From positions 96,001 to 160,000 of the forward strand of contig CBDDIJ010000005.1 of assembly GCA_965228855.1 (NCBI GenBank): 64,000 bases of DNA. Reading direction: 5' to 3'. Under the pieces are notes generated by a model, which did not search any database, was not told where the DNA came from, and worked only from the letters and a program-made list of their open reading frames with translations. This DNA is from Candidatus Obscuribacterales bacterium. GTDB taxonomy: Bacteria > Cyanobacteriota > Vampirovibrionia > Obscuribacterales > Obscuribacteraceae. The position numbers and the translations under genes were made by a program. Positions 1 through 64,000 of this stretch are shown piece after piece (the stretch's first letter is position 1; every line of letters starts with the position of its first letter).

Positions 1-1
1 C

Positions 2-424
2 CGCGCAGCAGCTATGTCGATGATTCCTTCGTCGACCGGCGCCGCTAAAGCAATCGGTCTGGTCATGCCGCACCTCAAAGGCAAATTGAACGGATTTGCA
101 ATGCGCGTGCCTACGCCGAACGTATCGGTTGTCGACCTCGTCGCTACCTGCAAGAAGCCGGTAACCGTCGAAGCTGTCAACGAGTGCTTGAAGAAGGCTG
201 CTGGAGCTAACCTCAAAGGTTACCTCGGCGTCGCACCGGCACCGCTGGTATCGATCGACTTCCAGGGCAACAAACACTCGTCCATCGTTGACGCTGACCT
301 CACCATGGTTGTCGGCGAAAACATGGTCAAAGTTCTCGCCTGGTACGACAACGAGTGGGGTTACAGCAACCGCCTCGTCGAGCTCTGCTCGCTCGTAGCT
401 AGCAAATTGGCTGTCAAAGTCTAG
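2..424 (+). CDS. gap: Glyceraldehyde-3-phosphate dehydrogenase, 5'-truncated by window edge
   Basis: [22 protein letters not shown] and [11 protein letters not shown] motifs; upstream of pgk. Confidence 0.97.
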
Positions 425-440
425 TTTGGTTATGTGAAAC

Positions 441-476
441 GGAGGGCGAGGCGCGCAGGTGTCTCGCCCTTCTTTC
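441..476 (+). terminator. Hairpin/likely intrinsic terminator after gap
   Basis: GGAGGGCGAGGCGC-GCAG-GTGTCTCGCCCTTC stem (with G-U pairs) followed by a short T-rich tract. Confidence 0.65.
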
Positions 477-585
477 ATAAAGACCTTTTGAAAAACCGTT
501 TCCGCCTCATGCGCTAAACCGATTTCGGTCATCGAAAAACTTTCAGAAAAACCCACCAAGACCGGCTCATTAAGGATTCATCTCA

Positions 586-1830
586 ATGAAAAAGCAAAGT
601 ATCGCCAGCGTCAAAGAAGACTTGTTCAAAGACAAACGCGTTCTCGTGCGCGTTGACTTCAACGTTCCCCAAAGCAAAACCGACGGCTCCATCACAGACG
701 ATTCGCGCATCAGAGCAGCGATTCCAACGATTGAACGTCTGGTAGCAAACGGAGCAAAAGTAATTCTGGTATCACATCTGGGGCGCCCAGACGGAAAGAA
801 GGTCGAGAAATTGACGTTGAAGCCGGTGGCAACTCGCTTGCAAGAACTGCTCAAAGAGAAGTCCGACGTCAAAGTCGATTTCATTGACGAGACGGTGGGT
901 CCGGAAGTAGAGAAAAAAGTAGACGGAATGAAGTCCGGCGAAATCCTGCTGCTGGAGAACGTCCGCTTCCACGCAGGCGAGGAGAAGAACGACCCCGAGT
1001 TCGTCAAGCAACTGGCAAAACTCGCAGACGTATATGTCAACGACGCGTTTGGAACCGCTCACCGCGCCCACGCAAGCACAGAAGGTGTCGCTCACCTGGT
1101 TCGTCCGGCACTCGCAGGGATGTTGATGGATAAAGAGCTGAAGATGCTTGGCGCAGCACTGGATGATCCGGCAAGACCAGTGGCATGCATCATCGGCGGC
1201 TCCAAAGTCTCCTCAAAAATCGGCGTTCTCGATAACTTGATTCAAAAAGTAGACATCATCATCATCGGCGGTGCCATGGCGTTCACCTTCCTCAAAGCGC
1301 AAGGGAAGAACGTCGGCAAGTCATTGGTCGAAGATGACCGTATGGAGTATTGCAGAGAGCTGGAGAAGAAAGCGAAGGATAAGGGCGTCCGCATCATTCT
1401 TCCAGAAGACGTAGTTTGCGCCGCAGAAATGAAAGAAGGCGTCGAAAGTAAAACAGTAGACGTAGACAATATTCCTGCCGAGCAAATGGGTCTCGATATT
1501 GGACCGAAATCAATCGCGACCGTGAAAGAAGCACTGGAGCCGTGCAAAACGATTCTGTGGAACGGACCGCCCGGGGTTTTTGAAATTCCTGGTTTCGACA
1601 AAGGGACTAACGAGCTTATCGAACAGCTTATCACTCTGACGCGCAAGGGCGCCAAGACCATCATCGGCGGCGGCGATTCAGTGGCAGCACTCCAAAAGAA
1701 AAACGTCCCCGGCGATGCGCTTACGCACATCAGCACCGGCGGTGGTGCCTCGCTCGAGTTTCTCGAAGGGATTGAACTTCCTGGCGTAGCCTGCCTGGAC
1801 GAAGCGGAAACAGCAGCTAAAGCAAAATAG
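586..1830 (+). CDS. pgk: Phosphoglycerate kinase
   Basis: RVDFNVP, LLENVRFH, NDAFGTAHRAHAS, ISTGGGASLEFLEG motifs. Confidence 0.98.
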   Translation: MKKQSIASVKEDLFKDKRVLVRVDFNVPQSKTDGSITDDSRIRAAIPTIERLVANGAKVILVSHLGRPDGKKVEKLTLKPVATRLQELLKEKSDVKVDFIDETVGPEVEKKVDGMKSGEILLLENVRFHAGEEKNDPEFVKQLAKLADVYVNDAFGTAHRAHASTEGVAHLVRPALAGMLMDKELKMLGAALDDPARPVACIIGGSKVSSKIGVLDNLIQKVDIIIIGGAMAFTFLKAQGKNVGKSLVEDDRMEYCRELEKKAKDKGVRIILPEDVVCAAEMKEGVESKTVDVDNIPAEQMGLDIGPKSIATVKEALEPCKTILWNGPPGVFEIPGFDKGTNELIEQLITLTRKGAKTIIGGGDSVAALQKKNVPGDALTHISTGGGASLEFLEGIELPGVACLDEAETAAKAK

Positions 1831-1848
1831 CTCAAGTCACAACAAACT

Positions 1849-1887
1849 AAAACGGCGCCAGAGTCCATATCCTGCGGCGCCGTTTTT
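1849..1887. terminator. Bidirectional terminator between convergent pgk and engB
   Basis: AAAACGGCGCC...GGCGCCGTTTTT inverted repeat with A and T tails. Confidence 0.75.
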
Positions 1888-1908
1888 CACTATTTGGAGT
1901 TCCTTCGC

Positions 1909-2523
1909 TTATTCGCCGGACAGCCAGCTCGTGAGCTTTCTCGATAATTCATCGACACCGTCGCCTGTAACAGAGGAGAACGTCTGCGCAGTAACGAGAT
2001 CATCAAGACCCGATTTTTTTAGACCCTGCAGAAGCTGGAAAAGCGTGTTCTGCGCGGCTCCTCGCGAAATTTTATCGGATTTCGTCAAAATCATATGCAA
2101 TGGGCGCTGAGAGTCCAGGGCTCTTTTGAGCAGCATCTTGTCCAGATCTTGCATCGGATTCCGAACGTCCATCACCAGCACCAGACCTTTCAAACACTGC
2201 CTCGCATCAAGGTATTCGGTCAAATGCTCCTGCCATCTTTCCTTCATGGCTTGAGAAACTTTTGCGTATCCGTAGCCGGGCAAATCTACGATTCGATAGT
2301 CGGGAGAGCTTTGCAAGGTGAAGAAGTTGATCAGCTGAGTGCATCCGGGACTTTTGCTTGTCCGTGCCAATTTGCTGTTTCTGGTCAACGAGTTAAGTGC
2401 GCTCGATTTGCCGGCGTTTGAGCGCCCTGCAAACGCAACCTCGGCGCCCTGCTCAGGCGGGCATTGTTTGAGGCTTGGCGCGCTCACTAAAAACTTGGCC
2501 GTATTGAAGTTTACCTTGGTCAT
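1909..2523 (-). CDS. engB: Ribosome biogenesis GTPase YihA/EngB
   Basis: G1 GRSNAGKSS, G3 DLPGYG, G4 TKSDK; start set at MTKVNF (2523). Confidence 0.93.
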   Translation of the reverse strand: MTKVNFNTAKFLVSAPSLKQCPPEQGAEVAFAGRSNAGKSSALNSLTRNSKLARTSKSPGCTQLINFFTLQSSPDYRIVDLPGYGYAKVSQAMKERWQEHLTEYLDARQCLKGLVLVMDVRNPMQDLDKMLLKRALDSQRPLHMILTKSDKISRGAAQNTLFQLLQGLKKSGLDDLVTAQTFSSVTGDGVDELSRKLTSWLSGE

Positions 2524-2703
2524 TCTGCGAAGCTTATCACACAATCCCGTCGACTCCGACGAGGAGGCGCGTTTGCGGTCGACAATCTCTGCTTGTCGAG
2601 AGAAACATTTTAAAATAAAACTTCTTTCTTGTGAAAGGCTCGAAACATCACGGCTGAGGTCGCACCACGATCACATACAAGCTGTTAAGGTTATCTATCA
2701 GGA

Positions 2704-3957
2704 ATGCACAAAAACTCAGATAAAAATAACCCGAAATACAAGATGCACATGGCTCTAGGACTCATGTTCCTTACCATGCTCATCGATTTGATCGGCTTTG
2801 GCATCATACTACCGCTCCTGCCGCTGTATGCGAAACAGTTTGGCGCGAGCGGTCTCACGGTGGGACTGTTGCTCATGTCCTACTCGCTGATGCAGTTCTT
2901 CTTCGCTCCAATGTGGGGGCGCCTTTCCGACAAAATCGGCAGACGTCCCGTGCTCATGATCAGCCTGTGCACATCTGCGATCGGCTATGCCATCTGGGGA
3001 CTTTCGGGCTCTCTTGAGATGCTGTTTCTTTCGCGAATTGTCGCGGGTCTTGGAAACGCCAATCTTGCGGTAGCTCAAGCATACGTCGCGGACGTCACAC
3101 CGGAAGAGGAAAGATCGCGCGGTATGGGCATGATTGGTGCCGCATTCGGTCTCGGTTTCGTCCTGGGACCGGCAATCGCAGGTCTGGCAATCGCTTTCGG
3201 CGTCCATCCCAACATTCTTGGTTTCATCGCAGCAGGATTCAGCTTACTCGATTTGATCTTCACGGCAATTTACCTGCCTGAGCCGGAGCATCGAAAACAA
3301 AACCAACACAATCCGTTTTCCCTTGGCGCCGGATTTTACTTTCAAACACTGGCCAATCACAAGTACACGCTGTCACTGCTCATCATGTTCATATCCACGT
3401 TCGCTTTTGCGAATATGGAAACAACGCTTGTACTGCTGACCAGCGAATACTACAACTTCGACATGAAGCAGAACAGTTATTTGTTCACCGGGCTTGGAAT
3501 CGTGATGGTTTTCGTTCAAGGCGGTTTGATCCGCCGCATCGGCAAGATTTATCCCGATTCGAAATTGATTAGCGTTGGAACCGGTCTGCTCGCGCTCGGT
3601 CTGATTCTCACACCGATAACACACAACCTTGTTGTTTTGTGCATCGCCCTTTGCATTCTTGCCACCGGATCCGGTATCAACAATCCATCGAATTCCAGCC
3701 TGCTCTCTAAGCTCGCGCCCCGAGAGGAAACGGGTGGCGTGATGGGCATCGGACAATCAATGTCCACTCTAGGACGTATCCTGGGGCCAGTAGTGGGCGG
3801 CTATCTTTTCGACACCATGGGCGCAGCCAGCCCCTACTGGGTTGGCGCGGCCGTAATGCTCATCGCATTCGCCTTGAGTTTCAAACTACCCACCATTGTC
3901 AAAACCGACGTCATCAATGCAGCGCCGCAAGTTGCCGAAACATCGGATCAAACCTAG
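2704..3957 (+). CDS. MFS transporter, TetA/DHA1-like
   Basis: Motif A GRLSDKIGRRP, motif C GFVLGPAIAG, about 12 hydrophobic segments. Confidence 0.9.
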   Translation: MHKNSDKNNPKYKMHMALGLMFLTMLIDLIGFGIILPLLPLYAKQFGASGLTVGLLLMSYSLMQFFFAPMWGRLSDKIGRRPVLMISLCTSAIGYAIWGLSGSLEMLFLSRIVAGLGNANLAVAQAYVADVTPEEERSRGMGMIGAAFGLGFVLGPAIAGLAIAFGVHPNILGFIAAGFSLLDLIFTAIYLPEPEHRKQNQHNPFSLGAGFYFQTLANHKYTLSLLIMFISTFAFANMETTLVLLTSEYYNFDMKQNSYLFTGLGIVMVFVQGGLIRRIGKIYPDSKLISVGTGLLALGLILTPITHNLVVLCIALCILATGSGINNPSNSSLLSKLAPREETGGVMGIGQSMSTLGRILGPVVGGYLFDTMGAASPYWVGAAVMLIAFALSFKLPTIVKTDVINAAPQVAETSDQT

Positions 3958-3965
3958 CGACATTC

Positions 3966-6900
3966 TCAATGAAATTTTGAAACATCAACAAGATCTCGCT
4001 TCTTCCTGTTACCGCGACCAAGTTTTAACGACATGGTATCAAACCACAAATAGAGATCCGGCAAGAGCAATAGCGTTAAAATGCTTGAGCTGATTAACCC
4101 GCCGATGACGACTGTGGCAAGTGGACGTTGCACCTCGGCGCCGGCCGATGAAGAAAACGCCATGGGGACGAAACCGAGACTAGCAACCAGAGCGGTCATC
4201 AGCACAGGTCGCAGTCTGGTCATTGCGCCTTCACGAACGGCAAGTTCTGTTTCCATCTTCGGCTTTAGCTTATTGATGTAGCTGACGAGGACGACACCGT
4301 TCAAAACAGCCACCCCCGAAAGAGCAATGAAGCCGATACCTGCGGAGATGGAAAACGGCATGCCGCGAGCGGCGAGAGCAAAAATTCCACCAACGATTGC
4401 AAATGGAATTCCGGTAAAAATCAGAAGAGCCTGACTGAACGATCCGAACGTCATGAATAGCAATACGAAGATCGAAACCAGGGCAATCGGCACCACCAGC
4501 AGTAGCATATTCGTGGCCCTGCGCAAATTCTCGAATTGCCCTCCCCAGGTTACATAATATCCCGATGGCAGCTTGATATTCTTGTCTATTTTGCCCTGCG
4601 CTTCCTGCACGAATGATCCCAGATCTCGGCCGCGGACGTTGAGTTCAACAACTATTCGCCGACGGCGATCCTCGCGAGAGATTTGAGCGGGACCATCTTG
4701 TACCTTTATGGAAGCAATTTCTGACAGAGGAATGCGTGCACCATTCGGCGCGGAGATGAGCAAGTTTTTCATCTGATTGAGATCATTGCCGGTTTCCTCG
4801 TTCAACCTGACCGTGAGGTCGAAGCGCTTCTCTCCCTCGTAAACTACGCCCGCATTTTTGCCTGCAACGATCGATTGCACTACGTTATTCACGTCTTCGA
4901 CATTTATACCGTAACGAGCAATAGCAGCCCGATTCGGTGTCACTATGAGTTGAGGCAGTCCGGAAACTTGCTCCACCTTAACATCGGCGGCACCCTTCAC
5001 TTTGCTCACGACTTTACTTATCTGCTCGGCCGTTTTCCTTAGCTCATCCATGTCATCGCCGAATACTTTAATTGCGACATCAGAACGAACGCCTGCGATC
5101 AACTCTGAGGTGCGAAGTTCAACTGGCTGCGAAAAGCTGAATACAGCCTGCGGAACACCAGATTCCAATTTCGCCTTCATACGAGAAATTAAGTCGTCTC
5201 TGTCGAAACTGTTGGGCAATTCGGATCGCGGTTTCAATCCGACGTAAATGTCAGCTGTTTCAACACCCATCGGATCGGTCGCGACTTCTGCCCTGCCGAT
5301 CTTTGAAACCACACGTGTAACTTCCGGAAAGGACTTGAGAATTTTTTCGGCGGCAGTTCCATTCGCGATTGATTGTGTCAGTGAAATACTGGGCAGTTGT
5401 TGCATTTGAACGGCAAGAGCGCCCTCATCGAGGCGAGGAATAAACTCAATACCCAGAAGAGGGAACGTCAGGAGGCTCATGAGCAAAACAGAAAAGGCGA
5501 CAGTAAATGTTTGAGCGCGAAATTTCATAACCACGCTGAGTGCTCGCGAGTAAAACTCGCGAAGAACGTGAACGACAACACTGTCCTCCTTCGAAACCGG
5601 CCCGGTCATAACGAAAGTGAGCATCGCCGGAACAAACGTCAAACTCAAAACCAGCGACCCGAGGAGTGCGAACACGATAGTAAGCGCCATCGGTTTGAAC
5701 ATCTTTCCTTCAACGCCGAAGAGACTCAAAATCGGCAAATATACAATCGCGATAATCGACACCGCGAAGACAACCGGTCTTCCAACCTCGATACACGCTT
5801 TTGTAATGATTTTACGGCGCTCCTCGAAGGGAACATCCGGATGAGCCTGGCTCAATCGCCGAACAGCATTTTCGACCACGACGACAGCGCCGTCTACAAT
5901 CAGACCGAAGTCAATCGCTCCTAAACTCATTAAGTTGCCGGAGACTTTGAACGCAGACATGCAAATAGCCGCAAACAGCATAGACAGCGGAATTACAGCG
6001 GCGACAAGCAGCGAGCCACGCCAGTTACCCAGCACCAAAAGCAATACCACGAGTACCAGCAAGGCACCCTCAATGAGATTAGTCTCAATCGTCTTTACTG
6101 TGCGATCGACCAGCTCAGACCGGTCGTAAAAAGGCACCAACTCAAGGTCTGACGGCAGAGACTTTTGAACTTGCGAGACTCTTTTCTTCACCCTCTCGAC
6201 TACGGCGCGCGAGTTTTCACCTTTCAGCATCATCACGATGCCGGCGACTATCTCTCCATTGCCGTCGGCAAGAACAGCCCCCTGACGGACTTCCGCTCCT
6301 TCAACGACATCGCCGACGTCACGTACGAATACGGGAACCCCTTCCTTCCCTGCCTTCACAACGATATTCTCGATCTGTGAAGCTGATTGAGTCAGTCCAA
6401 TTCCGCGCAAAACATATTGCTCGCCACCATGTTCGATGTAAGCACCACCAACGTTCTCGTTGTTGCTAACTACAGCATCGAGCACATCACGAAGAGTCAA
6501 TCCGTAAGCGAGCAAGCGCTGTGGGTCCAGGCGAATCTGATACTGCTTTTTCTGACCGCCGTAGCTGTTTACTTCTGCGACTCCAGGAACGCCCATGAGT
6601 TGCCGGCGAACGTTCCAATCCTGATCCGTCCGCAAATCGAGCGTATTCCGAGACAAGCCCTTCTTGCTGCGTATCTGATATTGATAAATCTCGCCGAGAC
6701 CGGTAGATATTGGACCCATCTCGGGTTTGCCGATGCTTTCAGGAATTTGTTCGCGCACCTTTGTCAGTCGCTCCAGCACCAGTTGTCTCGCGAAATAAGT
6801 ATCGACATTCTCATTGAAGACAACCGTGACGACGGACAAACCGAATTTCGAAACTGAGCGAACATCCGTCACACCGGGCAAACCACTAATTGCGATCTCA

Positions 6901-7106
6901 ACTGGAAAGGTTACCTGGCGCTCTATCTCCAGAGGCGCAAGGGCGGGCGCTGACGTAATCACTTGCACCTGGACGTTAGTTATGTCCGGAACAGCATCAA
7001 TCGGCAGATTTTTCAGGGATAACAATCCTGCCACCGCCATCAGTGCGACCAATAACAGTACGAGAAATCGTCGGCGGATAGAAAGTTTGATGATATTCTC
7101 GATCAT
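3966..7106 (-). CDS. czcA: CusA/CzcA-family heavy-metal efflux RND permease
   Basis: LPIDAVPDITNVQVQV, DFGLIVDGAVVVVEN, RLRPVLMTALVASLGF, GAEVQRPLATVVIGG; 1046 aa. Confidence 0.92.
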   Translation of the reverse strand: MIENIIKLSIRRRFLVLLLVALMAVAGLLSLKNLPIDAVPDITNVQVQVITSAPALAPLEIERQVTFPVEIAISGLPGVTDVRSVSKFGLSVVTVVFNENVDTYFARQLVLERLTKVREQIPESIGKPEMGPISTGLGEIYQYQIRSKKGLSRNTLDLRTDQDWNVRRQLMGVPGVAEVNSYGGQKKQYQIRLDPQRLLAYGLTLRDVLDAVVSNNENVGGAYIEHGGEQYVLRGIGLTQSASQIENIVVKAGKEGVPVFVRDVGDVVEGAEVRQGAVLADGNGEIVAGIVMMLKGENSRAVVERVKKRVSQVQKSLPSDLELVPFYDRSELVDRTVKTIETNLIEGALLVLVVLLLVLGNWRGSLLVAAVIPLSMLFAAICMSAFKVSGNLMSLGAIDFGLIVDGAVVVVENAVRRLSQAHPDVPFEERRKIITKACIEVGRPVVFAVSIIAIVYLPILSLFGVEGKMFKPMALTIVFALLGSLVLSLTFVPAMLTFVMTGPVSKEDSVVVHVLREFYSRALSVVMKFRAQTFTVAFSVLLMSLLTFPLLGIEFIPRLDEGALAVQMQQLPSISLTQSIANGTAAEKILKSFPEVTRVVSKIGRAEVATDPMGVETADIYVGLKPRSELPNSFDRDDLISRMKAKLESGVPQAVFSFSQPVELRTSELIAGVRSDVAIKVFGDDMDELRKTAEQISKVVSKVKGAADVKVEQVSGLPQLIVTPNRAAIARYGINVEDVNNVVQSIVAGKNAGVVYEGEKRFDLTVRLNEETGNDLNQMKNLLISAPNGARIPLSEIASIKVQDGPAQISREDRRRRIVVELNVRGRDLGSFVQEAQGKIDKNIKLPSGYYVTWGGQFENLRRATNMLLLVVPIALVSIFVLLFMTFGSFSQALLIFTGIPFAIVGGIFALAARGMPFSISAGIGFIALSGVAVLNGVVLVSYINKLKPKMETELAVREGAMTRLRPVLMTALVASLGFVPMAFSSSAGAEVQRPLATVVIGGLISSSILTLLLLPDLYLWFDTMSLKLGRGNRKKRDLVDVSKFH

Positions 7107-8497
7107 CAGTTTTCTCCCAATTGATTTTTCAATAGTTTTGATTTCAGCAAAAATGCTCCTTTGGTGGCGATCCGTTCGCCGCTACTCAAGCCACTTTTGA
7201 TCGCTACGAGGGTTCCATATTGTTTTCCGGCCACAACATCGCGTGGTTCAAAATCGCTCTTGCTCTTCTCGACGAAAACAACCGAGCGATCGCCAACTGT
7301 TTGAATAGATTCCGAGGGGACGAAAGTCCCGGAGACTGTTCCTGCGGGGCTAAAAGCAACCTCGACGAACGAACCAACTTTGACTTTATTATCATCGTTG
7401 TCGATCTCGACACGCACTCTGCCGGTGCGCGTGTCCTCGTTTAATCGTGGGTCAATGTAGTTGACCTTGCCTTCTAAAGTCAGCCCGTCAAAACTGATTC
7501 GGGCAGGCATCCCCAACGTGATGCTGCTTATTTTACCTTCGGGAACACTGGCAATTACCCATAATCGTTTTGTATTCGCGATGGTCAGAAGCGGTTTATT
7601 TGCTTCGAAACCGGCTCCGGGGTTAGCTAATCTCTCGATGACAGTGCCGCTTATAGGCGCATGCAACTCAATTGCGGAGATGTCGTGGTGTCTGCCATTC
7701 GATTCATTAGGAAGAGGCGCATCCAGAGCGCGCAGTTCGTCCTCAATGTGTTCCACTTCGGTTTGCGCTGTACTCAGCGCTGCGCGTGCCTCAGCGACCT
7801 CGCGGTTCAGCGAGATGTCCTTTTGGAAGTTGAAGTCCGCCTTTGCACGCTCGTATTCAGCTTCAGCTGCAACCAGATCCTTGCGCGCGCTCAGTCCCTC
7901 ATTGACCAGTTGGCTGATACGAGTCAGCGAAGCCTCGGTTTCCTCGAGCGTCGCTTTCGACTTCAGCAGAGCGACCTTGTTGGCCGATTGGGTCACGCGC
8001 TCCATGTTCTGCCTTGCCAATTTTGCACGCGTGTTGGCTTCGTGAAGTTTACCGTGCAACTCCGCAACTTGCGGACTGTCGATTGTCACCAGCAAGTCAC
8101 CTTTGCGCACCTGGTCACCAAGCGCAACAGCAATTCGACCAACGCGACCGGAAACAAGTGGTGTTATCTGCTGCAGTTGCTCTTGATTCGGCTCAACCAC
8201 GCCAGGTATCACGATATCAGCTGCTGGCGCAGTAGCCATCGCGGGAAGCGCTTTCACACCCGAAGCGATGCGCGTCTGAGCATCAAGCGAAATTAGACTT
8301 GAAGCCACCGCTTCTGGCAGAGAAACCGTTTCCGACGCTCCCGGCTCCGGTTCTTTCTGGCTCTGCAGATTCTGCCATAAGAACAAGGTGGCCAAGGCGC
8401 AGAGCAAGACGACACCAGCGGTGATTGCCCAACTTCTCGAAGTCTGGGTTCCATCGACGGAGCCACGATAGTTTTGAACTTGATTTGGAGCCAGCAC
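7106..8497 (-). CDS. RND periplasmic adaptor (CzcB/CusB-like)
   Basis: N-terminal TM anchor, lipoyl half-motifs (ITPLVSGRV, LHAPISGTV), coiled hairpin; AGGAG RBS before GTG; stop overlaps czcA start. Confidence 0.9.
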   Translation of the reverse strand: MLAPNQVQNYRGSVDGTQTSRSWAITAGVVLLCALATLFLWQNLQSQKEPEPGASETVSLPEAVASSLISLDAQTRIASGVKALPAMATAPAADIVIPGVVEPNQEQLQQITPLVSGRVGRIAVALGDQVRKGDLLVTIDSPQVAELHGKLHEANTRAKLARQNMERVTQSANKVALLKSKATLEETEASLTRISQLVNEGLSARKDLVAAEAEYERAKADFNFQKDISLNREVAEARAALSTAQTEVEHIEDELRALDAPLPNESNGRHHDISAIELHAPISGTVIERLANPGAGFEANKPLLTIANTKRLWVIASVPEGKISSITLGMPARISFDGLTLEGKVNYIDPRLNEDTRTGRVRVEIDNDDNKVKVGSFVEVAFSPAGTVSGTFVPSESIQTVGDRSVVFVEKSKSDFEPRDVVAGKQYGTLVAIKSGLSSGERIATKGAFLLKSKLLKNQLGEN

Positions 8498-8526
8498 AAC
8501 AGCTCTCCTTTCTGATTAGAGACGAC

Positions 8527-8557
8527 AAAAAAAATCGCAAGCGAATGACGCTCGCGA
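8527..8557 (-). terminator. Intrinsic terminator (candidate attenuator) between leader ORF and RND operon
   Basis: Minus strand TCGCGAGCG-TCATT-CGCTTGCGA (9-bp stem, one G-U) followed by T8. Confidence 0.8.
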
Positions 8558-8571
8558 ATAGATTCGCGTTT

Positions 8572-8976
8572 CTAGGTCAAAAGGAGTTGGTGTGAGGCAA
8601 CTAGAGTGGAAACTTTTAATGGAGGAGGAGGCGCGCGGGTGCCCTTCACCGCTCCCACATAGTCGGGAATGCGAGCGTAGCCGGCTTCTGGTTGGTAATG
8701 AACTGCAACCACGTCGCAATCGAAAAGGTAAACCGCAGGTGATACCACACTGGAATTTTGGGCGGAACAGCATGTGCTCGAATGCCCGCAGTCCGCGCAA
8801 GTGTCGCCCGAATCGCGAGGAGATAGGTCGATTGCTTGAGACTGGTAACCATTTCCAGTTTGAACATTCTGTTTATAAACATGCGCGACAATCTTCGGAC
8901 ACACGCATGCCGACCCGTTTGTCGCGAGCCACGACAAAACGAACATCAACATTACGACTATGGTTTTGGTTTTCAT
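8572..8976 (-). CDS. Secreted Cys/His-rich leader protein with RAPP motif (DUF2946/CruR-like architecture)
   Basis: Signal-peptide-like MKTKTIVVMLMFVLSWLATNGSA, CVC, CADCGHSSTCC, C-terminal TRAPPPP. Confidence 0.7.
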   Translation of the reverse strand: MKTKTIVVMLMFVLSWLATNGSACVCPKIVAHVYKQNVQTGNGYQSQAIDLSPRDSGDTCADCGHSSTCCSAQNSSVVSPAVYLFDCDVVAVHYQPEAGYARIPDYVGAVKGTRAPPPPLKVSTLVASHQLLLT

Positions 8977-9536
8977 TTCCGGGAAGATTGGCTCTACATC
9001 TTGATTCATAGCAGATAACTCACAAGCTCGCAACTTCTTTCCGGTAAAAGTTGTGAGCCAGCCGAAACGAAATACCTCATGGATCCCCCTGATGGTAAAA
9101 GGTAATCACCAGTCATAGTCGCAAGGCATCCTTGCGTATTTACGCAAACGCATCGGCGCACTTACACATTCAGTCGCGATTAAGCGTAAGGCACAATGAT
9201 TGCATCGGGACTAACCAACCGGTACCAACCTCCTAAAACCACACAACTGCTCACCGCGTCTCTAAAAACTAACCGCCTTTAGAGACGCGGAAATCAGAAG
9301 CCCAATAGAGAACCTAGAGGCTTCGTTCTACGAACCACTACGATTCCCGGAAATCATACGAATTCTGGAATCATTGGAATCCCGGAAACAATCGGAACCC
9401 CTTAAGAATTAACGAGCAACCTCGCTAATCTTAGTTTCTATATATCGAACGACTTTCTATTCTCCACCCACTCACCATGTTCGATACCAGCATCGACGGA
9501 AGGATCAGACTGCAGCAGAGATAAGAGTGACTCGAC

Positions 9537-10496
9537 TCAATTGAGGAGTATTGAGCACTTGATTGCGTCGAGCACTCTCATCTGCTTCAGAGCGTCCTCA
9601 ACATCGAATTCAAGACTGGTATCATTTAAAGCCGCGTTCGAAAAATGATCAAACAGATTGAGATAGTGATTTGCCGCCGGCAACACTATCTCTTCTTCAT
9701 TCAGGAAGATCGAAGCTGTTTCATGGGGCTGCCAGGCCCGCGGGAAATAGATGCGGCCTTTCTCTCCCACAACCTCCAGATCTGTTCGATAAGGGAGATG
9801 ATAACCGGCATCAAAAAGAGCCCGTCCGGATGAAAATTCCATGATGCCACTAATATTGGTATCAACGTCCAGCTCTGCGTGAATGTCTCCACGCGCAAAA
9901 ACATTAGTGGGCTCCTCCGCAAAATAGTATCGCGCCGCACTGACCGGATAGCATCCGACGTCGAGCAAACAGCCGCCTCCAAGCTCTTTGTCCAGCCGAA
10001 TGCCTGTTTTGGCAGTCAGCAGGTAGGTGAATGAAGAACGCACCAGTCTAACTTTTCCGATTGCATCCTGGGCAATTAACTCTTTCGCTTTGCGATGCTG
10101 TGGATGAAACGGCCACATCATCGCCTCCATGACTTTCAGACCGGTACGAACAACCTCTGCCTTAACTCTGAGTAAATCGGTAACGTTAGTCGCAAAAGGT
10201 TTTTCAACTAAAACGTGCTTGCCTTTTTCCATCGCTTTGATCGCCCATTGGCAATGCATTGAATTCGGCAAGGGAATATGAACAGCCTCGATGTCAGGGT
10301 CGTCGAGCATGTGATCGTAAGAGTCATAAATTTCAGGCAGTGAAAACTGCTCGGCAAATTTTTCAGACTTCTCGCGCGTTCGGCTTGCAACTCCGAGAAG
10401 TTCCACAACAGGGGAAAGCATCATCGCCGGAATACTGCGCCGTCGCGCAAATCCTGAGCCGCCGAGCACTCCCCATTTCAACCGCCGCATAATCAA
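9537..10496 (-). CDS. Gfo/Idh/MocA family oxidoreductase
   Basis: WGVLGGSGFA Rossmann start, HVLVEKP, GGGCLLDVGCY. Confidence 0.92.
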   Translation of the reverse strand: MIMRRLKWGVLGGSGFARRRSIPAMMLSPVVELLGVASRTREKSEKFAEQFSLPEIYDSYDHMLDDPDIEAVHIPLPNSMHCQWAIKAMEKGKHVLVEKPFATNVTDLLRVKAEVVRTGLKVMEAMMWPFHPQHRKAKELIAQDAIGKVRLVRSSFTYLLTAKTGIRLDKELGGGCLLDVGCYPVSAARYYFAEEPTNVFARGDIHAELDVDTNISGIMEFSSGRALFDAGYHLPYRTDLEVVGEKGRIYFPRAWQPHETASIFLNEEEIVLPAANHYLNLFDHFSNAALNDTSLEFDVEDALKQMRVLDAIKCSILLN

Positions 10497-10634
10497 CCAC
10501 CTGCGTTCCGAAGCAGAAGAAAGTCTAGCGTAACGAAAGAGTAGCGTAAATGAAGGCGAAAAAAGAAAGTCTGGTCTGAAAGCAACTCCGCCAGCTTCGC
10601 CCCCGCCAACTCTCTTCGCGACACTTTAGTTTAC

Positions 10635-10775
10635 TTCCCCTAATAGGGGAAACGATTTCACAAGGTTTCGGAGGGTTCCGGGCTGAACATCGAAATGCCA
10701 ATCACCCGAATCCAGCTAGAATCAATCAGTTACAGGGTTTCAAATAATCACATCTCAGTTCCCCTATTGAGGGAT
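10635..10775. promoter_or_regulatory. Two copies of a palindromic operator-like site
   Basis: TTCCCCTA-A-TAGGGGAA (10635-10651, perfect) and TTCCCCTATTGAGGGAT (10759-10775, 14/17 to its reverse complement) between divergent genes. Confidence 0.55.
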
Positions 10776-10849
10776 ACGTTTTAAGGAGTGAAAAAGAGGT
10801 AATACGGTCCCCTTCATGTCGTTTCTTTTATCGTGCACTACAATGAAAA

Positions 10850-11977
10850 ATGCGACTTTACTCATTCGATTCAGAGGTCATTTTGATTTCGCAAATCAAA
10901 GCAAGAAAGCTGGTTGCATCAGGCGCGATCACTGTTTTTTCCGCCGCAGTTGCGCTCACCTGCGACGTCGCGCGGGCACAGATCCTGATGGACGGCAAGG
11001 AGATCTCTCAAGGCGCTTACGACGCATTTAATGCTGGACGCAACTTTCTTCATTCCAACAATAATGCAGACGCGGTTGAATCACTTCGGAAAGCTTCCGA
11101 GCTGGCACCAGATAACGCGGACATCCATCATATGTACGCAGTCGCGCTGGCAAAAACAGGTCAATCAGTCGCAGCTATCAATGAGCTCAGGACCGCGCTA
11201 AACTTGAATTCTAATCTTGCCGCAACTTGGGTTACGCTTGGCGGGCTCTACCAATCAACCGGTCAGCTAGATAAGTCGATCGAAACGTTTCGAACTTACC
11301 TGAGTCGCTTTCCGGCAGACCGCGATGCGAAGAAAATAGCAAGCTTGGTTTCGGGGCTTGAAGGCGAGCGTGCAAAGATGATCGCGACATACGGTCAAGC
11401 TGGTCAGCCGCAAGTGAGTGAAACGGATTACTACGTTGAAGTCACTCGCGAAGGGATTATCCGATGGCAGCCGGCGCAGATGCCGCTCAAAGTTTATGTC
11501 ACACCGGGCGACTCTGTGCCAGGTTTTCGACCGCAGTTCGCGGATATTTTGAAACAGTCGTTCGCAGCCTGGAGTCAGGCTTCCAACGGTCTAGTCTCAT
11601 TCGCGCTGGTAGATCGGCCGGAGCAAGCACAAATAATTTGTCAGTGGTCGGATGATCCGAACAAATTTAAAAACATCGCAGAAGCAGGTCATGCGGTGCT
11701 CGATTCGTCGACGAAAACCGGTCTGGTGCGCGGCACGATCACGTTTCTAACGGTTCCACTGGTAGAGCAAAATCCAGTCACGGATAATCGTATGCGACGC
11801 ACCTGCCTGCACGAAATCGGTCACGTGCTAGGACTTGCCGGACATACGGCCAATCCCGACGATGCCATGTTTCACACAATGGGCGTAGCAGACACCTGGA
11901 AAGATCTGACCCAACGCGATGCAAATACTATCGTCAGACTGTACACTCTTAGCTCGGAACAACGCGCCAGCCGCTGA
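10850..11977 (+). CDS. TPR + matrixin-type (metzincin) Zn metalloprotease, probably exported
   Basis: Hydrophobic N-terminal segment, about 3 TPRs, HEIGHVLGLAGH and downstream Met-turn (DAMF); true start uncertain. Confidence 0.85.
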   Translation: MRLYSFDSEVILISQIKARKLVASGAITVFSAAVALTCDVARAQILMDGKEISQGAYDAFNAGRNFLHSNNNADAVESLRKASELAPDNADIHHMYAVALAKTGQSVAAINELRTALNLNSNLAATWVTLGGLYQSTGQLDKSIETFRTYLSRFPADRDAKKIASLVSGLEGERAKMIATYGQAGQPQVSETDYYVEVTREGIIRWQPAQMPLKVYVTPGDSVPGFRPQFADILKQSFAAWSQASNGLVSFALVDRPEQAQIICQWSDDPNKFKNIAEAGHAVLDSSTKTGLVRGTITFLTVPLVEQNPVTDNRMRRTCLHEIGHVLGLAGHTANPDDAMFHTMGVADTWKDLTQRDANTIVRLYTLSSEQRASR

Positions 11978-12071
11978 ATATGGTTGCGTATGTGGTGTCA
12001 AACGATGGCACTGCAGTCTATTTAAGTGGGCATTGCGGATTTGAAATGAGCGAGGCTGATTCTACATTCGC

Positions 12072-12731
12072 TCAGTTGCTGCGTGGCTCGGGACGAGGCT
12101 TTTGCCAGTGTCGCATAACTTCGGGGAAATCAACCTTGTCGCGCTCGCGAAATGGGTTTAAACCCATTCGCGTCACGAGTGAGTCACCGTCTCTGTTAAT
12201 CTCCTCGAAATTTCTACGCAGATATCTGGCGCCCAGTTCAACAACAGGTTCGCGACCTCCTCTATAAGGACCATTGGAATTTACATATGCGGGCTTGTCT
12301 ATGAATCGATCGAGATACTCGCGCGTGTAGTTAGCTCCACCTCGCCCATGCACAAACAGCATCATCAGACCGGGAAGCACGCCCCGCCGGTCCAGAGCTT
12401 CGTAGACACCTTCCATGTTTGGATGCCCTCGAAGCGCCCCCCAACCTGCGAGCGTCTGGTTTAGCAGGTGATATTTCTGCCCGACGTCATCACTGCCATC
12501 CGCCCAGGCAGTTACAGTTTCCTTCGCAAGCCTCGTCGCATCCTCTTCGTAAAGCTCCGCAAGAAGCTGTCCGGACAAGGGGAATTCGAGGTTATCTCCA
12601 ACCGACCTCACCATGTAATCGGGCAGTAAGCTTTCCAACGGAATGTTCTGACGCAACAACGGATCCGGGAAAAGACGATCCTCATCACTGCGCATTTGAC
12701 GGATTTCTTCAGCACTCAGCCTTCTTTCCAC
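12072..12731 (-). CDS. Hypothetical protein
   Basis: 219-aa ORF; EF-hand-like INRDGDSLVT near C-terminus; no family recognised. Confidence 0.55.
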   Translation of the reverse strand: MERRLSAEEIRQMRSDEDRLFPDPLLRQNIPLESLLPDYMVRSVGDNLEFPLSGQLLAELYEEDATRLAKETVTAWADGSDDVGQKYHLLNQTLAGWGALRGHPNMEGVYEALDRRGVLPGLMMLFVHGRGGANYTREYLDRFIDKPAYVNSNGPYRGGREPVVELGARYLRRNFEEINRDGDSLVTRMGLNPFRERDKVDFPEVMRHWQKPRPEPRSN

Positions 12732-12963
12732 GGTTACACCTCAAGAGAAACGACGACTCATTGTGTTTGAGCAACGGCAACCTATGTGCAACTGAAACAG
12801 TTCGAGGTCCGCAAACTAAACATACTGGTGCCAAAGAGCGCAAAAATGCCAAGAGGTGTTACAGCCAGAATAAGATGTTTTAAATGTAAAGCACCCGAAC
12901 CCCGGATGTGCCCTTAAACTGTTATCTGCACAGAAGCGTTCGGCGTTTACTGGAAGAGGCATT

Positions 12964-14403
12964 TTGGGCGACCAATATAAGGAATCACGCAGCTGGAACG
13001 ACGACAAACCCAGCAAGCTCAGACTTGGGTTGTCGATAGCAGCTATAGGTTTGACACTGGCGGCGGTGGCACTCTCGGTCACGTATGTAGCCTTCCCCTG
13101 CAAAGCCGGTCAACAAGACTCCGTCGCTTGTCGCATGGAAAATGCGAAACAGGCTGCTGCCAACGCGCTGTCTTCAGTGCCATTTATTCCTAGACTCGAT
13201 GAACGTATGAACGTGCTCATCATGGGAGTCGATTGGAACGGCGACGACGCCGAGAGGTATCAGGGCAATCGCTCCGACACGATGATGCTGGTTTCACTCG
13301 ATCCTGATCACGATAAAGTAGGAATCATTTCAATTCCTCGCGACAGCCGCGTGTCGGTGGGCCGCCACCTGAGCAAAATAAATCAAGCGCATGCTGTTGG
13401 TGGTCCGGAATATGCCGTTGAGACAGTGAAGAACAATTTCAATGTTCCGGTCGACCATTACGTCGTAGTCGACACGATGGGCTTGAAGGATCTATTCAAA
13501 CTGCTTGGGCCGGTAGAAGTTGTCGTCGAAAAAGAAATGCACTACGAGGATAAAACTTCCGGGCTCAAAATTGATCTCAAACCCGGAAAACAAATGCTCA
13601 CTGCTGAGCAAGCAGAGGGCTATGTTCGCTTCCGAAAAGATGCGTACGCAGATATCGGACGGATGGAGAGACAACAATGGTTTCTTCGCCAGTCACTCAG
13701 CAAGCTGAAAGATCCGACAGTCCTGTTGAAGGCTCCCCAGCTGGTTGAAGCCGGCTACAAATGCGTAAAGACTGACTTGCCGCCTGACAAAATTGCGGCG
13801 ATTATGTCGTTTGTGAAAGACTTGAAGCCTGGATCTGTTTTAACCTCGACACTGCCGGGCGATGGCGCCACCATAGATGGTGTCAACTATTTTATTCTCG
13901 ATGAGAAAGGAACACAAAATATTTTCGAGCGCTTCGCGCTCGTCGCACCGGAGTCACGCAGTCAGCGCCGCGAACGCCGAGAAACCGCTACATACTCGGG
14001 AGACGAAGAAACGCTTCGCAAGAAAACCCGAATCACCATCAGGTACAGAGAAGCGGCGCAGGGTCAGGCCGAATTTATGGCTAATCAACTTAAGGAGCGT
14101 GGATGGCGGGTTCGCACGATTCTCACGCACCTGGACAATGACTGCCAGCACGCGCAAATCAACCTGAATAATCGCAGGGCAACCGCTGAAGTAATATCGA
14201 TGGTGTGCAGCGATTTACCGGAGATATCCGACTGGCCCGTCGTTGTGAAATACGGACAACTGGCGGGCTGCGAACTGTCAGTTGTTTTACCCGGACCGGC
14301 GCACGTCGCCGGAATGCAGGGCACGACAGCAACTGCCGCAGTGCCTCCTAATTCGGAACCTATAAATAGCAATAGCGAAACGCCGCTGATTCAAACTCAG
14401 TAG
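12964..14403 (+). CDS. LCP (LytR-CpsA-Psr) family glycopolymer transferase with LytR_C-like tail
   Basis: TM anchor, NVLIMGVD, RSDTMML, SIPRDS, YVRFR, DIGRMERQQ. Confidence 0.92.
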   Translation: MGDQYKESRSWNDDKPSKLRLGLSIAAIGLTLAAVALSVTYVAFPCKAGQQDSVACRMENAKQAAANALSSVPFIPRLDERMNVLIMGVDWNGDDAERYQGNRSDTMMLVSLDPDHDKVGIISIPRDSRVSVGRHLSKINQAHAVGGPEYAVETVKNNFNVPVDHYVVVDTMGLKDLFKLLGPVEVVVEKEMHYEDKTSGLKIDLKPGKQMLTAEQAEGYVRFRKDAYADIGRMERQQWFLRQSLSKLKDPTVLLKAPQLVEAGYKCVKTDLPPDKIAAIMSFVKDLKPGSVLTSTLPGDGATIDGVNYFILDEKGTQNIFERFALVAPESRSQRRERRETATYSGDEETLRKKTRITIRYREAAQGQAEFMANQLKERGWRVRTILTHLDNDCQHAQINLNNRRATAEVISMVCSDLPEISDWPVVVKYGQLAGCELSVVLPGPAHVAGMQGTTATAAVPPNSEPINSNSETPLIQTQ

Positions 14404-14697
14404 GCTAACTTTCAAAAGCAAAACCAGGCAGGCGAAAGCGCGATTCTAAATCACCCGCCTGGAGTTCGAGAGGATAGCGCGAACACTGCGCTAGGCTAGC
14501 TCAACGAGTTTACAGTTTCAAAATTGCGATCCCGAAAGCGCTGATACCATCACCGTTTCGCCATCCGGCTTATTTTTTCGCGATGGGAATTCTACGCATG
14601 AGGGGGGAAATTCCCCAATTGTTGGAGCTCATGACAAACTCTATGCTCTAAAGCACAACACCCCCTTGGAAGCTGTGACCCGGCAGCGAGGCAAAGA

Positions 14698-14934
14698 ATG
14701 ACAATGTTCAGAGACCCTAGAGATGAAGATCGACTCTGCCAAGTATTAAAGGCATACGTTGAAGAATGGGGCCCGGAAAACGTAATCGTATCCGTGCCAT
14801 CACATTGGAGCGAATACAGCACCAACAGCCTCGGTCGCGTAAGACTGGAATTCGCGACACAAAACACTGTTTCCATCCGAGTCGAATACGACTTCGTGAG
14901 ACTTAAGTACGACGTGGCTCTCCAAGCCGCATAA
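14698..14934 (+). CDS. Small hypothetical protein
   Basis: 78-aa ORF, GAGG upstream, terminator downstream. Confidence 0.55.
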   Translation: MTMFRDPRDEDRLCQVLKAYVEEWGPENVIVSVPSHWSEYSTNSLGRVRLEFATQNTVSIRVEYDFVRLKYDVALQAA

Positions 14935-14977
14935 CAAAGTTTTATCAGATCCCACGATCTACTTTCCTCCTTGTATT

Positions 14978-15009
14978 GAAGCCCTGTGGTGGGGCTTCTT
15001 TCACTTTTT
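14978..15009 (+). terminator. Intrinsic terminator
   Basis: GAAGCCCTG...TGGGGCTTC stem followed by TTTCACTTTT. Confidence 0.65.
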
Positions 15010-15158
15010 GCGGCAATGCCTCGAGTGCACCGGACAGCAGCTATTCATGCGGCGCGCTGAATGTTTCAAACGAATCTTTCAATCAACACATTGCGAAAGT
15101 AATTTGCTATATTCTAGTAACTCGCTACTGGCCAGCCGCTGTCCATCTCGGCTTTATC

Positions 15159-16541
15159 ATGATTGCGGATTCATACGGAAACACCAAAACTTCATCTTCT
15201 TGCCTCGACCTCGACGCAGTCCTCTGCACGGAGGAACTCGACCTGGCGCCGTCAAAAGAAGCACAGTACAAGCTGGAAGCTGAACTGCTTACCGACCTTG
15301 CCGTTCAACTTGCGGAACAGCCTGAGTCAATTCTGCAAGCTCTCACCGACTTGATTGTTGAAAGATTAGGGTTTCAGTCAGCTGGAGTGAGCTTGCTAAC
15401 TCCGGATCAAAGGGCATTTTATTGGCCGGCGGTTTCGGGAATCTGGGAACCAAATCGCCACGGCGGAACTCCGCGCGACTTCGGACCATGCGGGGACGTT
15501 ATCGATCGCAAAACTCATTTGCTGTTTAAACAGCCGGCGCGCCGCTACCAATACATCAACGAAATGGAGCCACCGATCTACTGGTGCCTGCTGGTTCCTT
15601 TTTATCATTATGACGACCCCGTGGGTACAATCTGGGTGCTCATTCATGATGAGGAAACCCATTTCGATAAAGAAGACCTTCGACTTTTGAAGAGTATCAG
15701 CAAATTCGCCTCCGCGGTTTATGCCCATCAGAGAACTCAGGAAATCGCTATGCATGCGGAGATCGAGTTATCACGCTTAAAAAGAGAACTGAAAATATTA
15801 TCGGAAAACACCGGCGAAGATTTAGAGAGCAGATTGGAATCGGTCGCCGTTGACCTTCTCAAATCAGATGAAGAGCTACGCAGTGTCTCGTTTTTACTTA
15901 CACAGCAGATTCAAGAACCAGCAAAAATAGTTTCCAGTTATTTGAAATTGCTTGCGGTTAGATATAAAGATCGCCTTGGTCCCGACGCTGACGAATTCAT
16001 TGATAAATGCCTTGCCGGGTGCGCCTCAATCACTCGGATGTTGGACGATTTGTGGCATTATACCCGTGCCACCACTCCTGCCGAGATGACGTTCATAAAC
16101 TCCGCTACTTCATTGAACGACGCGCTGACCGAACTGGATGAAATGATCAAATCAACCGAAGCGGTGATACGCAGACCTGATACCATGCCAAACGTCTTCT
16201 CTAATAACGAAAGGTTAACCTACGTTTGGAAAGCGGTAATAGAAAATGCGATCAAATACAGACGCTCAGGAACGAAACCTTCGATCGAAATTTCTATAAG
16301 AGACGAAGATGACGATTGGCTGTTCATCGTTAACGACGAAGGAGTTGGTATCGATATTATGGATACAAAAACGATCTTCAAACCTTTTACTCGTCTGAAC
16401 TCTCGCCCCGACAGTACCGGTTCCGGCATGAGCCTGGCTACGGTGCGTCGCATCCTGGAAGCGCACGGCGGCTCAATCTCAGCAGATACGTCGACAAGAA
16501 GCAGAGCGGAATTTGTAATCCGCCTGCCTCGGGTAGATTGA
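15159..16541 (+). CDS. GAF + HisKA/HATPase sensor protein, apparently lacking the phosphoacceptor His
   Basis: GAF-like (LLVPF...PVGTIWV...FDKEDLRLL), N box ENAIKY, G1 DEGVGI, F box; H box reads LTQQIQEP. Confidence 0.85.
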   Translation: MIADSYGNTKTSSSCLDLDAVLCTEELDLAPSKEAQYKLEAELLTDLAVQLAEQPESILQALTDLIVERLGFQSAGVSLLTPDQRAFYWPAVSGIWEPNRHGGTPRDFGPCGDVIDRKTHLLFKQPARRYQYINEMEPPIYWCLLVPFYHYDDPVGTIWVLIHDEETHFDKEDLRLLKSISKFASAVYAHQRTQEIAMHAEIELSRLKRELKILSENTGEDLESRLESVAVDLLKSDEELRSVSFLLTQQIQEPAKIVSSYLKLLAVRYKDRLGPDADEFIDKCLAGCASITRMLDDLWHYTRATTPAEMTFINSATSLNDALTELDEMIKSTEAVIRRPDTMPNVFSNNERLTYVWKAVIENAIKYRRSGTKPSIEISIRDEDDDWLFIVNDEGVGIDIMDTKTIFKPFTRLNSRPDSTGSGMSLATVRRILEAHGGSISADTSTRSRAEFVIRLPRVD

Positions 16542-16636
16542 AGTCAAATAACTGTTCCGAGTATTTGCCCAGGACCACTGTTGGTTATATGGTGCAGACG
16601 GAATTCCCAAAAGCAGGAGAAACAGCAGTTCGGCTT

Positions 16637-17758
16637 TTATGCAATCGATGTCATCGCCACAGGCGTCAATACTCCATTCATGACGGTCAAGCTATTTCCG
16701 TCATTGAAGATTGCTTGCAAAGGCATTCCCGTTCTTTTCACTTCTTCCAGCAATTCCACGCTGCGTCTGGCCGTAAGCCGTTTCTCATTAACCATAAACG
16801 ACAGACTGCGCGCCGCTTGCATGACGATCGGATCGACCAACAAGAAATCCGCTAGCACTTCGCCTAAAGAACGTCGGTCTTCCAATGCAATCTCTAGACA
16901 AAACACTATGTCTTCGAGTTGGACAAGATTGGAGCACATGAGCAGATTGCCCAGAGCGCGGTCGTTTGTCGAGATCGGAACCTGGGAGACCAAACGCGCT
17001 TCATGCGTCATACCGTCTGCGACACCATACATGGTGTCAGTGTCTCTCAAGATACTGATCACTGTGAGTACCAGATCGTGATACTGAAGTTTATTGCTAT
17101 TTACCGCCGCCAAACATTCAAGCAATACCTTCAGCAACTGACCGGACATCATATTGTTTTTCATGAGCGCAAATCCGAGCGTCACGCCCCTTGATAGACA
17201 CTCCTGACGAACTGCCAGCAATTCTTGCTGAGAAAACATTCCGCAATTTTCGAGAAGCTCATACAGTCTGAAATTGGAAAATGGATTGCTCGGATGCAAG
17301 CCCAGGTCCCAGAGTGCATCATCAAATTCGATAAAGTGGTGGCATGCGAAAGACAATGCGATCGCTGCGAAATCACGATAGATCGCACCGGCTTCAATAT
17401 ATTGGATTGCCCGTTCCACTGCTCGCATGTCGGAGTGCGAAATGCGACCTGACAGAGAAAGAATCTCAAACGGAGTCAGGTCTCCTTTGCGAGAAACTTC
17501 GATAGCATCGCGCATGACGTGATCGGGCACTATACCTGAGGCTCTGAGCAACCATGACATCAAAGGCTCATCACCGCAAAGTTTTGGAAATCTGGTAAGT
17601 TCGATATTAAACAAGCTTTTGCCCTGACGTGCATTGGTTCGCGACGTCGGATCAGTTTTGGCATTCTCCGCAGCTTCGCTCGTGAACGGGCGGAATATGC
17701 TGTTCAGGTCGTAACCCGGAGGCTCTTTAGGGGATGAGGATGTTAGTGTTGAAAACAT
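16637..17758 (-). CDS. Hypothetical protein with repeated degenerate MshEN-like (LGxxL) motifs
   Basis: LGFALMKNNMM, ALGNLLMCSNLV, SLGEVLADFLLV, RLYELLENCGMF. Confidence 0.6.
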   Translation of the reverse strand: MFSTLTSSSPKEPPGYDLNSIFRPFTSEAAENAKTDPTSRTNARQGKSLFNIELTRFPKLCGDEPLMSWLLRASGIVPDHVMRDAIEVSRKGDLTPFEILSLSGRISHSDMRAVERAIQYIEAGAIYRDFAAIALSFACHHFIEFDDALWDLGLHPSNPFSNFRLYELLENCGMFSQQELLAVRQECLSRGVTLGFALMKNNMMSGQLLKVLLECLAAVNSNKLQYHDLVLTVISILRDTDTMYGVADGMTHEARLVSQVPISTNDRALGNLLMCSNLVQLEDIVFCLEIALEDRRSLGEVLADFLLVDPIVMQAARSLSFMVNEKRLTARRSVELLEEVKRTGMPLQAIFNDGNSLTVMNGVLTPVAMTSIA

Positions 17759-18251
17759 GGGGCGTTCTTCGTGGTATGTACTGGCTCGGATACCGATGAG
17801 CTCGCTTGGTGAACGGTGTCGGGGTGGACCGTTTGATTTTGGAACCTGCGCGCGCGCCGTCTAGCACCACATGCAGTGGCACTAAAAGCACGTCGACAAG
17901 ATACCGGATCAGCCGAACCTTGTACATTTGACGATCAGATTATTCAATTTAGATTGGTAATCGGTCGATCAACTTACACGTTTGGCGGAATCAAGCAAAA
18001 CTTCAACCTTAGCAAGTCTTAATATGAATCCAAACGGGATCGAAGTCAATGGGACTCATGGGGAAACTACGTAGTCCAAGAGGGATGAATTTTTGAGCCT
18101 CCACGTGACCACCCCAAAAATATCTTGCTCAAACCTAAAATATCCCCACCAGCAATACATAAGCCGGATCTGGAAAAACCGAGATGCTCTCGCACTACGA
18201 AACGCTGACGCAGGAGTGCATCAAGCGGTCCGCTAACACTGACGGTACCCC

Positions 18252-19412
18252 TTAAAGTTCTATCTCGTGCACGACTTTACGCGAGGCATGGTCGAGGATG
18301 ACGACCTTATGTTTCAGCTTCGGGTATTCCATGCTGAATGCTATTCGCTTCTTCTCGATGCTGTACGGAGCGATTTCGAACCACATTTGAGAATCTTCGT
18401 CCCCATTGGTGACCGAAATAGGTTCCATGTTCTTCAAAGCGTCCTGAAGGTAAAAGTCCGTCGATCGCAGTCTTCGCTGCGAGTTGTTGTCGATTTTCAG
18501 ATCCACTCGCATGACACGACCACCCAAGCCATCCGACACAGCTTTGGAGTTCAAGACCTCAACGTCCAGACCGGCGAGCTGTTTTGGTTTCTTCTTTGGT
18601 GTAGGCTTCGTCGCAACCGGCATAAGCAGGTCTGTGTCGATGTTCATATTAAGGTCATCGCCAGGCTCCAACACGGCAGCCTTGCCCTTCTTCATGGCGG
18701 CGTAGGTGGTGGCGGCGACAGCGCCCAGCGCAGCGCCAGCGGCGAGGTTGTAGCCGTGCATCGAGATGGTTCCGCGAATACCGCCGGTCAACTGATAAGC
18801 GACCATTGTACCCACGATCGCACCACCGGCCGCATAGGAAGCCAGGCGACCGGCTCCCTTGGCCTTACTCTTTCTGGTCGATTTCTTGAAATTGTCAGCT
18901 TGAACACCGAAAGCAAACTTTCGGCCGTCTGGCAGCTTCAATTCTTCAAACTTGATCTTCACCCAGCCCGGACGGTACATCCGCCGCGGCGGCATGATTT
19001 CAGAAACATAGCCGGATAATGTCGTCCCTTCTGGAATTACTCTGTTGGTGTCGACAAAAATATCCTCTGTCGTGGTTGCCGTTATCAGCTGACCTTTCCT
19101 GGCCGGTCGCAATTCACCTTCCAGGTCACGGTCCATCAAGCGAAGACCGGAGGTGGGCACGCTGGTGAGCTTCATCTTGATTGGAGTTCCCTTCGGAACG
19201 CAATATTCAATGCCCCCTTGAAGGGTTAGACCGCCGTCCGGATTGCTCTGACCCGTCACTTTTTTGGTCGGATAGTAATTCTTATCAAGCTCGTGACCGT
19301 CCTGAGAAGGTGAATAGACACGTTCAACAGCCAGGACCGAGAGGGGATTCAACGCGCAAACAAGCGCAGCGGAGAGCGCAACAGCAGCTCTGGTGTTCTT
19401 AAATGTCGACAT
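18252..19412 (-). CDS. Secreted hypothetical protein (beta-rich domain with internal Gly/Ala zipper)
   Basis: Signal peptide, VPKGTPI/VIPEGTTLSG motifs, AAGGAIVG...AAGAALGA segment. Confidence 0.7.
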   Translation of the reverse strand: MSTFKNTRAAVALSAALVCALNPLSVLAVERVYSPSQDGHELDKNYYPTKKVTGQSNPDGGLTLQGGIEYCVPKGTPIKMKLTSVPTSGLRLMDRDLEGELRPARKGQLITATTTEDIFVDTNRVIPEGTTLSGYVSEIMPPRRMYRPGWVKIKFEELKLPDGRKFAFGVQADNFKKSTRKSKAKGAGRLASYAAGGAIVGTMVAYQLTGGIRGTISMHGYNLAAGAALGAVAATTYAAMKKGKAAVLEPGDDLNMNIDTDLLMPVATKPTPKKKPKQLAGLDVEVLNSKAVSDGLGGRVMRVDLKIDNNSQRRLRSTDFYLQDALKNMEPISVTNGDEDSQMWFEIAPYSIEKKRIAFSMEYPKLKHKVVILDHASRKVVHEIEL

Positions 19413-19700
19413 TGAAAGACTTCCTCAACCAAGCGCCAAAGCAACTAATAGAGGCTGCGAGTATATAAGAGTTTCCAATCGGGGGAAAGGCGAGAAAAAT
19501 CATCTTTACATCAAAGCGCCAGTCAGTCACTCATGGCGACGACAGAGATGTCAGGCAGCAGCAATTATGCGACACTAAAATCAACCGCTGCAAATCCTCC
19601 ACAAGAGCGGGCATAAGACCATTGCGAGGGTTCATAATTTGCTGCTAAAAATCTATTGAACCAAATGTTTGCGAACCACTACGATCTAGTCTAGAAAACG

Positions 19701-21587
19701 ATGACTCTAGAAAACGTTAAAACTGAGACAGCTGAAGAGGAAGTCGACGAGCCGACAAGCGAGCAGACCCCCGATAACATAGTTGTGCTCAAGTACGGCA
19801 GTGAGATCATGGATGAGCTTCGGGCGCTGGCTGCCGGTAACCGTCTCTACGAGGCAGTAATCATCGATGTCACTTTGTGCGGTTACATGTTCGCCGCGGA
19901 GAATCTCATAGAAGCCGCTAGACTAGTCAATTCCCTGATCGAAGTAACCGGGGCTCTTATCTTCTTGAGAACAGACAGTGCCACCGCGATCGTTCGAGAG
20001 TCGATCACATCCGCACCATCCATCAGGGTTTTCGAGAGCTTCGCTGAAATTTTCGATTTCTCGCCTCAAGTAACCAAGTTTATAAAGACAACTCTCGGAA
20101 AAGACGCTGGCTTCGAAGAAGGTGGTGCTGACTTGTCTCAGCAGATCTTGCTGGCGGCCGTTCCTTCTTTTACAGAGGCCGGTTTAAGTAAAAAGACAAA
20201 CATTGAACAGGCCGGAAACACAAATCACTTGATGGCGCTTATCGACAACTACAGCCCGGTCGCGGCGATAGCCAGACGTGCCGCTGACAGGCTGACAGAG
20301 AATCAGATACTGGAAGCTCTTAAGGATTTGGAAACGAAGAAGCTCATATTCCCTATATTCGCGAAAGTTCCATTCCTCACAAACTACTTCAAGAGCAGGC
20401 GTTCCTTCACGCTGGAAGAATACTTGATGGGATGCAAAATCCTGAACCAGAGCCAGGTGGATGAACTTTTGCTCGAACTTCAAGGTACCAACATTCGCGA
20501 AAGAATGAACCTTGGAGCACTCGCAGTCAAGCGAGGAAAAATCACTTCGCGCATGCTTGAAATCGCCCTGGCCGACCAGGCGTTCTACGGTCAATCGGAG
20601 GCGAATAAGAGCAAAACGAAGATGTCGTCGTCAGCAACGTCAGCAACCGACGAAGCGAAGGTCCAGTCGCTTGTGGGACACCTTGGTTCCACCGACCCGA
20701 TGAGCCTTTTGCAAAACATGGCCACAAACCGTGAGACAGGGGTTTTGTCGGTTGAAAACCGCGACATGCAGTTTAAAGCTCATTTTGAGACAGGCAAGCC
20801 AGTCCACGCCCGTATTGGAAGACTACACGGCAATAAAGCAGTGATGGAATTTGCTTCGGCGTGGACGCAGGGAATTTTCGTTTTTATCAAACGCGATCCC
20901 TCTGAAGATCTCACGAAGGATACCTGCAAAGTCACCAAAGCACTTGAAAAATTGCTCCTGGACGCGGCGCTCGCGCAGGACAACATGCAAGTCGTCTGGG
21001 GGAAATTGCCGCGCGGAGCCGATTCCGTCCTCGAAAAAGATGAGTCCAAGAAGGAGAAGTTGGAAGGCGATCCGTTGATTGAGCCGAAAGAGAAAAAGCC
21101 TATAACCAAAGCGGAAATGGAATTAGTCAAGCGCGTTTATGAATCATTAGATGGGCTCACACCGCTTTCGCGCATTATCAAGCTTATGGGAGACATCACC
21201 ACATCCGACTTCAGCTGGGCAGTCGGCATGCTTCTTGAATATAATTTAGCGACGGTTCCGGACGGCGATATCGCCGGCCCGATGCAAAAATTCCAAAAGC
21301 TCGTACTTGGGATCCGAGAACATATCGGCAGCGACAGAAACAGCGCCTTCCTTCGCCTCAGCTTCCGCGACTCCCTGGGTTATTCGGGTCGCGCACGCGT
21401 CTTCATCTTGAGTTCTAAAGGTGAGGTCGATGTCGACATGGCGGCGGCGAGATCCGCCAACACCTCGCTATCGACCGTGGTCGCCGACCTTGAAAACTGG
21501 CAGGTGAAGTATATCGAATATGTTTCACAAGACCTGGACAGAGGCGTCCTTCTCAACATTATTCGCTCTGTCCACGAGAGCAGTTAG
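19701..21587 (+). CDS. DUF4388 (PatA-N-like) domain signalling protein
   Basis: LVGHLGSTDPMSLLQNMATNRETGVLSV...FETGKPVHA...WTQGIFVF...LEKLLLDA; preceded by MshEN-like NLGALAVKRGKI. Confidence 0.7.
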   Translation: MTLENVKTETAEEEVDEPTSEQTPDNIVVLKYGSEIMDELRALAAGNRLYEAVIIDVTLCGYMFAAENLIEAARLVNSLIEVTGALIFLRTDSATAIVRESITSAPSIRVFESFAEIFDFSPQVTKFIKTTLGKDAGFEEGGADLSQQILLAAVPSFTEAGLSKKTNIEQAGNTNHLMALIDNYSPVAAIARRAADRLTENQILEALKDLETKKLIFPIFAKVPFLTNYFKSRRSFTLEEYLMGCKILNQSQVDELLLELQGTNIRERMNLGALAVKRGKITSRMLEIALADQAFYGQSEANKSKTKMSSSATSATDEAKVQSLVGHLGSTDPMSLLQNMATNRETGVLSVENRDMQFKAHFETGKPVHARIGRLHGNKAVMEFASAWTQGIFVFIKRDPSEDLTKDTCKVTKALEKLLLDAALAQDNMQVVWGKLPRGADSVLEKDESKKEKLEGDPLIEPKEKKPITKAEMELVKRVYESLDGLTPLSRIIKLMGDITTSDFSWAVGMLLEYNLATVPDGDIAGPMQKFQKLVLGIREHIGSDRNSAFLRLSFRDSLGYSGRARVFILSSKGEVDVDMAAARSANTSLSTVVADLENWQVKYIEYVSQDLDRGVLLNIIRSVHESS

Positions 21588-21666
21588 AGAAACTAGGTTT
21601 AAAAACAAACTGCGCATAAAACGCTAAAATCTGTGAGTTGAAATCAGCTCTCAATTTGGCAGGTTT

Positions 21667-23796
21667 ATGAACACCAAGAAAAGCAAGTCATTCGTCACCT
21701 CGCTGTCCTATTTTTGCCTGATACCGTCTTTAGTGGCAGGCTCAGCGCTTTTGCAGCCGGCAAAAGCAGAGGAGAACAAAGCGACGGAGAAGCAGGAAAA
21801 GAAAGCCGCTGACAAAGCCGCCAAAAAAACAGAGAAAGACAAAGGCGAAGTAAAAACCTCGAAGCCCGAAAAGAGCAAAGGCGGGGAGAAGACCTCGAAG
21901 TCAGACAAGGTCAAGGGCTCAGGCAAAGAAGCTGATAAAACAGCCGACACAAAGAAGACTCCGTTCAAAGCTCAGGTGGAGCCGCAGCGCCGAAAAATTT
22001 CAACACCGGCTCCAGCCTACCCTGTAAAACTGGCAGTAGCATCGAACCCGAAAACATCAGCTGCGTTGCTGTCTAAACTAGGTTCTGATCCAAGCGATCT
22101 GGTCAGACGTCAGGTTGCTGCAAATCCAAGCTGTCCCCCCGAAGTTCGTAAGCAATTGGCGGACGATTCCGATCAATTGGTTATCGAAGCCCTGTTGAGA
22201 AACCCAACGCCGCTCGACGCAAAATTGCTCTACAACCTGGCCTCGTCCGGTCTGCCGAAAGTTTGTGAAACAATCGCGGCCAACCCAGCGACACCACCTG
22301 CGGTGCTATCTAAACTGGCTCACGGTCATACTCAAACCGAATTCTTGCTTCTCTCACTGGCGCGCAATAAGTCGACATCGCAAGACGTGGTCGACCGACT
22401 CGTCAAAGTAGGAGATCGCCTGGTCCGCACCTTCCTGGCGCGCCAAGCCGGTTTGAGCCTGCCCTCCTACCAAGCGCTGGCTGACGACGGAGACCTCGGC
22501 GTTCGTTCCATGGTTGCTGGAAATCCGTCGGTGCCTCCGGAGGTACTGGCGAAACTGGCCAAGGATCCGAACATGGTCGTCCGCATCGGAGTCGCCGGCA
22601 ACCCGAGCACTCCCCAAGATGCGCTCACCGACCTGGCCTCGGACAAGAGCTGGGAAGTAGAGATGGAAGTAGTGCTGAATCCATCCACTCCGATTAATAT
22701 CGTCGAATCACTCGCGAACGACAAAGAAGAGAAAGTTCGCTGGTCTGTGGCGGCGAATCCGGCGATTCCTGACACCATTTTGCAAAAACTGATCAAGGAC
22801 AAATCGATTCGCGTAAGAACGGCAGTGGCAGCCAATCCCAACACGAGCAAAGAGACGCTGAAGCTGCTCTTTGACAAACCGGAGATTGCAGTTGCTCAAG
22901 TCCTGGCCTCTAGAGCCGATCTTACAGAAGAGGATTTCGGGTCGCTGGCGAAAAATGAATCAGCGCTCGTGCGCTATGTGCTGGCAAACAACGCCGGCAT
23001 ACCGGTGAACGTAGCGAAAGAACTCGCAAAAGATTCTGACTATGCCGTGCGAGCCGCGCTGGCCGCCAACACTTTCCAGAAATCGACGGATAAGGCGGCG
23101 ATGGCAGAGCTTCTGACCGCCCTGGGCAGCGATCAGAATGAAATCGTTCGTCAGGCCCTTGCAACCAACTCGAGCGCACCGCAAAGTGTTCTCACGTTGC
23201 TCGGACACGACAACTGCTCCAACGTATTGAAAGGTTTAGCCGCTAACCCTTCGACGCCTGCGGATACTCTGCTGGTACTTGCAGATTGCAAAGATCTCGG
23301 AGTAAAACAGCAGTTGCTCTTCCGTCGCGACGCCTCTGAAGAAGTGGTCAAGCGAGTTGCCGACGATGCAGACACTGTATTGAAAATAAACCTGGCGTCT
23401 TCGGCGGCGACGAAACCTTATGTGCTGGAGCACTTGTCGACAGACAAAGATCCCTCGGTGCGCGCTGTGGCGGCGGCTCATCCCGCGATGCCCGCCGACA
23501 GTTTGCTGCAGCTGTCCAAGGACAGCAGTCCGATCGTCAGAGCATCGGCAGCAGCAAACCCCTCAGCCAAGGGTGACATTCTCGGCAATCTCTCCGGTGA
23601 CACAGAGGATCGCGTCAGAATTGCGGTCGCCTCCAATCCAGGGGCAGGCGCTGAGATTCTCGGAAAACTTGCAAAAGACCAACGTCCGGAAGTTCGCCGC
23701 GCCGTTGCATCGAATCCGCAAGCGACCGATGATGTGCTACAAACTCTCGCACAGGATGATGTGACGTGGCTCGCAACGCCGGAAGCCGCGCAGTAA
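21667..23796 (+). CDS. Secreted leucine-rich-repeat-variant/HEAT-like repeat protein
   Basis: Signal peptide (AKA-EE), Lys-rich linker, more than 20 ~24-aa repeats LAxD...VRxAVAxNPxTP. Confidence 0.85.
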   Translation: MNTKKSKSFVTSLSYFCLIPSLVAGSALLQPAKAEENKATEKQEKKAADKAAKKTEKDKGEVKTSKPEKSKGGEKTSKSDKVKGSGKEADKTADTKKTPFKAQVEPQRRKISTPAPAYPVKLAVASNPKTSAALLSKLGSDPSDLVRRQVAANPSCPPEVRKQLADDSDQLVIEALLRNPTPLDAKLLYNLASSGLPKVCETIAANPATPPAVLSKLAHGHTQTEFLLLSLARNKSTSQDVVDRLVKVGDRLVRTFLARQAGLSLPSYQALADDGDLGVRSMVAGNPSVPPEVLAKLAKDPNMVVRIGVAGNPSTPQDALTDLASDKSWEVEMEVVLNPSTPINIVESLANDKEEKVRWSVAANPAIPDTILQKLIKDKSIRVRTAVAANPNTSKETLKLLFDKPEIAVAQVLASRADLTEEDFGSLAKNESALVRYVLANNAGIPVNVAKELAKDSDYAVRAALAANTFQKSTDKAAMAELLTALGSDQNEIVRQALATNSSAPQSVLTLLGHDNCSNVLKGLAANPSTPADTLLVLADCKDLGVKQQLLFRRDASEEVVKRVADDADTVLKINLASSAATKPYVLEHLSTDKDPSVRAVAAAHPAMPADSLLQLSKDSSPIVRASAAANPSAKGDILGNLSGDTEDRVRIAVASNPGAGAEILGKLAKDQRPEVRRAVASNPQATDDVLQTLAQDDVTWLATPEAAQ

Positions 23797-23843
23797 GTTA
23801 AGGTTGGGATCGCGCTGCTCAGGCGGCGACAGAAGAGGAAATA

Positions 23844-25049
23844 ATGAAAGAGGTAGTCATAGTTGATGCGTGCCGCACTCCAATCGGTCGGTATGGTGGC
23901 GCACTTAAAGATGTTCGCGCAGATGATCTGGCAGCGATAGTCATCAAAGCAATCTTAGCGAGAAACAATTTTGATCCGAGTTTGGTCGAAGATGTTCTCA
24001 TGGGGTGCGCCAATCAAGCAGGCGAAGACAACCGCAACGTGGCACGTATGGCACTGCTGCTTGCAGGTCTACCTGTCACCGTCCCTGGTGGTACGGTCAA
24101 TCGCCTTTGCGGGTCCGGTCTAATGGCGATCAACGAAGCGGCCAAGGCGATCCAGGTGGGCGAAGGAGATATCTACATCGCAGGCGGAGTCGAGTCGATG
24201 ACTCGCTCTCCATTCGTCATGGCAAAGCCTGAAGGCGCGTTTCCCCGCGGCGAAATCAAAATGTTTGATACCACTCTAGGCTGGCGCTTCACCAACCCGA
24301 AGCTTGCCGAGATGCACTATCCATACTCGATGGGAGAAACAGCTGAAAACGTCGCGGAGAAGTTCAAAATCTCTCGCGAGGATCAAGACGAGTTTGCGGT
24401 TTCAAGTCAAACGAAATATCGAGACGCGCAAATGAAGGGCTCCTTCAAGTCTGAGATTGTGAAAGTAGAACTGCCTCCCAAGAAAGGCTCCAAAGAACCG
24501 CAACTGGTAGACACGGACGAACATCCAAGACCGGAAACCTCAATCGCCGATTTGCAGAGGTTGAAACCGGCTTTCCGTGAAGGCGGCTCGGTCACGGCCG
24601 GCAATTCGTCCGGTATCAATGATGGTGCCGCAGCAGTTCTTCTGATGTCGGCGGAGAAAGCTAAAGAGCTTGGAGCCAAGCCACTTGCGCGGTTCATTTC
24701 TTCCGGAGTGTCAGGCGTAGATCCGGCGATAATGGGCATCGGTCCAATCGAAGCATCACGCAAAGCGTTATCCAGAGCGAAACTGGAAGTTAAAGACCTC
24801 GACCTGATCGAATTGAACGAAGCATTCGCAGCTCAGGTTCTAGCTTGTCAGAGAGAACTAAAAATCCCGCTCGACAAACTGAACGTGAACGGCGGCGCCA
24901 TCGCCCTCGGACACCCGCTCGGAGCATCGGGAGCACGGATATTGACTACGCTCATCCATGAGCTCAAGCGTACTGAGGGTCGATACGGTCTCGCCAGCAT
25001 GTGCATCGGCGTCGGACAGGGAATCGCTGCTGTTATCGAACGCGCCTGA
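23844..25049 (+). CDS. Acetyl-CoA C-acyltransferase (thiolase, PcaF/PaaJ-like)
   Basis: [28 protein letters not shown]. Confidence 0.95.
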
Positions 25050-25179
25050 GCGCACGTCCGATAAAAGAGTGAGTTTCGCCAACATAAACGATAAGGTTTA
25101 AGTTACGGGCTCAGTCAGGTATAAAATCAAGAGATAAGCAGGCACTACCTGAGAAAGGTTCAGGTGTTTGAAAGGGAAC

Positions 25180-26448
25180 ATGTCCTCCACTTTCAAGTTT
25201 CTTCAGTTGTCCGATGTCCACCTCGATTCCCCTCAGAATCGCGGTGTACTTTCATACTCCTCCGCACAGAGAGCGGCTCGCTATACCGATCTGGTAGAGT
25301 CACTGGTTGGCGCGATGCGTGTGGCCAGCGACCAGAAGGTCGACGCGGTTTTGATCCCGGGCGGTCTTTGGGATCATCGCAGCATACGTGGGGAAACAGC
25401 CGGTACTGTTCTTGAAGCTATCGCGGAGTTGAATGACATACCTGTCTTCATCACGCCTGGTGAAGGTGATCCATACACACTCGACAGCTATTACCACCCC
25501 ACTTTTCTAGCGGCACGCGGCATGAGAAGTTGGCCGAAAAATGCTTTTGTGTTCAACTCGCCTGAGTTTACGACTTTCAAACATCCAAGCCGAGACGACA
25601 TTGCTGTCACAGGCTACGCTCATTTGAGTTCGCGAAAAATTTCCGACAGACTGCTGGGCAGCTATGTAAACCGTGATGATAACGTGACTTTCAACATACT
25701 GCTATTTCACGGATCGCTGGACTCGTATCCTGGAATCGACGGGCATGCAGATAGGATTACTGCGCCATTCTCGGTAGAAGAGCTTGCCGCCCAGCGTTTC
25801 AACTACACAGCCCTTGGACATTTCCATGAATACACGGAATTATGCGATGAAAACGATCAGGTGATCGGGGCTTACTCAGGCTGTTTGAGCGGTCGAAATT
25901 TCGATGAACTCGGTCCGCGAGTTGCAATGTTGGGAACTGTGACCGTCGACGACAACGGTCAGAGTTCAACTTTGCTGGAACCGATTGAAGTGGCAAGCAA
26001 CCGCCTCACTTACCTTCCTATTGATGTATCGGGACTCGACGCAGAAGGGATAAAAGCAGAAATAGAGTACGGGGTTCAAGAACTGGAAATCAGGCCGGAT
26101 GTGGATATCGTGTGCATCAGCCTCGAGGGCACGCACACACCGGACGTGGAGCCTTATTCGATCGCTCAAAAACTCCGCCCCGATTTCTATCACCTTCTGA
26201 TTGTGGATAGAACCAGACCTGATTATTTAGCCGAAGAATACGATCCGCGCACCACCGAATACAAATATCTGGAGAGCATGTTGGAGAAACAGCGCCAGGC
26301 GGAAGCGAAGCGCGCGGAGAATCCGAACGCCGATACATTGAACAATGTTCCGGGATTTCTGATGTCGGCAAAAACGATTGAAGATGCGCTCTACTACGGT
26401 CTCGATGCACTCAAGCGACAAAAGGTAACTCATCGCCATGTGGATTGA
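25180..26448 (+). CDS. Mre11/SbcD/YhaO-like metallophosphoesterase-fold protein with degenerate active site
   Basis: SDVHLD, FHGS and LGHFH present; motifs II/III read GGLWD and GEGD; coupled to an SMC-like ATPase gene. Confidence 0.85.
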   Translation: MSSTFKFLQLSDVHLDSPQNRGVLSYSSAQRAARYTDLVESLVGAMRVASDQKVDAVLIPGGLWDHRSIRGETAGTVLEAIAELNDIPVFITPGEGDPYTLDSYYHPTFLAARGMRSWPKNAFVFNSPEFTTFKHPSRDDIAVTGYAHLSSRKISDRLLGSYVNRDDNVTFNILLFHGSLDSYPGIDGHADRITAPFSVEELAAQRFNYTALGHFHEYTELCDENDQVIGAYSGCLSGRNFDELGPRVAMLGTVTVDDNGQSSTLLEPIEVASNRLTYLPIDVSGLDAEGIKAEIEYGVQELEIRPDVDIVCISLEGTHTPDVEPYSIAQKLRPDFYHLLIVDRTRPDYLAEEYDPRTTEYKYLESMLEKQRQAEAKRAENPNADTLNNVPGFLMSAKTIEDALYYGLDALKRQKVTHRHVD

Positions 26449-29422
26449 GAAGATCACACTTTATGGATTTGGTGGCATCACCAACGAAGAAATTGAGTTT
26501 GGCTCCGACGAACTCAATTTAATTGTGGAGTCCAATGAGTACGGCAAGTCCACTCTGGCTGAAGGAATCTGGGCAACCCTCTTTGATTTTCCGGAACACG
26601 GCAGCAAAGCAGCGATTCAAGAACGCGAACACTTCAAACCGTGGGAAGAAAAAGCACCCTACAAAGCGGTTCTCGAACTGCGAGTCGACGATCGCCCGCT
26701 GCGAATCACCAGAAATTTCGAGAAGAAGGAAGTCGAGGTCTTTGACAGAAGCACAAATCAAGACGTGACCGCCGAGTTCACATCCGGCGGGAAAGACCAT
26801 ACAGATGGTGACACAATAGGCTTTAAGATCACAGGTATGAGTCGCGATCTATTTCGCAACACTTGCCTGCTTGGTCAACGCCATCTCGATGCGCACCATG
26901 TTGGTGGCTCAAGCGACATAGCACCTGTTTTTCAAGGGATGGCGGACACCGCCAGTCCGGTTAGCACCGCCAGTGGTGCAATTGAGTCGTTGAATGAAGC
27001 TCTCCAAGACTACACATTCGCGGGCGCGTCCTCGAAAAAAATGTCTGTCGAAGATGCGATAAAGGAACTGGAGTCAAGCAAAACGGAGCTTCACCAGAAG
27101 CTTGCCCAGATGGACATCGAGTTCCGAAAGACCTCGGAACTTCTAGAGGAGTTGAACTCGCTCGATGAAGCCGTTGAGGGAAGTGAGCCGGTTGAAGTCG
27201 ATCCGACGCTGGCAAGTGAGTTCGACGCTTACCGTTTGGAACTGAAAGAACTGGAACGAAAACTAGAAAACGCGTCGCAGCGGTACGAGCAGAAGTTAAA
27301 GCTGGAGGAGGATTTGCGAGCCATAGACATGGCAGCTCCGATCAGCGCTTCGGCAGCCCTTGCCCTCAAAGACCTGTGGACAAGAAAACAATCGCGCCAG
27401 ACCGATGCAGATCGACTTGCCGAAGATATTGCGCCTCAGCAAGAAGAGTACGAGCGTCTCGAACAGGAGATTCGCGAACGCTACAAAAACTTAGAATCGC
27501 TTACAGTAGATGAAGCAAACAGCATATCCGCTCTGGCAATCAGTCTATACAAGCTGCAGCAAGATCTCAACGATCTTCAGAGACAGCACAAAGAGCAAGC
27601 CGGAATGCATTTGCAGAAGCTTATGGTTTCCAGCAAGCAAGCCGGCGCAGCACTTGATGTGCTCAAGTCGCTTACTAAGGTGGAAATAGAAGAGGCGAAA
27701 AACTATTCTTCGCTTCTAATCATGTTTTACGAGCAGGTTCAAGAAGAACAAAAACGCATTCAAGAAGTCAAATTTAGCATCGACGACATCGAAGAGCGCA
27801 GACGTCACAATCGCAACGCTAACACAGGAAAGATGCTCGGCTGTTTTGTCGCAGCCATAGTTTGCGTCGTGTTTCTGATCTTCTCTCAAGGCGTCAAAGA
27901 GATTCCTCAGATTGCAGTCATTGCAACTGTGTGTGTTTTTCTCCTTGCATTTCTGGCAGGTTTAGTCTTTGCTGGAATGATTTTAAATTTCAGATACTAT
28001 TTAAAGGACGACGCAGCAAGCGCGAGTGAAGAAGAGCAAAAACACAAGAAAGCTCTGGCTGCTGTTAAAACCAAGATTGCCAACCTCGAAAGCAAGCTGA
28101 CGGCTTTAGCGGTAAAAACGGGAACGCCGAACAGAGAAGATCTGATCAGATTTATAAACGAAGCATCGACCCACGAAGACGTACTCTCCGAGCAGGAGAA
28201 CAGAGATCAGTCGCTCGGCAACGAAGAAGCTCGCATGCGAAAAATACAGCGGGACCTAACCTACTTTTTCGACAAAGCCGGACGCGATAGCAGTGTAATA
28301 GATTCACAGCGTGCGATGGATTTATCGCAAGACATCCAGCAGTATCATAAGGAACGAGAGGCGCTAGAAGCGCAGTTTAACGAAATCCGCACGACCCGGA
28401 AACAACTTGATTTTCTTCTTGCAGAAATCGACGATAGCGCACGCGAATTGGAGATTTTGCTGGAGCGCTCCGGGGTGGAGATCGTCAACCAGGACGAAAT
28501 CCAAGACAAGATCAACGAGCTTTTGCAGTCGGATGTCGATAGACAGGCCGTGCAGAACGAAATCGCGAAGATAGACTACGACCTTGCAGGCTACCAGGAC
28601 GCACGCGAAGCGATTACCAATATGGAATTCGAACGTGACGTCATCAAAGACAAAATCCGCAATTTGATTCACGAACATCCGGACCTCCAGCACTTACCGG
28701 AACCCGATGAGTCTGCGCCAAAGAAAGCCGTGCTCCCATGGGGAGCGACACCGGAACCGGTGGCGACAGCGAAGAAAGCGAAAGTCGATAACGGTGCGAA
28801 AAAGGAAGAGCTGCTCGTACAGATCCGCACAGCCATGAACTATCGTGACGAACACTATCTTGAGACGGTCGAAGATCTAGCGAATATAGACCACGAGTTA
28901 ACCTGCGCAAAACGGGCGAAGCTGGCACTTACGATGGCTCGGGACGTGATCTCAAAACTTTCTTCTGAAACCTACGAGGACTGGTCGCAAGAGCTGAACA
29001 AGGAATCGGAGCGGCTGATCTCCCAGTTGAACATGGACATCGAGAGTATGGCTTTCGATCATTCGCTACGAATGGTTTTCAAACTCAGAGGGCATGACCG
29101 CGAATTCAGTTCCCAGGATGTTGCGAAACTATCAACTGGAACTCGCGAGCAAATTCACTGGTTGGCGCGCATCATATTGTCCAGCTTCTTGTCTAAACGC
29201 CAATCACTGCCGATCGTGCTTGATGAGCCCTTCAGTGAAGCTGATGACGCGCGCTTCTTGAGCATGATGCGTTTTCTTATCAACTCTATCGCTCCGCACA
29301 ATCAAATCATCATTTTGAGCTGCCACCACCAACGACACCAGTGGCTGGCATCGCAACTGAGTGCAACCGAGCAAGGCAAACTTTCGTTCCGGGCACGTAA
29401 AGGCGCTCTCTCTATTAACTAG
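26438..29422 (+). CDS. YhaN/SbcC-like SMC-family ATPase with coiled coils and two central TM helices
   Basis: Walker A-like ESNEYGKST, signature LSTGTREQ, Walker B IVLDEPF, H-loop SCH; hydrophobic hairpin ~27830-27990. Confidence 0.85.
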   Translation: MWIEKITLYGFGGITNEEIEFGSDELNLIVESNEYGKSTLAEGIWATLFDFPEHGSKAAIQEREHFKPWEEKAPYKAVLELRVDDRPLRITRNFEKKEVEVFDRSTNQDVTAEFTSGGKDHTDGDTIGFKITGMSRDLFRNTCLLGQRHLDAHHVGGSSDIAPVFQGMADTASPVSTASGAIESLNEALQDYTFAGASSKKMSVEDAIKELESSKTELHQKLAQMDIEFRKTSELLEELNSLDEAVEGSEPVEVDPTLASEFDAYRLELKELERKLENASQRYEQKLKLEEDLRAIDMAAPISASAALALKDLWTRKQSRQTDADRLAEDIAPQQEEYERLEQEIRERYKNLESLTVDEANSISALAISLYKLQQDLNDLQRQHKEQAGMHLQKLMVSSKQAGAALDVLKSLTKVEIEEAKNYSSLLIMFYEQVQEEQKRIQEVKFSIDDIEERRRHNRNANTGKMLGCFVAAIVCVVFLIFSQGVKEIPQIAVIATVCVFLLAFLAGLVFAGMILNFRYYLKDDAASASEEEQKHKKALAAVKTKIANLESKLTALAVKTGTPNREDLIRFINEASTHEDVLSEQENRDQSLGNEEARMRKIQRDLTYFFDKAGRDSSVIDSQRAMDLSQDIQQYHKEREALEAQFNEIRTTRKQLDFLLAEIDDSARELEILLERSGVEIVNQDEIQDKINELLQSDVDRQAVQNEIAKIDYDLAGYQDAREAITNMEFERDVIKDKIRNLIHEHPDLQHLPEPDESAPKKAVLPWGATPEPVATAKKAKVDNGAKKEELLVQIRTAMNYRDEHYLETVEDLANIDHELTCAKRAKLALTMARDVISKLSSETYEDWSQELNKESERLISQLNMDIESMAFDHSLRMVFKLRGHDREFSSQDVAKLSTGTREQIHWLARIILSSFLSKRQSLPIVLDEPFSEADDARFLSMMRFLINSIAPHNQIIILSCHHQRHQWLASQLSATEQGKLSFRARKGALSIN

Positions 29423-30561
29423 GGAGTGATGCTGACCGGCGGCTTGGATGTGATCGACTGCGGCAGCGTTATCCGGATGATTGAATTATCTTCTTGCTGG
29501 CTGACGAAGAGATTTCCGCCTGGTCCCAGCGTCAGGTAATACGGCTTTTTAAAATCGGTAGCGATAACCGTCGAAATACCGGCTGGAGTGATGCGAGCGA
29601 CGGTACCGCCCGAGTAGTTTGCCACATAGATGTTGCCACCATCATCAGCAACCAGACCGATCGGACCTTTCAAATGGCCGCCGGTCGCAAAGGTTGAGCG
29701 AGTGCCATCACGACTGATGCGATCGACAGAGTTGCTGTTGAAATTGGCCACATAAAGATTGCCCTGATTGTCGAACGTCAATCCAGACGGTGCATGGAAG
29801 CCTGTTGCGATCACGCGGACCGCTGAGTTTGCGAGGACCGGAGTCGGTTTAGAACCGCCGCTGGTGCTTCCCGTAGCTGGAGGCGTCTGGCTTTGCGTAT
29901 AAGTTCGAGGCGCGGTATTTTGCGGCGTCTGCAGATTTGTTGCTGGCGGCGTATAGGTCTGAGAGGGCGGAGAGTAGCTTTGCGGCGGCGACTGCGCCGG
30001 CGGCTGGTATGTTTGAGCCGGCGGCGACTGAGTTTGCTGAGGTGCCGGACGCGCACTCTCTGTCGTCGAGGGAAGCGCGGTAGGTGTCGTATTTCCGGTC
30101 GCTATTTTCTGATCGCACTCCTGCCCTTTCCGCTGAGCATCCTGGAAATGCACGTTGGCAGGTGCAATTTGATTGAACCATTTTTTCGCTTCGGCATACT
30201 GTCCGAGTCCCATGTTGACCACTCCGAGCTGAAATTGAGCATCGGCATCGGCTGGTTTGACGCGCAATACTTCTTCGAAGCGACTAACTGACTCTTTCAG
30301 TCGACGCTGACTCTGGTACAGAACGCCAAGGTTGTACTGAGCATCTGCAAGGTTCGGGTCAATATCAGTCGCTCGTTTAAAGAAAATAATCGCCGACTCA
30401 GGACTGCCCTGCTTATATGCGTTGAGCCCTAAGTTATACATACTAATCGCGCGAGGGTCCGTGCTCTGGGCGAAAGCAGCTTTCTCGACAAGACCGAGAT
30501 CGGTACCGACCAGGATCGAGCATGCTATCAAAGAAAGGGCGACTCGTTGCAATGGCATCAT
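29419..30561 (-). CDS. Secreted TPR + Pro/Gln/Thr linker + NHL-repeat beta-propeller protein
   Basis: Signal peptide, YNLG TPRs, PSGLTFDNQGNLYVAN and PIGLVADDGGNIYVAN repeats. Confidence 0.85.
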   Translation of the reverse strand: MMPLQRVALSLIACSILVGTDLGLVEKAAFAQSTDPRAISMYNLGLNAYKQGSPESAIIFFKRATDIDPNLADAQYNLGVLYQSQRRLKESVSRFEEVLRVKPADADAQFQLGVVNMGLGQYAEAKKWFNQIAPANVHFQDAQRKGQECDQKIATGNTTPTALPSTTESARPAPQQTQSPPAQTYQPPAQSPPQSYSPPSQTYTPPATNLQTPQNTAPRTYTQSQTPPATGSTSGGSKPTPVLANSAVRVIATGFHAPSGLTFDNQGNLYVANFNSNSVDRISRDGTRSTFATGGHLKGPIGLVADDGGNIYVANYSGGTVARITPAGISTVIATDFKKPYYLTLGPGGNLFVSQQEDNSIIRITLPQSITSKPPVSITP

Positions 30562-30796
30562 CAGCGAACAACTCCTGAAACGTTAACAGGTTCTAGGTTT
30601 CCAGCTCTAGAACCATGACTAAGAAAGACTCGAATACCCGAAATCAAAGCTGGGCCTGTGATTTTATGCCAAAAAAGGGAAGATCGTTTAGCATGGAGGT
30701 ATGAGCCTTCGCTCATAATCGACCCAGAGTTGAATCGATTACCAGAGCAATTTTAGAAGGGTTCATCCTAATTAGCATGAGAGGAAGCCACAGATT

Positions 30797-31273
30797 ATGC
30801 GAACAGTGGGACATATTATTACCTCGGCAGGCGTAGCCGGGGCTAGCTATATGCGCTACAAGTCGAAACCGGCGGCTGTAGCAACGTTCTTAGTCGGCTG
30901 GCTTATCGATCTGGACCACCTGGTCGACTATGTCAAAGCCCACGGCTGGCGCCCCCATTGGGGAAAGTTCGCAGAAGCGGCGCACGAGGACTACTCAGGC
31001 AAGCTGTATCTTCCGTTACATTCTTACGAGCTTCTGGCTCTGTTCTTCTTTCTCTTCAAAGGCCCTACGCGTCAGCCATACCGCGTTGGAATTACCCTTT
31101 CGATTCTCACCCATCTGCTCTTGGACCAGCGCTGCAATCCGGGAAGAAAACCTTCTACATACTTCCTGACGCACCGAATTCGCAAACGATTCGACGCTCA
31201 CGAAATCCTGAAACCCGCTTGCAGAGAGGCGATTGTGGCACGCCGCGCCAGACGCAATCCGAACCAGATGTAG
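30797..31273 (+). CDS. Small membrane protein, putative metal-dependent hydrolase (YdjM-like)
   Basis: GAGG RBS; H near N-terminus, IDLDH, PLHS, HLLLD motifs. Confidence 0.65.
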   Translation: MRTVGHIITSAGVAGASYMRYKSKPAAVATFLVGWLIDLDHLVDYVKAHGWRPHWGKFAEAAHEDYSGKLYLPLHSYELLALFFFLFKGPTRQPYRVGITLSILTHLLLDQRCNPGRKPSTYFLTHRIRKRFDAHEILKPACREAIVARRARRNPNQM

Positions 31274-31310
31274 CTCGCCGCGCCAGACGCAATCAGAACC
31301 CAATGTAGCT
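31241..31310 (+). repeat. 35-bp tandem duplication spanning a stop codon
   Basis: CGCCGCGCCAGACGCAATCCGAACCAGATGTAGCT vs CGCCGCGCCAGACGCAATCAGAACCCAATGTAGCT, 3 mismatches. Confidence 0.9.
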
Positions 31311-31385
31311 CGCAGAGCACAGCGAAATTCTCACGGGTGCGGTTGAAGACAGTGTCAACCGGGATAAATATCGGGGCGCCATGCG

Positions 31386-32126
31386 CTAGTCGCTTGACTG
31401 TGTTTCGCCGGAAATTGAAATCGGGGTGGGAATCAGCATTGTCGTGTTCTTGCCCTGCGAGACTTCCATTAAGCACTGGAGACGGCGGAGTTGGAATGCA
31501 CCGGGCTCGGCAAAAATAATGTCGGCAGCAGCAGCGAGTTTTGCGGCCGCCTGCAATTCGCCCTCCGCGTTCGTCACGGTGGCGCGACGAAGTCGTTCCG
31601 CCTCTGCTTCGCGAGCCATTGCCCGGCGCATCTGTTCAGGCACCGAAAGATTTTTGAGCTCAACCGACAAAACTTTGATGCCCCAGCGCTCTGTGTCGTC
31701 GTCCAGAGCGGCCTTCATTCGAGTATTAAACTGATCGCGCTCTACCAGCAATTCATCGAGGCTGTAGCGACCAATAACGTTGCGCAGCGTCGCCTGTGCA
31801 AGCTGACCGGTCGACTCGATCGGGTCCTGAACCTTCAAAACGGCTCTGGTAGGGTCCACAACCTGAAAGAAACATACAGCGTTGACCTTGACCATAACGT
31901 TGTCTTTAGTTATGGCATCCTGAGTAGGTATTGCCATTGTGACAACGCGAACGTCGACCTTCTGCGCGCGTTCGATAAAGGGCACAACCAATTTGAACCC
32001 CGGTCCGCGCAAGCCGACGACCTTTCCGAAGCGCATCACCACGAGTCTATCGTACTCTTTAACAATCCGGATACCGGTCGCAAGAGTGATCGCAGTCAGC
32101 AAAAATAATCCGCTAAGAACTTCCAT
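31386..32126 (-). CDS. SPFH/Band-7 (stomatin/slipin) protein
   Basis: IVKEYDRLVVMRFG, ITKDNV, AQATLRNVIG, RAMAREAEAER. Confidence 0.93.
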   Translation of the reverse strand: MEVLSGLFLLTAITLATGIRIVKEYDRLVVMRFGKVVGLRGPGFKLVVPFIERAQKVDVRVVTMAIPTQDAITKDNVMVKVNAVCFFQVVDPTRAVLKVQDPIESTGQLAQATLRNVIGRYSLDELLVERDQFNTRMKAALDDDTERWGIKVLSVELKNLSVPEQMRRAMAREAEAERLRRATVTNAEGELQAAAKLAAAADIIFAEPGAFQLRRLQCLMEVSQGKNTTMLIPTPISISGETQSSD

Positions 32127-32287
32127 CGTTCAATTTCACTTCAGTGGTTCTAGCCCAACATTCCCAGTTTAGCGCCGAGCTCCGACACTTTTTCAGGAAA
32201 CTCAGGGAAAACTCCATATGGACATCAGCGCTCGCCCTTTAGGATGGGAATATCGTAAAGGACGCCCGCATTTTTTGAGGCAGTATT

Positions 32288-35200
32288 ATGGCTGAAAAGG
32301 CTACCGGCGAACGTTCATCTTCGCAATCCACTGATTCTCAAAGCGCGCCAAAGCGTCGCAACATGAAGCGTCACCGCTATCACGAACGTGCGGATCAGTC
32401 CGGCAGGCACGCCTCACAGTGCGTTTTCGGCGACACAACCAATCGCATTGGCTTTCATTCAGGAGAAAACAGTTCGCCTATTCCGCTTCCAGGCGACGCA
32501 AAACCGGCAAAGCACGAAAGGATTTTCCGCCCCGGTCTGGAAACTCTCGCCTTCGGCGTCGCCCTGCCACTAATGGCGGTGGCGGTCGAAACCAACTTTC
32601 ATGTGATGGCCAAACAATACTTCGATCCGTTTCCCACTCACTTTCACGTTTTGCTCTTTCTGCTCATTCCGGTTTCAAACCTTTTATCGTGGCTTGCCGT
32701 TCGATACAAAATTACGCCACTGTATTCGACGATGAGCTTGTGCAGTGGGATGGCACTGGGCATTGCCGTTCTCTACTCTGTCATGTTGATTCCGCAGACG
32801 CCGATGTTCTTCGGCATGCTTTCGATGGGAACCGGCTTCCTGGGCTTAGCTCCTTTGTTCTCGATTCCTATCACTCTTCTGTGCGGCACGACCATTTGTA
32901 AACTGGCAGACAGGGAAAAAACCTTTTTCGACGCTCATCAACTCAAACACCTGGGTCACCTGATCGTGCTCATTATGGTAATCATGGTCGAATTGCCATC
33001 GACGATGACGCGATACTATCTCGGACAAGTTGACAGGTCCGGAAATCCTAATGAGGTTATTCGGTGGTTGCGCCAGTGGGGAAGCCCGGAGGTTTTGCTT
33101 CGTGCCTGTTATGAGCGCTCAGGTGAGGCCACGGACATTCTCGGTTCAATCGCTGAAAACATGCATCCGGTTCCGGTAGAGCGAGCGCGAGCGATTTACT
33201 ATCAGGTGACCGGAGTGGCATTCAATTCCGTTCCGATTCCGCCCTCGTTTCGCGGCACCATAAAGAACTCTGGCGTTGTGACCGATCCAAGTGGTTTGAA
33301 TGAAGGCGTTGAAGACGAATTTGATCTGGACCCGGATATAGCGGGGGAACTTGTAAGCGGTGTCGCCCGAGGTCTTTCAGTCTCTGAATCGAGCATCGAG
33401 GGCTCGATGAATGCTGCCAACGGCATAGGAATTCTCGATTGGTCATTTACTTTCGAAAACGTCTCCACCACCCCCAGGGAAGCAAGAGCAAAAATCTTGT
33501 TGCCACCGAATGCGGTGATCACAAAGGCATCAATCGTTCTTGATGGAGTGGAAAAAGAAACTGTAATTCAAGAGCGGGGATTGGCGAGAAACACTTACGT
33601 GAACTCGGTTTACAGCCACAAGAAAGATCCGTTGCTAGTCAGCATGGACGGTCTCGATAGCGTGCTGGTTCAATGCTATCCGGTGCGTAAAGGTTCCGCA
33701 ACCAAAATAAAATTGCACATAGTTTCTCCCCTCGTCGTCTCAGCGAAGGACGAAGAATCGCTAACACTGCCAACCTTCGAAGAGCGTAATTTTGCAATAG
33801 CAAAGCCGCACAAACTCTCACTTGTAGGTGACAGCAAAATATCAGTTCCTGGAGTTGCGACGACGCAAAAGGGCGATGGCGGCAAACAGGCACTGAGCGC
33901 CACGCTGGACAACTCGCTACTGGCGAGATTCTCGGTTGTACCCAAAATCGAGGCTCGCTCAGGAAGCGCCGAAGAACTCACTATTCGACCACCGGAGTCC
34001 AGCGCGCAAGCGCGGCAAGCGTTTTACTCCGCATTACCAGCCCAGGAGCTTGGATCGCATTTTGAGAGACTGGCAGTCCTGAACGCTTCAACAGACAGGC
34101 CTCTGACGATTATTGTAGACAAGTCGATCACCATGGCTCCTTACATGGACGACATCGTGTCCGCGCTTAACAGCGCCCCTACCAACGTAACGCTCTCACT
34201 GGTGGAAGTACATGACGGTGTCGAATACCTTTTGAAGGAGTCGCTCGCTATCGGAGAGCCTTACAAAAATGCGATTGCAAAATTTGCAGACGTAAAATGC
34301 GATGGCGGACAATCAGATGGAAGGGCTCTGGAGCAGGTCATGCGCGCGGATTCGGGACGCGGAGCCATTCTCTGGATTCACGCAGCTCAACCTCTGGCTG
34401 ATTCAGACACAAGTTTCATCAGAGCGCAGCTCTCGAACGCTCGAGCAACGCGACTCTATGACCTGCAAGTTGCCTCCGGTCCCAATGCCATACTGCCTGA
34501 ATCTTACGACCTTCCGGCACTGAGCCGCGTCGCCCGCAGCGGTTCACTAAAGGCGGATTTGCAAGCATTTCTAACGAACTATGCGCAGAATAAGATTCGA
34601 AGATGCGCCACCACTTATGGTGCACGAGCAGCAAGCTCGATCCCGGAAGTCAAACAAGTACAAGCGTATAAACTGGCACTGGCTCGCTATCAGTCAGGCG
34701 ATCGATATGGCGCCTACGACCTGGCAAAACGCTACCACCTCGTCACGCCGGTTTCCAGCGCGGTAGTTAGCCTGCCTGACGATCAAAAATTCCAGGTCGC
34801 CGAAGAAATTCGTCAGAAGAAATTAGCTGGTAACAAGACATTGGCAGGATTACCGGTTTCGGATATCCGTCAACGTTCAGACGGATTGTTGACGAAACAG
34901 AAATCGATAAGCGAATCCCCACCGTTTTCAGGAGCCCTGGACGAGGTCGCCGCTAAAGGTGACGCGGTGCCTGCGAGACTAAATGCCAGCATGATGCCAG
35001 CCTGCCCGCCTGCAGAGAGCACCCGATTCCAAGCAAAAGAGAGCTCCAGCCTGGAAGCGAAAAAGTTCTTCACCGATTACGACAAGATGTCCAGCTCCGA
35101 TATGCCGCAGCCCGAGCCCGTTCTGCAAGGCGCCACCAACGGAACCGTCGGCCAGCAGCAAGCAGACGGAAGCGAAAGCGATATTGGAGCCGCAGGCAGC

Positions 35201-35584
35201 GCAAGAGGCGGCAGCAACGGATTCGGTCTTCTCGACCGCTTCACCGCAATGAGTGATAGCAGTTCAGCGGCGGCAGGAGGCGTACCGGCATCGGGTCCAG
35301 TTGCATCGATGAATGGATTCAACGGCTCAAACGGTTTAATCGGTGCTCCTGTCGATCCGCGTTACGGTCAATCGAATGAGATCGGTACATTTGTCGACAC
35401 TGGCAATCTCTCGATGGCTGCGGGCACGATGGAACGGAGATCCCACGGTTTCCTCGACGCGACAAGCATTATCATGTTCATGGGCGCGATCTTTTTCGGT
35501 ACGATTGCGTGGTTACTGCTTTCCGCGGCTAGCCGTTTGAAAACAAAAGAAGAGAACCAGTCCGGAAATCCGTTCAAAGACTAA
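32288..35584 (+). CDS. Multi-pass membrane protein with VIT domain, degenerate vWA and C-terminal TM anchor
   Basis: About 5 N-terminal TMs; WSFTFEN...REARAKILLPPNAVI (VIT); IIVDKSITM; LVTPVSSAVV; C-terminal hydrophobic helix plus basic residues. Confidence 0.75.
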   Translation: MAEKATGERSSSQSTDSQSAPKRRNMKRHRYHERADQSGRHASQCVFGDTTNRIGFHSGENSSPIPLPGDAKPAKHERIFRPGLETLAFGVALPLMAVAVETNFHVMAKQYFDPFPTHFHVLLFLLIPVSNLLSWLAVRYKITPLYSTMSLCSGMALGIAVLYSVMLIPQTPMFFGMLSMGTGFLGLAPLFSIPITLLCGTTICKLADREKTFFDAHQLKHLGHLIVLIMVIMVELPSTMTRYYLGQVDRSGNPNEVIRWLRQWGSPEVLLRACYERSGEATDILGSIAENMHPVPVERARAIYYQVTGVAFNSVPIPPSFRGTIKNSGVVTDPSGLNEGVEDEFDLDPDIAGELVSGVARGLSVSESSIEGSMNAANGIGILDWSFTFENVSTTPREARAKILLPPNAVITKASIVLDGVEKETVIQERGLARNTYVNSVYSHKKDPLLVSMDGLDSVLVQCYPVRKGSATKIKLHIVSPLVVSAKDEESLTLPTFEERNFAIAKPHKLSLVGDSKISVPGVATTQKGDGGKQALSATLDNSLLARFSVVPKIEARSGSAEELTIRPPESSAQARQAFYSALPAQELGSHFERLAVLNASTDRPLTIIVDKSITMAPYMDDIVSALNSAPTNVTLSLVEVHDGVEYLLKESLAIGEPYKNAIAKFADVKCDGGQSDGRALEQVMRADSGRGAILWIHAAQPLADSDTSFIRAQLSNARATRLYDLQVASGPNAILPESYDLPALSRVARSGSLKADLQAFLTNYAQNKIRRCATTYGARAASSIPEVKQVQAYKLALARYQSGDRYGAYDLAKRYHLVTPVSSAVVSLPDDQKFQVAEEIRQKKLAGNKTLAGLPVSDIRQRSDGLLTKQKSISESPPFSGALDEVAAKGDAVPARLNASMMPACPPAESTRFQAKESSSLEAKKFFTDYDKMSSSDMPQPEPVLQGATNGTVGQQQADGSESDIGAAGSARGGSNGFGLLDRFTAMSDSSSAAAGGVPASGPVASMNGFNGSNGLIGAPVDPRYGQSNEIGTFVDTGNLSMAAGTMERRSHGFLDATSIIMFMGAIFFGTIAWLLLSAASRLKTKEENQSGNPFKD

Positions 35585-35662
35585 GTTCTCTTCTGTTTCT
35601 CAACAACGAACTCTCAGACGAGTTCCGTTAATCTATTCGACCACTGTTTTATACGACTTGGA

Positions 35663-35977
35663 CTAGTCGACCACGGTCCTATATGAACCGGGCTCATATT
35701 CTCTCTGCTGAATGACTTTGTAGTAGCCCGGCGCCAGGTCAATCGCATTGTGCTCTTCGTGCACCAGCCGCGCACCCGGTTTTGCTTCTAAAATACGGTC
35801 CGACTTCCACTGATAGAGCGCCGCAAAATTCGCGTCAATCGCATGCGCATGTCCCGTCACTTCCCCGTAAGCCAGAACAATTCTGCCATCGGCATCCTGT
35901 TGCACGGCGCCTTTGGGTACAGCGTCCATGTCGACCTTAACTAGCAGCACATCTCCCTGACGGTACTGAATACCCAT
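35663..35977 (-). CDS. Conserved small His-motif protein (usual partner of DUF6745 proteins)
   Basis: YRQGDVLL, LAYGEVTGHAH, HEEH, PGYYKVIQQREY; GGAGGA RBS 6 nt before ATG 35977. Confidence 0.8.
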   Translation of the reverse strand: MGIQYRQGDVLLVKVDMDAVPKGAVQQDADGRIVLAYGEVTGHAHAIDANFAALYQWKSDRILEAKPGARLVHEEHNAIDLAPGYYKVIQQREYEPGSYRTVVD

Positions 35978-36201
35978 GTCCATTCCTCCATGCCCAGGCT
36001 GAAGCCATCGTTCATTTCCCATGATATACGGCTCGGACTCTCCCTGTGATGTCCGTAAGGTTAAATCGGTCAGGTTTGAACTTTAACTCCATTTTTTGCA
36101 ACACTTCAACCTTTCATGCACATGTTTCGCGGCAAAATGGCAATATAGAATTGGTAGGCGTATGGCAATCACCGGCAGTATCAATCGGAAGCTCATCCTC
36201 G

Positions 36202-37773
36202 ATGACCCACCTGGTAGACGATAACCTCAATCATCTGAGTGAGGAACACAAAGAGCTTCTGGAAGAGTTTAACCAGGGCTGGACTCGCCACCAGAAGCAA
36301 CCCAATCAGGTTCAGCGCCACGCTATGGCGCTCGACGTGAAGGAACTTTATACGCGTTCGGGACTGAACACGCCGGTTGTTATCGTCTGCGACAGCATTT
36401 TTCAATTGACCGTTTATCCAATCATCATCGCGCTAATGCTTGATGAACACAGTCGCGACCATGTAATTCCGACTCTGCGGCGCAGCCTGCAAATGCCGCC
36501 GTGGGCACGCTTATGGCAAAACCTGGATGCTCAATTGCAGGATTCGCAGTTGAAAACGCTCGGCGTGAAGAGCGATAAGAACCGCCAGCAAAACTCGCAA
36601 AAGGAATTGAGCAGAAAAATACATCGTATTTATGAAAATGTCGGCGGCACCGTAGATACTCATGACGCGCCACGTTTAACAGCTATAGGTCTGCAAATAA
36701 ATTCGAACTTCCACGCCGCCGTGAAATCGCTACTGGCTTCTTTGAAAAAAGACGTAAACGGCTGGGTGTCCGATCAGGCAATGGAGAAAGCCAATCAGCG
36801 CCACCAGCAAATCACGACCATGTTCGCTCGCATGGAGTCGCAGCTGGATCTTCAATTGTTGCCGCAAATCGTGGCGCGCACAATCAATACTTTCAAAACG
36901 ATTCTTTCGGCAGAAGAAGGTCGTCTTGGCGCTCCTCGCTCAGCCTCGACTTCGCCGCATAGCGGTGAGCACAGCGAAATTCTTTCTTTGATCAATCAAT
37001 CAAAGGGTGAAGATGAAAGTGAAAGTCCGGCAAGACCGGTTGGAAACGCGCTCTGGAGCCCAGCTCGCATGGGCGCTTATAGAGATCCCGCCATTCGTTT
37101 GATTTCGTCCGGGCTGCAACTGGAGCTGTTCAAAAAATCACAACTCATGCAGTCATTTCCACTGCACTTCTTTCTGCGCGATATCGCACAGGACGCCTAC
37201 AGCGCACCAAATCTGGAGTCACTAAACATCTGGAGCCGGTTGCTGGAAAAGGCATACGCGTTACTTTTCTACGAAGGCATCGCCTTCGTTTGCGAATATC
37301 CGGTTTACTCTCGCCTCGATCCCGAACACCGGTTTCACGATGAGAAAGGCGCCGCGCTGAGGTTCAGCGACGAATTCCAAACCCACTTCTGGCACGGACG
37401 TCGCGTCTCGCGCGATATCATCGAAGATCCAGATAGTATCAACGTCGATAGAATCGAGCGCGAGCGTAATGTAGAGACTCGCTCCATTCTCATAGAACGC
37501 TACGGCTTGGAGCGCTTTTTGAAGGACTCAGGCGCAGTCAAAATCAGCGAAGACGAATGCGGAGTACTCTATCGAAAAGTTTTCACCTCATCCGATTCGA
37601 TGACCGACGAGCCGCTGGTCGTTGTGATGGTCAACAACTCGACACCCGAACCGGACGGAACCAGTAAGCAATACTTTCTGAGAGTCCCCCCGGGCGTGCG
37701 GAGCGCTCGAGAAGGCGTCGCCTGGACGTTTGGTTTGAGCGAGGACGAATACGCTCCGGGTGTGGAATCGTAG
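36202..37773 (+). CDS. DUF6745-like domain protein
   Basis: RFHDEKGAALRFSD...FWHG, ERNVETRSILIERYG, NSTPEPDGTSKQYFLRVPP...AVAW-like GVAWTFG; start uncertain. Confidence 0.75.
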   Translation: MTHLVDDNLNHLSEEHKELLEEFNQGWTRHQKQPNQVQRHAMALDVKELYTRSGLNTPVVIVCDSIFQLTVYPIIIALMLDEHSRDHVIPTLRRSLQMPPWARLWQNLDAQLQDSQLKTLGVKSDKNRQQNSQKELSRKIHRIYENVGGTVDTHDAPRLTAIGLQINSNFHAAVKSLLASLKKDVNGWVSDQAMEKANQRHQQITTMFARMESQLDLQLLPQIVARTINTFKTILSAEEGRLGAPRSASTSPHSGEHSEILSLINQSKGEDESESPARPVGNALWSPARMGAYRDPAIRLISSGLQLELFKKSQLMQSFPLHFFLRDIAQDAYSAPNLESLNIWSRLLEKAYALLFYEGIAFVCEYPVYSRLDPEHRFHDEKGAALRFSDEFQTHFWHGRRVSRDIIEDPDSINVDRIERERNVETRSILIERYGLERFLKDSGAVKISEDECGVLYRKVFTSSDSMTDEPLVVVMVNNSTPEPDGTSKQYFLRVPPGVRSAREGVAWTFGLSEDEYAPGVES

Positions 37774-37839
37774 ATAGATTGGTGCCTCTTCTCAACGGGC
37801 ATATTAGAATGCAAGAAAAGCGCTATCGAGAAGCCTTGT

Positions 37840-39006
37840 GTGAAAAAATCGAACTCACGATGCGTTGCGGTTACCTCGGCAACTGTTGCCTTAACAGTTG
37901 CACTGGCTCTTTTGAGCGGCGAAACAGCTCGCGCCGGTGATGACCCTTTTGCACTCACGGACGAAGGAAGCTCGATGAAAACGGTCCCGGGGCGCCAAGC
38001 AATCGACGGTGGAACGTTCTTAAAACCAGCAAATAATCCTGTCGAAACAAAACCCACGGCGAATGCGTTTTTGGAACCGTTGCCGCCAGGAGAACCGCTT
38101 CAAGTAGGTTTCGACTTACTAAAAAAACTCGAGTATGAACGCGCTCTGGCCGCGTTTAACATAGCGGCTCGAACGAACCCGACTGCTGCCGAACCGCACT
38201 TCGGGCGAGCAAAGGCACTGCTAGGACTGCAGCGTAGAGACGAGGCACTCAAAGAATTCAAACTCTGTACTCTTCTGGATCCATCCGCTAGCAACACCGA
38301 AAAGTGCGATAAAGAGATCGAATACTACACGGCGAAAGCGCCTGCAGGCGCGCCTCTCACCGTGACCTCAGAAGACATCGAGAAATCGAGCACAAGGGTC
38401 ACGAATCAAGCGTCCAGCCGAATTAAACAGATTCACAGCGAAGCAGCCGCACGCGGTCTCTATCTGAGTCGCGCCAGTCTCGGAAGCAAATCTTCTAAAT
38501 ACCGACACATCCCGGTCCCGGCTATGCCGTCCTCCTCTCTGTCTCTAAATGGCGGCGGCGGCGGTCTTTCTGCACACGACTATTACATTCGAAATGGAAC
38601 ACTCAGCGGTTACGACTCACGTGCGTACAGTCGCTCGCGAAGATATGATGCAGCAGCAAAAGCTGACGACGCAAGGCGCCGCGCCGAGGCTGTTCGAGAC
38701 GCTGCAATCGGTTTGAATCAAGCGATGTCCACCAAACCATCCGACTCCTCCGGGGTATATCTATCGCCGCATGGGACCAATCTGTATGTGAGAAACTACG
38801 TCAACTTCGATCCGGTGAAACAAGAAGCGGTACAAACCGAAGCATTGTCGGCGAAGCAAATGTCTATTGACACCACAGGTGGTGCAGAGAAGCCAGTGAA
38901 GCTCCCGGCTAAGCCATCACCGATCGATCCGCAATTGCCATCGCTTGACGAGCTAGTCAAATCAGCGAGTCCAAAATCCGCACCAACGTCTTTTTCAAAC
39001 AAGTAA
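37840..39006 (+). CDS. Secreted TPR-containing protein
   Basis: Signal peptide (ARA-GD), 2-3 TPRs, C-terminal GTNLYVRNY motif. Confidence 0.75.
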   Translation: MKKSNSRCVAVTSATVALTVALALLSGETARAGDDPFALTDEGSSMKTVPGRQAIDGGTFLKPANNPVETKPTANAFLEPLPPGEPLQVGFDLLKKLEYERALAAFNIAARTNPTAAEPHFGRAKALLGLQRRDEALKEFKLCTLLDPSASNTEKCDKEIEYYTAKAPAGAPLTVTSEDIEKSSTRVTNQASSRIKQIHSEAAARGLYLSRASLGSKSSKYRHIPVPAMPSSSLSLNGGGGGLSAHDYYIRNGTLSGYDSRAYSRSRRYDAAAKADDARRRAEAVRDAAIGLNQAMSTKPSDSSGVYLSPHGTNLYVRNYVNFDPVKQEAVQTEALSAKQMSIDTTGGAEKPVKLPAKPSPIDPQLPSLDELVKSASPKSAPTSFSNK

Positions 39007-39014
39007 CCGGGACG

Positions 39015-40550
39015 ATGTTGCAGCACAGCTCCAGATTTGAAGGAAAACCGCTTGCGCTCGTAACGTTTCTAGTTCTCGGTCTCCTACACATCCAACTCTT
39101 TGCGCCATGTTCTGCCGAGGACATGCAGTCCGTAAGTCAAACAGCTAATTCATCGGGCGGTCAACCTCCTGCAACATCGAACAGTGGGAACACGGAACAA
39201 GCCGCCACAGGCGGTGATTCTGTTGCAAAAACGCCAGAGACCTTTTCGCTTCCGGAAGGTCAATCTCTGTTTGTTAAAGGTAAATATGACGAAGCTCTGA
39301 AGCACTTCGATAAAGGCGTCGACGATAATCCAACGGACTCGGCGAGTCATTTGTGGAGAGCCCGATGTCTCGACGCACTTTTGCGCTTCAAGGACGCTAG
39401 CGCTGAATATAAGCTAGCCATGCTTCTCTCCAGCGACGACGCTGTAAAAAAAGAGTGCGCAGAGGCGTTGAAAAAGAATAACGAGCCAGTGCCGACCGGA
39501 ACAGTTTTGCCAGTCGAAAACAAGAAAGCATTTAAACTCTCAACCAAGAAATTGGAGTGGAACGTCGGCGCGGAGAAAGAATTTAAAGCCAATCTCGATG
39601 CCCAGGATGCTCAACTTGCAGCCGCTCTCAGGGGCGGTCCCGGTGTTTTCGGATTGGCTACCGGTCGAGGTTTTCGCCCGGTCAATCTAGAGGCGGAACT
39701 CAAAGCTGGACCGGCACACTCTACTTTCCAGCTTGCAGCTGAAGATGTTCGCGCCTTGCAAAACGCTGATGTTTACATCATTCTCGATCACTCGGGCTCG
39801 ATGAGTTCCGAAGACTGCCCATCTGCAGATCTTAAACCAATGGAGCGTTTGGAGTGGGCCATCGAGGAGATGCTGGGCTTCACCAGGACTCTGGAAAAAG
39901 CCCTGCCGCACGGTTTCATCTTCATCCCGTTCAACAACACACCGGAAGCGCACTCAATTCGAAGCGCAGAACAGTTCAATCAACTGCTTCATAACATGAA
40001 GCCCGCCGGAGGCACTCAACTATCTCCTGCTATCGAACTGGCTTTTCGCTATCATGCCTATCATCTGGACAAACCGATCTTGATCGCAATCGTAAGCGAT
40101 GGCGAAGTCAGTATCGACAATGTGAAAAAGACAATTGCCGATGCGACCAGACGCTTTCCCCTTCCTAACGGTCTGTTTGTCACATTTTGCCAGATCGGCA
40201 TCACGTCCTCAGCGAGAACAGAGTTGACCGAGGAGATGAAACAGCAAATGGGCAACGACATACAGGGATTGTACTCGCTGAACTATCTCGTAAACAACTC
40301 TCGCGCGGTCTACAATCCGTGCCTCGTAGTGCCGTTCAAACAGCTGCGCAAGTACGGTTTAGGTAGAACCATACTTAGAGGACTGCGCGCATATTACCCG
40401 GTGAAACCAACGGCAGCCGCCACCACAGACGGTGACAAGGCGAAACCGAACGGGTCGAAACAAGACGCGGGAAAAACGAAAGAGTCGAAACCGGTTACGT
40501 CGAAACCTGGCACCGGAAAGACTAATGGAACGAAAACGCCGGCAAAGTAA
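39015..40550 (+). CDS. Secreted TPR + vWA domain protein
   Basis: Signal peptide, TPRs, intact MIDAS (ILDHSGSM...GGT...VSDG). Confidence 0.8.
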   Translation: MLQHSSRFEGKPLALVTFLVLGLLHIQLFAPCSAEDMQSVSQTANSSGGQPPATSNSGNTEQAATGGDSVAKTPETFSLPEGQSLFVKGKYDEALKHFDKGVDDNPTDSASHLWRARCLDALLRFKDASAEYKLAMLLSSDDAVKKECAEALKKNNEPVPTGTVLPVENKKAFKLSTKKLEWNVGAEKEFKANLDAQDAQLAAALRGGPGVFGLATGRGFRPVNLEAELKAGPAHSTFQLAAEDVRALQNADVYIILDHSGSMSSEDCPSADLKPMERLEWAIEEMLGFTRTLEKALPHGFIFIPFNNTPEAHSIRSAEQFNQLLHNMKPAGGTQLSPAIELAFRYHAYHLDKPILIAIVSDGEVSIDNVKKTIADATRRFPLPNGLFVTFCQIGITSSARTELTEEMKQQMGNDIQGLYSLNYLVNNSRAVYNPCLVVPFKQLRKYGLGRTILRGLRAYYPVKPTAAATTDGDKAKPNGSKQDAGKTKESKPVTSKPGTGKTNGTKTPAK

Positions 40551-40560
40551 TTTGCCGGCG
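40533..40560 (-). terminator. Terminator of the rpo operon, overlapping the convergent gene's stop codon
   Basis: Perfect 10-bp stem CGCCGGCAAA/TTTGCCGGCG with 4-nt loop; TTTT tail on minus strand. Confidence 0.75.
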
Positions 40561-40589
40561 CTCCCTGTTTTCTTATTTCCGCAAATCGA

Positions 40590-43500
40590 TTACGACGGTA
40601 CGTTGAACGAACCTTCGCCAATCGGCGGGTAGATGTCTTGCTCTTCCTCTTCTTCTTCGACCGGAGCGGCATGACCCTGGAAGCCGGTTCCAGCAGGAAT
40701 GAGACGTCCGATGATGACGTTCTCTTTCAAACCGCGGAGCCAGTCTTTCTTTCCTTCGACTGCAGCTTCGGTCAAGATTCTTGTGGTTTCTTGGAAAGAT
40801 GCTGCCGAGATGAAGGACTCGGTGTTCAACGAAGCCTTTGTGATACCGAGGAGCACGTCGGTGTAGGTTGCTGGAACCAAACCGGCTTGCATAGCGCGCT
40901 CGTTTTCCATTTCGATGGCGAAACGTTCCATGAGCTCGCCCGGAAGCAAGATGGTATCCTTCGGATCGTCGACACGAACCTTACGGGTCATCTGTCTTAC
41001 GATTACTTCGATGTGTTTGTCGGCGATTTCTACACCTTGTGAGCGGTAGACAGACTGAACTTCGTCGACGAGGAATTTCTGCGCTGCTTCGATTCCAAGG
41101 AGTCTGACGATATCGTGCGGGTTCGGAGGACCGTCGGTGATTGCTCTGCCAACGGTAATCGGTTCACCGTCTTCCGGAAGAATGTTCATACCCGGCGGAA
41201 TCGGAACTTCTTCCTCTGCGCCATCGCTGTACACCATGTAGAAGCGGTGTTGATCGTCTTCGCTGACAATCTTCGCGCGTCCTTCTTTCTCCGAGAGGAT
41301 TGCAGATTCTTTCGGCTTACGAGCTTCAAGAAGTTCTTCAACCCGCGGAAGACCCTGAACGATGTCTCCGGTTTTCTGACGTTCGAAGATGAGGGTGGCA
41401 AGCAGGTCGCCCCGTTGCACCAGCGCTCCGTCTTCGCACTGCAGTTGCGTGTTAGCCGAGATCAGATATGGTCTGCCACGACGAACAATGATTTCGTCCT
41501 TCTCGACTCCGACAACTTGACCGGACTGTGTACCGATTGTCGATTTAGAGATTGCGTCATCGTTGCGGATGAGGTCGTTCTCTTTAACAGTCGCTGCGCC
41601 CTTCAGCTTCTGGTGAATTTGTTGTTCTTCAGTGATGAGGAGCAAACGTCTTTCGTCTGTCTTCGAGAGTTGAACTTTCGCGTCACTGCGGGTCAATACT
41701 TGAGTGGTTGCGACAGGCGTCTTAGGATCGACTATCTGACCGTTCTCAACATCGAGGAGAGTAACGTTGAAGTCTTGCTCACGGCGGAGCATGATGTTTT
41801 CTTGAACGACGATGTGGAATTCTTCGTCGATCTCAACGATACCTTTGAGTTCTTGCAAGTAGCCTTGCATCTGGAGAACCAATGAGGTTCTCGTGAGTTG
41901 AGCGCCCTGGATTTGTCTGACCTTTTCTCTGTCGCGGAACAAGAGTTGGGTTACTGATCTCAAGCCGATCTTCTCGTCGGTTTGGCTGTGCTTGAACTTG
42001 GTTGCCGGAGGCTCGATCCAGTATTCTTCGACCGGACGGACCACGCAAAGAATGGTGCCGTCATCCTTATCGAAAAGGCTGACCATCTTACGTTCTTTGT
42101 GCGTATAGCCATCGACGATCTCGGTGCCTGGCTCGATGAGCTGACCTTCCGGAACTTTGAGTTCAGACGGATCTGCGATCGGCAGCAATTCGCCGGGTCT
42201 GATGATGACTTCGTGGATGATGTCGTTGTCCGCGACGATTTGTACAACACCGTCGAGGTGAGCGAAAACGTCTTTGACGACTTCTTGTCCAGCGGTTACG
42301 AGATCGCCGGTTTCCGCCATCTTCAAACTGATGTCTTTCGAGATGAAGTGGATTTCTTCGGGGATGAAGAGCACCTTACCAGCTTTGACGACTACGCGGC
42401 GGTCGTCGATTTCGACACCATCATAAAGAATCTCACCACCGGTGGTGACTGAGTTGGTGCCGTCTTCGATAAGTTCGGCGACGATCTTACCGTTTTCAAC
42501 AATCTCGTCTTTGACGACTTTGATTGCCCAGGTTTCCTTCGTTTTCGGAACTTTCCAGTAAGAACCTTTCTGACCGGCATCGAGCTTGGCGTTGGCGGAG
42601 CCGACCGAAGCGATGACAACGTTGATTTCCTTACCTTTAACGAGTCTCGTGACTGTTTTTCTGCCGCGTTTGACTTGTTCGGTTTCGATTTCAGGACCGA
42701 AACGCACTTCGCCACCATGCTCGGTGAGGATTTGGATTTCAGCAAGAACATCGAGTGCTTTCACTTCTTGTCCGTCTTTGACGACGACTTCGGAACCGGA
42801 AGGCAGGTTGTACACGTCACCTTCAAGGACCCAGATGATACCGGCACGGTTGGCGGTACGGCTGATGTTTCCTTGACGGTCGCGTTTTTCGTCAGCCTGG
42901 AAGCCTGCGAAAACGATACGACCTGAGATGTCCGCGGTAATATCCTTTGAAGCTCTTTCGGTCAGAGCCTTCTTGGAACCCGGCGGATCGTATTCGGCCA
43001 GGGTTTGACCGGCCTCGACTTCATCGCCGTTTTGAACCTGGAGAAGAGAACCGGTCAATACGTTGACTGATTTCTCTTTCTTACCGTCGTTAATCTTCAT
43101 CACACCATCTCTGGTGGTCTGTTCTTTCACATCACCGTAGGCGGTGCGGATCTGACGAGTTTGAATCTTGAACGAAACAGTTCCTCGGCCCGGTGACTTG
43201 AGCTGAGCACGGGATTTACCACCCGCCACAGCACCACCAGTGTGGAATGTACGCATTGTGAGCTGTGTTCCGGGCTCACCGATTGACTGCGCGGCGATGA
43301 TACCGATTGCTTCACCGGCGTCGACAACGCGGTTGTTGGTGAGCGACCAGCCGTAGCACTTCTGGCAAACGCCGTACTGTGCTTCGCAAGTCAGAGGTGA
43401 ACGAACTTTGACGGCTTTCGGTTTCTTCAACTTCTGGTCGAGGTCGAGAGATGCCATTCGATTGATGATTGTGTCTCTGCGATAAAGCACCTCACCAGTC

Positions 43501-44279
43501 TCCGGATCGACGATGTCTTCAGCGATTGTTCTGCCGAATGTACGTTCCGAGATTTTGACCAGGGCTTTATCCCCTTCAAGAATCTCTTGCATCAAGATGC
43601 CACGCTCGGTTCTGCAATCGGGCTCGCGAACGATAACGTCCTGCGCTACGTCGACGAGACGGCGGGTCAGGTATCCGGAGTCAGCTGTTTTCAGAGCTGT
43701 ATCTACAAGTCCTTTACGTGCACCGTAACTGGAGATGATGTATTCGGTTACGTTCAATCCTTCGCGGAAGTTTGCCTTAATCGGCAAGTCGATAATCTGA
43801 CCTTGAGAGTCAGCCATCAATCCCCGCATACCGACTAGCTGACGGACCTGGGAGATGTTACCTCTAGCGCCGGAGAACGCCATCATGTATACGGGGTTGA
43901 GTCTGTCGAAGTTGTCGACGACTTCCTTCGTCAATGCGTCCGTGGTTGCCGACCAGGTGTCGATAACTTTGTTGTAGCGTTCCACTTCCGTGATGTCGCC
44001 ACGTTCGTAACGGCGTTGCGCTTCTTCGATTTCTTTCTCGGCTGCCGCGATCAACTCACGTTTCTTCTCTGGAACGTCGAGATCGTCGATTGAAATTGTG
44101 ACACCGGCTCTGGTGGCAAATTTAAATCCGAGGTCTTTGAGAGAGTTGGCGAGGTTGGCTGTTTTAGCCGTGCCGTACTTCTCGTATACAGCCGACAAGA
44201 GAGCTCCAAGCTTTTTCTTATCAACCGTATCGTTGATGAATTCGAAGACTTCTTCCTTCTTAGATGTGTTGTAGACCAT
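40590..44279 (-). CDS. rpoC2: RNA polymerase subunit beta'' (C-terminal half of split beta')
   Basis: SGARG, TALKTADSGYLTRRLVDV, GEPGTQLTMRTFHTGG, ~620-aa SI3 insertion, SFISAASFQET, KENVIIGRLIPAGTG. Confidence 0.98.
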   Translation of the reverse strand: MVYNTSKKEEVFEFINDTVDKKKLGALLSAVYEKYGTAKTANLANSLKDLGFKFATRAGVTISIDDLDVPEKKRELIAAAEKEIEEAQRRYERGDITEVERYNKVIDTWSATTDALTKEVVDNFDRLNPVYMMAFSGARGNISQVRQLVGMRGLMADSQGQIIDLPIKANFREGLNVTEYIISSYGARKGLVDTALKTADSGYLTRRLVDVAQDVIVREPDCRTERGILMQEILEGDKALVKISERTFGRTIAEDIVDPETGEVLYRRDTIINRMASLDLDQKLKKPKAVKVRSPLTCEAQYGVCQKCYGWSLTNNRVVDAGEAIGIIAAQSIGEPGTQLTMRTFHTGGAVAGGKSRAQLKSPGRGTVSFKIQTRQIRTAYGDVKEQTTRDGVMKINDGKKEKSVNVLTGSLLQVQNGDEVEAGQTLAEYDPPGSKKALTERASKDITADISGRIVFAGFQADEKRDRQGNISRTANRAGIIWVLEGDVYNLPSGSEVVVKDGQEVKALDVLAEIQILTEHGGEVRFGPEIETEQVKRGRKTVTRLVKGKEINVVIASVGSANAKLDAGQKGSYWKVPKTKETWAIKVVKDEIVENGKIVAELIEDGTNSVTTGGEILYDGVEIDDRRVVVKAGKVLFIPEEIHFISKDISLKMAETGDLVTAGQEVVKDVFAHLDGVVQIVADNDIIHEVIIRPGELLPIADPSELKVPEGQLIEPGTEIVDGYTHKERKMVSLFDKDDGTILCVVRPVEEYWIEPPATKFKHSQTDEKIGLRSVTQLLFRDREKVRQIQGAQLTRTSLVLQMQGYLQELKGIVEIDEEFHIVVQENIMLRREQDFNVTLLDVENGQIVDPKTPVATTQVLTRSDAKVQLSKTDERRLLLITEEQQIHQKLKGAATVKENDLIRNDDAISKSTIGTQSGQVVGVEKDEIIVRRGRPYLISANTQLQCEDGALVQRGDLLATLIFERQKTGDIVQGLPRVEELLEARKPKESAILSEKEGRAKIVSEDDQHRFYMVYSDGAEEEVPIPPGMNILPEDGEPITVGRAITDGPPNPHDIVRLLGIEAAQKFLVDEVQSVYRSQGVEIADKHIEVIVRQMTRKVRVDDPKDTILLPGELMERFAIEMENERAMQAGLVPATYTDVLLGITKASLNTESFISAASFQETTRILTEAAVEGKKDWLRGLKENVIIGRLIPAGTGFQGHAAPVEEEEEEQDIYPPIGEGSFNVPS

Positions 44280-44383
44280 AGGTCCCTCGTCTTGGTTCTA
44301 AATGCAGTCGGCGAAACCGAACACTTAATTTGTTAACGCCAGTTATATTGGGAGTCCGGTTCTAAGCGGACTCCCGGAAAAAA

Positions 44384-46225
<1,842 letters not shown>

Positions 46226-46265
46226 CTCTCAATCTGTTCAAACTAATTTCGCACCGAGACAAAAA

Positions 46266-49200
46266 CTATTCTTCTTCGTCTTCCGACCAGTCTTCGTCTT
46301 CGTCGGTCTCAACAACCGCGGCAACACCGGCGTCTTCGTCTTCCGGGGCGTCACCCGATTCCCATTCTTCGTCCTCGTCGGATGCTTCTTCACCGGCTGC
46401 GCCGGTTGTTTCTTCATCTTCATCGGTACGGAATGAGGTGCGTTTTCTGGCGACGGTCTGAGTTTCTTCTTCTTCTTCATCGTCGTCGTCATCATAGACG
46501 TTCGCTTCATCAGCGCCGATGCCGTAAGAAACGGGCTTGCTACGTTTCGGCTCGGAGTAATCTCCGCCACCGCTGCTGAAGCCGATTAAGTCGGAATCAT
46601 CATCGGGACCGCCGGTCTGCACCAAACCTGATACCGCACTCTCAGCACCGGATATGACACCACTACTGCCGGACTTCAGTCCGGGCATCGGAGGAATCAT
46701 GCCGGAGCCGCCACCGGGAAGACCAGCGGATGCGAGACCTTCGGTTACGTTAGCGAGCGATGGATCGCGACCGCCGACTTGACCGAGTCCTGCCATTCCT
46801 GCCAGACCATCAAGTGCCATCGCACCGGACGGGACAGGAGATTCGCCGCCGATTTCGCCCATGCCGAGCTCGATTGGGGAGAGTCTTCTGAGACCGCGAG
46901 GACGTGCATCCTCTACTTCGGTCATCAAGTCGACTTCGATTTCGTGTCCGTCGCGAGTACGTTTTGCAACGCTCACGTCAAGACCGATCGATTGCAATTC
47001 GCGAACCAGGACCTTGAATGACTCAGGGATACCAGGACGCTTCAAGTTTTCACCTTTGACGATTGACTCGTATGCTTTCGAACGACCGTTTACGTCGTCG
47101 GACTTGATCGTCAACATCTCTTGCAGAGAGTAGGCGGCGCCGAAGGCTTCGAGTGCCCAGCACTCCATCTCTCCCAGACGCTGTCCGCCGAACTGCGCTT
47201 TACCACCGAGCGGTTGCTGGGTGACGAGCGAGTAAGGACCGGTTGAACGAGCGTGAATCTTGTCGTCGACAAGGTGCACGAGTTTCATCATATAGATCTT
47301 TCCGACGGTGACCGGACTATCGAAAGCGTTACCGGTTCTGCCATCGTAAAGGGTTACTTTGCCGTTGTCGGCGACCCAGGGAGCGTTAGCTTTGACTTTG
47401 CCCTTCGCGAGTTCTTCGTGAACGAGCACCGACGAGGCTTCCGGCTTCCACATTTCGTCGAACGGAGGAACTTCGTAGCGCTGACCGGTAAGCATTCCGG
47501 CAAAGCCCAACAAAGTTTCGAACGTTTGTCCGACGTTCATACGTGAAGGCACGCCCAGTGGGTTGAGAACGATGTCGACAGGTGTGCCGTCGGGCAGGTA
47601 AGGCATGTCTTCGACCGCGAGGATCTTAGCGACGATACCTTTGTTTCCGTGGCGTCCTGCAACTTTGTCTCCGACCGAGATCTTACGTTTCTGAGCGATG
47701 TATACACGCACGACCTTGTTAGCTACAGGCGGCAGTTCATCACCCTTTTCACGGTCGAATACTTTCACGTCTACAACGCGACCGCCTTCACCGTGTGGAA
47801 CGCGCAGTGAGTTGTCGCGCACGTCGCGAGCCTTCTCACCGAAGATTGCACGGAGCAATTTTTCTTCCGGCGGGTGTTCGGATTCACCTTTCGGTGTGAT
47901 CTTACCTACCAGGATGTCATCCGGATAAACCCGCGAACCGACGCGGACGATGCCGCTTTCGTCGAGGTGACGGAGCGATTCTTCCGATACGTTTGGAACT
48001 TCGCGCGTGATTTCTTCCGGACCAAGTTTCGTGGAGCGCGCGTCAATTTCCAGCTTCTCGATGTGGATCGAAGTCATGACTTCGTCGTACACGAGGCGCT
48101 GCGAAATCAAGATCGCATCCTCAAAGTTGTAGCCTTCCCATGGCATGAAGGCCACGAGCAGGTTTCTTCCTACAGCCAGCTCACCCTGTTTTGTCGCAGC
48201 ACCGTCAGCGATGATTTGACCAGGCTCAACATTGTCGCCGACATTGACGATCGGTTTCTGGTTGAGACAGGTGTCCTGGTTGGATCGTTGGAATTTGTTG
48301 AGTCTGTACTTGACGAGACGCTTGTCGCCAGTCCTTACATGGATGGCATTGGCGGTCACGTACTCGACCTTGCCTTCGATATCGGAGAGGATAACCATCC
48401 CGGAGTCTTTAGCGGCTTGCTTTTCGATACCGGTGGTCACCATCGCGCGTTCAGTTTGAACGAGCGGAACCGATTGACGTTGCATGTTCGATCCCATCAG
48501 GGCTCGGTTAGCATCATCGTGCTCGAGGAAGGGAATGAGAGCCGTTCCTACCGATACGATCTGAATCGGCGAGACGCCGACATAGTCCACCTCGTCAGGC
48601 GTAGTCTGAATAAACTCTGCCTTGTATCGAACGGGGATCAGTTCGGTTGCGAAACTGCCGTCGTCGTTAACCGAGACGTCACCTGGTGCTACGCGGAATC
48701 TGTCTTCCTCGTCAGCGGTCAGATAGTCCTTTTTCTCGGTAACGATGCCGTTTTCGACTTTCCAGTAAGGTGTCTCGATGAAGCCGTACGCGTTAACTCG
48801 GGCATGGGTAGCCAGAGAACCGATAAGACCTGCGTTCGGACCTTCAGGAGTTTCTACCGGGCAGATACGTCCGTAGTGACTGGGGTGAATATCGCGAACC
48901 GCGAATCCAGCACGTTCTCTCGACAAACCACCAGGTCCCAATGCTGACAGCCTGCGCTTGTGGGTTAGTTCAGCAAGCGGGTTGGTTTGGTCCATGAACT
49001 GCGACAACTGCGATGAACCGAAGAATTCACGGATGGCCGCGACCAGCGGTTTCGTATTCAAAAGGTTGGCAGGCGTCAGTGTGTCGGCGTCCTGGAGAGT
49101 CATACGCTCGCGAACGATTCGTTCTAAACGGGTGAGACCGATACGGAACTGGTTCTGGAGCAGTTCTCCGACAGAGCGGATACGACGGTTACCGAGGTGG

Positions 49201-50150
49201 TCGATGTCATCAGCTTGTCCTTCGTCGAAGTTCAAAGCGATGAGGTAGTCCACTGCGGCGACAATGTCTTCAGGTGTGAGCGTTCTATTGACTTCAGGAA
49301 CGTTCAAGCCGAGCTTCTTGTTGAGCTTGTAGCGTCCGACACGACCGAGGTCGTAGCGCTTGTCATCAAAGAAGCGGCTATCGAGGATACTTTGACCGCC
49401 GGCGACCGAAGGCGGATCACCGGGACGAAGTTTTCTATATACCTCTATAAGGGATTCTTCGCGAGTTTTGTTCGCGTCCTTTTCAAGAGTCTTCTTCAGG
49501 AAGTCGTGATGGCGGAAGATGGTTTCCATCTCCGAATCCGAGTATCCAAGCGCTCTGAGCAGAGTTGTCGCAGGAAGCTTCCGGTTTTTATCAATCTTGA
49601 CATAGATGATGTCGTTCGAGTCCGTCTCGAACTTCAGCCATGCGCCACGGTTCGGAATTAGCGTCGCCGAGAAGGTACGCTTACCGTTCGTGTCTACGTC
49701 ACGTTTGTAGTAGATCCCGGGTGAGCGGACAATCTGCGAAACGATAACGCGCTCGGCACCATTAATAATGAATGTACCGCGGTCGGTCATCATCGGGATG
49801 TCCCCGACGTAGATCTCCTGCTCTTTTATTTCTCCAATCTCGCGGTTGACGAGACGCATCTGGATACGCAGCTTCTTTGTGTAGCTGGCATCGAGAGCTC
49901 TCGCTTCTTCGGGAGTTTTGGGTTTGTTCGGTTCAGTGTGATCTTCGAACGAATAGTTCGTAAGAAAATGGAGCTCAAGTCTTCCTGTGTAGTCCTTAAT
50001 GGGACTGAAAGCCTTCAGCTCTTCTGCTAAACCTTCTTCAATAAACCAACGGAACGAAGCCTTCTGGATTTCGGCAAGGTCGGGCAATTCGGAAATGCGC
50101 GAACCACCGACTCCGAAGGTTCGGACGCGCTCAGACAACTCTAAAGCCAT
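46266..50150 (-). CDS. rpoB: RNA polymerase beta subunit with long C-terminal extension
   Basis: [46 protein letters not shown]. Confidence 0.98.
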
Positions 50151-50550
50151 CGGTTACCTCTGGTATTCTGGCTGGACAAAATCGACAATGCAATTGCAAA
50201 TGCCTAAAATGGGCACGGAGGAGCAACTATAAGTAGAGATTATTGTATTGTCAATGAAATTGTTGGGAAACATAAAGCTCCGTGAGGCGCTTCGCGACTT
50301 CGTTAAAATACGCTTATTCGCCAAAACGCAGTCCCATGAACTTCTAATCAAATTCATAACTCGATCTCATTTTTGCCATAACGTTGCTGATAACGCCACA
50401 TCTCGTTAAAGTTTCTTAAGTATCAATGCCATTTTCGGCGAGTGTGCTGACTGTCGAAGAGCCTCTACTCTGTGATAATAGATATCGGCTGGAACCGAAA
50501 CCGTTGGAAGCCGATCGCGCAAACGGTTTACAGGCAAGGCTTTAGAGTAT

Positions 50551-50649
50551 GGGGATGGAGCGCCGCTGGTGTGGCGTACGGTCTTCAAAACCGTTGTGGG
50601 GTAGAAAAACGCTATCCTGGGTGGGTTCGATTCCCACGCGTCCCCGCCA
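50551..50649 (+). tRNA. selC: tRNA-Sec (anticodon UCA)
   Basis: 99 nt; 8-nt acceptor arms GGGGATGG/GCGTCCCC + G-CCA, 6-bp D stem CGCCGC/GTGGCG with TGGT loop, anticodon loop CTTCAAA (TCA 50585-50587), long variable arm, T arm GTGGG-TTCGATT-CCCAC. Confidence 0.92.
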
Positions 50650-51085
50650 ACTTATTACAACTTAACTGAAAAAAACTCGCTCAAGCTTTGCGGTTCTTAA
50701 CGAAGAGGCTGTCGAAGAAACGCTTGGCGTCTACCGAATGCAAAGTGAAAGGAACCCGGGTTGTCTGCGAACGTCATCAGAGTTCTGCAAACGTGACATC
50801 AATCTTTGGGGGTTCAGCTTATCGGTTCGGGCTAAAGGTGCGGGCAAAAGGGACCCTATTCGATCACTTTTCTCTTTGCAACCGCAAAAAATCTCACCAT
50901 TCCGACAAATTTTTTTGCATAATCATAAGTGAAAACCGGCATGGGACGATGCGATCCAATCTGGCTCGCTGACTGCGTTTGGATCGATGTCACTGCCGGT
51001 GATATCATATAAAATCGATCCTTGACATCCCGAAATCAAGAGTCCAGGGGGCTTTACAATCTTTGGTAAGTTCTCATAATAATGT

Positions 51086-52192
51086 GTGTGTGGAATGCGA
51101 GATTCTCAGTTACTAGAAAGTCGGTCAAATGTGAATGGGCAACAAGGGGCACTTACCTGGTTAGATCAGTTTGCAGGTTACTTGGAGGTAGAGCGAAATT
51201 ATTCGTCGCACACGATTCGTGCGTACCTCAATGACCTCAGACAGCTAATCGATAGTACGAGCGGGCCGCTCGAATCCGGCACAGCCGGTCATCAAGCGGC
51301 GCCATCGCACGGCGAAATCGCCTTTCGTCCAAGCGATGCCTTTACTCAGCCCGGCCAGCCGCTGCAAACGCTTCCAACATCGTCGCAACCAGCGCAAAGC
51401 GATGATGCTGATTCTGATTCTGATTCAAAGAGCGCATCCTGGCTCGAAGCGGAAGGGCTCAAAACCTATATCCGCCAGATTCAGGAACAGTACAGCCGTC
51501 CCACAGTCGCTCGGAAGATATCTGCGATTCGCAGTTTCTACAAGTACCTGCGGCGCGAGCAACTAATCGACGAAGATCCGTCAAAATTGGTGCGCGGTCC
51601 CAAACTGACACGGAAGCTCCCGTCCTGCTTGGACAGAGACGAAGTGGTACGTTTGCTCCTCGCCCCTGACATGTCGGTTCTCGGCGTTCGCGACAGAGCA
51701 CTCATGGAGGTACTCTACGCGACAGGCATGCGAGTTTCCGAACTCTGCAGCTTGAAAGTTCAAGACTACAACCAGGAAGCCATGGAAATGCGCGTAACTG
51801 GTAAAGGCAGCAAAGAGCGTGTCGTACTTCTCAACCAGAGCGCTAACGCCTGGCTGAGGAAATACCTCAATGAGTACTGGCCGAAATTGGCTGGTGGACG
51901 CGTTCCGGCACCGGAAAGCCCGCTTTTCGTGAGCCGTCAAGCCACGCGTCTCTCGTCGCGTTCGGTGCACAGAGTTGTGCTCAAATACGCGAAGAAAGCC
52001 AAGATCGAGAAGCAAATCACCCCGCACACGTTGCGGCATACATTTGCAACTCACCTTCTCGAAGGTGGAGCCGACCTGAGAGTGGTCCAAGATCTTCTTG
52101 GTCACACCACGATCAACACGACTCAGATCTATACGCACGTAAGCCTCGATCGGTTGCGAAGAGTTTACTCCAACACCCACCCTCGAGCTTAG
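51086..52192 (+). CDS. xerC: Tyrosine recombinase XerC/XerD
   Basis: YSSHTIRAYLNDL, RDRALMEVLYATGMRVSEL, GKGSKER, PHTLRHTFATHLLEGGADLRVVQDLLGH, TTQIYTHV; real start may be GTG 51131; XerC vs XerD not certain. Confidence 0.85.
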   Translation: MCGMRDSQLLESRSNVNGQQGALTWLDQFAGYLEVERNYSSHTIRAYLNDLRQLIDSTSGPLESGTAGHQAAPSHGEIAFRPSDAFTQPGQPLQTLPTSSQPAQSDDADSDSDSKSASWLEAEGLKTYIRQIQEQYSRPTVARKISAIRSFYKYLRREQLIDEDPSKLVRGPKLTRKLPSCLDRDEVVRLLLAPDMSVLGVRDRALMEVLYATGMRVSELCSLKVQDYNQEAMEMRVTGKGSKERVVLLNQSANAWLRKYLNEYWPKLAGGRVPAPESPLFVSRQATRLSSRSVHRVVLKYAKKAKIEKQITPHTLRHTFATHLLEGGADLRVVQDLLGHTTINTTQIYTHVSLDRLRRVYSNTHPRA

Positions 52193-52216
52193 TTGCCTTG
52201 AGTTGAAACGAATTAC

Positions 52217-52254
52217 AACGCGCCGCGTTCGCCACGAACCGGCGCGTTTCGTTT
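52217..52254 (+). terminator. Intrinsic terminator after xerC
   Basis: AACGCGCCG...CGGCGCGTT stem followed by TCGTTT. Confidence 0.65.
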
Positions 52255-52329
52255 GCTAGAATTAGGAGACACTGCGCCTTCAACCTGAAGTTGCACGCGG
52301 TGCTATCAACGATCGAGAAAGTGATTGGC

Positions 52330-53088
52330 ATGGAGTGGTCTGACTACAAAGCGAAAGTCAAAGAAGCTCTAGAGAAAAGCAAGTTCGATGTTGCCGAAAC
52401 GACCTTACTCCAGGCATTGCAGTGGGTAAAGGATACGGGAGGTTCAAGCGAACGACTGTGTCTCTGCCTGGATCAACTTGCCTGGATTTACGTCAACATC
52501 AAAGACCTGGATCGGGCAGCGGCTTGCTACAAAGAGTCGCTGGAAGTGAAAACATCCATCCTCGGTGAACAAAACCCAATCGTCGCCCGCGCTTGTAAGA
52601 AGCTCGCCACCGTCGTCTACATGCAGAAGCGCTACGACCTTGCCGAAAAGTATTCGAAGGATGCGCTCAATATTTTTAAAACCACTTTAGGCGTGGACAA
52701 CGAGGAAACCCAGCAAACGCTGGAAGATCTGGTTTCACTGCTGCGCAAAATGAATCGCAACTACGAAGCCAATATTTTGCACAAAATGGGGAAAACAGCT
52801 TCGCCTGGCTCTACTGAGCAGCCTAAGGTTGAAGATGTTCAGCACGGTTATTCGACGTCGCAGACATTTTTGCGCATCAGAGTCTGCTCGAACTGCAGCC
52901 TTCCATATGATGGCGATTTCTGCATGCGCTGCACCGAAGGGCGCATTCTGGCAGAACAAGCTCGCAAAAACCGGACGCCGGATCCGGAAGAGAGTGAGCA
53001 GCACAATACGGAATCACAAAAACAAACCGGTCAGCAGCTGCCTCAGCAAAGTTCAGACACTAAGCTCGAAGACGCTCAGCAACAGTAA
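52330..53088 (+). CDS. TPR (kinesin-light-chain-like) protein with C-terminal Zn ribbon
   Basis: TPR_12-like repeats (LGEQNPIVA...LATVVY); CSNC...CMRC. Confidence 0.75.
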   Translation: MEWSDYKAKVKEALEKSKFDVAETTLLQALQWVKDTGGSSERLCLCLDQLAWIYVNIKDLDRAAACYKESLEVKTSILGEQNPIVARACKKLATVVYMQKRYDLAEKYSKDALNIFKTTLGVDNEETQQTLEDLVSLLRKMNRNYEANILHKMGKTASPGSTEQPKVEDVQHGYSTSQTFLRIRVCSNCSLPYDGDFCMRCTEGRILAEQARKNRTPDPEESEQHNTESQKQTGQQLPQQSSDTKLEDAQQQ

Positions 53089-53341
53089 GTTAACAGTCAG
53101 ACACCGGAGCCGATACCGCCTGTGGTACCAGCCTCAGTCGTAACAGCCTGCAGCCCGACTCCACACGACACCATTTCATCACTGACGGAAAGTTCCCTTT
53201 TGCATCTATGCGTATCAGAGGTGGAAAGACCAGGTTGTGTCATTGTAAGAGTTTGGCTGCGTGGTACCCGTCTGCGGTTCCGAACCGCGGTACTGGGATA
53301 TAATGACGATCGTTAAACTACCGGTTAGCTAGAGAAACACA

Positions 53342-55528
53342 TTGGCAAAGCGCAGGTCAGTGGCAAAACAGAAGCGAAACAACGGGCCGACCAAGCTGTT
53401 TGGTCGTTTCGTCAAATATTCGTTTTTGACAATTTGCGTGATCGTCGCTGTTGGAATCGGCTATCTGGGCGCTTCTTTGTACGGTCAACTGCAGGACCTG
53501 CCTGATATCACGCTGGTCGAACGTTACGAACCAATTGAAGCAATCCAGATCTTTGATAGAAACGACCAGATGGTTTGCACCGTCGAAGGCGACGAAGACA
53601 GACGTTGTATTCCGCTAAGTCAGGTTTCCACACAGATGCAGCAAGCGATTCTCGCGGCAGAGGATCACCACTTTTATGAACACAACGGCGTAAATCTATT
53701 TAGCATTTTTCGTGCGTTCGAAACGAACTTGAAGGCAGGCCGCACCGTACAAGGTGGCAGCACGATTACACAGCAGCTAGTTAAGAATCTCTTCTTTGCC
53801 GATGCGGGGCGAACCTTCGACCGTAAGATCAAAGAAGGATACATGGCATGGAATCTGGAAAATCGCTACGGGAAAGAACGAATTCTCGAAATGTATTTAA
53901 ACCAGATTTATTTCGGCAACAACGCCTATGGAATCGAACGAGCAGCAAAGCGATATTTCAATAAGCGCGCAGCCGAACTCAATCTTGCTGAATCCTCATT
54001 CCTTGCCGGATTGGTTAAAGCGCCCTCAGAATTGGGTGACGAAAAAGGTCGTTCGAAAGCATACATAAGACAAAAACAAATCATCGATAAGATGGTCGAA
54101 TACGGCTACATAACCGAGAAGCAAGGTGAGGATTCAAAAAAAATCAAGCTCACTTTCCGAAAGGGAGTTAATCCGCTTCAAAAACACCCACACTATATAA
54201 GTTATGTCCTGGAGCAGCTGCGCGATAGATTCTCGCAAGCTGAATTGCGCAGGCAGGGACTGCGTGTTTATACAAACCTCGATCCTACCGCTCAAACACT
54301 TGCTGAAAATACCCTGAATGAGCGGATTAAGAAGAGCCCAAAAGGGATTACACAGGGAGCACTGGTATCGGTTTCGGTGCCTGATGGAGCGGTCATAGCA
54401 CTGGTCGGAGGGGTCGGGAACTTCTGGCAGGCACAGTTCAACCGCGCGACTCACGGTCATACAACCGGCTCTTCTTTCAAGCCATTCGTGTACTTGACCG
54501 CGTTCCTCCGCGGGACACTAAGCCCGGATTCAATCATCGAAGACACGCCGCTGGTGGTCAAACAAAGATGGGGTCTGCCCGATTATTGCCCGAAGAATTA
54601 CGATCATAAGTACATGGGAAGAATTCCGGTGCGCACGGCTCTTAAGCTTTCTCGCAACGTTCCGGCTGTTAAAACGGCACAGTCACTTGGGATGGAAAGT
54701 ATCATCGAGACTGCCAGACAGGCAGGTATTACCTCGCAGCTGGACAAGAATTTGTCGCTGGCTTTGGGAAGCTCATCGGTTTCGCCCCTTGAGATGGCAG
54801 GCGCCTACGCTACCTTCGCCAGAGCCGGAGTCTACATAACCCCACAAGTGCTGCGCAAAATCGAAAACAATCGAGGACAGATCATTGAGGTTTTCGAGCC
54901 GAAGGTAGACAAAGTATTTCCTGTAGAACCAGTGGCGCGGCTCGTTAGCGTTCTCCAGGATGTAGTTAAGAGCGGTACCGGAACAGCGGCGCGCCTCAAA
55001 GATCGACCGGTGGCAGGCAAGACCGGTACTTCTAATGACGCTCGCGATATCTGGTTTATCGGATTTACCCCGGACCTTGTCACTGCAATTTGGGCCGGCA
55101 ATGATGAGCACAAGCCGATTCCCGGAAGTCACGTCACGGGTGGCGGTCTGATGGCACCTACATTCAAGCAATACATGGAAGCGTATTACGCGGCTAAACC
55201 ACACCCGGCCGGCTCATTCGTGGAACCAACTCCGGGAATCGATGAGCCGAAACCAGAGAGTGGAGAGAGCGAACGGCTTGCCGGTATAGGACAGAAAACA
55301 GACGCAGCCAGCGACACGGACACCACAGGCGATACCAGGAAGCCGACTGAAAACCGTTCGCAACAGCCTGATGAGCCGGTCACCACAGTAGTGGCTCCGG
55401 CAGACAACACTCCGATCGATCCGCTATTGGCACCGCCCATATCAAAATCGGCGCCCCAAGTTGCGCCTTCCGTCAACGAGCAAAGCGGTGGTGGTGGCGC
55501 TACCGACGATGGAATACCAGAGTTCTAA
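53342..55528 (+). CDS. Class A penicillin-binding protein (PBP1A family)
   Basis: TM anchor, EDHHFYEH, GGSTITQQL, RKIKE, SSFK, SRN, KTGT; TATAAT at 53299-53304. Confidence 0.95.
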   Translation: MAKRRSVAKQKRNNGPTKLFGRFVKYSFLTICVIVAVGIGYLGASLYGQLQDLPDITLVERYEPIEAIQIFDRNDQMVCTVEGDEDRRCIPLSQVSTQMQQAILAAEDHHFYEHNGVNLFSIFRAFETNLKAGRTVQGGSTITQQLVKNLFFADAGRTFDRKIKEGYMAWNLENRYGKERILEMYLNQIYFGNNAYGIERAAKRYFNKRAAELNLAESSFLAGLVKAPSELGDEKGRSKAYIRQKQIIDKMVEYGYITEKQGEDSKKIKLTFRKGVNPLQKHPHYISYVLEQLRDRFSQAELRRQGLRVYTNLDPTAQTLAENTLNERIKKSPKGITQGALVSVSVPDGAVIALVGGVGNFWQAQFNRATHGHTTGSSFKPFVYLTAFLRGTLSPDSIIEDTPLVVKQRWGLPDYCPKNYDHKYMGRIPVRTALKLSRNVPAVKTAQSLGMESIIETARQAGITSQLDKNLSLALGSSSVSPLEMAGAYATFARAGVYITPQVLRKIENNRGQIIEVFEPKVDKVFPVEPVARLVSVLQDVVKSGTGTAARLKDRPVAGKTGTSNDARDIWFIGFTPDLVTAIWAGNDEHKPIPGSHVTGGGLMAPTFKQYMEAYYAAKPHPAGSFVEPTPGIDEPKPESGESERLAGIGQKTDAASDTDTTGDTRKPTENRSQQPDEPVTTVVAPADNTPIDPLLAPPISKSAPQVAPSVNEQSGGGGATDDGIPEF

Positions 55529-55716
55529 CCGGTACCTTCGCGAACAGCAATCTGATTCCATTGAGTCAATTGAATAATTTCGAATCTTTGAAAGACTCTT
55601 GAGAACTGAAAACCCAACGATTTGCAAAAGCTTTGAGATACCATATAAAGGTTCTGAAAAAGAGATCTGCATAGGTCTTTTGACGTCCACGGGCTGACAT
55701 TCGTCAATGTTCAAAG

Positions 55717-57027
55717 GTGGGTATGGATAAATTCATGGGTGTCGTCGGATTTGCCACGATTCTGGGTGTGGCATTCCTGATGTCGAACAATCGAAAAGCG
55801 ATCAACTATCGGTTGGTACTTTCAGGTCTAGCCCTGCAGATTTTGATGGCCATATTCGTTCTCAAAGTCCCATTCGGGCAAGAGCTCTTTCGAAATATCG
55901 GCGACGGCATCACCCAGCTCCTGCACTGCTCAGACGCCGGCGCGCACTTTGTCTTCGGTCCGTTGGTCCCGTTTTCGGAAGCCGGCGCAGCGAAGCTCAC
56001 CGAAAGTTTAGGTCCGGAAGCGAACTTTATTTTTGCCTTCCGCGTTGTGCCTACGATCATCTTCGTATCCAGCCTGGTAAGCATCTCTTACTACCTGGGA
56101 ATCATGCAGCGAGTGGTTCAGATCGTCGCTAAAGTCGTTTCAAAAATCATGGGCGCCTCGGGTTCCGAAGCACTATCCAATGCGGCAAGCGTTTTCGTTG
56201 GACAAGTCGAAGCGCAATTGCTTATTAAACCGTATGTCGCGAGCATGACGATGTCGGAACTGCTGGCATCGATGACAGGTTCGATGGCCTGCGTTGCCGG
56301 CGGTGTACTGGCCGTCTACATCGGTCTTGGAATCAAAGCCTCTTATTTGCTGACGGCAAGCATAATGGCGGCGCCCGGCGGTTTGGTAATAGCAAAAATT
56401 GTTTATCCGGAAACAGAAGAGTCACAGACCAAAGGCACCGTAAAAGTCGAAGTAAAAAAAACGAATGCAAACGTAATCGACGCCGCCGCGCATGGTGCCT
56501 CCGATGGATTGAGAATTGGTTTAAACGTAGTCGCTATGCTGATTGCATTTATCGCCTTGATTTATCTTGGTGACATAATCCTCGGTTTTTGCGGGAAACA
56601 ACTCGCCGCGATAGGGGTCAGCGGAGCATCTGTCGGACTGAACCTGGCAGATTTGAAACTGCAAGATGTCTTCGGGCTGATCTTTGCACCGGTCGCATTT
56701 ATTCTGGGCATACCGTGGCAAGACGCGCACACATGCGGCGCCTTGATGGGCAAGAAATTTGTCATCAATGAATTCGTCGCCTTCCTCGATCTATCAGCCA
56801 TGGTCAAAGATGGATCTACAGTCACGATTTCAAAACAGGCGGAGACAATCGTCACCTTCGCTCTTTGCGGATTCGCAAATTTAAGCTCCGTCGCCATGCA
56901 GATTGGCGGCATCGGCGAAATCGCTCCGTCCCGCAGAGAAGACCTTGCGCGCCTCGGCATGAAAGCGCTTATCTGCGGCACAATGGCGAGTTATCTATCG
57001 GCAACTCTGGCAGGCCTATTAATATGA
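55717..57027 (+). CDS. nupC: NupC/CNT nucleoside:cation symporter
   Basis: [32 protein letters not shown]. Confidence 0.93.
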
Positions 57028-59141
57028 CCTCGGAAGCAAAACAGCCCGGTACCGCTGGTGGTGCCGGATTCAATCCCCGTATTTTTATCTGGATTGTCAT
57101 AGCGATCGTTGGAGCATATGCGCTCGCTACTATCGCAATCACGCGTGGCGAGCACATCAACGGCGTATGGCTCATTGTGGCGGCGGGTTGTGTTTTCTCA
57201 TGCGCCTATCGTTTTTACAGTAAATTCATCGCAGACAAGGTTTTCGACCTTAACGATTCAATACCGACACCGGCAGTGGTGAAGAATGACGGCAAAGACT
57301 TCGTTCCCACCGAGAAGTGGGTTTTGTTCGGGCACCATTTTGCGGCGATTGCCGGGGCTGGTCCACTTGTTGGACCAATTCTTGCCGCGCAATTCGGTTA
57401 TCTGCCAGGCACATTGTGGATCATCGTCGGCGTCGTGCTTGCCGGTGCAGTGCAGGACTTCGTGGTGCTTTGTGCGTCAATGCGCCGCGGTGGCAAGTCG
57501 CTTGGACAGATGGCGAAGGAAGAGATCAGTCCCCTGGCGGGAATCATCGCACTCGTTGCGATTCTTCTCATCATGATGATTCTCATTGCAGTTCTTGCAG
57601 TCGTCATAGTAAATGCGCTAAAGGATAGTCCTTGGGGCTCGTTCACAATTTTGATGACTATACCAATAGCCATGGTTGTAGGCGTCTACATGCGGTTCTT
57701 AAGACCACACAAGGTGATGGAAGGTTCCGTAATCGGAGTCTCATTGACACTACTGGCGGTGGTAGCCGGTCGCTGGGTAGCAGATGATCCAACGCTTGCA
57801 AAGATTTTCACTCTCGATGGCGTGCAACTCTCGATTGCAGTTATGTCGTACGGTTTTGTCGCCTCGGTCCTACCAGTATGGTTGCTGCTTGCACCGCGCG
57901 ACTACCTCTCGGCGTTTCTAAAAATTGGAACAATTGGTCTGCTCGCGCTCGGAATCATCTTCTTGCACCCCGAGATGCAGATGCCAGCTCTGACAGTGTT
58001 TACAAACGGCGACGGGCCGATTTTCACAGGCACAATTTTCCCGTTCTGTTTCATCACAATTGCTTGTGGGGCCATTTCCGGATTCCATGCTTTAATTTCG
58101 TCGGGCACGACGCCAAAGATGATTTCTCTGGAAACGCAAGCCCGCCCCATTGGTTACGCTGGAATGTTGTGTGAAGCAGCCGTAGCAATTATGGCGATGG
58201 TGGCAGCTTGCGTTCTGCAACCAGGCGTCTACTTCGCTATCAACAGCCCAGCGGGCGTTATCGGAGCAGACCCGATTGGTGCCTGCCAGACTATCGCGCA
58301 GTGGGGGTACGCTGTCAGCCCGGCAGACATGCAAACTCTCGCGACAGACGTTGGAGAGACTTCACTCTGGTCGAGAACCGGTGGCGCTCCCACCCTCGCC
58401 GTCGGTATGGCTCACATCTTTGCCAGTGCGCTGAAATCGATACCCGGACTGGAATCGTCCATTGCATTCTGGTATCACTTCGCGATCATGTTCGAAGCTC
58501 TGTTCATTCTTACGTGTCTCGATGCCGGAACCCGTGTCGGTCGGTTTATCGTCCAGGACTTTCTCGGCTTGTTTTCGAAAAAGCTTGGCGAGACCGGCTG
58601 GTATCCGTCCATCATTCTCAGTTCGGGTCTGGTCGTAACAGGCTGGGGCTATTTCCTGTATGCAGGTGTCACCGACCCGCTGGGCGGCATTAAAAGTCTA
58701 TGGCCGTTGTTTGGAATTTCTAATCAATTGCTCGCCGTCGTGGCGCTATGTATATGCACGACCATTATCTTTCGAACCGGTAAAGGCAAATATGCCTGGA
58801 TCACAATGTTGCCCCTCGTCTGGTTACTCTGCGTCACTATATCTGGTGGCATCATAAAAATATTCGATCCATCTCCCAAACTTGGTTTCCTCGCTCACGC
58901 CGCGAAGCTCAAACTGGACCTCGCATCAGGGATTGGCACCGCGAAAGACCTTGAAAAGATTCCGACATTGATTTTCAACGACTATTTAGATGCGGTCCTC
59001 GGCGGGATATTTATTCTCCTGGTTTTGGTCATCGTTTTCGAAGCGATTCGCGTCTGGATTACGAAACCACCAAAAACAGGCGGCGACATCGATCCTGGGG
59101 CACCGTTGGACAGCAACGAGCATCCAATGCGTTGTTGCTAG
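57024..59141 (+). CDS. cstA: Carbon starvation protein CstA-family transporter
   Basis: [50 protein letters not shown] overlap with nupC stop. Confidence 0.95.
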
Positions 59142-59447
59142 CCTCGCTCTTTACTCGGTACATTCAAAAGCCAATTCGTAATCTCACCACGCCGGGTACA
59201 AATTAGCCACAGTTGAAACCATATGATTGTCAGGTCTCGCATGACGATGGCCCCGAAACGCCTACCTGTTAACGTTTTTCCGGACAACTGCGCGAGACTG
59301 CCAAGCACAATCTGCAATCAATTCAGAGATACTTTTGATATTGACGAATTAGATTTGATACCACTACTGGTGCTAAGGACCAGCCGGAGATTTGGACCGA
59401 TCGATTCATACAACATCGATTGCCTTTCGCGGGGAGAAAGACATAGA

Positions 59448-62156
59448 ATGCCTGAATTCAATGAAAGACCGCACGGAAGAGGTTCCCAAAACTATTCCGG
59501 ACTGTCAGAACAAATCTTCGGCGACGGTCACAACAGTAATGACCGTCGGCAACATGAGGAGCGAAGTGACTTCCACCCGGGAGACAACTCGCGCCACGGC
59601 AACAACTTTCGCCCCAATGCTCAGAGAATCATCGGACAAATCGTTACTGACTTGATCGTCCAGAACGGGCGTAATGGTCCAGGCTACCAGAGACCTGGAT
59701 ATCCGCAATTGCAGCCTGGTTTCGATCCGCGCTATCAACCTGGTTTTGATCCACGTCAGCAACCAAATTACGATCCTCGATTTCAGCCTGGTTTCGATCT
59801 TCGACAGCAACCAAACTACGATCCTCGATTTCAGCCCGGTTTCGATCCACGTCAGCAACCAAACTACGATCCTCGATTTCAGCCTGGTTTCGATCCTCGA
59901 CAGCAACCAAACTACGATCCTCGATATCAACCGGGTTACGACCCGCGTTACCAACCACGTTTCGATCCTCGCTACAACCCGAACATTCAACCAGGCCGGT
60001 TTAATTCGAATGGGCCGCTAAGAAACTTGATCAGACAAAGTATCAACGACCTTAGAAACAATCCACAGGGGATCGAGGGATTGATAAATAGTCTCGGCAG
60101 TTTATCGCAAGACATGCGATTCAACGTCGATCAGGAACGTCGCGAAATTAGCCTGGGCATGGACTTCACGAAAGCCTACGACATGCTCAAGCGCCAGGAT
60201 GGAACTCCGGAGAATCCAGAGGTCAGGCGCCTTCTAGCAGGACTTGATTCAATTCAAGTCAATCCTGATGCACTCGCACTAAATTGGAAAGGCGAACAAC
60301 TGGTCGCACTGGACCAATCCAATGGTCCCAAAGATCTCAGACTCCTCCTGGGTGGACAAACAAATCGCACCACTCTGAATATCGCAACGAGTGAAACTGC
60401 TGTGAGACTGTCGAATATTCAGGGTCTCGAAGTGGTCGATCCTTCCGGCCGCCGAATGCGAATCTACGGTGTGGACATAGATTCAAGTAATCCGCAAGAG
60501 CCGAAAGGCACAATCACTATAGATAACCCTATTCCCCGCCCGGAGCAGTTGCCGCCAGGTACGCCATGGCCGGAGCAGGTCGGTCTGCCCATACCAATAA
60601 CGACTGACAATCAAAAGCAAGCCGTGCCAAGGTTGGTGAGCCAGCTTCATCGCGCGCGAACAGCTGCAATTAACGGAGATTTCGGAGAGATAATCAGCTC
60701 CGTAAATCCGCAAGAAATCAGTACTTTGATCGAGATGCTAAAGCCTCCGCAGGTTCCAGAGTCACCGCCAACTCCGATGGTTCCGGAGCCGCCGCGACCT
60801 GGGATTCAGCCGGAGATTCGACCAGCACCGTCAAATGCACCGCAGGAAGGAGTCATCGAGGTTAACCCGATTCCGGGTTACGAAGTGCAACCGCAAAACG
60901 AAGAAGAAAGAGAACAATCGCGGCTCCCGGGCGTCACAGAAATTCCATCGGTTAGCCCGCCTATAGACTATCTAGATGTGTTTCCTTTACCGCAACCGGT
61001 CTCTCCAGGCCGCACCGGTTCTGAACAGGTGGCACCACCTGCGACACCAGCGCCTTTCCAACATCAGACTTCGAGCGAGACCCTGAGGTCTCAGACATCG
61101 TCGAGTCACTGGGACCTTCCAACCGCAAGAACGAAACCGAGCCTGTCCACATCCATAGATTTGTTTAGACCCGTCGCAAGAACACAAAATCCGACTTCGA
61201 CTCCAGCGACAGTCTCGCCACCGGTGACGGTGACACCTCAGCGGACCGAACCGGTCTCTCCAACGGAGCAGAACTCAAAACCTGAGGCTCCAGAACCGAT
61301 AAAACAACCGACGGACGTCAGAGTGCACACGGGAGGACGATCTACCGACATTCTGCGCGCCAGCGGAATAAAAATCACAGCAGCCGAAAAAATCGGACCG
61401 GACAAATTGTTCTCTCTGATCTTTGCCGATGCGGATCAGCACGGGCCTCTGGTCACAGGCTTCAAAGGTAAGATTCAAGACCTCCAGTTCAGAAGGGACC
61501 TGGATGCAGTAGGCAAGACGTTGAATCGTTTCGACGTCGATAAAGCAAACAAAGCAATTACTGTCGGCTTAGACTTCGCAAAAGTCTATGACACTTTCGA
61601 GGAGAGTGGAAAGCAAAAACCGGAGACACGACAGTTTCTTAACGGACTACAATCCGTCACCGTCTCTCCGGATCAACTCAGGCTGAACTTCGACGCACCT
61701 CGAAAACTTGCAATGGATGGAGATGGTCTGAAAAAGGCAGATCTCTGGTTAGGTATGTTCAACAACCAAACCTCGTTCGACATACAAACCACGGAAAGCG
61801 GGCTGGCACTTAAGAACATAAAGGGACTGCAAGCAGAAGTTCAAGCGCTCGGCAAGAAATTGAACGTCTACGAAGTGACAATTGATACCAGCACCGGCAC
61901 GCCATCCGCGACAGCACTTGTAGATAATCCGTTTGCAAAACCACCGGGAGTTAGCGATGATCTATGGCAATCGACGATGAGCATTCCTCTTGAACTCGGC
62001 AAGACTGAAGAGGAAAGAATCCAGATCTCGCAAAGGCTTCCACAAACGTTGCGATCGCTTCACGCCATGAGACAGGGTGCGCTAAACGGCGGTATGGCGG
62101 AGCGCATCGGTCAGTTGACAAAGGAACAGATCATCGACATGCTTCGGTTCCAATAA
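59448..62156 (+). CDS. Hypothetical protein with octapeptide repeats and a duplicated unknown domain
   Basis: GGGGAG before ATG 59448; long ORF; internal repeats and two homologous ~200-aa segments. Confidence 0.75.
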   Translation: MPEFNERPHGRGSQNYSGLSEQIFGDGHNSNDRRQHEERSDFHPGDNSRHGNNFRPNAQRIIGQIVTDLIVQNGRNGPGYQRPGYPQLQPGFDPRYQPGFDPRQQPNYDPRFQPGFDLRQQPNYDPRFQPGFDPRQQPNYDPRFQPGFDPRQQPNYDPRYQPGYDPRYQPRFDPRYNPNIQPGRFNSNGPLRNLIRQSINDLRNNPQGIEGLINSLGSLSQDMRFNVDQERREISLGMDFTKAYDMLKRQDGTPENPEVRRLLAGLDSIQVNPDALALNWKGEQLVALDQSNGPKDLRLLLGGQTNRTTLNIATSETAVRLSNIQGLEVVDPSGRRMRIYGVDIDSSNPQEPKGTITIDNPIPRPEQLPPGTPWPEQVGLPIPITTDNQKQAVPRLVSQLHRARTAAINGDFGEIISSVNPQEISTLIEMLKPPQVPESPPTPMVPEPPRPGIQPEIRPAPSNAPQEGVIEVNPIPGYEVQPQNEEEREQSRLPGVTEIPSVSPPIDYLDVFPLPQPVSPGRTGSEQVAPPATPAPFQHQTSSETLRSQTSSSHWDLPTARTKPSLSTSIDLFRPVARTQNPTSTPATVSPPVTVTPQRTEPVSPTEQNSKPEAPEPIKQPTDVRVHTGGRSTDILRASGIKITAAEKIGPDKLFSLIFADADQHGPLVTGFKGKIQDLQFRRDLDAVGKTLNRFDVDKANKAITVGLDFAKVYDTFEESGKQKPETRQFLNGLQSVTVSPDQLRLNFDAPRKLAMDGDGLKKADLWLGMFNNQTSFDIQTTESGLALKNIKGLQAEVQALGKKLNVYEVTIDTSTGTPSATALVDNPFAKPPGVSDDLWQSTMSIPLELGKTEEERIQISQRLPQTLRSLHAMRQGALNGGMAERIGQLTKEQIIDMLRFQ
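59712..59975 (+). repeat. 11 x 24-bp coding tandem repeat, QP(G/N/R)(F/Y)D(P/L)R(Y/F/Q)
   Basis: Alternating CAGCCTGGTTTCGATCCxCGxCAG and CAACCAAACTACGATCCTCGATTT units (48-bp higher-order period). Confidence 0.95.
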
Positions 62157-62196
62157 CTTTCTCCAGCAGCCAAGGACTAGCCGTAATTGTTCGCAC

Positions 62197-63273
62197 CTAC
62201 CACTTTCCCAAGTTCAGACGCTTGGGAAGTCGAATTCGAAACGCATCGCCATCGTATTCGATTTCGCCGCCATGGAAATCGACTATGCGCTTGCAAAGGT
62301 ACAGCCCGAGCCCAGTTCCACTTCCCCGATGAGGACCGGATCGTGTGCTGAATCGTTTAAAAAGATGAGGGCGATCGGCTTCCGGAATTCCAGGACCGCT
62401 GTCTGAAATAGCAATTAAAAGCTGTCTTTCATCGCAGTCTAAACTCAAATCTATCTTGCCGTTCTCCGGTGTGAACTTGATTGCGTTGTCCAGGAGATTA
62501 ATAATTAAACGCTGAAGATCGTGACCGTTACCTGCGATCTCGTAGGACTTATTCTCCGCATTCAGTTTTACCTCAATTGATTTGGAGCGAGTCAGCGGTT
62601 GCAGTTCGGAAACACAGTTTGAAACCAGATCGCGAAAATCCACTTCTTGCAGTGTCATTTGCTCAGATGTGTTTTCAAATCTAGCGAGGGTTCTCATCGT
62701 TTCAGTCAAGCGCAGAAGCCACGCGACCGACTCGCGAGTCTTGGTGAGCATCGGCTTGTAATCAGGTGGAATCTCGCCATATACACCTTCAAGAGCATCG
62801 CCAGTCGTCATGCTGATTGCGATGAGCGGAGTTTTCAAATCGTGCGCGAGCGCATAGTTGAGATCTTGCAGAAGCTCGTTCTGCCTGCGCAATTGTTGTT
62901 GAAGTTCAATCAGCCTCTTACCGGCATTCACACGCAACAGAAATTCCTTCACGTCATAAGGCTTGACGAGATAGTCATCTGCACCCGCTTCCAGTCCTGC
63001 AATTACATCCTCTTGTTGGGTGCGAGCAGTTAAAACGATCACATAAATGTAATGCTCTTTGGAAAATTCGCGGACACGCTTGCACAGCTCGACCCCAGAT
63101 TGTCCGGGCATCATCCAGTCGAGGATAGCGATGTCCGGCGGCTCCTGACCGAATAATATGCGCAAGGCGTCGTCGCCGTTGGTTGCTGAAACAACTTCGA
63201 ACTTCTGACCTTTTAAAAGAACTTCCAAAACTCTTCTAGAGTCATCATCATCGTCGGCAACCAGAATTTTCAT
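62197..63273 (-). CDS. Hybrid response regulator-histidine kinase
   Basis: REC (ILVADDD, LDWMMPG, KPY) plus AHDLKTPL, NLLDNAIKF, DSGPGI, GTGLGL. Confidence 0.93.
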   Translation of the reverse strand: MKILVADDDDDSRRVLEVLLKGQKFEVVSATNGDDALRILFGQEPPDIAILDWMMPGQSGVELCKRVREFSKEHYIYVIVLTARTQQEDVIAGLEAGADDYLVKPYDVKEFLLRVNAGKRLIELQQQLRRQNELLQDLNYALAHDLKTPLIAISMTTGDALEGVYGEIPPDYKPMLTKTRESVAWLLRLTETMRTLARFENTSEQMTLQEVDFRDLVSNCVSELQPLTRSKSIEVKLNAENKSYEIAGNGHDLQRLIINLLDNAIKFTPENGKIDLSLDCDERQLLIAISDSGPGIPEADRPHLFKRFSTRSGPHRGSGTGLGLYLCKRIVDFHGGEIEYDGDAFRIRLPKRLNLGKW

Positions 63274-63344
63274 ACGTTGATCTCAAACACATTCGCCAGA
63301 ACACGATATCATTGTCTCAAAGAACATGCGAGATGAATGTCAGG

Positions 63345-64000
63345 ATGACCAAGATTTCGATTTTCATTGTTGAAGATTTCGAGCTGCTACGCGATGGACT
63401 GCGTGCCTCGATCAATCGTGAAGAAGATATGGAATGCATAGGTGAGGCGTCGGATGGCTTGACTGCCGTTCATAAAGTGTGCGCGCTCAAACCCGAAGTG
63501 GTAATCATGGACATCGGTCTGCCCCAGATGGATGGCATCGCCGCCACTCGCGAGATTCGTCAACAGGCGCCTGAAACAAAAATAGTAATGCTGACTTCGC
63601 ACGATGATGACACTGAAATTTTTGCGGCATTTGCATCCGGCGCATCAGGCTATTGCATGAAGGACACCGCCTCGCAAACCCTGAAACTAGCGATTCGCTC
63701 GGTTCATCAGGGAGCAGCTTGGTTTGATCCAAGAATAGCTTCGCGCTTATTAAACGATATGGTGTCAGGAAACCAAAATTCATTTGCTCAAACTCCATCT
63801 AAATCATCCCCAGTCGAGTTGTCTGAACGTGAAATCGAAGTTCTGAAACTCATCACCGATGGTCTCGGAAACAAAGAAATTGCCACAAAATTACAGATCA
63901 ACGTCTCAACTGTGCGCACCCACGTCGAACATATTCTGGAAAAACTTTCCGCTTCCGGCAGAACAGACGCCGCGGTCAAGGCACTCCGACTGGGACTGGT
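63345..64000 (+). CDS. NarL/FixJ-family response regulator, 3'-truncated by window edge (absent from ORF track)
   Basis: Own translation MTKISIFIVEDFELLRDGL...MDIGLPQMDGIAATREI...LSEREIEVLKLITDGLGNKEIA...TVRTHVEHILEKL; alternative start 63333. Confidence 0.92.
   Translation, partial: MTKISIFIVEDFELLRDGLRASINREEDMECIGEASDGLTAVHKVCALKPEVVIMDIGLPQMDGIAATREIRQQAPETKIVMLTSHDDDTEIFAAFASGASGYCMKDTASQTLKLAIRSVHQGAAWFDPRIASRLLNDMVSGNQNSFAQTPSKSSPVELSEREIEVLKLITDGLGNKEIATKLQINVSTVRTHVEHILEKLSASGRTDAAVKALRLGL

Follow-up and report, generated by a model that had tools for sequence, protein, structure and literature searches.

The 134-residue reading frame that precedes a heavy-metal RND efflux operon may encode a metal-sensing arrest peptide, in which a ribosome stalled at an RAPP motif would keep the pump off and its release would turn the pump on; we give this reading a probability of about 0.5. 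The leader, its motifs, their spacing and the complementarity between the leader's last codons and the adaptor's ribosome-binding site are read from the sequence, while stalling, metal sensing and regulatory polarity are inferred. Coordinates refer to the window, the whole stretch of 64,000 nucleotides that was analysed. The leader and operon features are:

8976-8572, minus strand: leader open reading frame, 134 amino acids by translation, including the stop codon at 8574-8572
Leader residues 1 to about 23, minus strand: MKTK, a hydrophobic run and GSA, signal-peptide-like as judged by eye
8907-8899, minus strand: CxC motif (CVC; C24, C26), directly after the predicted cleavage site
8799-8767, minus strand: CADCGHSSTCC (C60-C70; pattern CxxCGHxxxCC), a cluster that may sense metals or disulfides
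8637-8620, minus strand: RAPPPP, with the candidate arrest site RAPP (8637-8626)
8497-7106, minus strand: RND periplasmic adaptor, CzcB/CusB-like, 463 amino acids (PF16576, E 8e-41; TIGR01730 over cut-off)
7106-3966, minus strand: CusA/CzcA-family heavy-metal RND transporter, 1046 amino acids (TIGR00914, 1282 bits, cut-off 701)

An earlier sequence-only reading had described the minus-strand leader with its signal peptide, CVC, CADCGHSSTCC and RAPPPP motifs, the adaptor GTG after a terminator (at 8497) and the heavy-metal RND operon downstream, and all of these were found in place. By sequence comparison, the leader is one of a group that is conserved in Obscuribacteraceae and stands first in CzcBA-type operons, with homologues in 33 of 104 genomes of this bacterial family at E<=0.01 and 59 cluster representatives. 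In an alignment of eight leaders, the CxC motif and C60, D62, C63, G64, H65, C69 and C70 are invariant and all eight amino-termini look signal-like by eye, while the linker between the cysteines and RAPP is poorly conserved. Profile searches placed the leader in no Pfam or NCBIfam family, and the leader and seven homologues gave no match to the Pfam entry DUF2946 at E<=1. The ESM Atlas returned unnamed small-protein clusters (0.95) and DUF8199/DUF6769 (0.94) with fewer than 170 shared features, which are to be read as leads only. Contigs from RNA runs (three runs from three studies, plus one run guessed to be RNA) cover the 5' half of the leader (8681-8986) over 160-271 nt at 95-99% identity. 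None of the whole RNA-run contigs spans RAPP, the stem or the pump, and these contigs are not counted as evidence, as the runs were found by means of this very stretch and assembled contigs reveal neither transcript ends nor abundance.

The adaptor scores under the cut-off of TIGR00999 in the NCBIfam profile search. The best PDB match of the transporter is ZneA (4k0e, 732 bits; CusA, 655 bits), with which its transmembrane motif agrees, and at the three positions that we take to be the copper-site methionines of CusA it has Q, T and E. Because the pump sequence is ZneA-like, a divalent metal (Zn, Cd, Co or Ni) appears more likely to be involved than Cu(I). A consensus scan of the minus strand over 8000-10000 recognised no sigma70-like promoter, and hence none for the adaptor alone, which the sequence-only reading had named as an observation that would speak against it; one may still exist beyond the reach of such a scan.

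Proteomes avoid the sequence RAPP, which is over-represented in regulatory uORFs (PMC12992588). Among 60 proteins of the leader family, the motif is RAPP in 27, KAPP in 20, RGPP in two and KSPP in one (RAPP/RGPP 29, KAPP/KSPP 21), and ten have none. It lies 12-18 residues from the carboxy-terminus in all 50 motif-bearing proteins; in the window's leader, 15 codons follow RAPPPP and 17 follow RAPP before the stop codon, and the last PP is formed by residues 118-119. The spacing from CC to the arginine is 46.4 ± 1.3 residues (n=48; 43 in the window's leader), with ranges of 50-55 from CxxC and 43-49 from the last CC, and it stays at 46-47 where the tail shortens to 12-13 residues. Fixed spacing across a poorly conserved linker is more suggestive of a ruler than of a folded protein. 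Counting against the preferred reading, 20 of the 50 motifs are KAPP, and the arginine is critical for arrest in ApdA and ApdP. KAPP is not mentioned in two papers that were searched for it.

The RNA between the leader and the adaptor contains the following elements:

8598-8563 with 8529-8490, minus strand: predicted long stem joining the last leader codons to the Shine-Dalgarno sequence and start codon of the adaptor
8598-8579, minus strand: anti-start-codon (8598-8588) and anti-Shine-Dalgarno (8586-8579) segments in the codons for ASHQLLL, from pair probabilities
8574-8563, minus strand: 5' strand of the lower stem, made up of the stop codon and the next bases, pairing with 8529-8517 and kept in relative L101
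8568-8553, minus strand: hairpin A, -6.0 kcal/mol here and in the related genome G007
8557-8527, minus strand: intrinsic-terminator-like 9-bp hairpin (8557-8535) with U8 (8534-8527), which doubles as apex of the long stem
8511-8495, minus strand: adaptor Shine-Dalgarno sequence AAGGAG (8510-8505) and GTG start codon (8497-8495), predicted to be sequestered in the long stem

The long stem, which does not figure in the sequence-only reading, is predicted to close the adaptor's ribosome-binding site. The segment 8485-8601 folds with -44.9 kcal/mol (z -6.0, 0/200 shuffles), and the pair probabilities of the start helix and of the CUCC:GGAG core are 0.9-1.0 when the footprint of a ribosome at RAPP is masked. 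Counted from the P-site at RAPP, the bases pairing with the ribosome-binding site lie 37-52 nt further downstream, and a ribosome footprint extends about 10 nt beyond the A site (PMC4824070). Opening the region from Shine-Dalgarno to start codon would cost 17.7 kcal/mol with the ribosome masked at RAPP, 15.6 in the free RNA and 8.4 with the ribosome masked at the stop codon, a difference of 9.3 kcal/mol between RAPP and stop. This difference exceeds 5 kcal/mol in 18 of 27 leader loci against 3 of 220 ordinary gene pairs of the window's genome, and 2 kcal/mol in 21 of 27 against 32 of 220 (control maximum 6.8), counts that overstate independence, the 27 loci being kin; it is below 2 in L007, L008, L009, L010, L045 and L047. 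In 24 of the 27 loci, pairing of the leader with the ribosome-binding site begins 20-45 nt (median 36) past the P-site codon.

Several comparisons address the stem at the level of codons and of conservation. The leucine at position -3 is encoded by CUY in 22 of 24 loci, where a fraction of 0.42 is expected; the leucine at -7 has CUY in 6 of 19. In L101, the bases after the stop codon and in the tail are altered, and the same stem folds more strongly (-50.9 kcal/mol, z -7.1). The anti-start helix is paired in 76% of alignment cells, as opposed to 15-45% in slid controls, and its covariation is not above shuffles (72/500). RNAalifold on a MAFFT alignment, in which the spacers are out of register, yields no consensus pairs. 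In a duplex test, the window's tail codons pair with the ribosome-binding site no better than synonymous recodings (z +0.1; mean z over 27 loci, -0.94). The ten motif-less relatives among the 60 retain the hydrophobic tail, and in several of them the next start is still masked, so the stem may work without arrest. Pairing of the proline codons (CCUCCUCC) with the Shine-Dalgarno sequence was rejected as a switch: it appears only in a fold ending at the start codon and is gone once downstream context is added, and masking these codons leaves the ribosome-binding site closed.

In the mechanism we propose, arrest would occur with the first proline of RAPP in the P site, as in CruR, ApdA and ApdP. 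A ribosome held there would be too far upstream to open the long stem, whereas one in the last leader codons or at the stop codon would melt it and free the adaptor's ribosome-binding site. Metal binding to the Cys/His cluster, which lies some 45 residues before the motif, may fold the exported chain and pull the ribosome off the stall; that metal relieves the arrest is suggested by the CruR precedent and by the purpose of an efflux pump. The terminator at the stem apex would be a second lock and is likely to act in the same direction as the masking stem, in what is a weaker step of the scheme. If a ribosome halts at RAPP, 17 codons short of the stop codon, RNA polymerase would be unaccompanied and terminate, while a ribosome reaching the stop codon, 14 nt before the hairpin, would partially suppress termination. 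In E. coli, ribosomes suppress terminators near a stop codon (pyrBI type; tR2 experiments, PMC4824070), which is alike in requiring no antiterminator hairpin. The effect is established in that species, and the 14-24 nt from stop codon to stem in the leader loci fall in the range of partial effect.

The geometry of the masking stem indicates a polarity opposite to that of the sequence-only reading, which had equated stalling with read-through. It had taken hairpin A for the antiterminator of a trp-like attenuator: stalling at RAPP would let hairpin A trap the 5' arm of the terminator, and a ribosome at the stop codon would mask hairpin A so that the terminator forms. Both hairpins exist and overlap by 5 nt as described. 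The terminator-like hairpin has -14.8 kcal/mol (z -4.3, 0/200 shuffles), and hairpin A (z -2.1) is only modestly beyond chance because 10 of 200 shuffles equal it. For the window's genome alone, folding of the early transcript extends hairpin A to -10.1 kcal/mol over the whole 5' arm unless a ribosome is at the stop codon, with a cost for opening the arm of 8.3 versus 0.2 kcal/mol (5/100 shuffles). There the attenuator geometry works; the short hairpin A is also kept in G007, the structure competing for the 5' arm beats shuffles in L041 and L042, and Rho is over cut-off in none of the 41 genomes searched (the window's, 95% complete, and 40 relatives). Against this, relative L101 (leader 92% identical) has lost hairpin A (MFE 0) with the terminator (-12.5 kcal/mol) and U8 intact, which leaves the attenuator unsupported. 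The competing structure beats 95% of shuffles in just three of 17 terminator-bearing loci, failing in 14, and is no better than shuffles in G007 (47/100). The predicted terminator probability is 0.97 under both ribosome positions. With hairpin A still intact, the terminator could close its top 4 bp and then displace that hairpin, the barrier to refolding being low (3.9-7.9 kcal/mol), and even after read-through the ribosome-binding site is predicted to be still shut while a ribosome sits at RAPP. We regard the attenuator as very improbable. What had been expected of homologues holds for the motif spacing and for the terminator-like hairpin with U-rich tail (17 of 27 leader loci against 3 of 120 control gene pairs, with L046, L049 and L032, where a wrong or weak hairpin was picked, scored as misses), and fails for hairpin A, which is not conserved.

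Two further explanations leave the stem in place and change the role of the motif. The tail LHQxLLx-stop might itself be a termination-arrest peptide, with metal prolonging the pause as in CutF and the ribosome opening the anti-Shine-Dalgarno segment and hindering the terminator. Stop-dependent arrest peptides are described in PMC10987492, a ribosome masked at the stop codon is predicted to open the stem, the tail is conserved in the ten relatives without RAPP, where the distance from the cysteines to the end is 64-71 residues (66 in motif-bearing ones), and the spacing regression does not separate RAPP from the stop codon as anchor (Spearman -0.23, p 0.12). This is rather unlikely in our judgement, however, given that 50 of 60 relatives carry an [RK]APP-like motif whose distance from the last cysteine is close to that in CruR and holds in the short-tailed leaders; moreover, the tail codons are under RNA-level constraint, and non-polar carboxy-termini double as proteolysis signals (PMC9426467). 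The other explanation dispenses with a metal switch: the leader would be an exported Cys-rich protein of small size, or else a secretion or disulfide monitor, the stem would only make pump translation depend on a fully translated leader, and the terminator would fix the ratio of leader to pump transcript. The motif is indeed KAPP, KSPP, KAPL or absent in many relatives, further homologues lie before TolC, a Fur-family operon, an AbiEi-like gene or exported proteins of no known family, and periplasmic cysteine pairs may be oxidised, as in the CutF model (10.1101/2022.11.11.516240 = PMC9973294, 10.1101/2025.02.05.636593). To this we likewise assign a low probability, given the avoidance of RAPP in proteomes and its enrichment in regulatory uORFs, the ruler-like Cys-to-RAPP spacing and the fact that most neighbours are metal-related (CDF, P-type ATPase, Fur, Csp).

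The metal-relieved arrest that we prefer most resembles CruR (Bp2923) of Bordetella pertussis, for which RAPP arrest has been demonstrated in vitro and relief of the stall by Cu has been proposed (PMC9426467, PMC12992588). Both are uORFs placed first in a metal operon. CruR has an export signal and its Cys motif 45 residues ahead of RAPP; the window's leader has a signal-like amino-terminus, and in its family the arginine follows CxxC at 50-55 residues and the last CC at 43-49. CruR belongs to DUF2946 and ends three residues after RAPP, whereas the window's leader, with no DUF2946 match and with CxC and CxxCGHxxxCC motifs, continues for 17. CruR is Rho-dependent and switches off an uptake operon when the ribosome is released; the window's leader has a predicted stem and a terminator-like hairpin instead, and release would turn efflux on. 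CutF of Rhodobacter capsulatus is likewise an exported Cys-rich leader with a Pro-rich motif and a stem-loop hiding the next Shine-Dalgarno sequence (export and stem-loop are predicted in our case), and metal is proposed to induce its stall, not to relieve it (PMC9973294, 10.1101/2025.02.05.636593, PMC8456105). In CutF, with PPP two residues before the end, the ribosome melts the stem while it is stalled, making a Cu-induced stall-on switch, while here the masking bases are within the coding sequence, 37-52 nt from the stall site; a metal-induced stall on the leader's RNA would have the wrong sign for efflux. SecM, ApdA, ApdP and uDF_RQH share the RAPP/RAGP arrest motif, and the export signal and sequestering stem-loop that are predicted here, but are secretion monitors lacking a Cys cluster, whose stall induces the downstream gene (PMC10951233, PMC10987492).

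CutF-like genes have been reported upstream of CzcC/CzcB/CzcA-type RND genes (10.1101/2022.11.11.516240 = PMC9973294, 10.1101/2025.02.05.636593, PMC8456105), so such leaders before RND pumps are already known; that CruR-type sensing is wired here to the opposite output would be new, a claim for which we see about even odds. The leader agrees with the CutF-like size and position criteria (134 residues, <150; first gene; same-strand neighbour at 74 nt, <1000 nt) and lacks a PP within its last 15 residues, a filter that would pass over the majority of the family, with its tails of 16-17. More tentatively still, the family might represent a polarity-inverted class of RAPP switches, in which a 12-18-codon spacer puts the anti-Shine-Dalgarno and anti-start segments out of the stalled ribosome's reach, arrest means off and metal release on, and an intrinsic terminator is a same-sign lock in Rho-less Vampirovibrionia. 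The distance from RAPP to stop codon would then predict regulatory sign across RAPP leaders, and KAPP would be a natural arrest motif that has so far gone unnoticed. Such a geometry would differ from the translation-acting SecM, uDF_RQH and CutF, where the stall induces the next gene, and from CruR, which needs Rho; it would explain how one sensing chemistry closes uptake in one organism and opens efflux in a different one, and how this is done in a lineage without Rho. The family also puts RAPP leaders into Cyanobacteriota, from which a survey found them largely absent (PMC12992588). A second, unrelated RAPP leader in the same genome precedes a copper-storage-like protein (E 7e-12 to RkCsp3), with the same layout and an opening difference of 7.3 kcal/mol.

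The leader is a minus-strand open reading frame followed by an RND adaptor gene (GTG at 8497) and a CusA/CzcA-family transporter gene, both recognised by profile matches, and the sequence-only reading was right about the open reading frame, its motifs and the heavy-metal efflux genes behind it. The elements discussed here are:

8976-8572, minus strand: leader open reading frame, 134 amino acids; its N-terminus is signal-like, and it carries CVC, CADCGHSSTCC and RAPPPP, the last with 15 codons after it
8568-8553, minus strand: hairpin A, -6.0 kcal/mol (10/200 shuffles as good)
8557-8527, minus strand: terminator hairpin followed by U8, -14.8 kcal/mol (0/200 shuffles as good)

In sequence the transporter, whose class we take from its motifs, resembles ZneA more closely than CusA, and its cargo is therefore more probably a divalent metal. 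An outer-membrane channel gene is absent from the operon (3966-8497); in relatives, the operons contain TolC before the adaptor or a 440-residue exported gene after the pump. The spacer 5' of the leader (8977-9536, 560 nt) contains short imperfect GATTCC/GGAATC-like repeats near 9400-9340 and, on the minus strand, no sigma70-like site. The RNA-run contigs of relatives stop near 8951-8986.

Among the best 14 adaptor loci from 61 genomes, the leader is located directly upstream of the adaptor in 11; in two more (L056 and L060) a homologue lies one gene farther upstream, before TolC, and in L012 no homologue is present within 1.4 kb upstream. A profile built from eight leaders matches in 33 of 104 Obscuribacteraceae genomes, a few of the matches being weak, and finds 59 matches among 1.8 billion cluster representatives, while no Pfam family, DUF2946 included, matches the leader. 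In the aligned leaders, CxC, CxDCGHxxxCC, APP and a threonine and a leucine of the tail are invariant. The conservation of cysteines and proline motif expected upstream of homologous pumps is borne out, with an [RK]APP-like motif in 50 of 60 family proteins (RAPP 27, KAPP 20, RGPP 2, KSPP 1, none 10). The 20 KAPP relatives (within P0002-P0060) nearly always have NKAPP, a variant without mention in the available text of the two arrest-peptide surveys searched. The motif is 12-18 residues from the carboxy-terminus, 16 in 36 of the 50, and is separated from the CC pair by 46.4 ± 1.3 residues (n = 48). As a motif-bearing family heading efflux operons, the leader is of the RAPP type, as had been proposed, and is judged from its sequence to be real and conserved, with a putative regulatory function.

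RNA structure was compared in 27 loci, related and not independent, that carry an [RK][AGS]P[PL] motif and have a downstream start that could be identified; 25 precede an adaptor and two precede other efflux components. Left out were L050 (its contig ends past the stop), L052-L055 (no start with a Shine-Dalgarno sequence found) and the near-duplicates L048 and L066; motif-less and long-spacer paralogues were handled separately. The last codons of the leader are complementary to the adaptor's ribosome-binding site. With a ribosome masked at RAPP, the region of the start codon is predicted to pair with bases 8598-8588, the Shine-Dalgarno sequence with 8586-8579, and 8529-8517 with 8574-8563, forming a long stem (-44.9 kcal/mol, z -6.0) of which the terminator is the apex. 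Opening the region from Shine-Dalgarno sequence to start would cost 15.6 kcal/mol in free RNA, 17.7 with a ribosome at RAPP and 8.4 with one at the stop. This RAPP-minus-stop difference exceeds 5 in 18 of the 27 loci and 2 in 21, and is below 2 in six, versus 3 and 32 of 220 control gene pairs above 5 and 2 (220 of 235 scored; maximum 6.8). Outside the set, L101, L088/L103 and L102 have the same fold, with differences of 16.4, 14.2 and 11.4. The first leader base paired to the ribosome-binding site lies 20-45 nt past the P-site codon in 24 of 27 loci (37 in the window), beyond the roughly 10 nt that a ribosome covers past its A site according to the available text of PMC4824070.

The leucine codon at -3 is CUU or CUC in 22 of 24 loci, against an expected 0.42; elsewhere in the tail these codons account for 6 of 19 leucines at -7 and 3 of 20 at -2. 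In 76% of cells the anti-start helix is paired, compared with 15-45% when slid. The covarying hairpins sought in homologous loci did not emerge: RNAalifold on a MAFFT alignment gave no consensus pair, and covariation in the anti-start helix showed no excess over shuffles. In a duplex test, synonymous codons did as well as the window's own tail codons (z +0.1), z being negative in 20 of 27 loci (mean -0.94); in full context, just 2 of 15 synonymous recodings reached the window's value.

The terminator-like hairpin recurs. Hairpins of this type (at most -6.5 kcal/mol, then at least five U in eight) are present in 17 of 27 loci, 8-24 nt past the leader stop, versus 3 of 120 control pairs of ordinary, co-directional genes from the same genome. 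L003 and L004, the two orthologues next in closeness, have a weak one or none. The U-rich stretch also base-pairs with the A-rich sequence that follows the stop, so part of this signal may be structural. Rho was sought with TIGR00767, and nothing exceeded the cut-off in this genome and 40 relatives, all at the level of Vampirovibrionia, versus 8 of 14 reference genomes.

Hairpin A had been read as an antiterminator, allowing read-through when a ribosome stalls at RAPP. It does fold and share 5 nt with the terminator, and, in favour of that reading, in the window it extends to -10.1 and is removed by a ribosome at the stop (8.3 vs 0.2); its stability is only modestly beyond that of shuffles. 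In L101, with a leader of 92% identity, its 16 nt are unfolded (minimum free energy 0), although the terminator (-12.5, U8) is kept. In the early transcript, freeing the 5' arm of the terminator has a cost that beats 95% of shuffles in only 3 of 17 terminator-bearing loci (the window, L041 and L042), with 5/100 shuffles as good in the window and 47/100 in G007. The predicted probability that the terminator forms is 0.97 whether RAPP or the stop is masked. While hairpin A is intact, the top four pairs of the terminator can already close; the barrier is 7.9 kcal/mol in the window and 3.9 in G007. This attenuator is very unlikely, and hairpin A is not supported as a conserved antiterminator; the conserved element is the predicted long stem masking the ribosome-binding site.

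The polarity would then be reversed, the predicted RNA geometry pointing to stall-OFF, release-ON. A ribosome parked at RAPP would be out of reach of the stem and hold up those behind it, so the pump would remain untranslated. Metal-driven folding of the cysteine cluster would relieve the arrest, and ribosomes passing through the last 17 codons would melt the stem and free the Shine-Dalgarno sequence. The terminator would act with the same sign, provided that ribosomes trail the polymerase; from the parts of the papers available, a stop codon near the hairpin suppresses termination (PMC4824070), and transcription-translation coupling is not universal (PMC7858274). Arrest and relief are suggested by analogy: in the text available, the Bordetella pertussis copper leader CruR arrests at RAPP in vitro (PMC12992588), whereas for our leader, which keeps RAPP, arrest is inferred; the arginine is critical in the arrest peptides ApdA/ApdP (PMC10951233), and relief by metal-driven folding of a cysteine motif is the CruR model (PMC9426467). 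Arrest in the tail or at the stop, switching the pump on, is favoured by motif-less paralogues in which the tail, and often the masking too, is retained, but seems improbable to us. Plain translational coupling without sensing is likewise doubtful.

Pairing of such leaders with efflux genes is not new, since CutF-like leaders upstream of CzcC/B/A-type genes, like ours before a CzcA-family pump, are in print (bioRxiv 10.1101/2022.11.11.516240, available text). In mainly open-access main texts, including the available parts of PMC8456105, PMC10987492, bioRxiv 10.1101/834739 and bioRxiv 10.1101/2025.02.05.636593, no RAPP leader with a translation-repressing stall or an intrinsic terminator was found described; the supplementary CutF-like list and RAPP uORF tables may contain these leaders.

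An unrelated RAPP leader in the same genome (L031:1308-1700, on G000:C3), with a 12-residue tail, has the same predicted stem before an exported copper-storage-protein-like gene, which, like an efflux pump, would be wanted at high metal. At this locus (L031:1308-2237, about 302,800-303,740 of C3) the motif is RAPPP, the tail ends in YILNCAFLS, and the last codons pair with the gene's Shine-Dalgarno sequence in the layout of the window. A paralogue with the same cysteine motifs and no RAPP (L068:2612-4289, G000:C2, about 1,747,600-1,749,300; also L032:6216-7898 and L072:8866-10618) has the tail KWPC..YLAKQSLLI and stands at the head of an unclassified 236-residue gene and one for a Fur-family regulator. 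In G007, G001 and G006 this paralogue and the RAPP leader are divergently oriented. In L052-L055 and L079:2581-3759, a RAPP leader and long stem are followed 180 nt downstream by an AbiEi-like gene and no pump, possibly an orphaned leader. Two distant RAPP leaders (L076 and L077), with tails of 19-20 residues, precede small exported cysteine-containing proteins of no named family.
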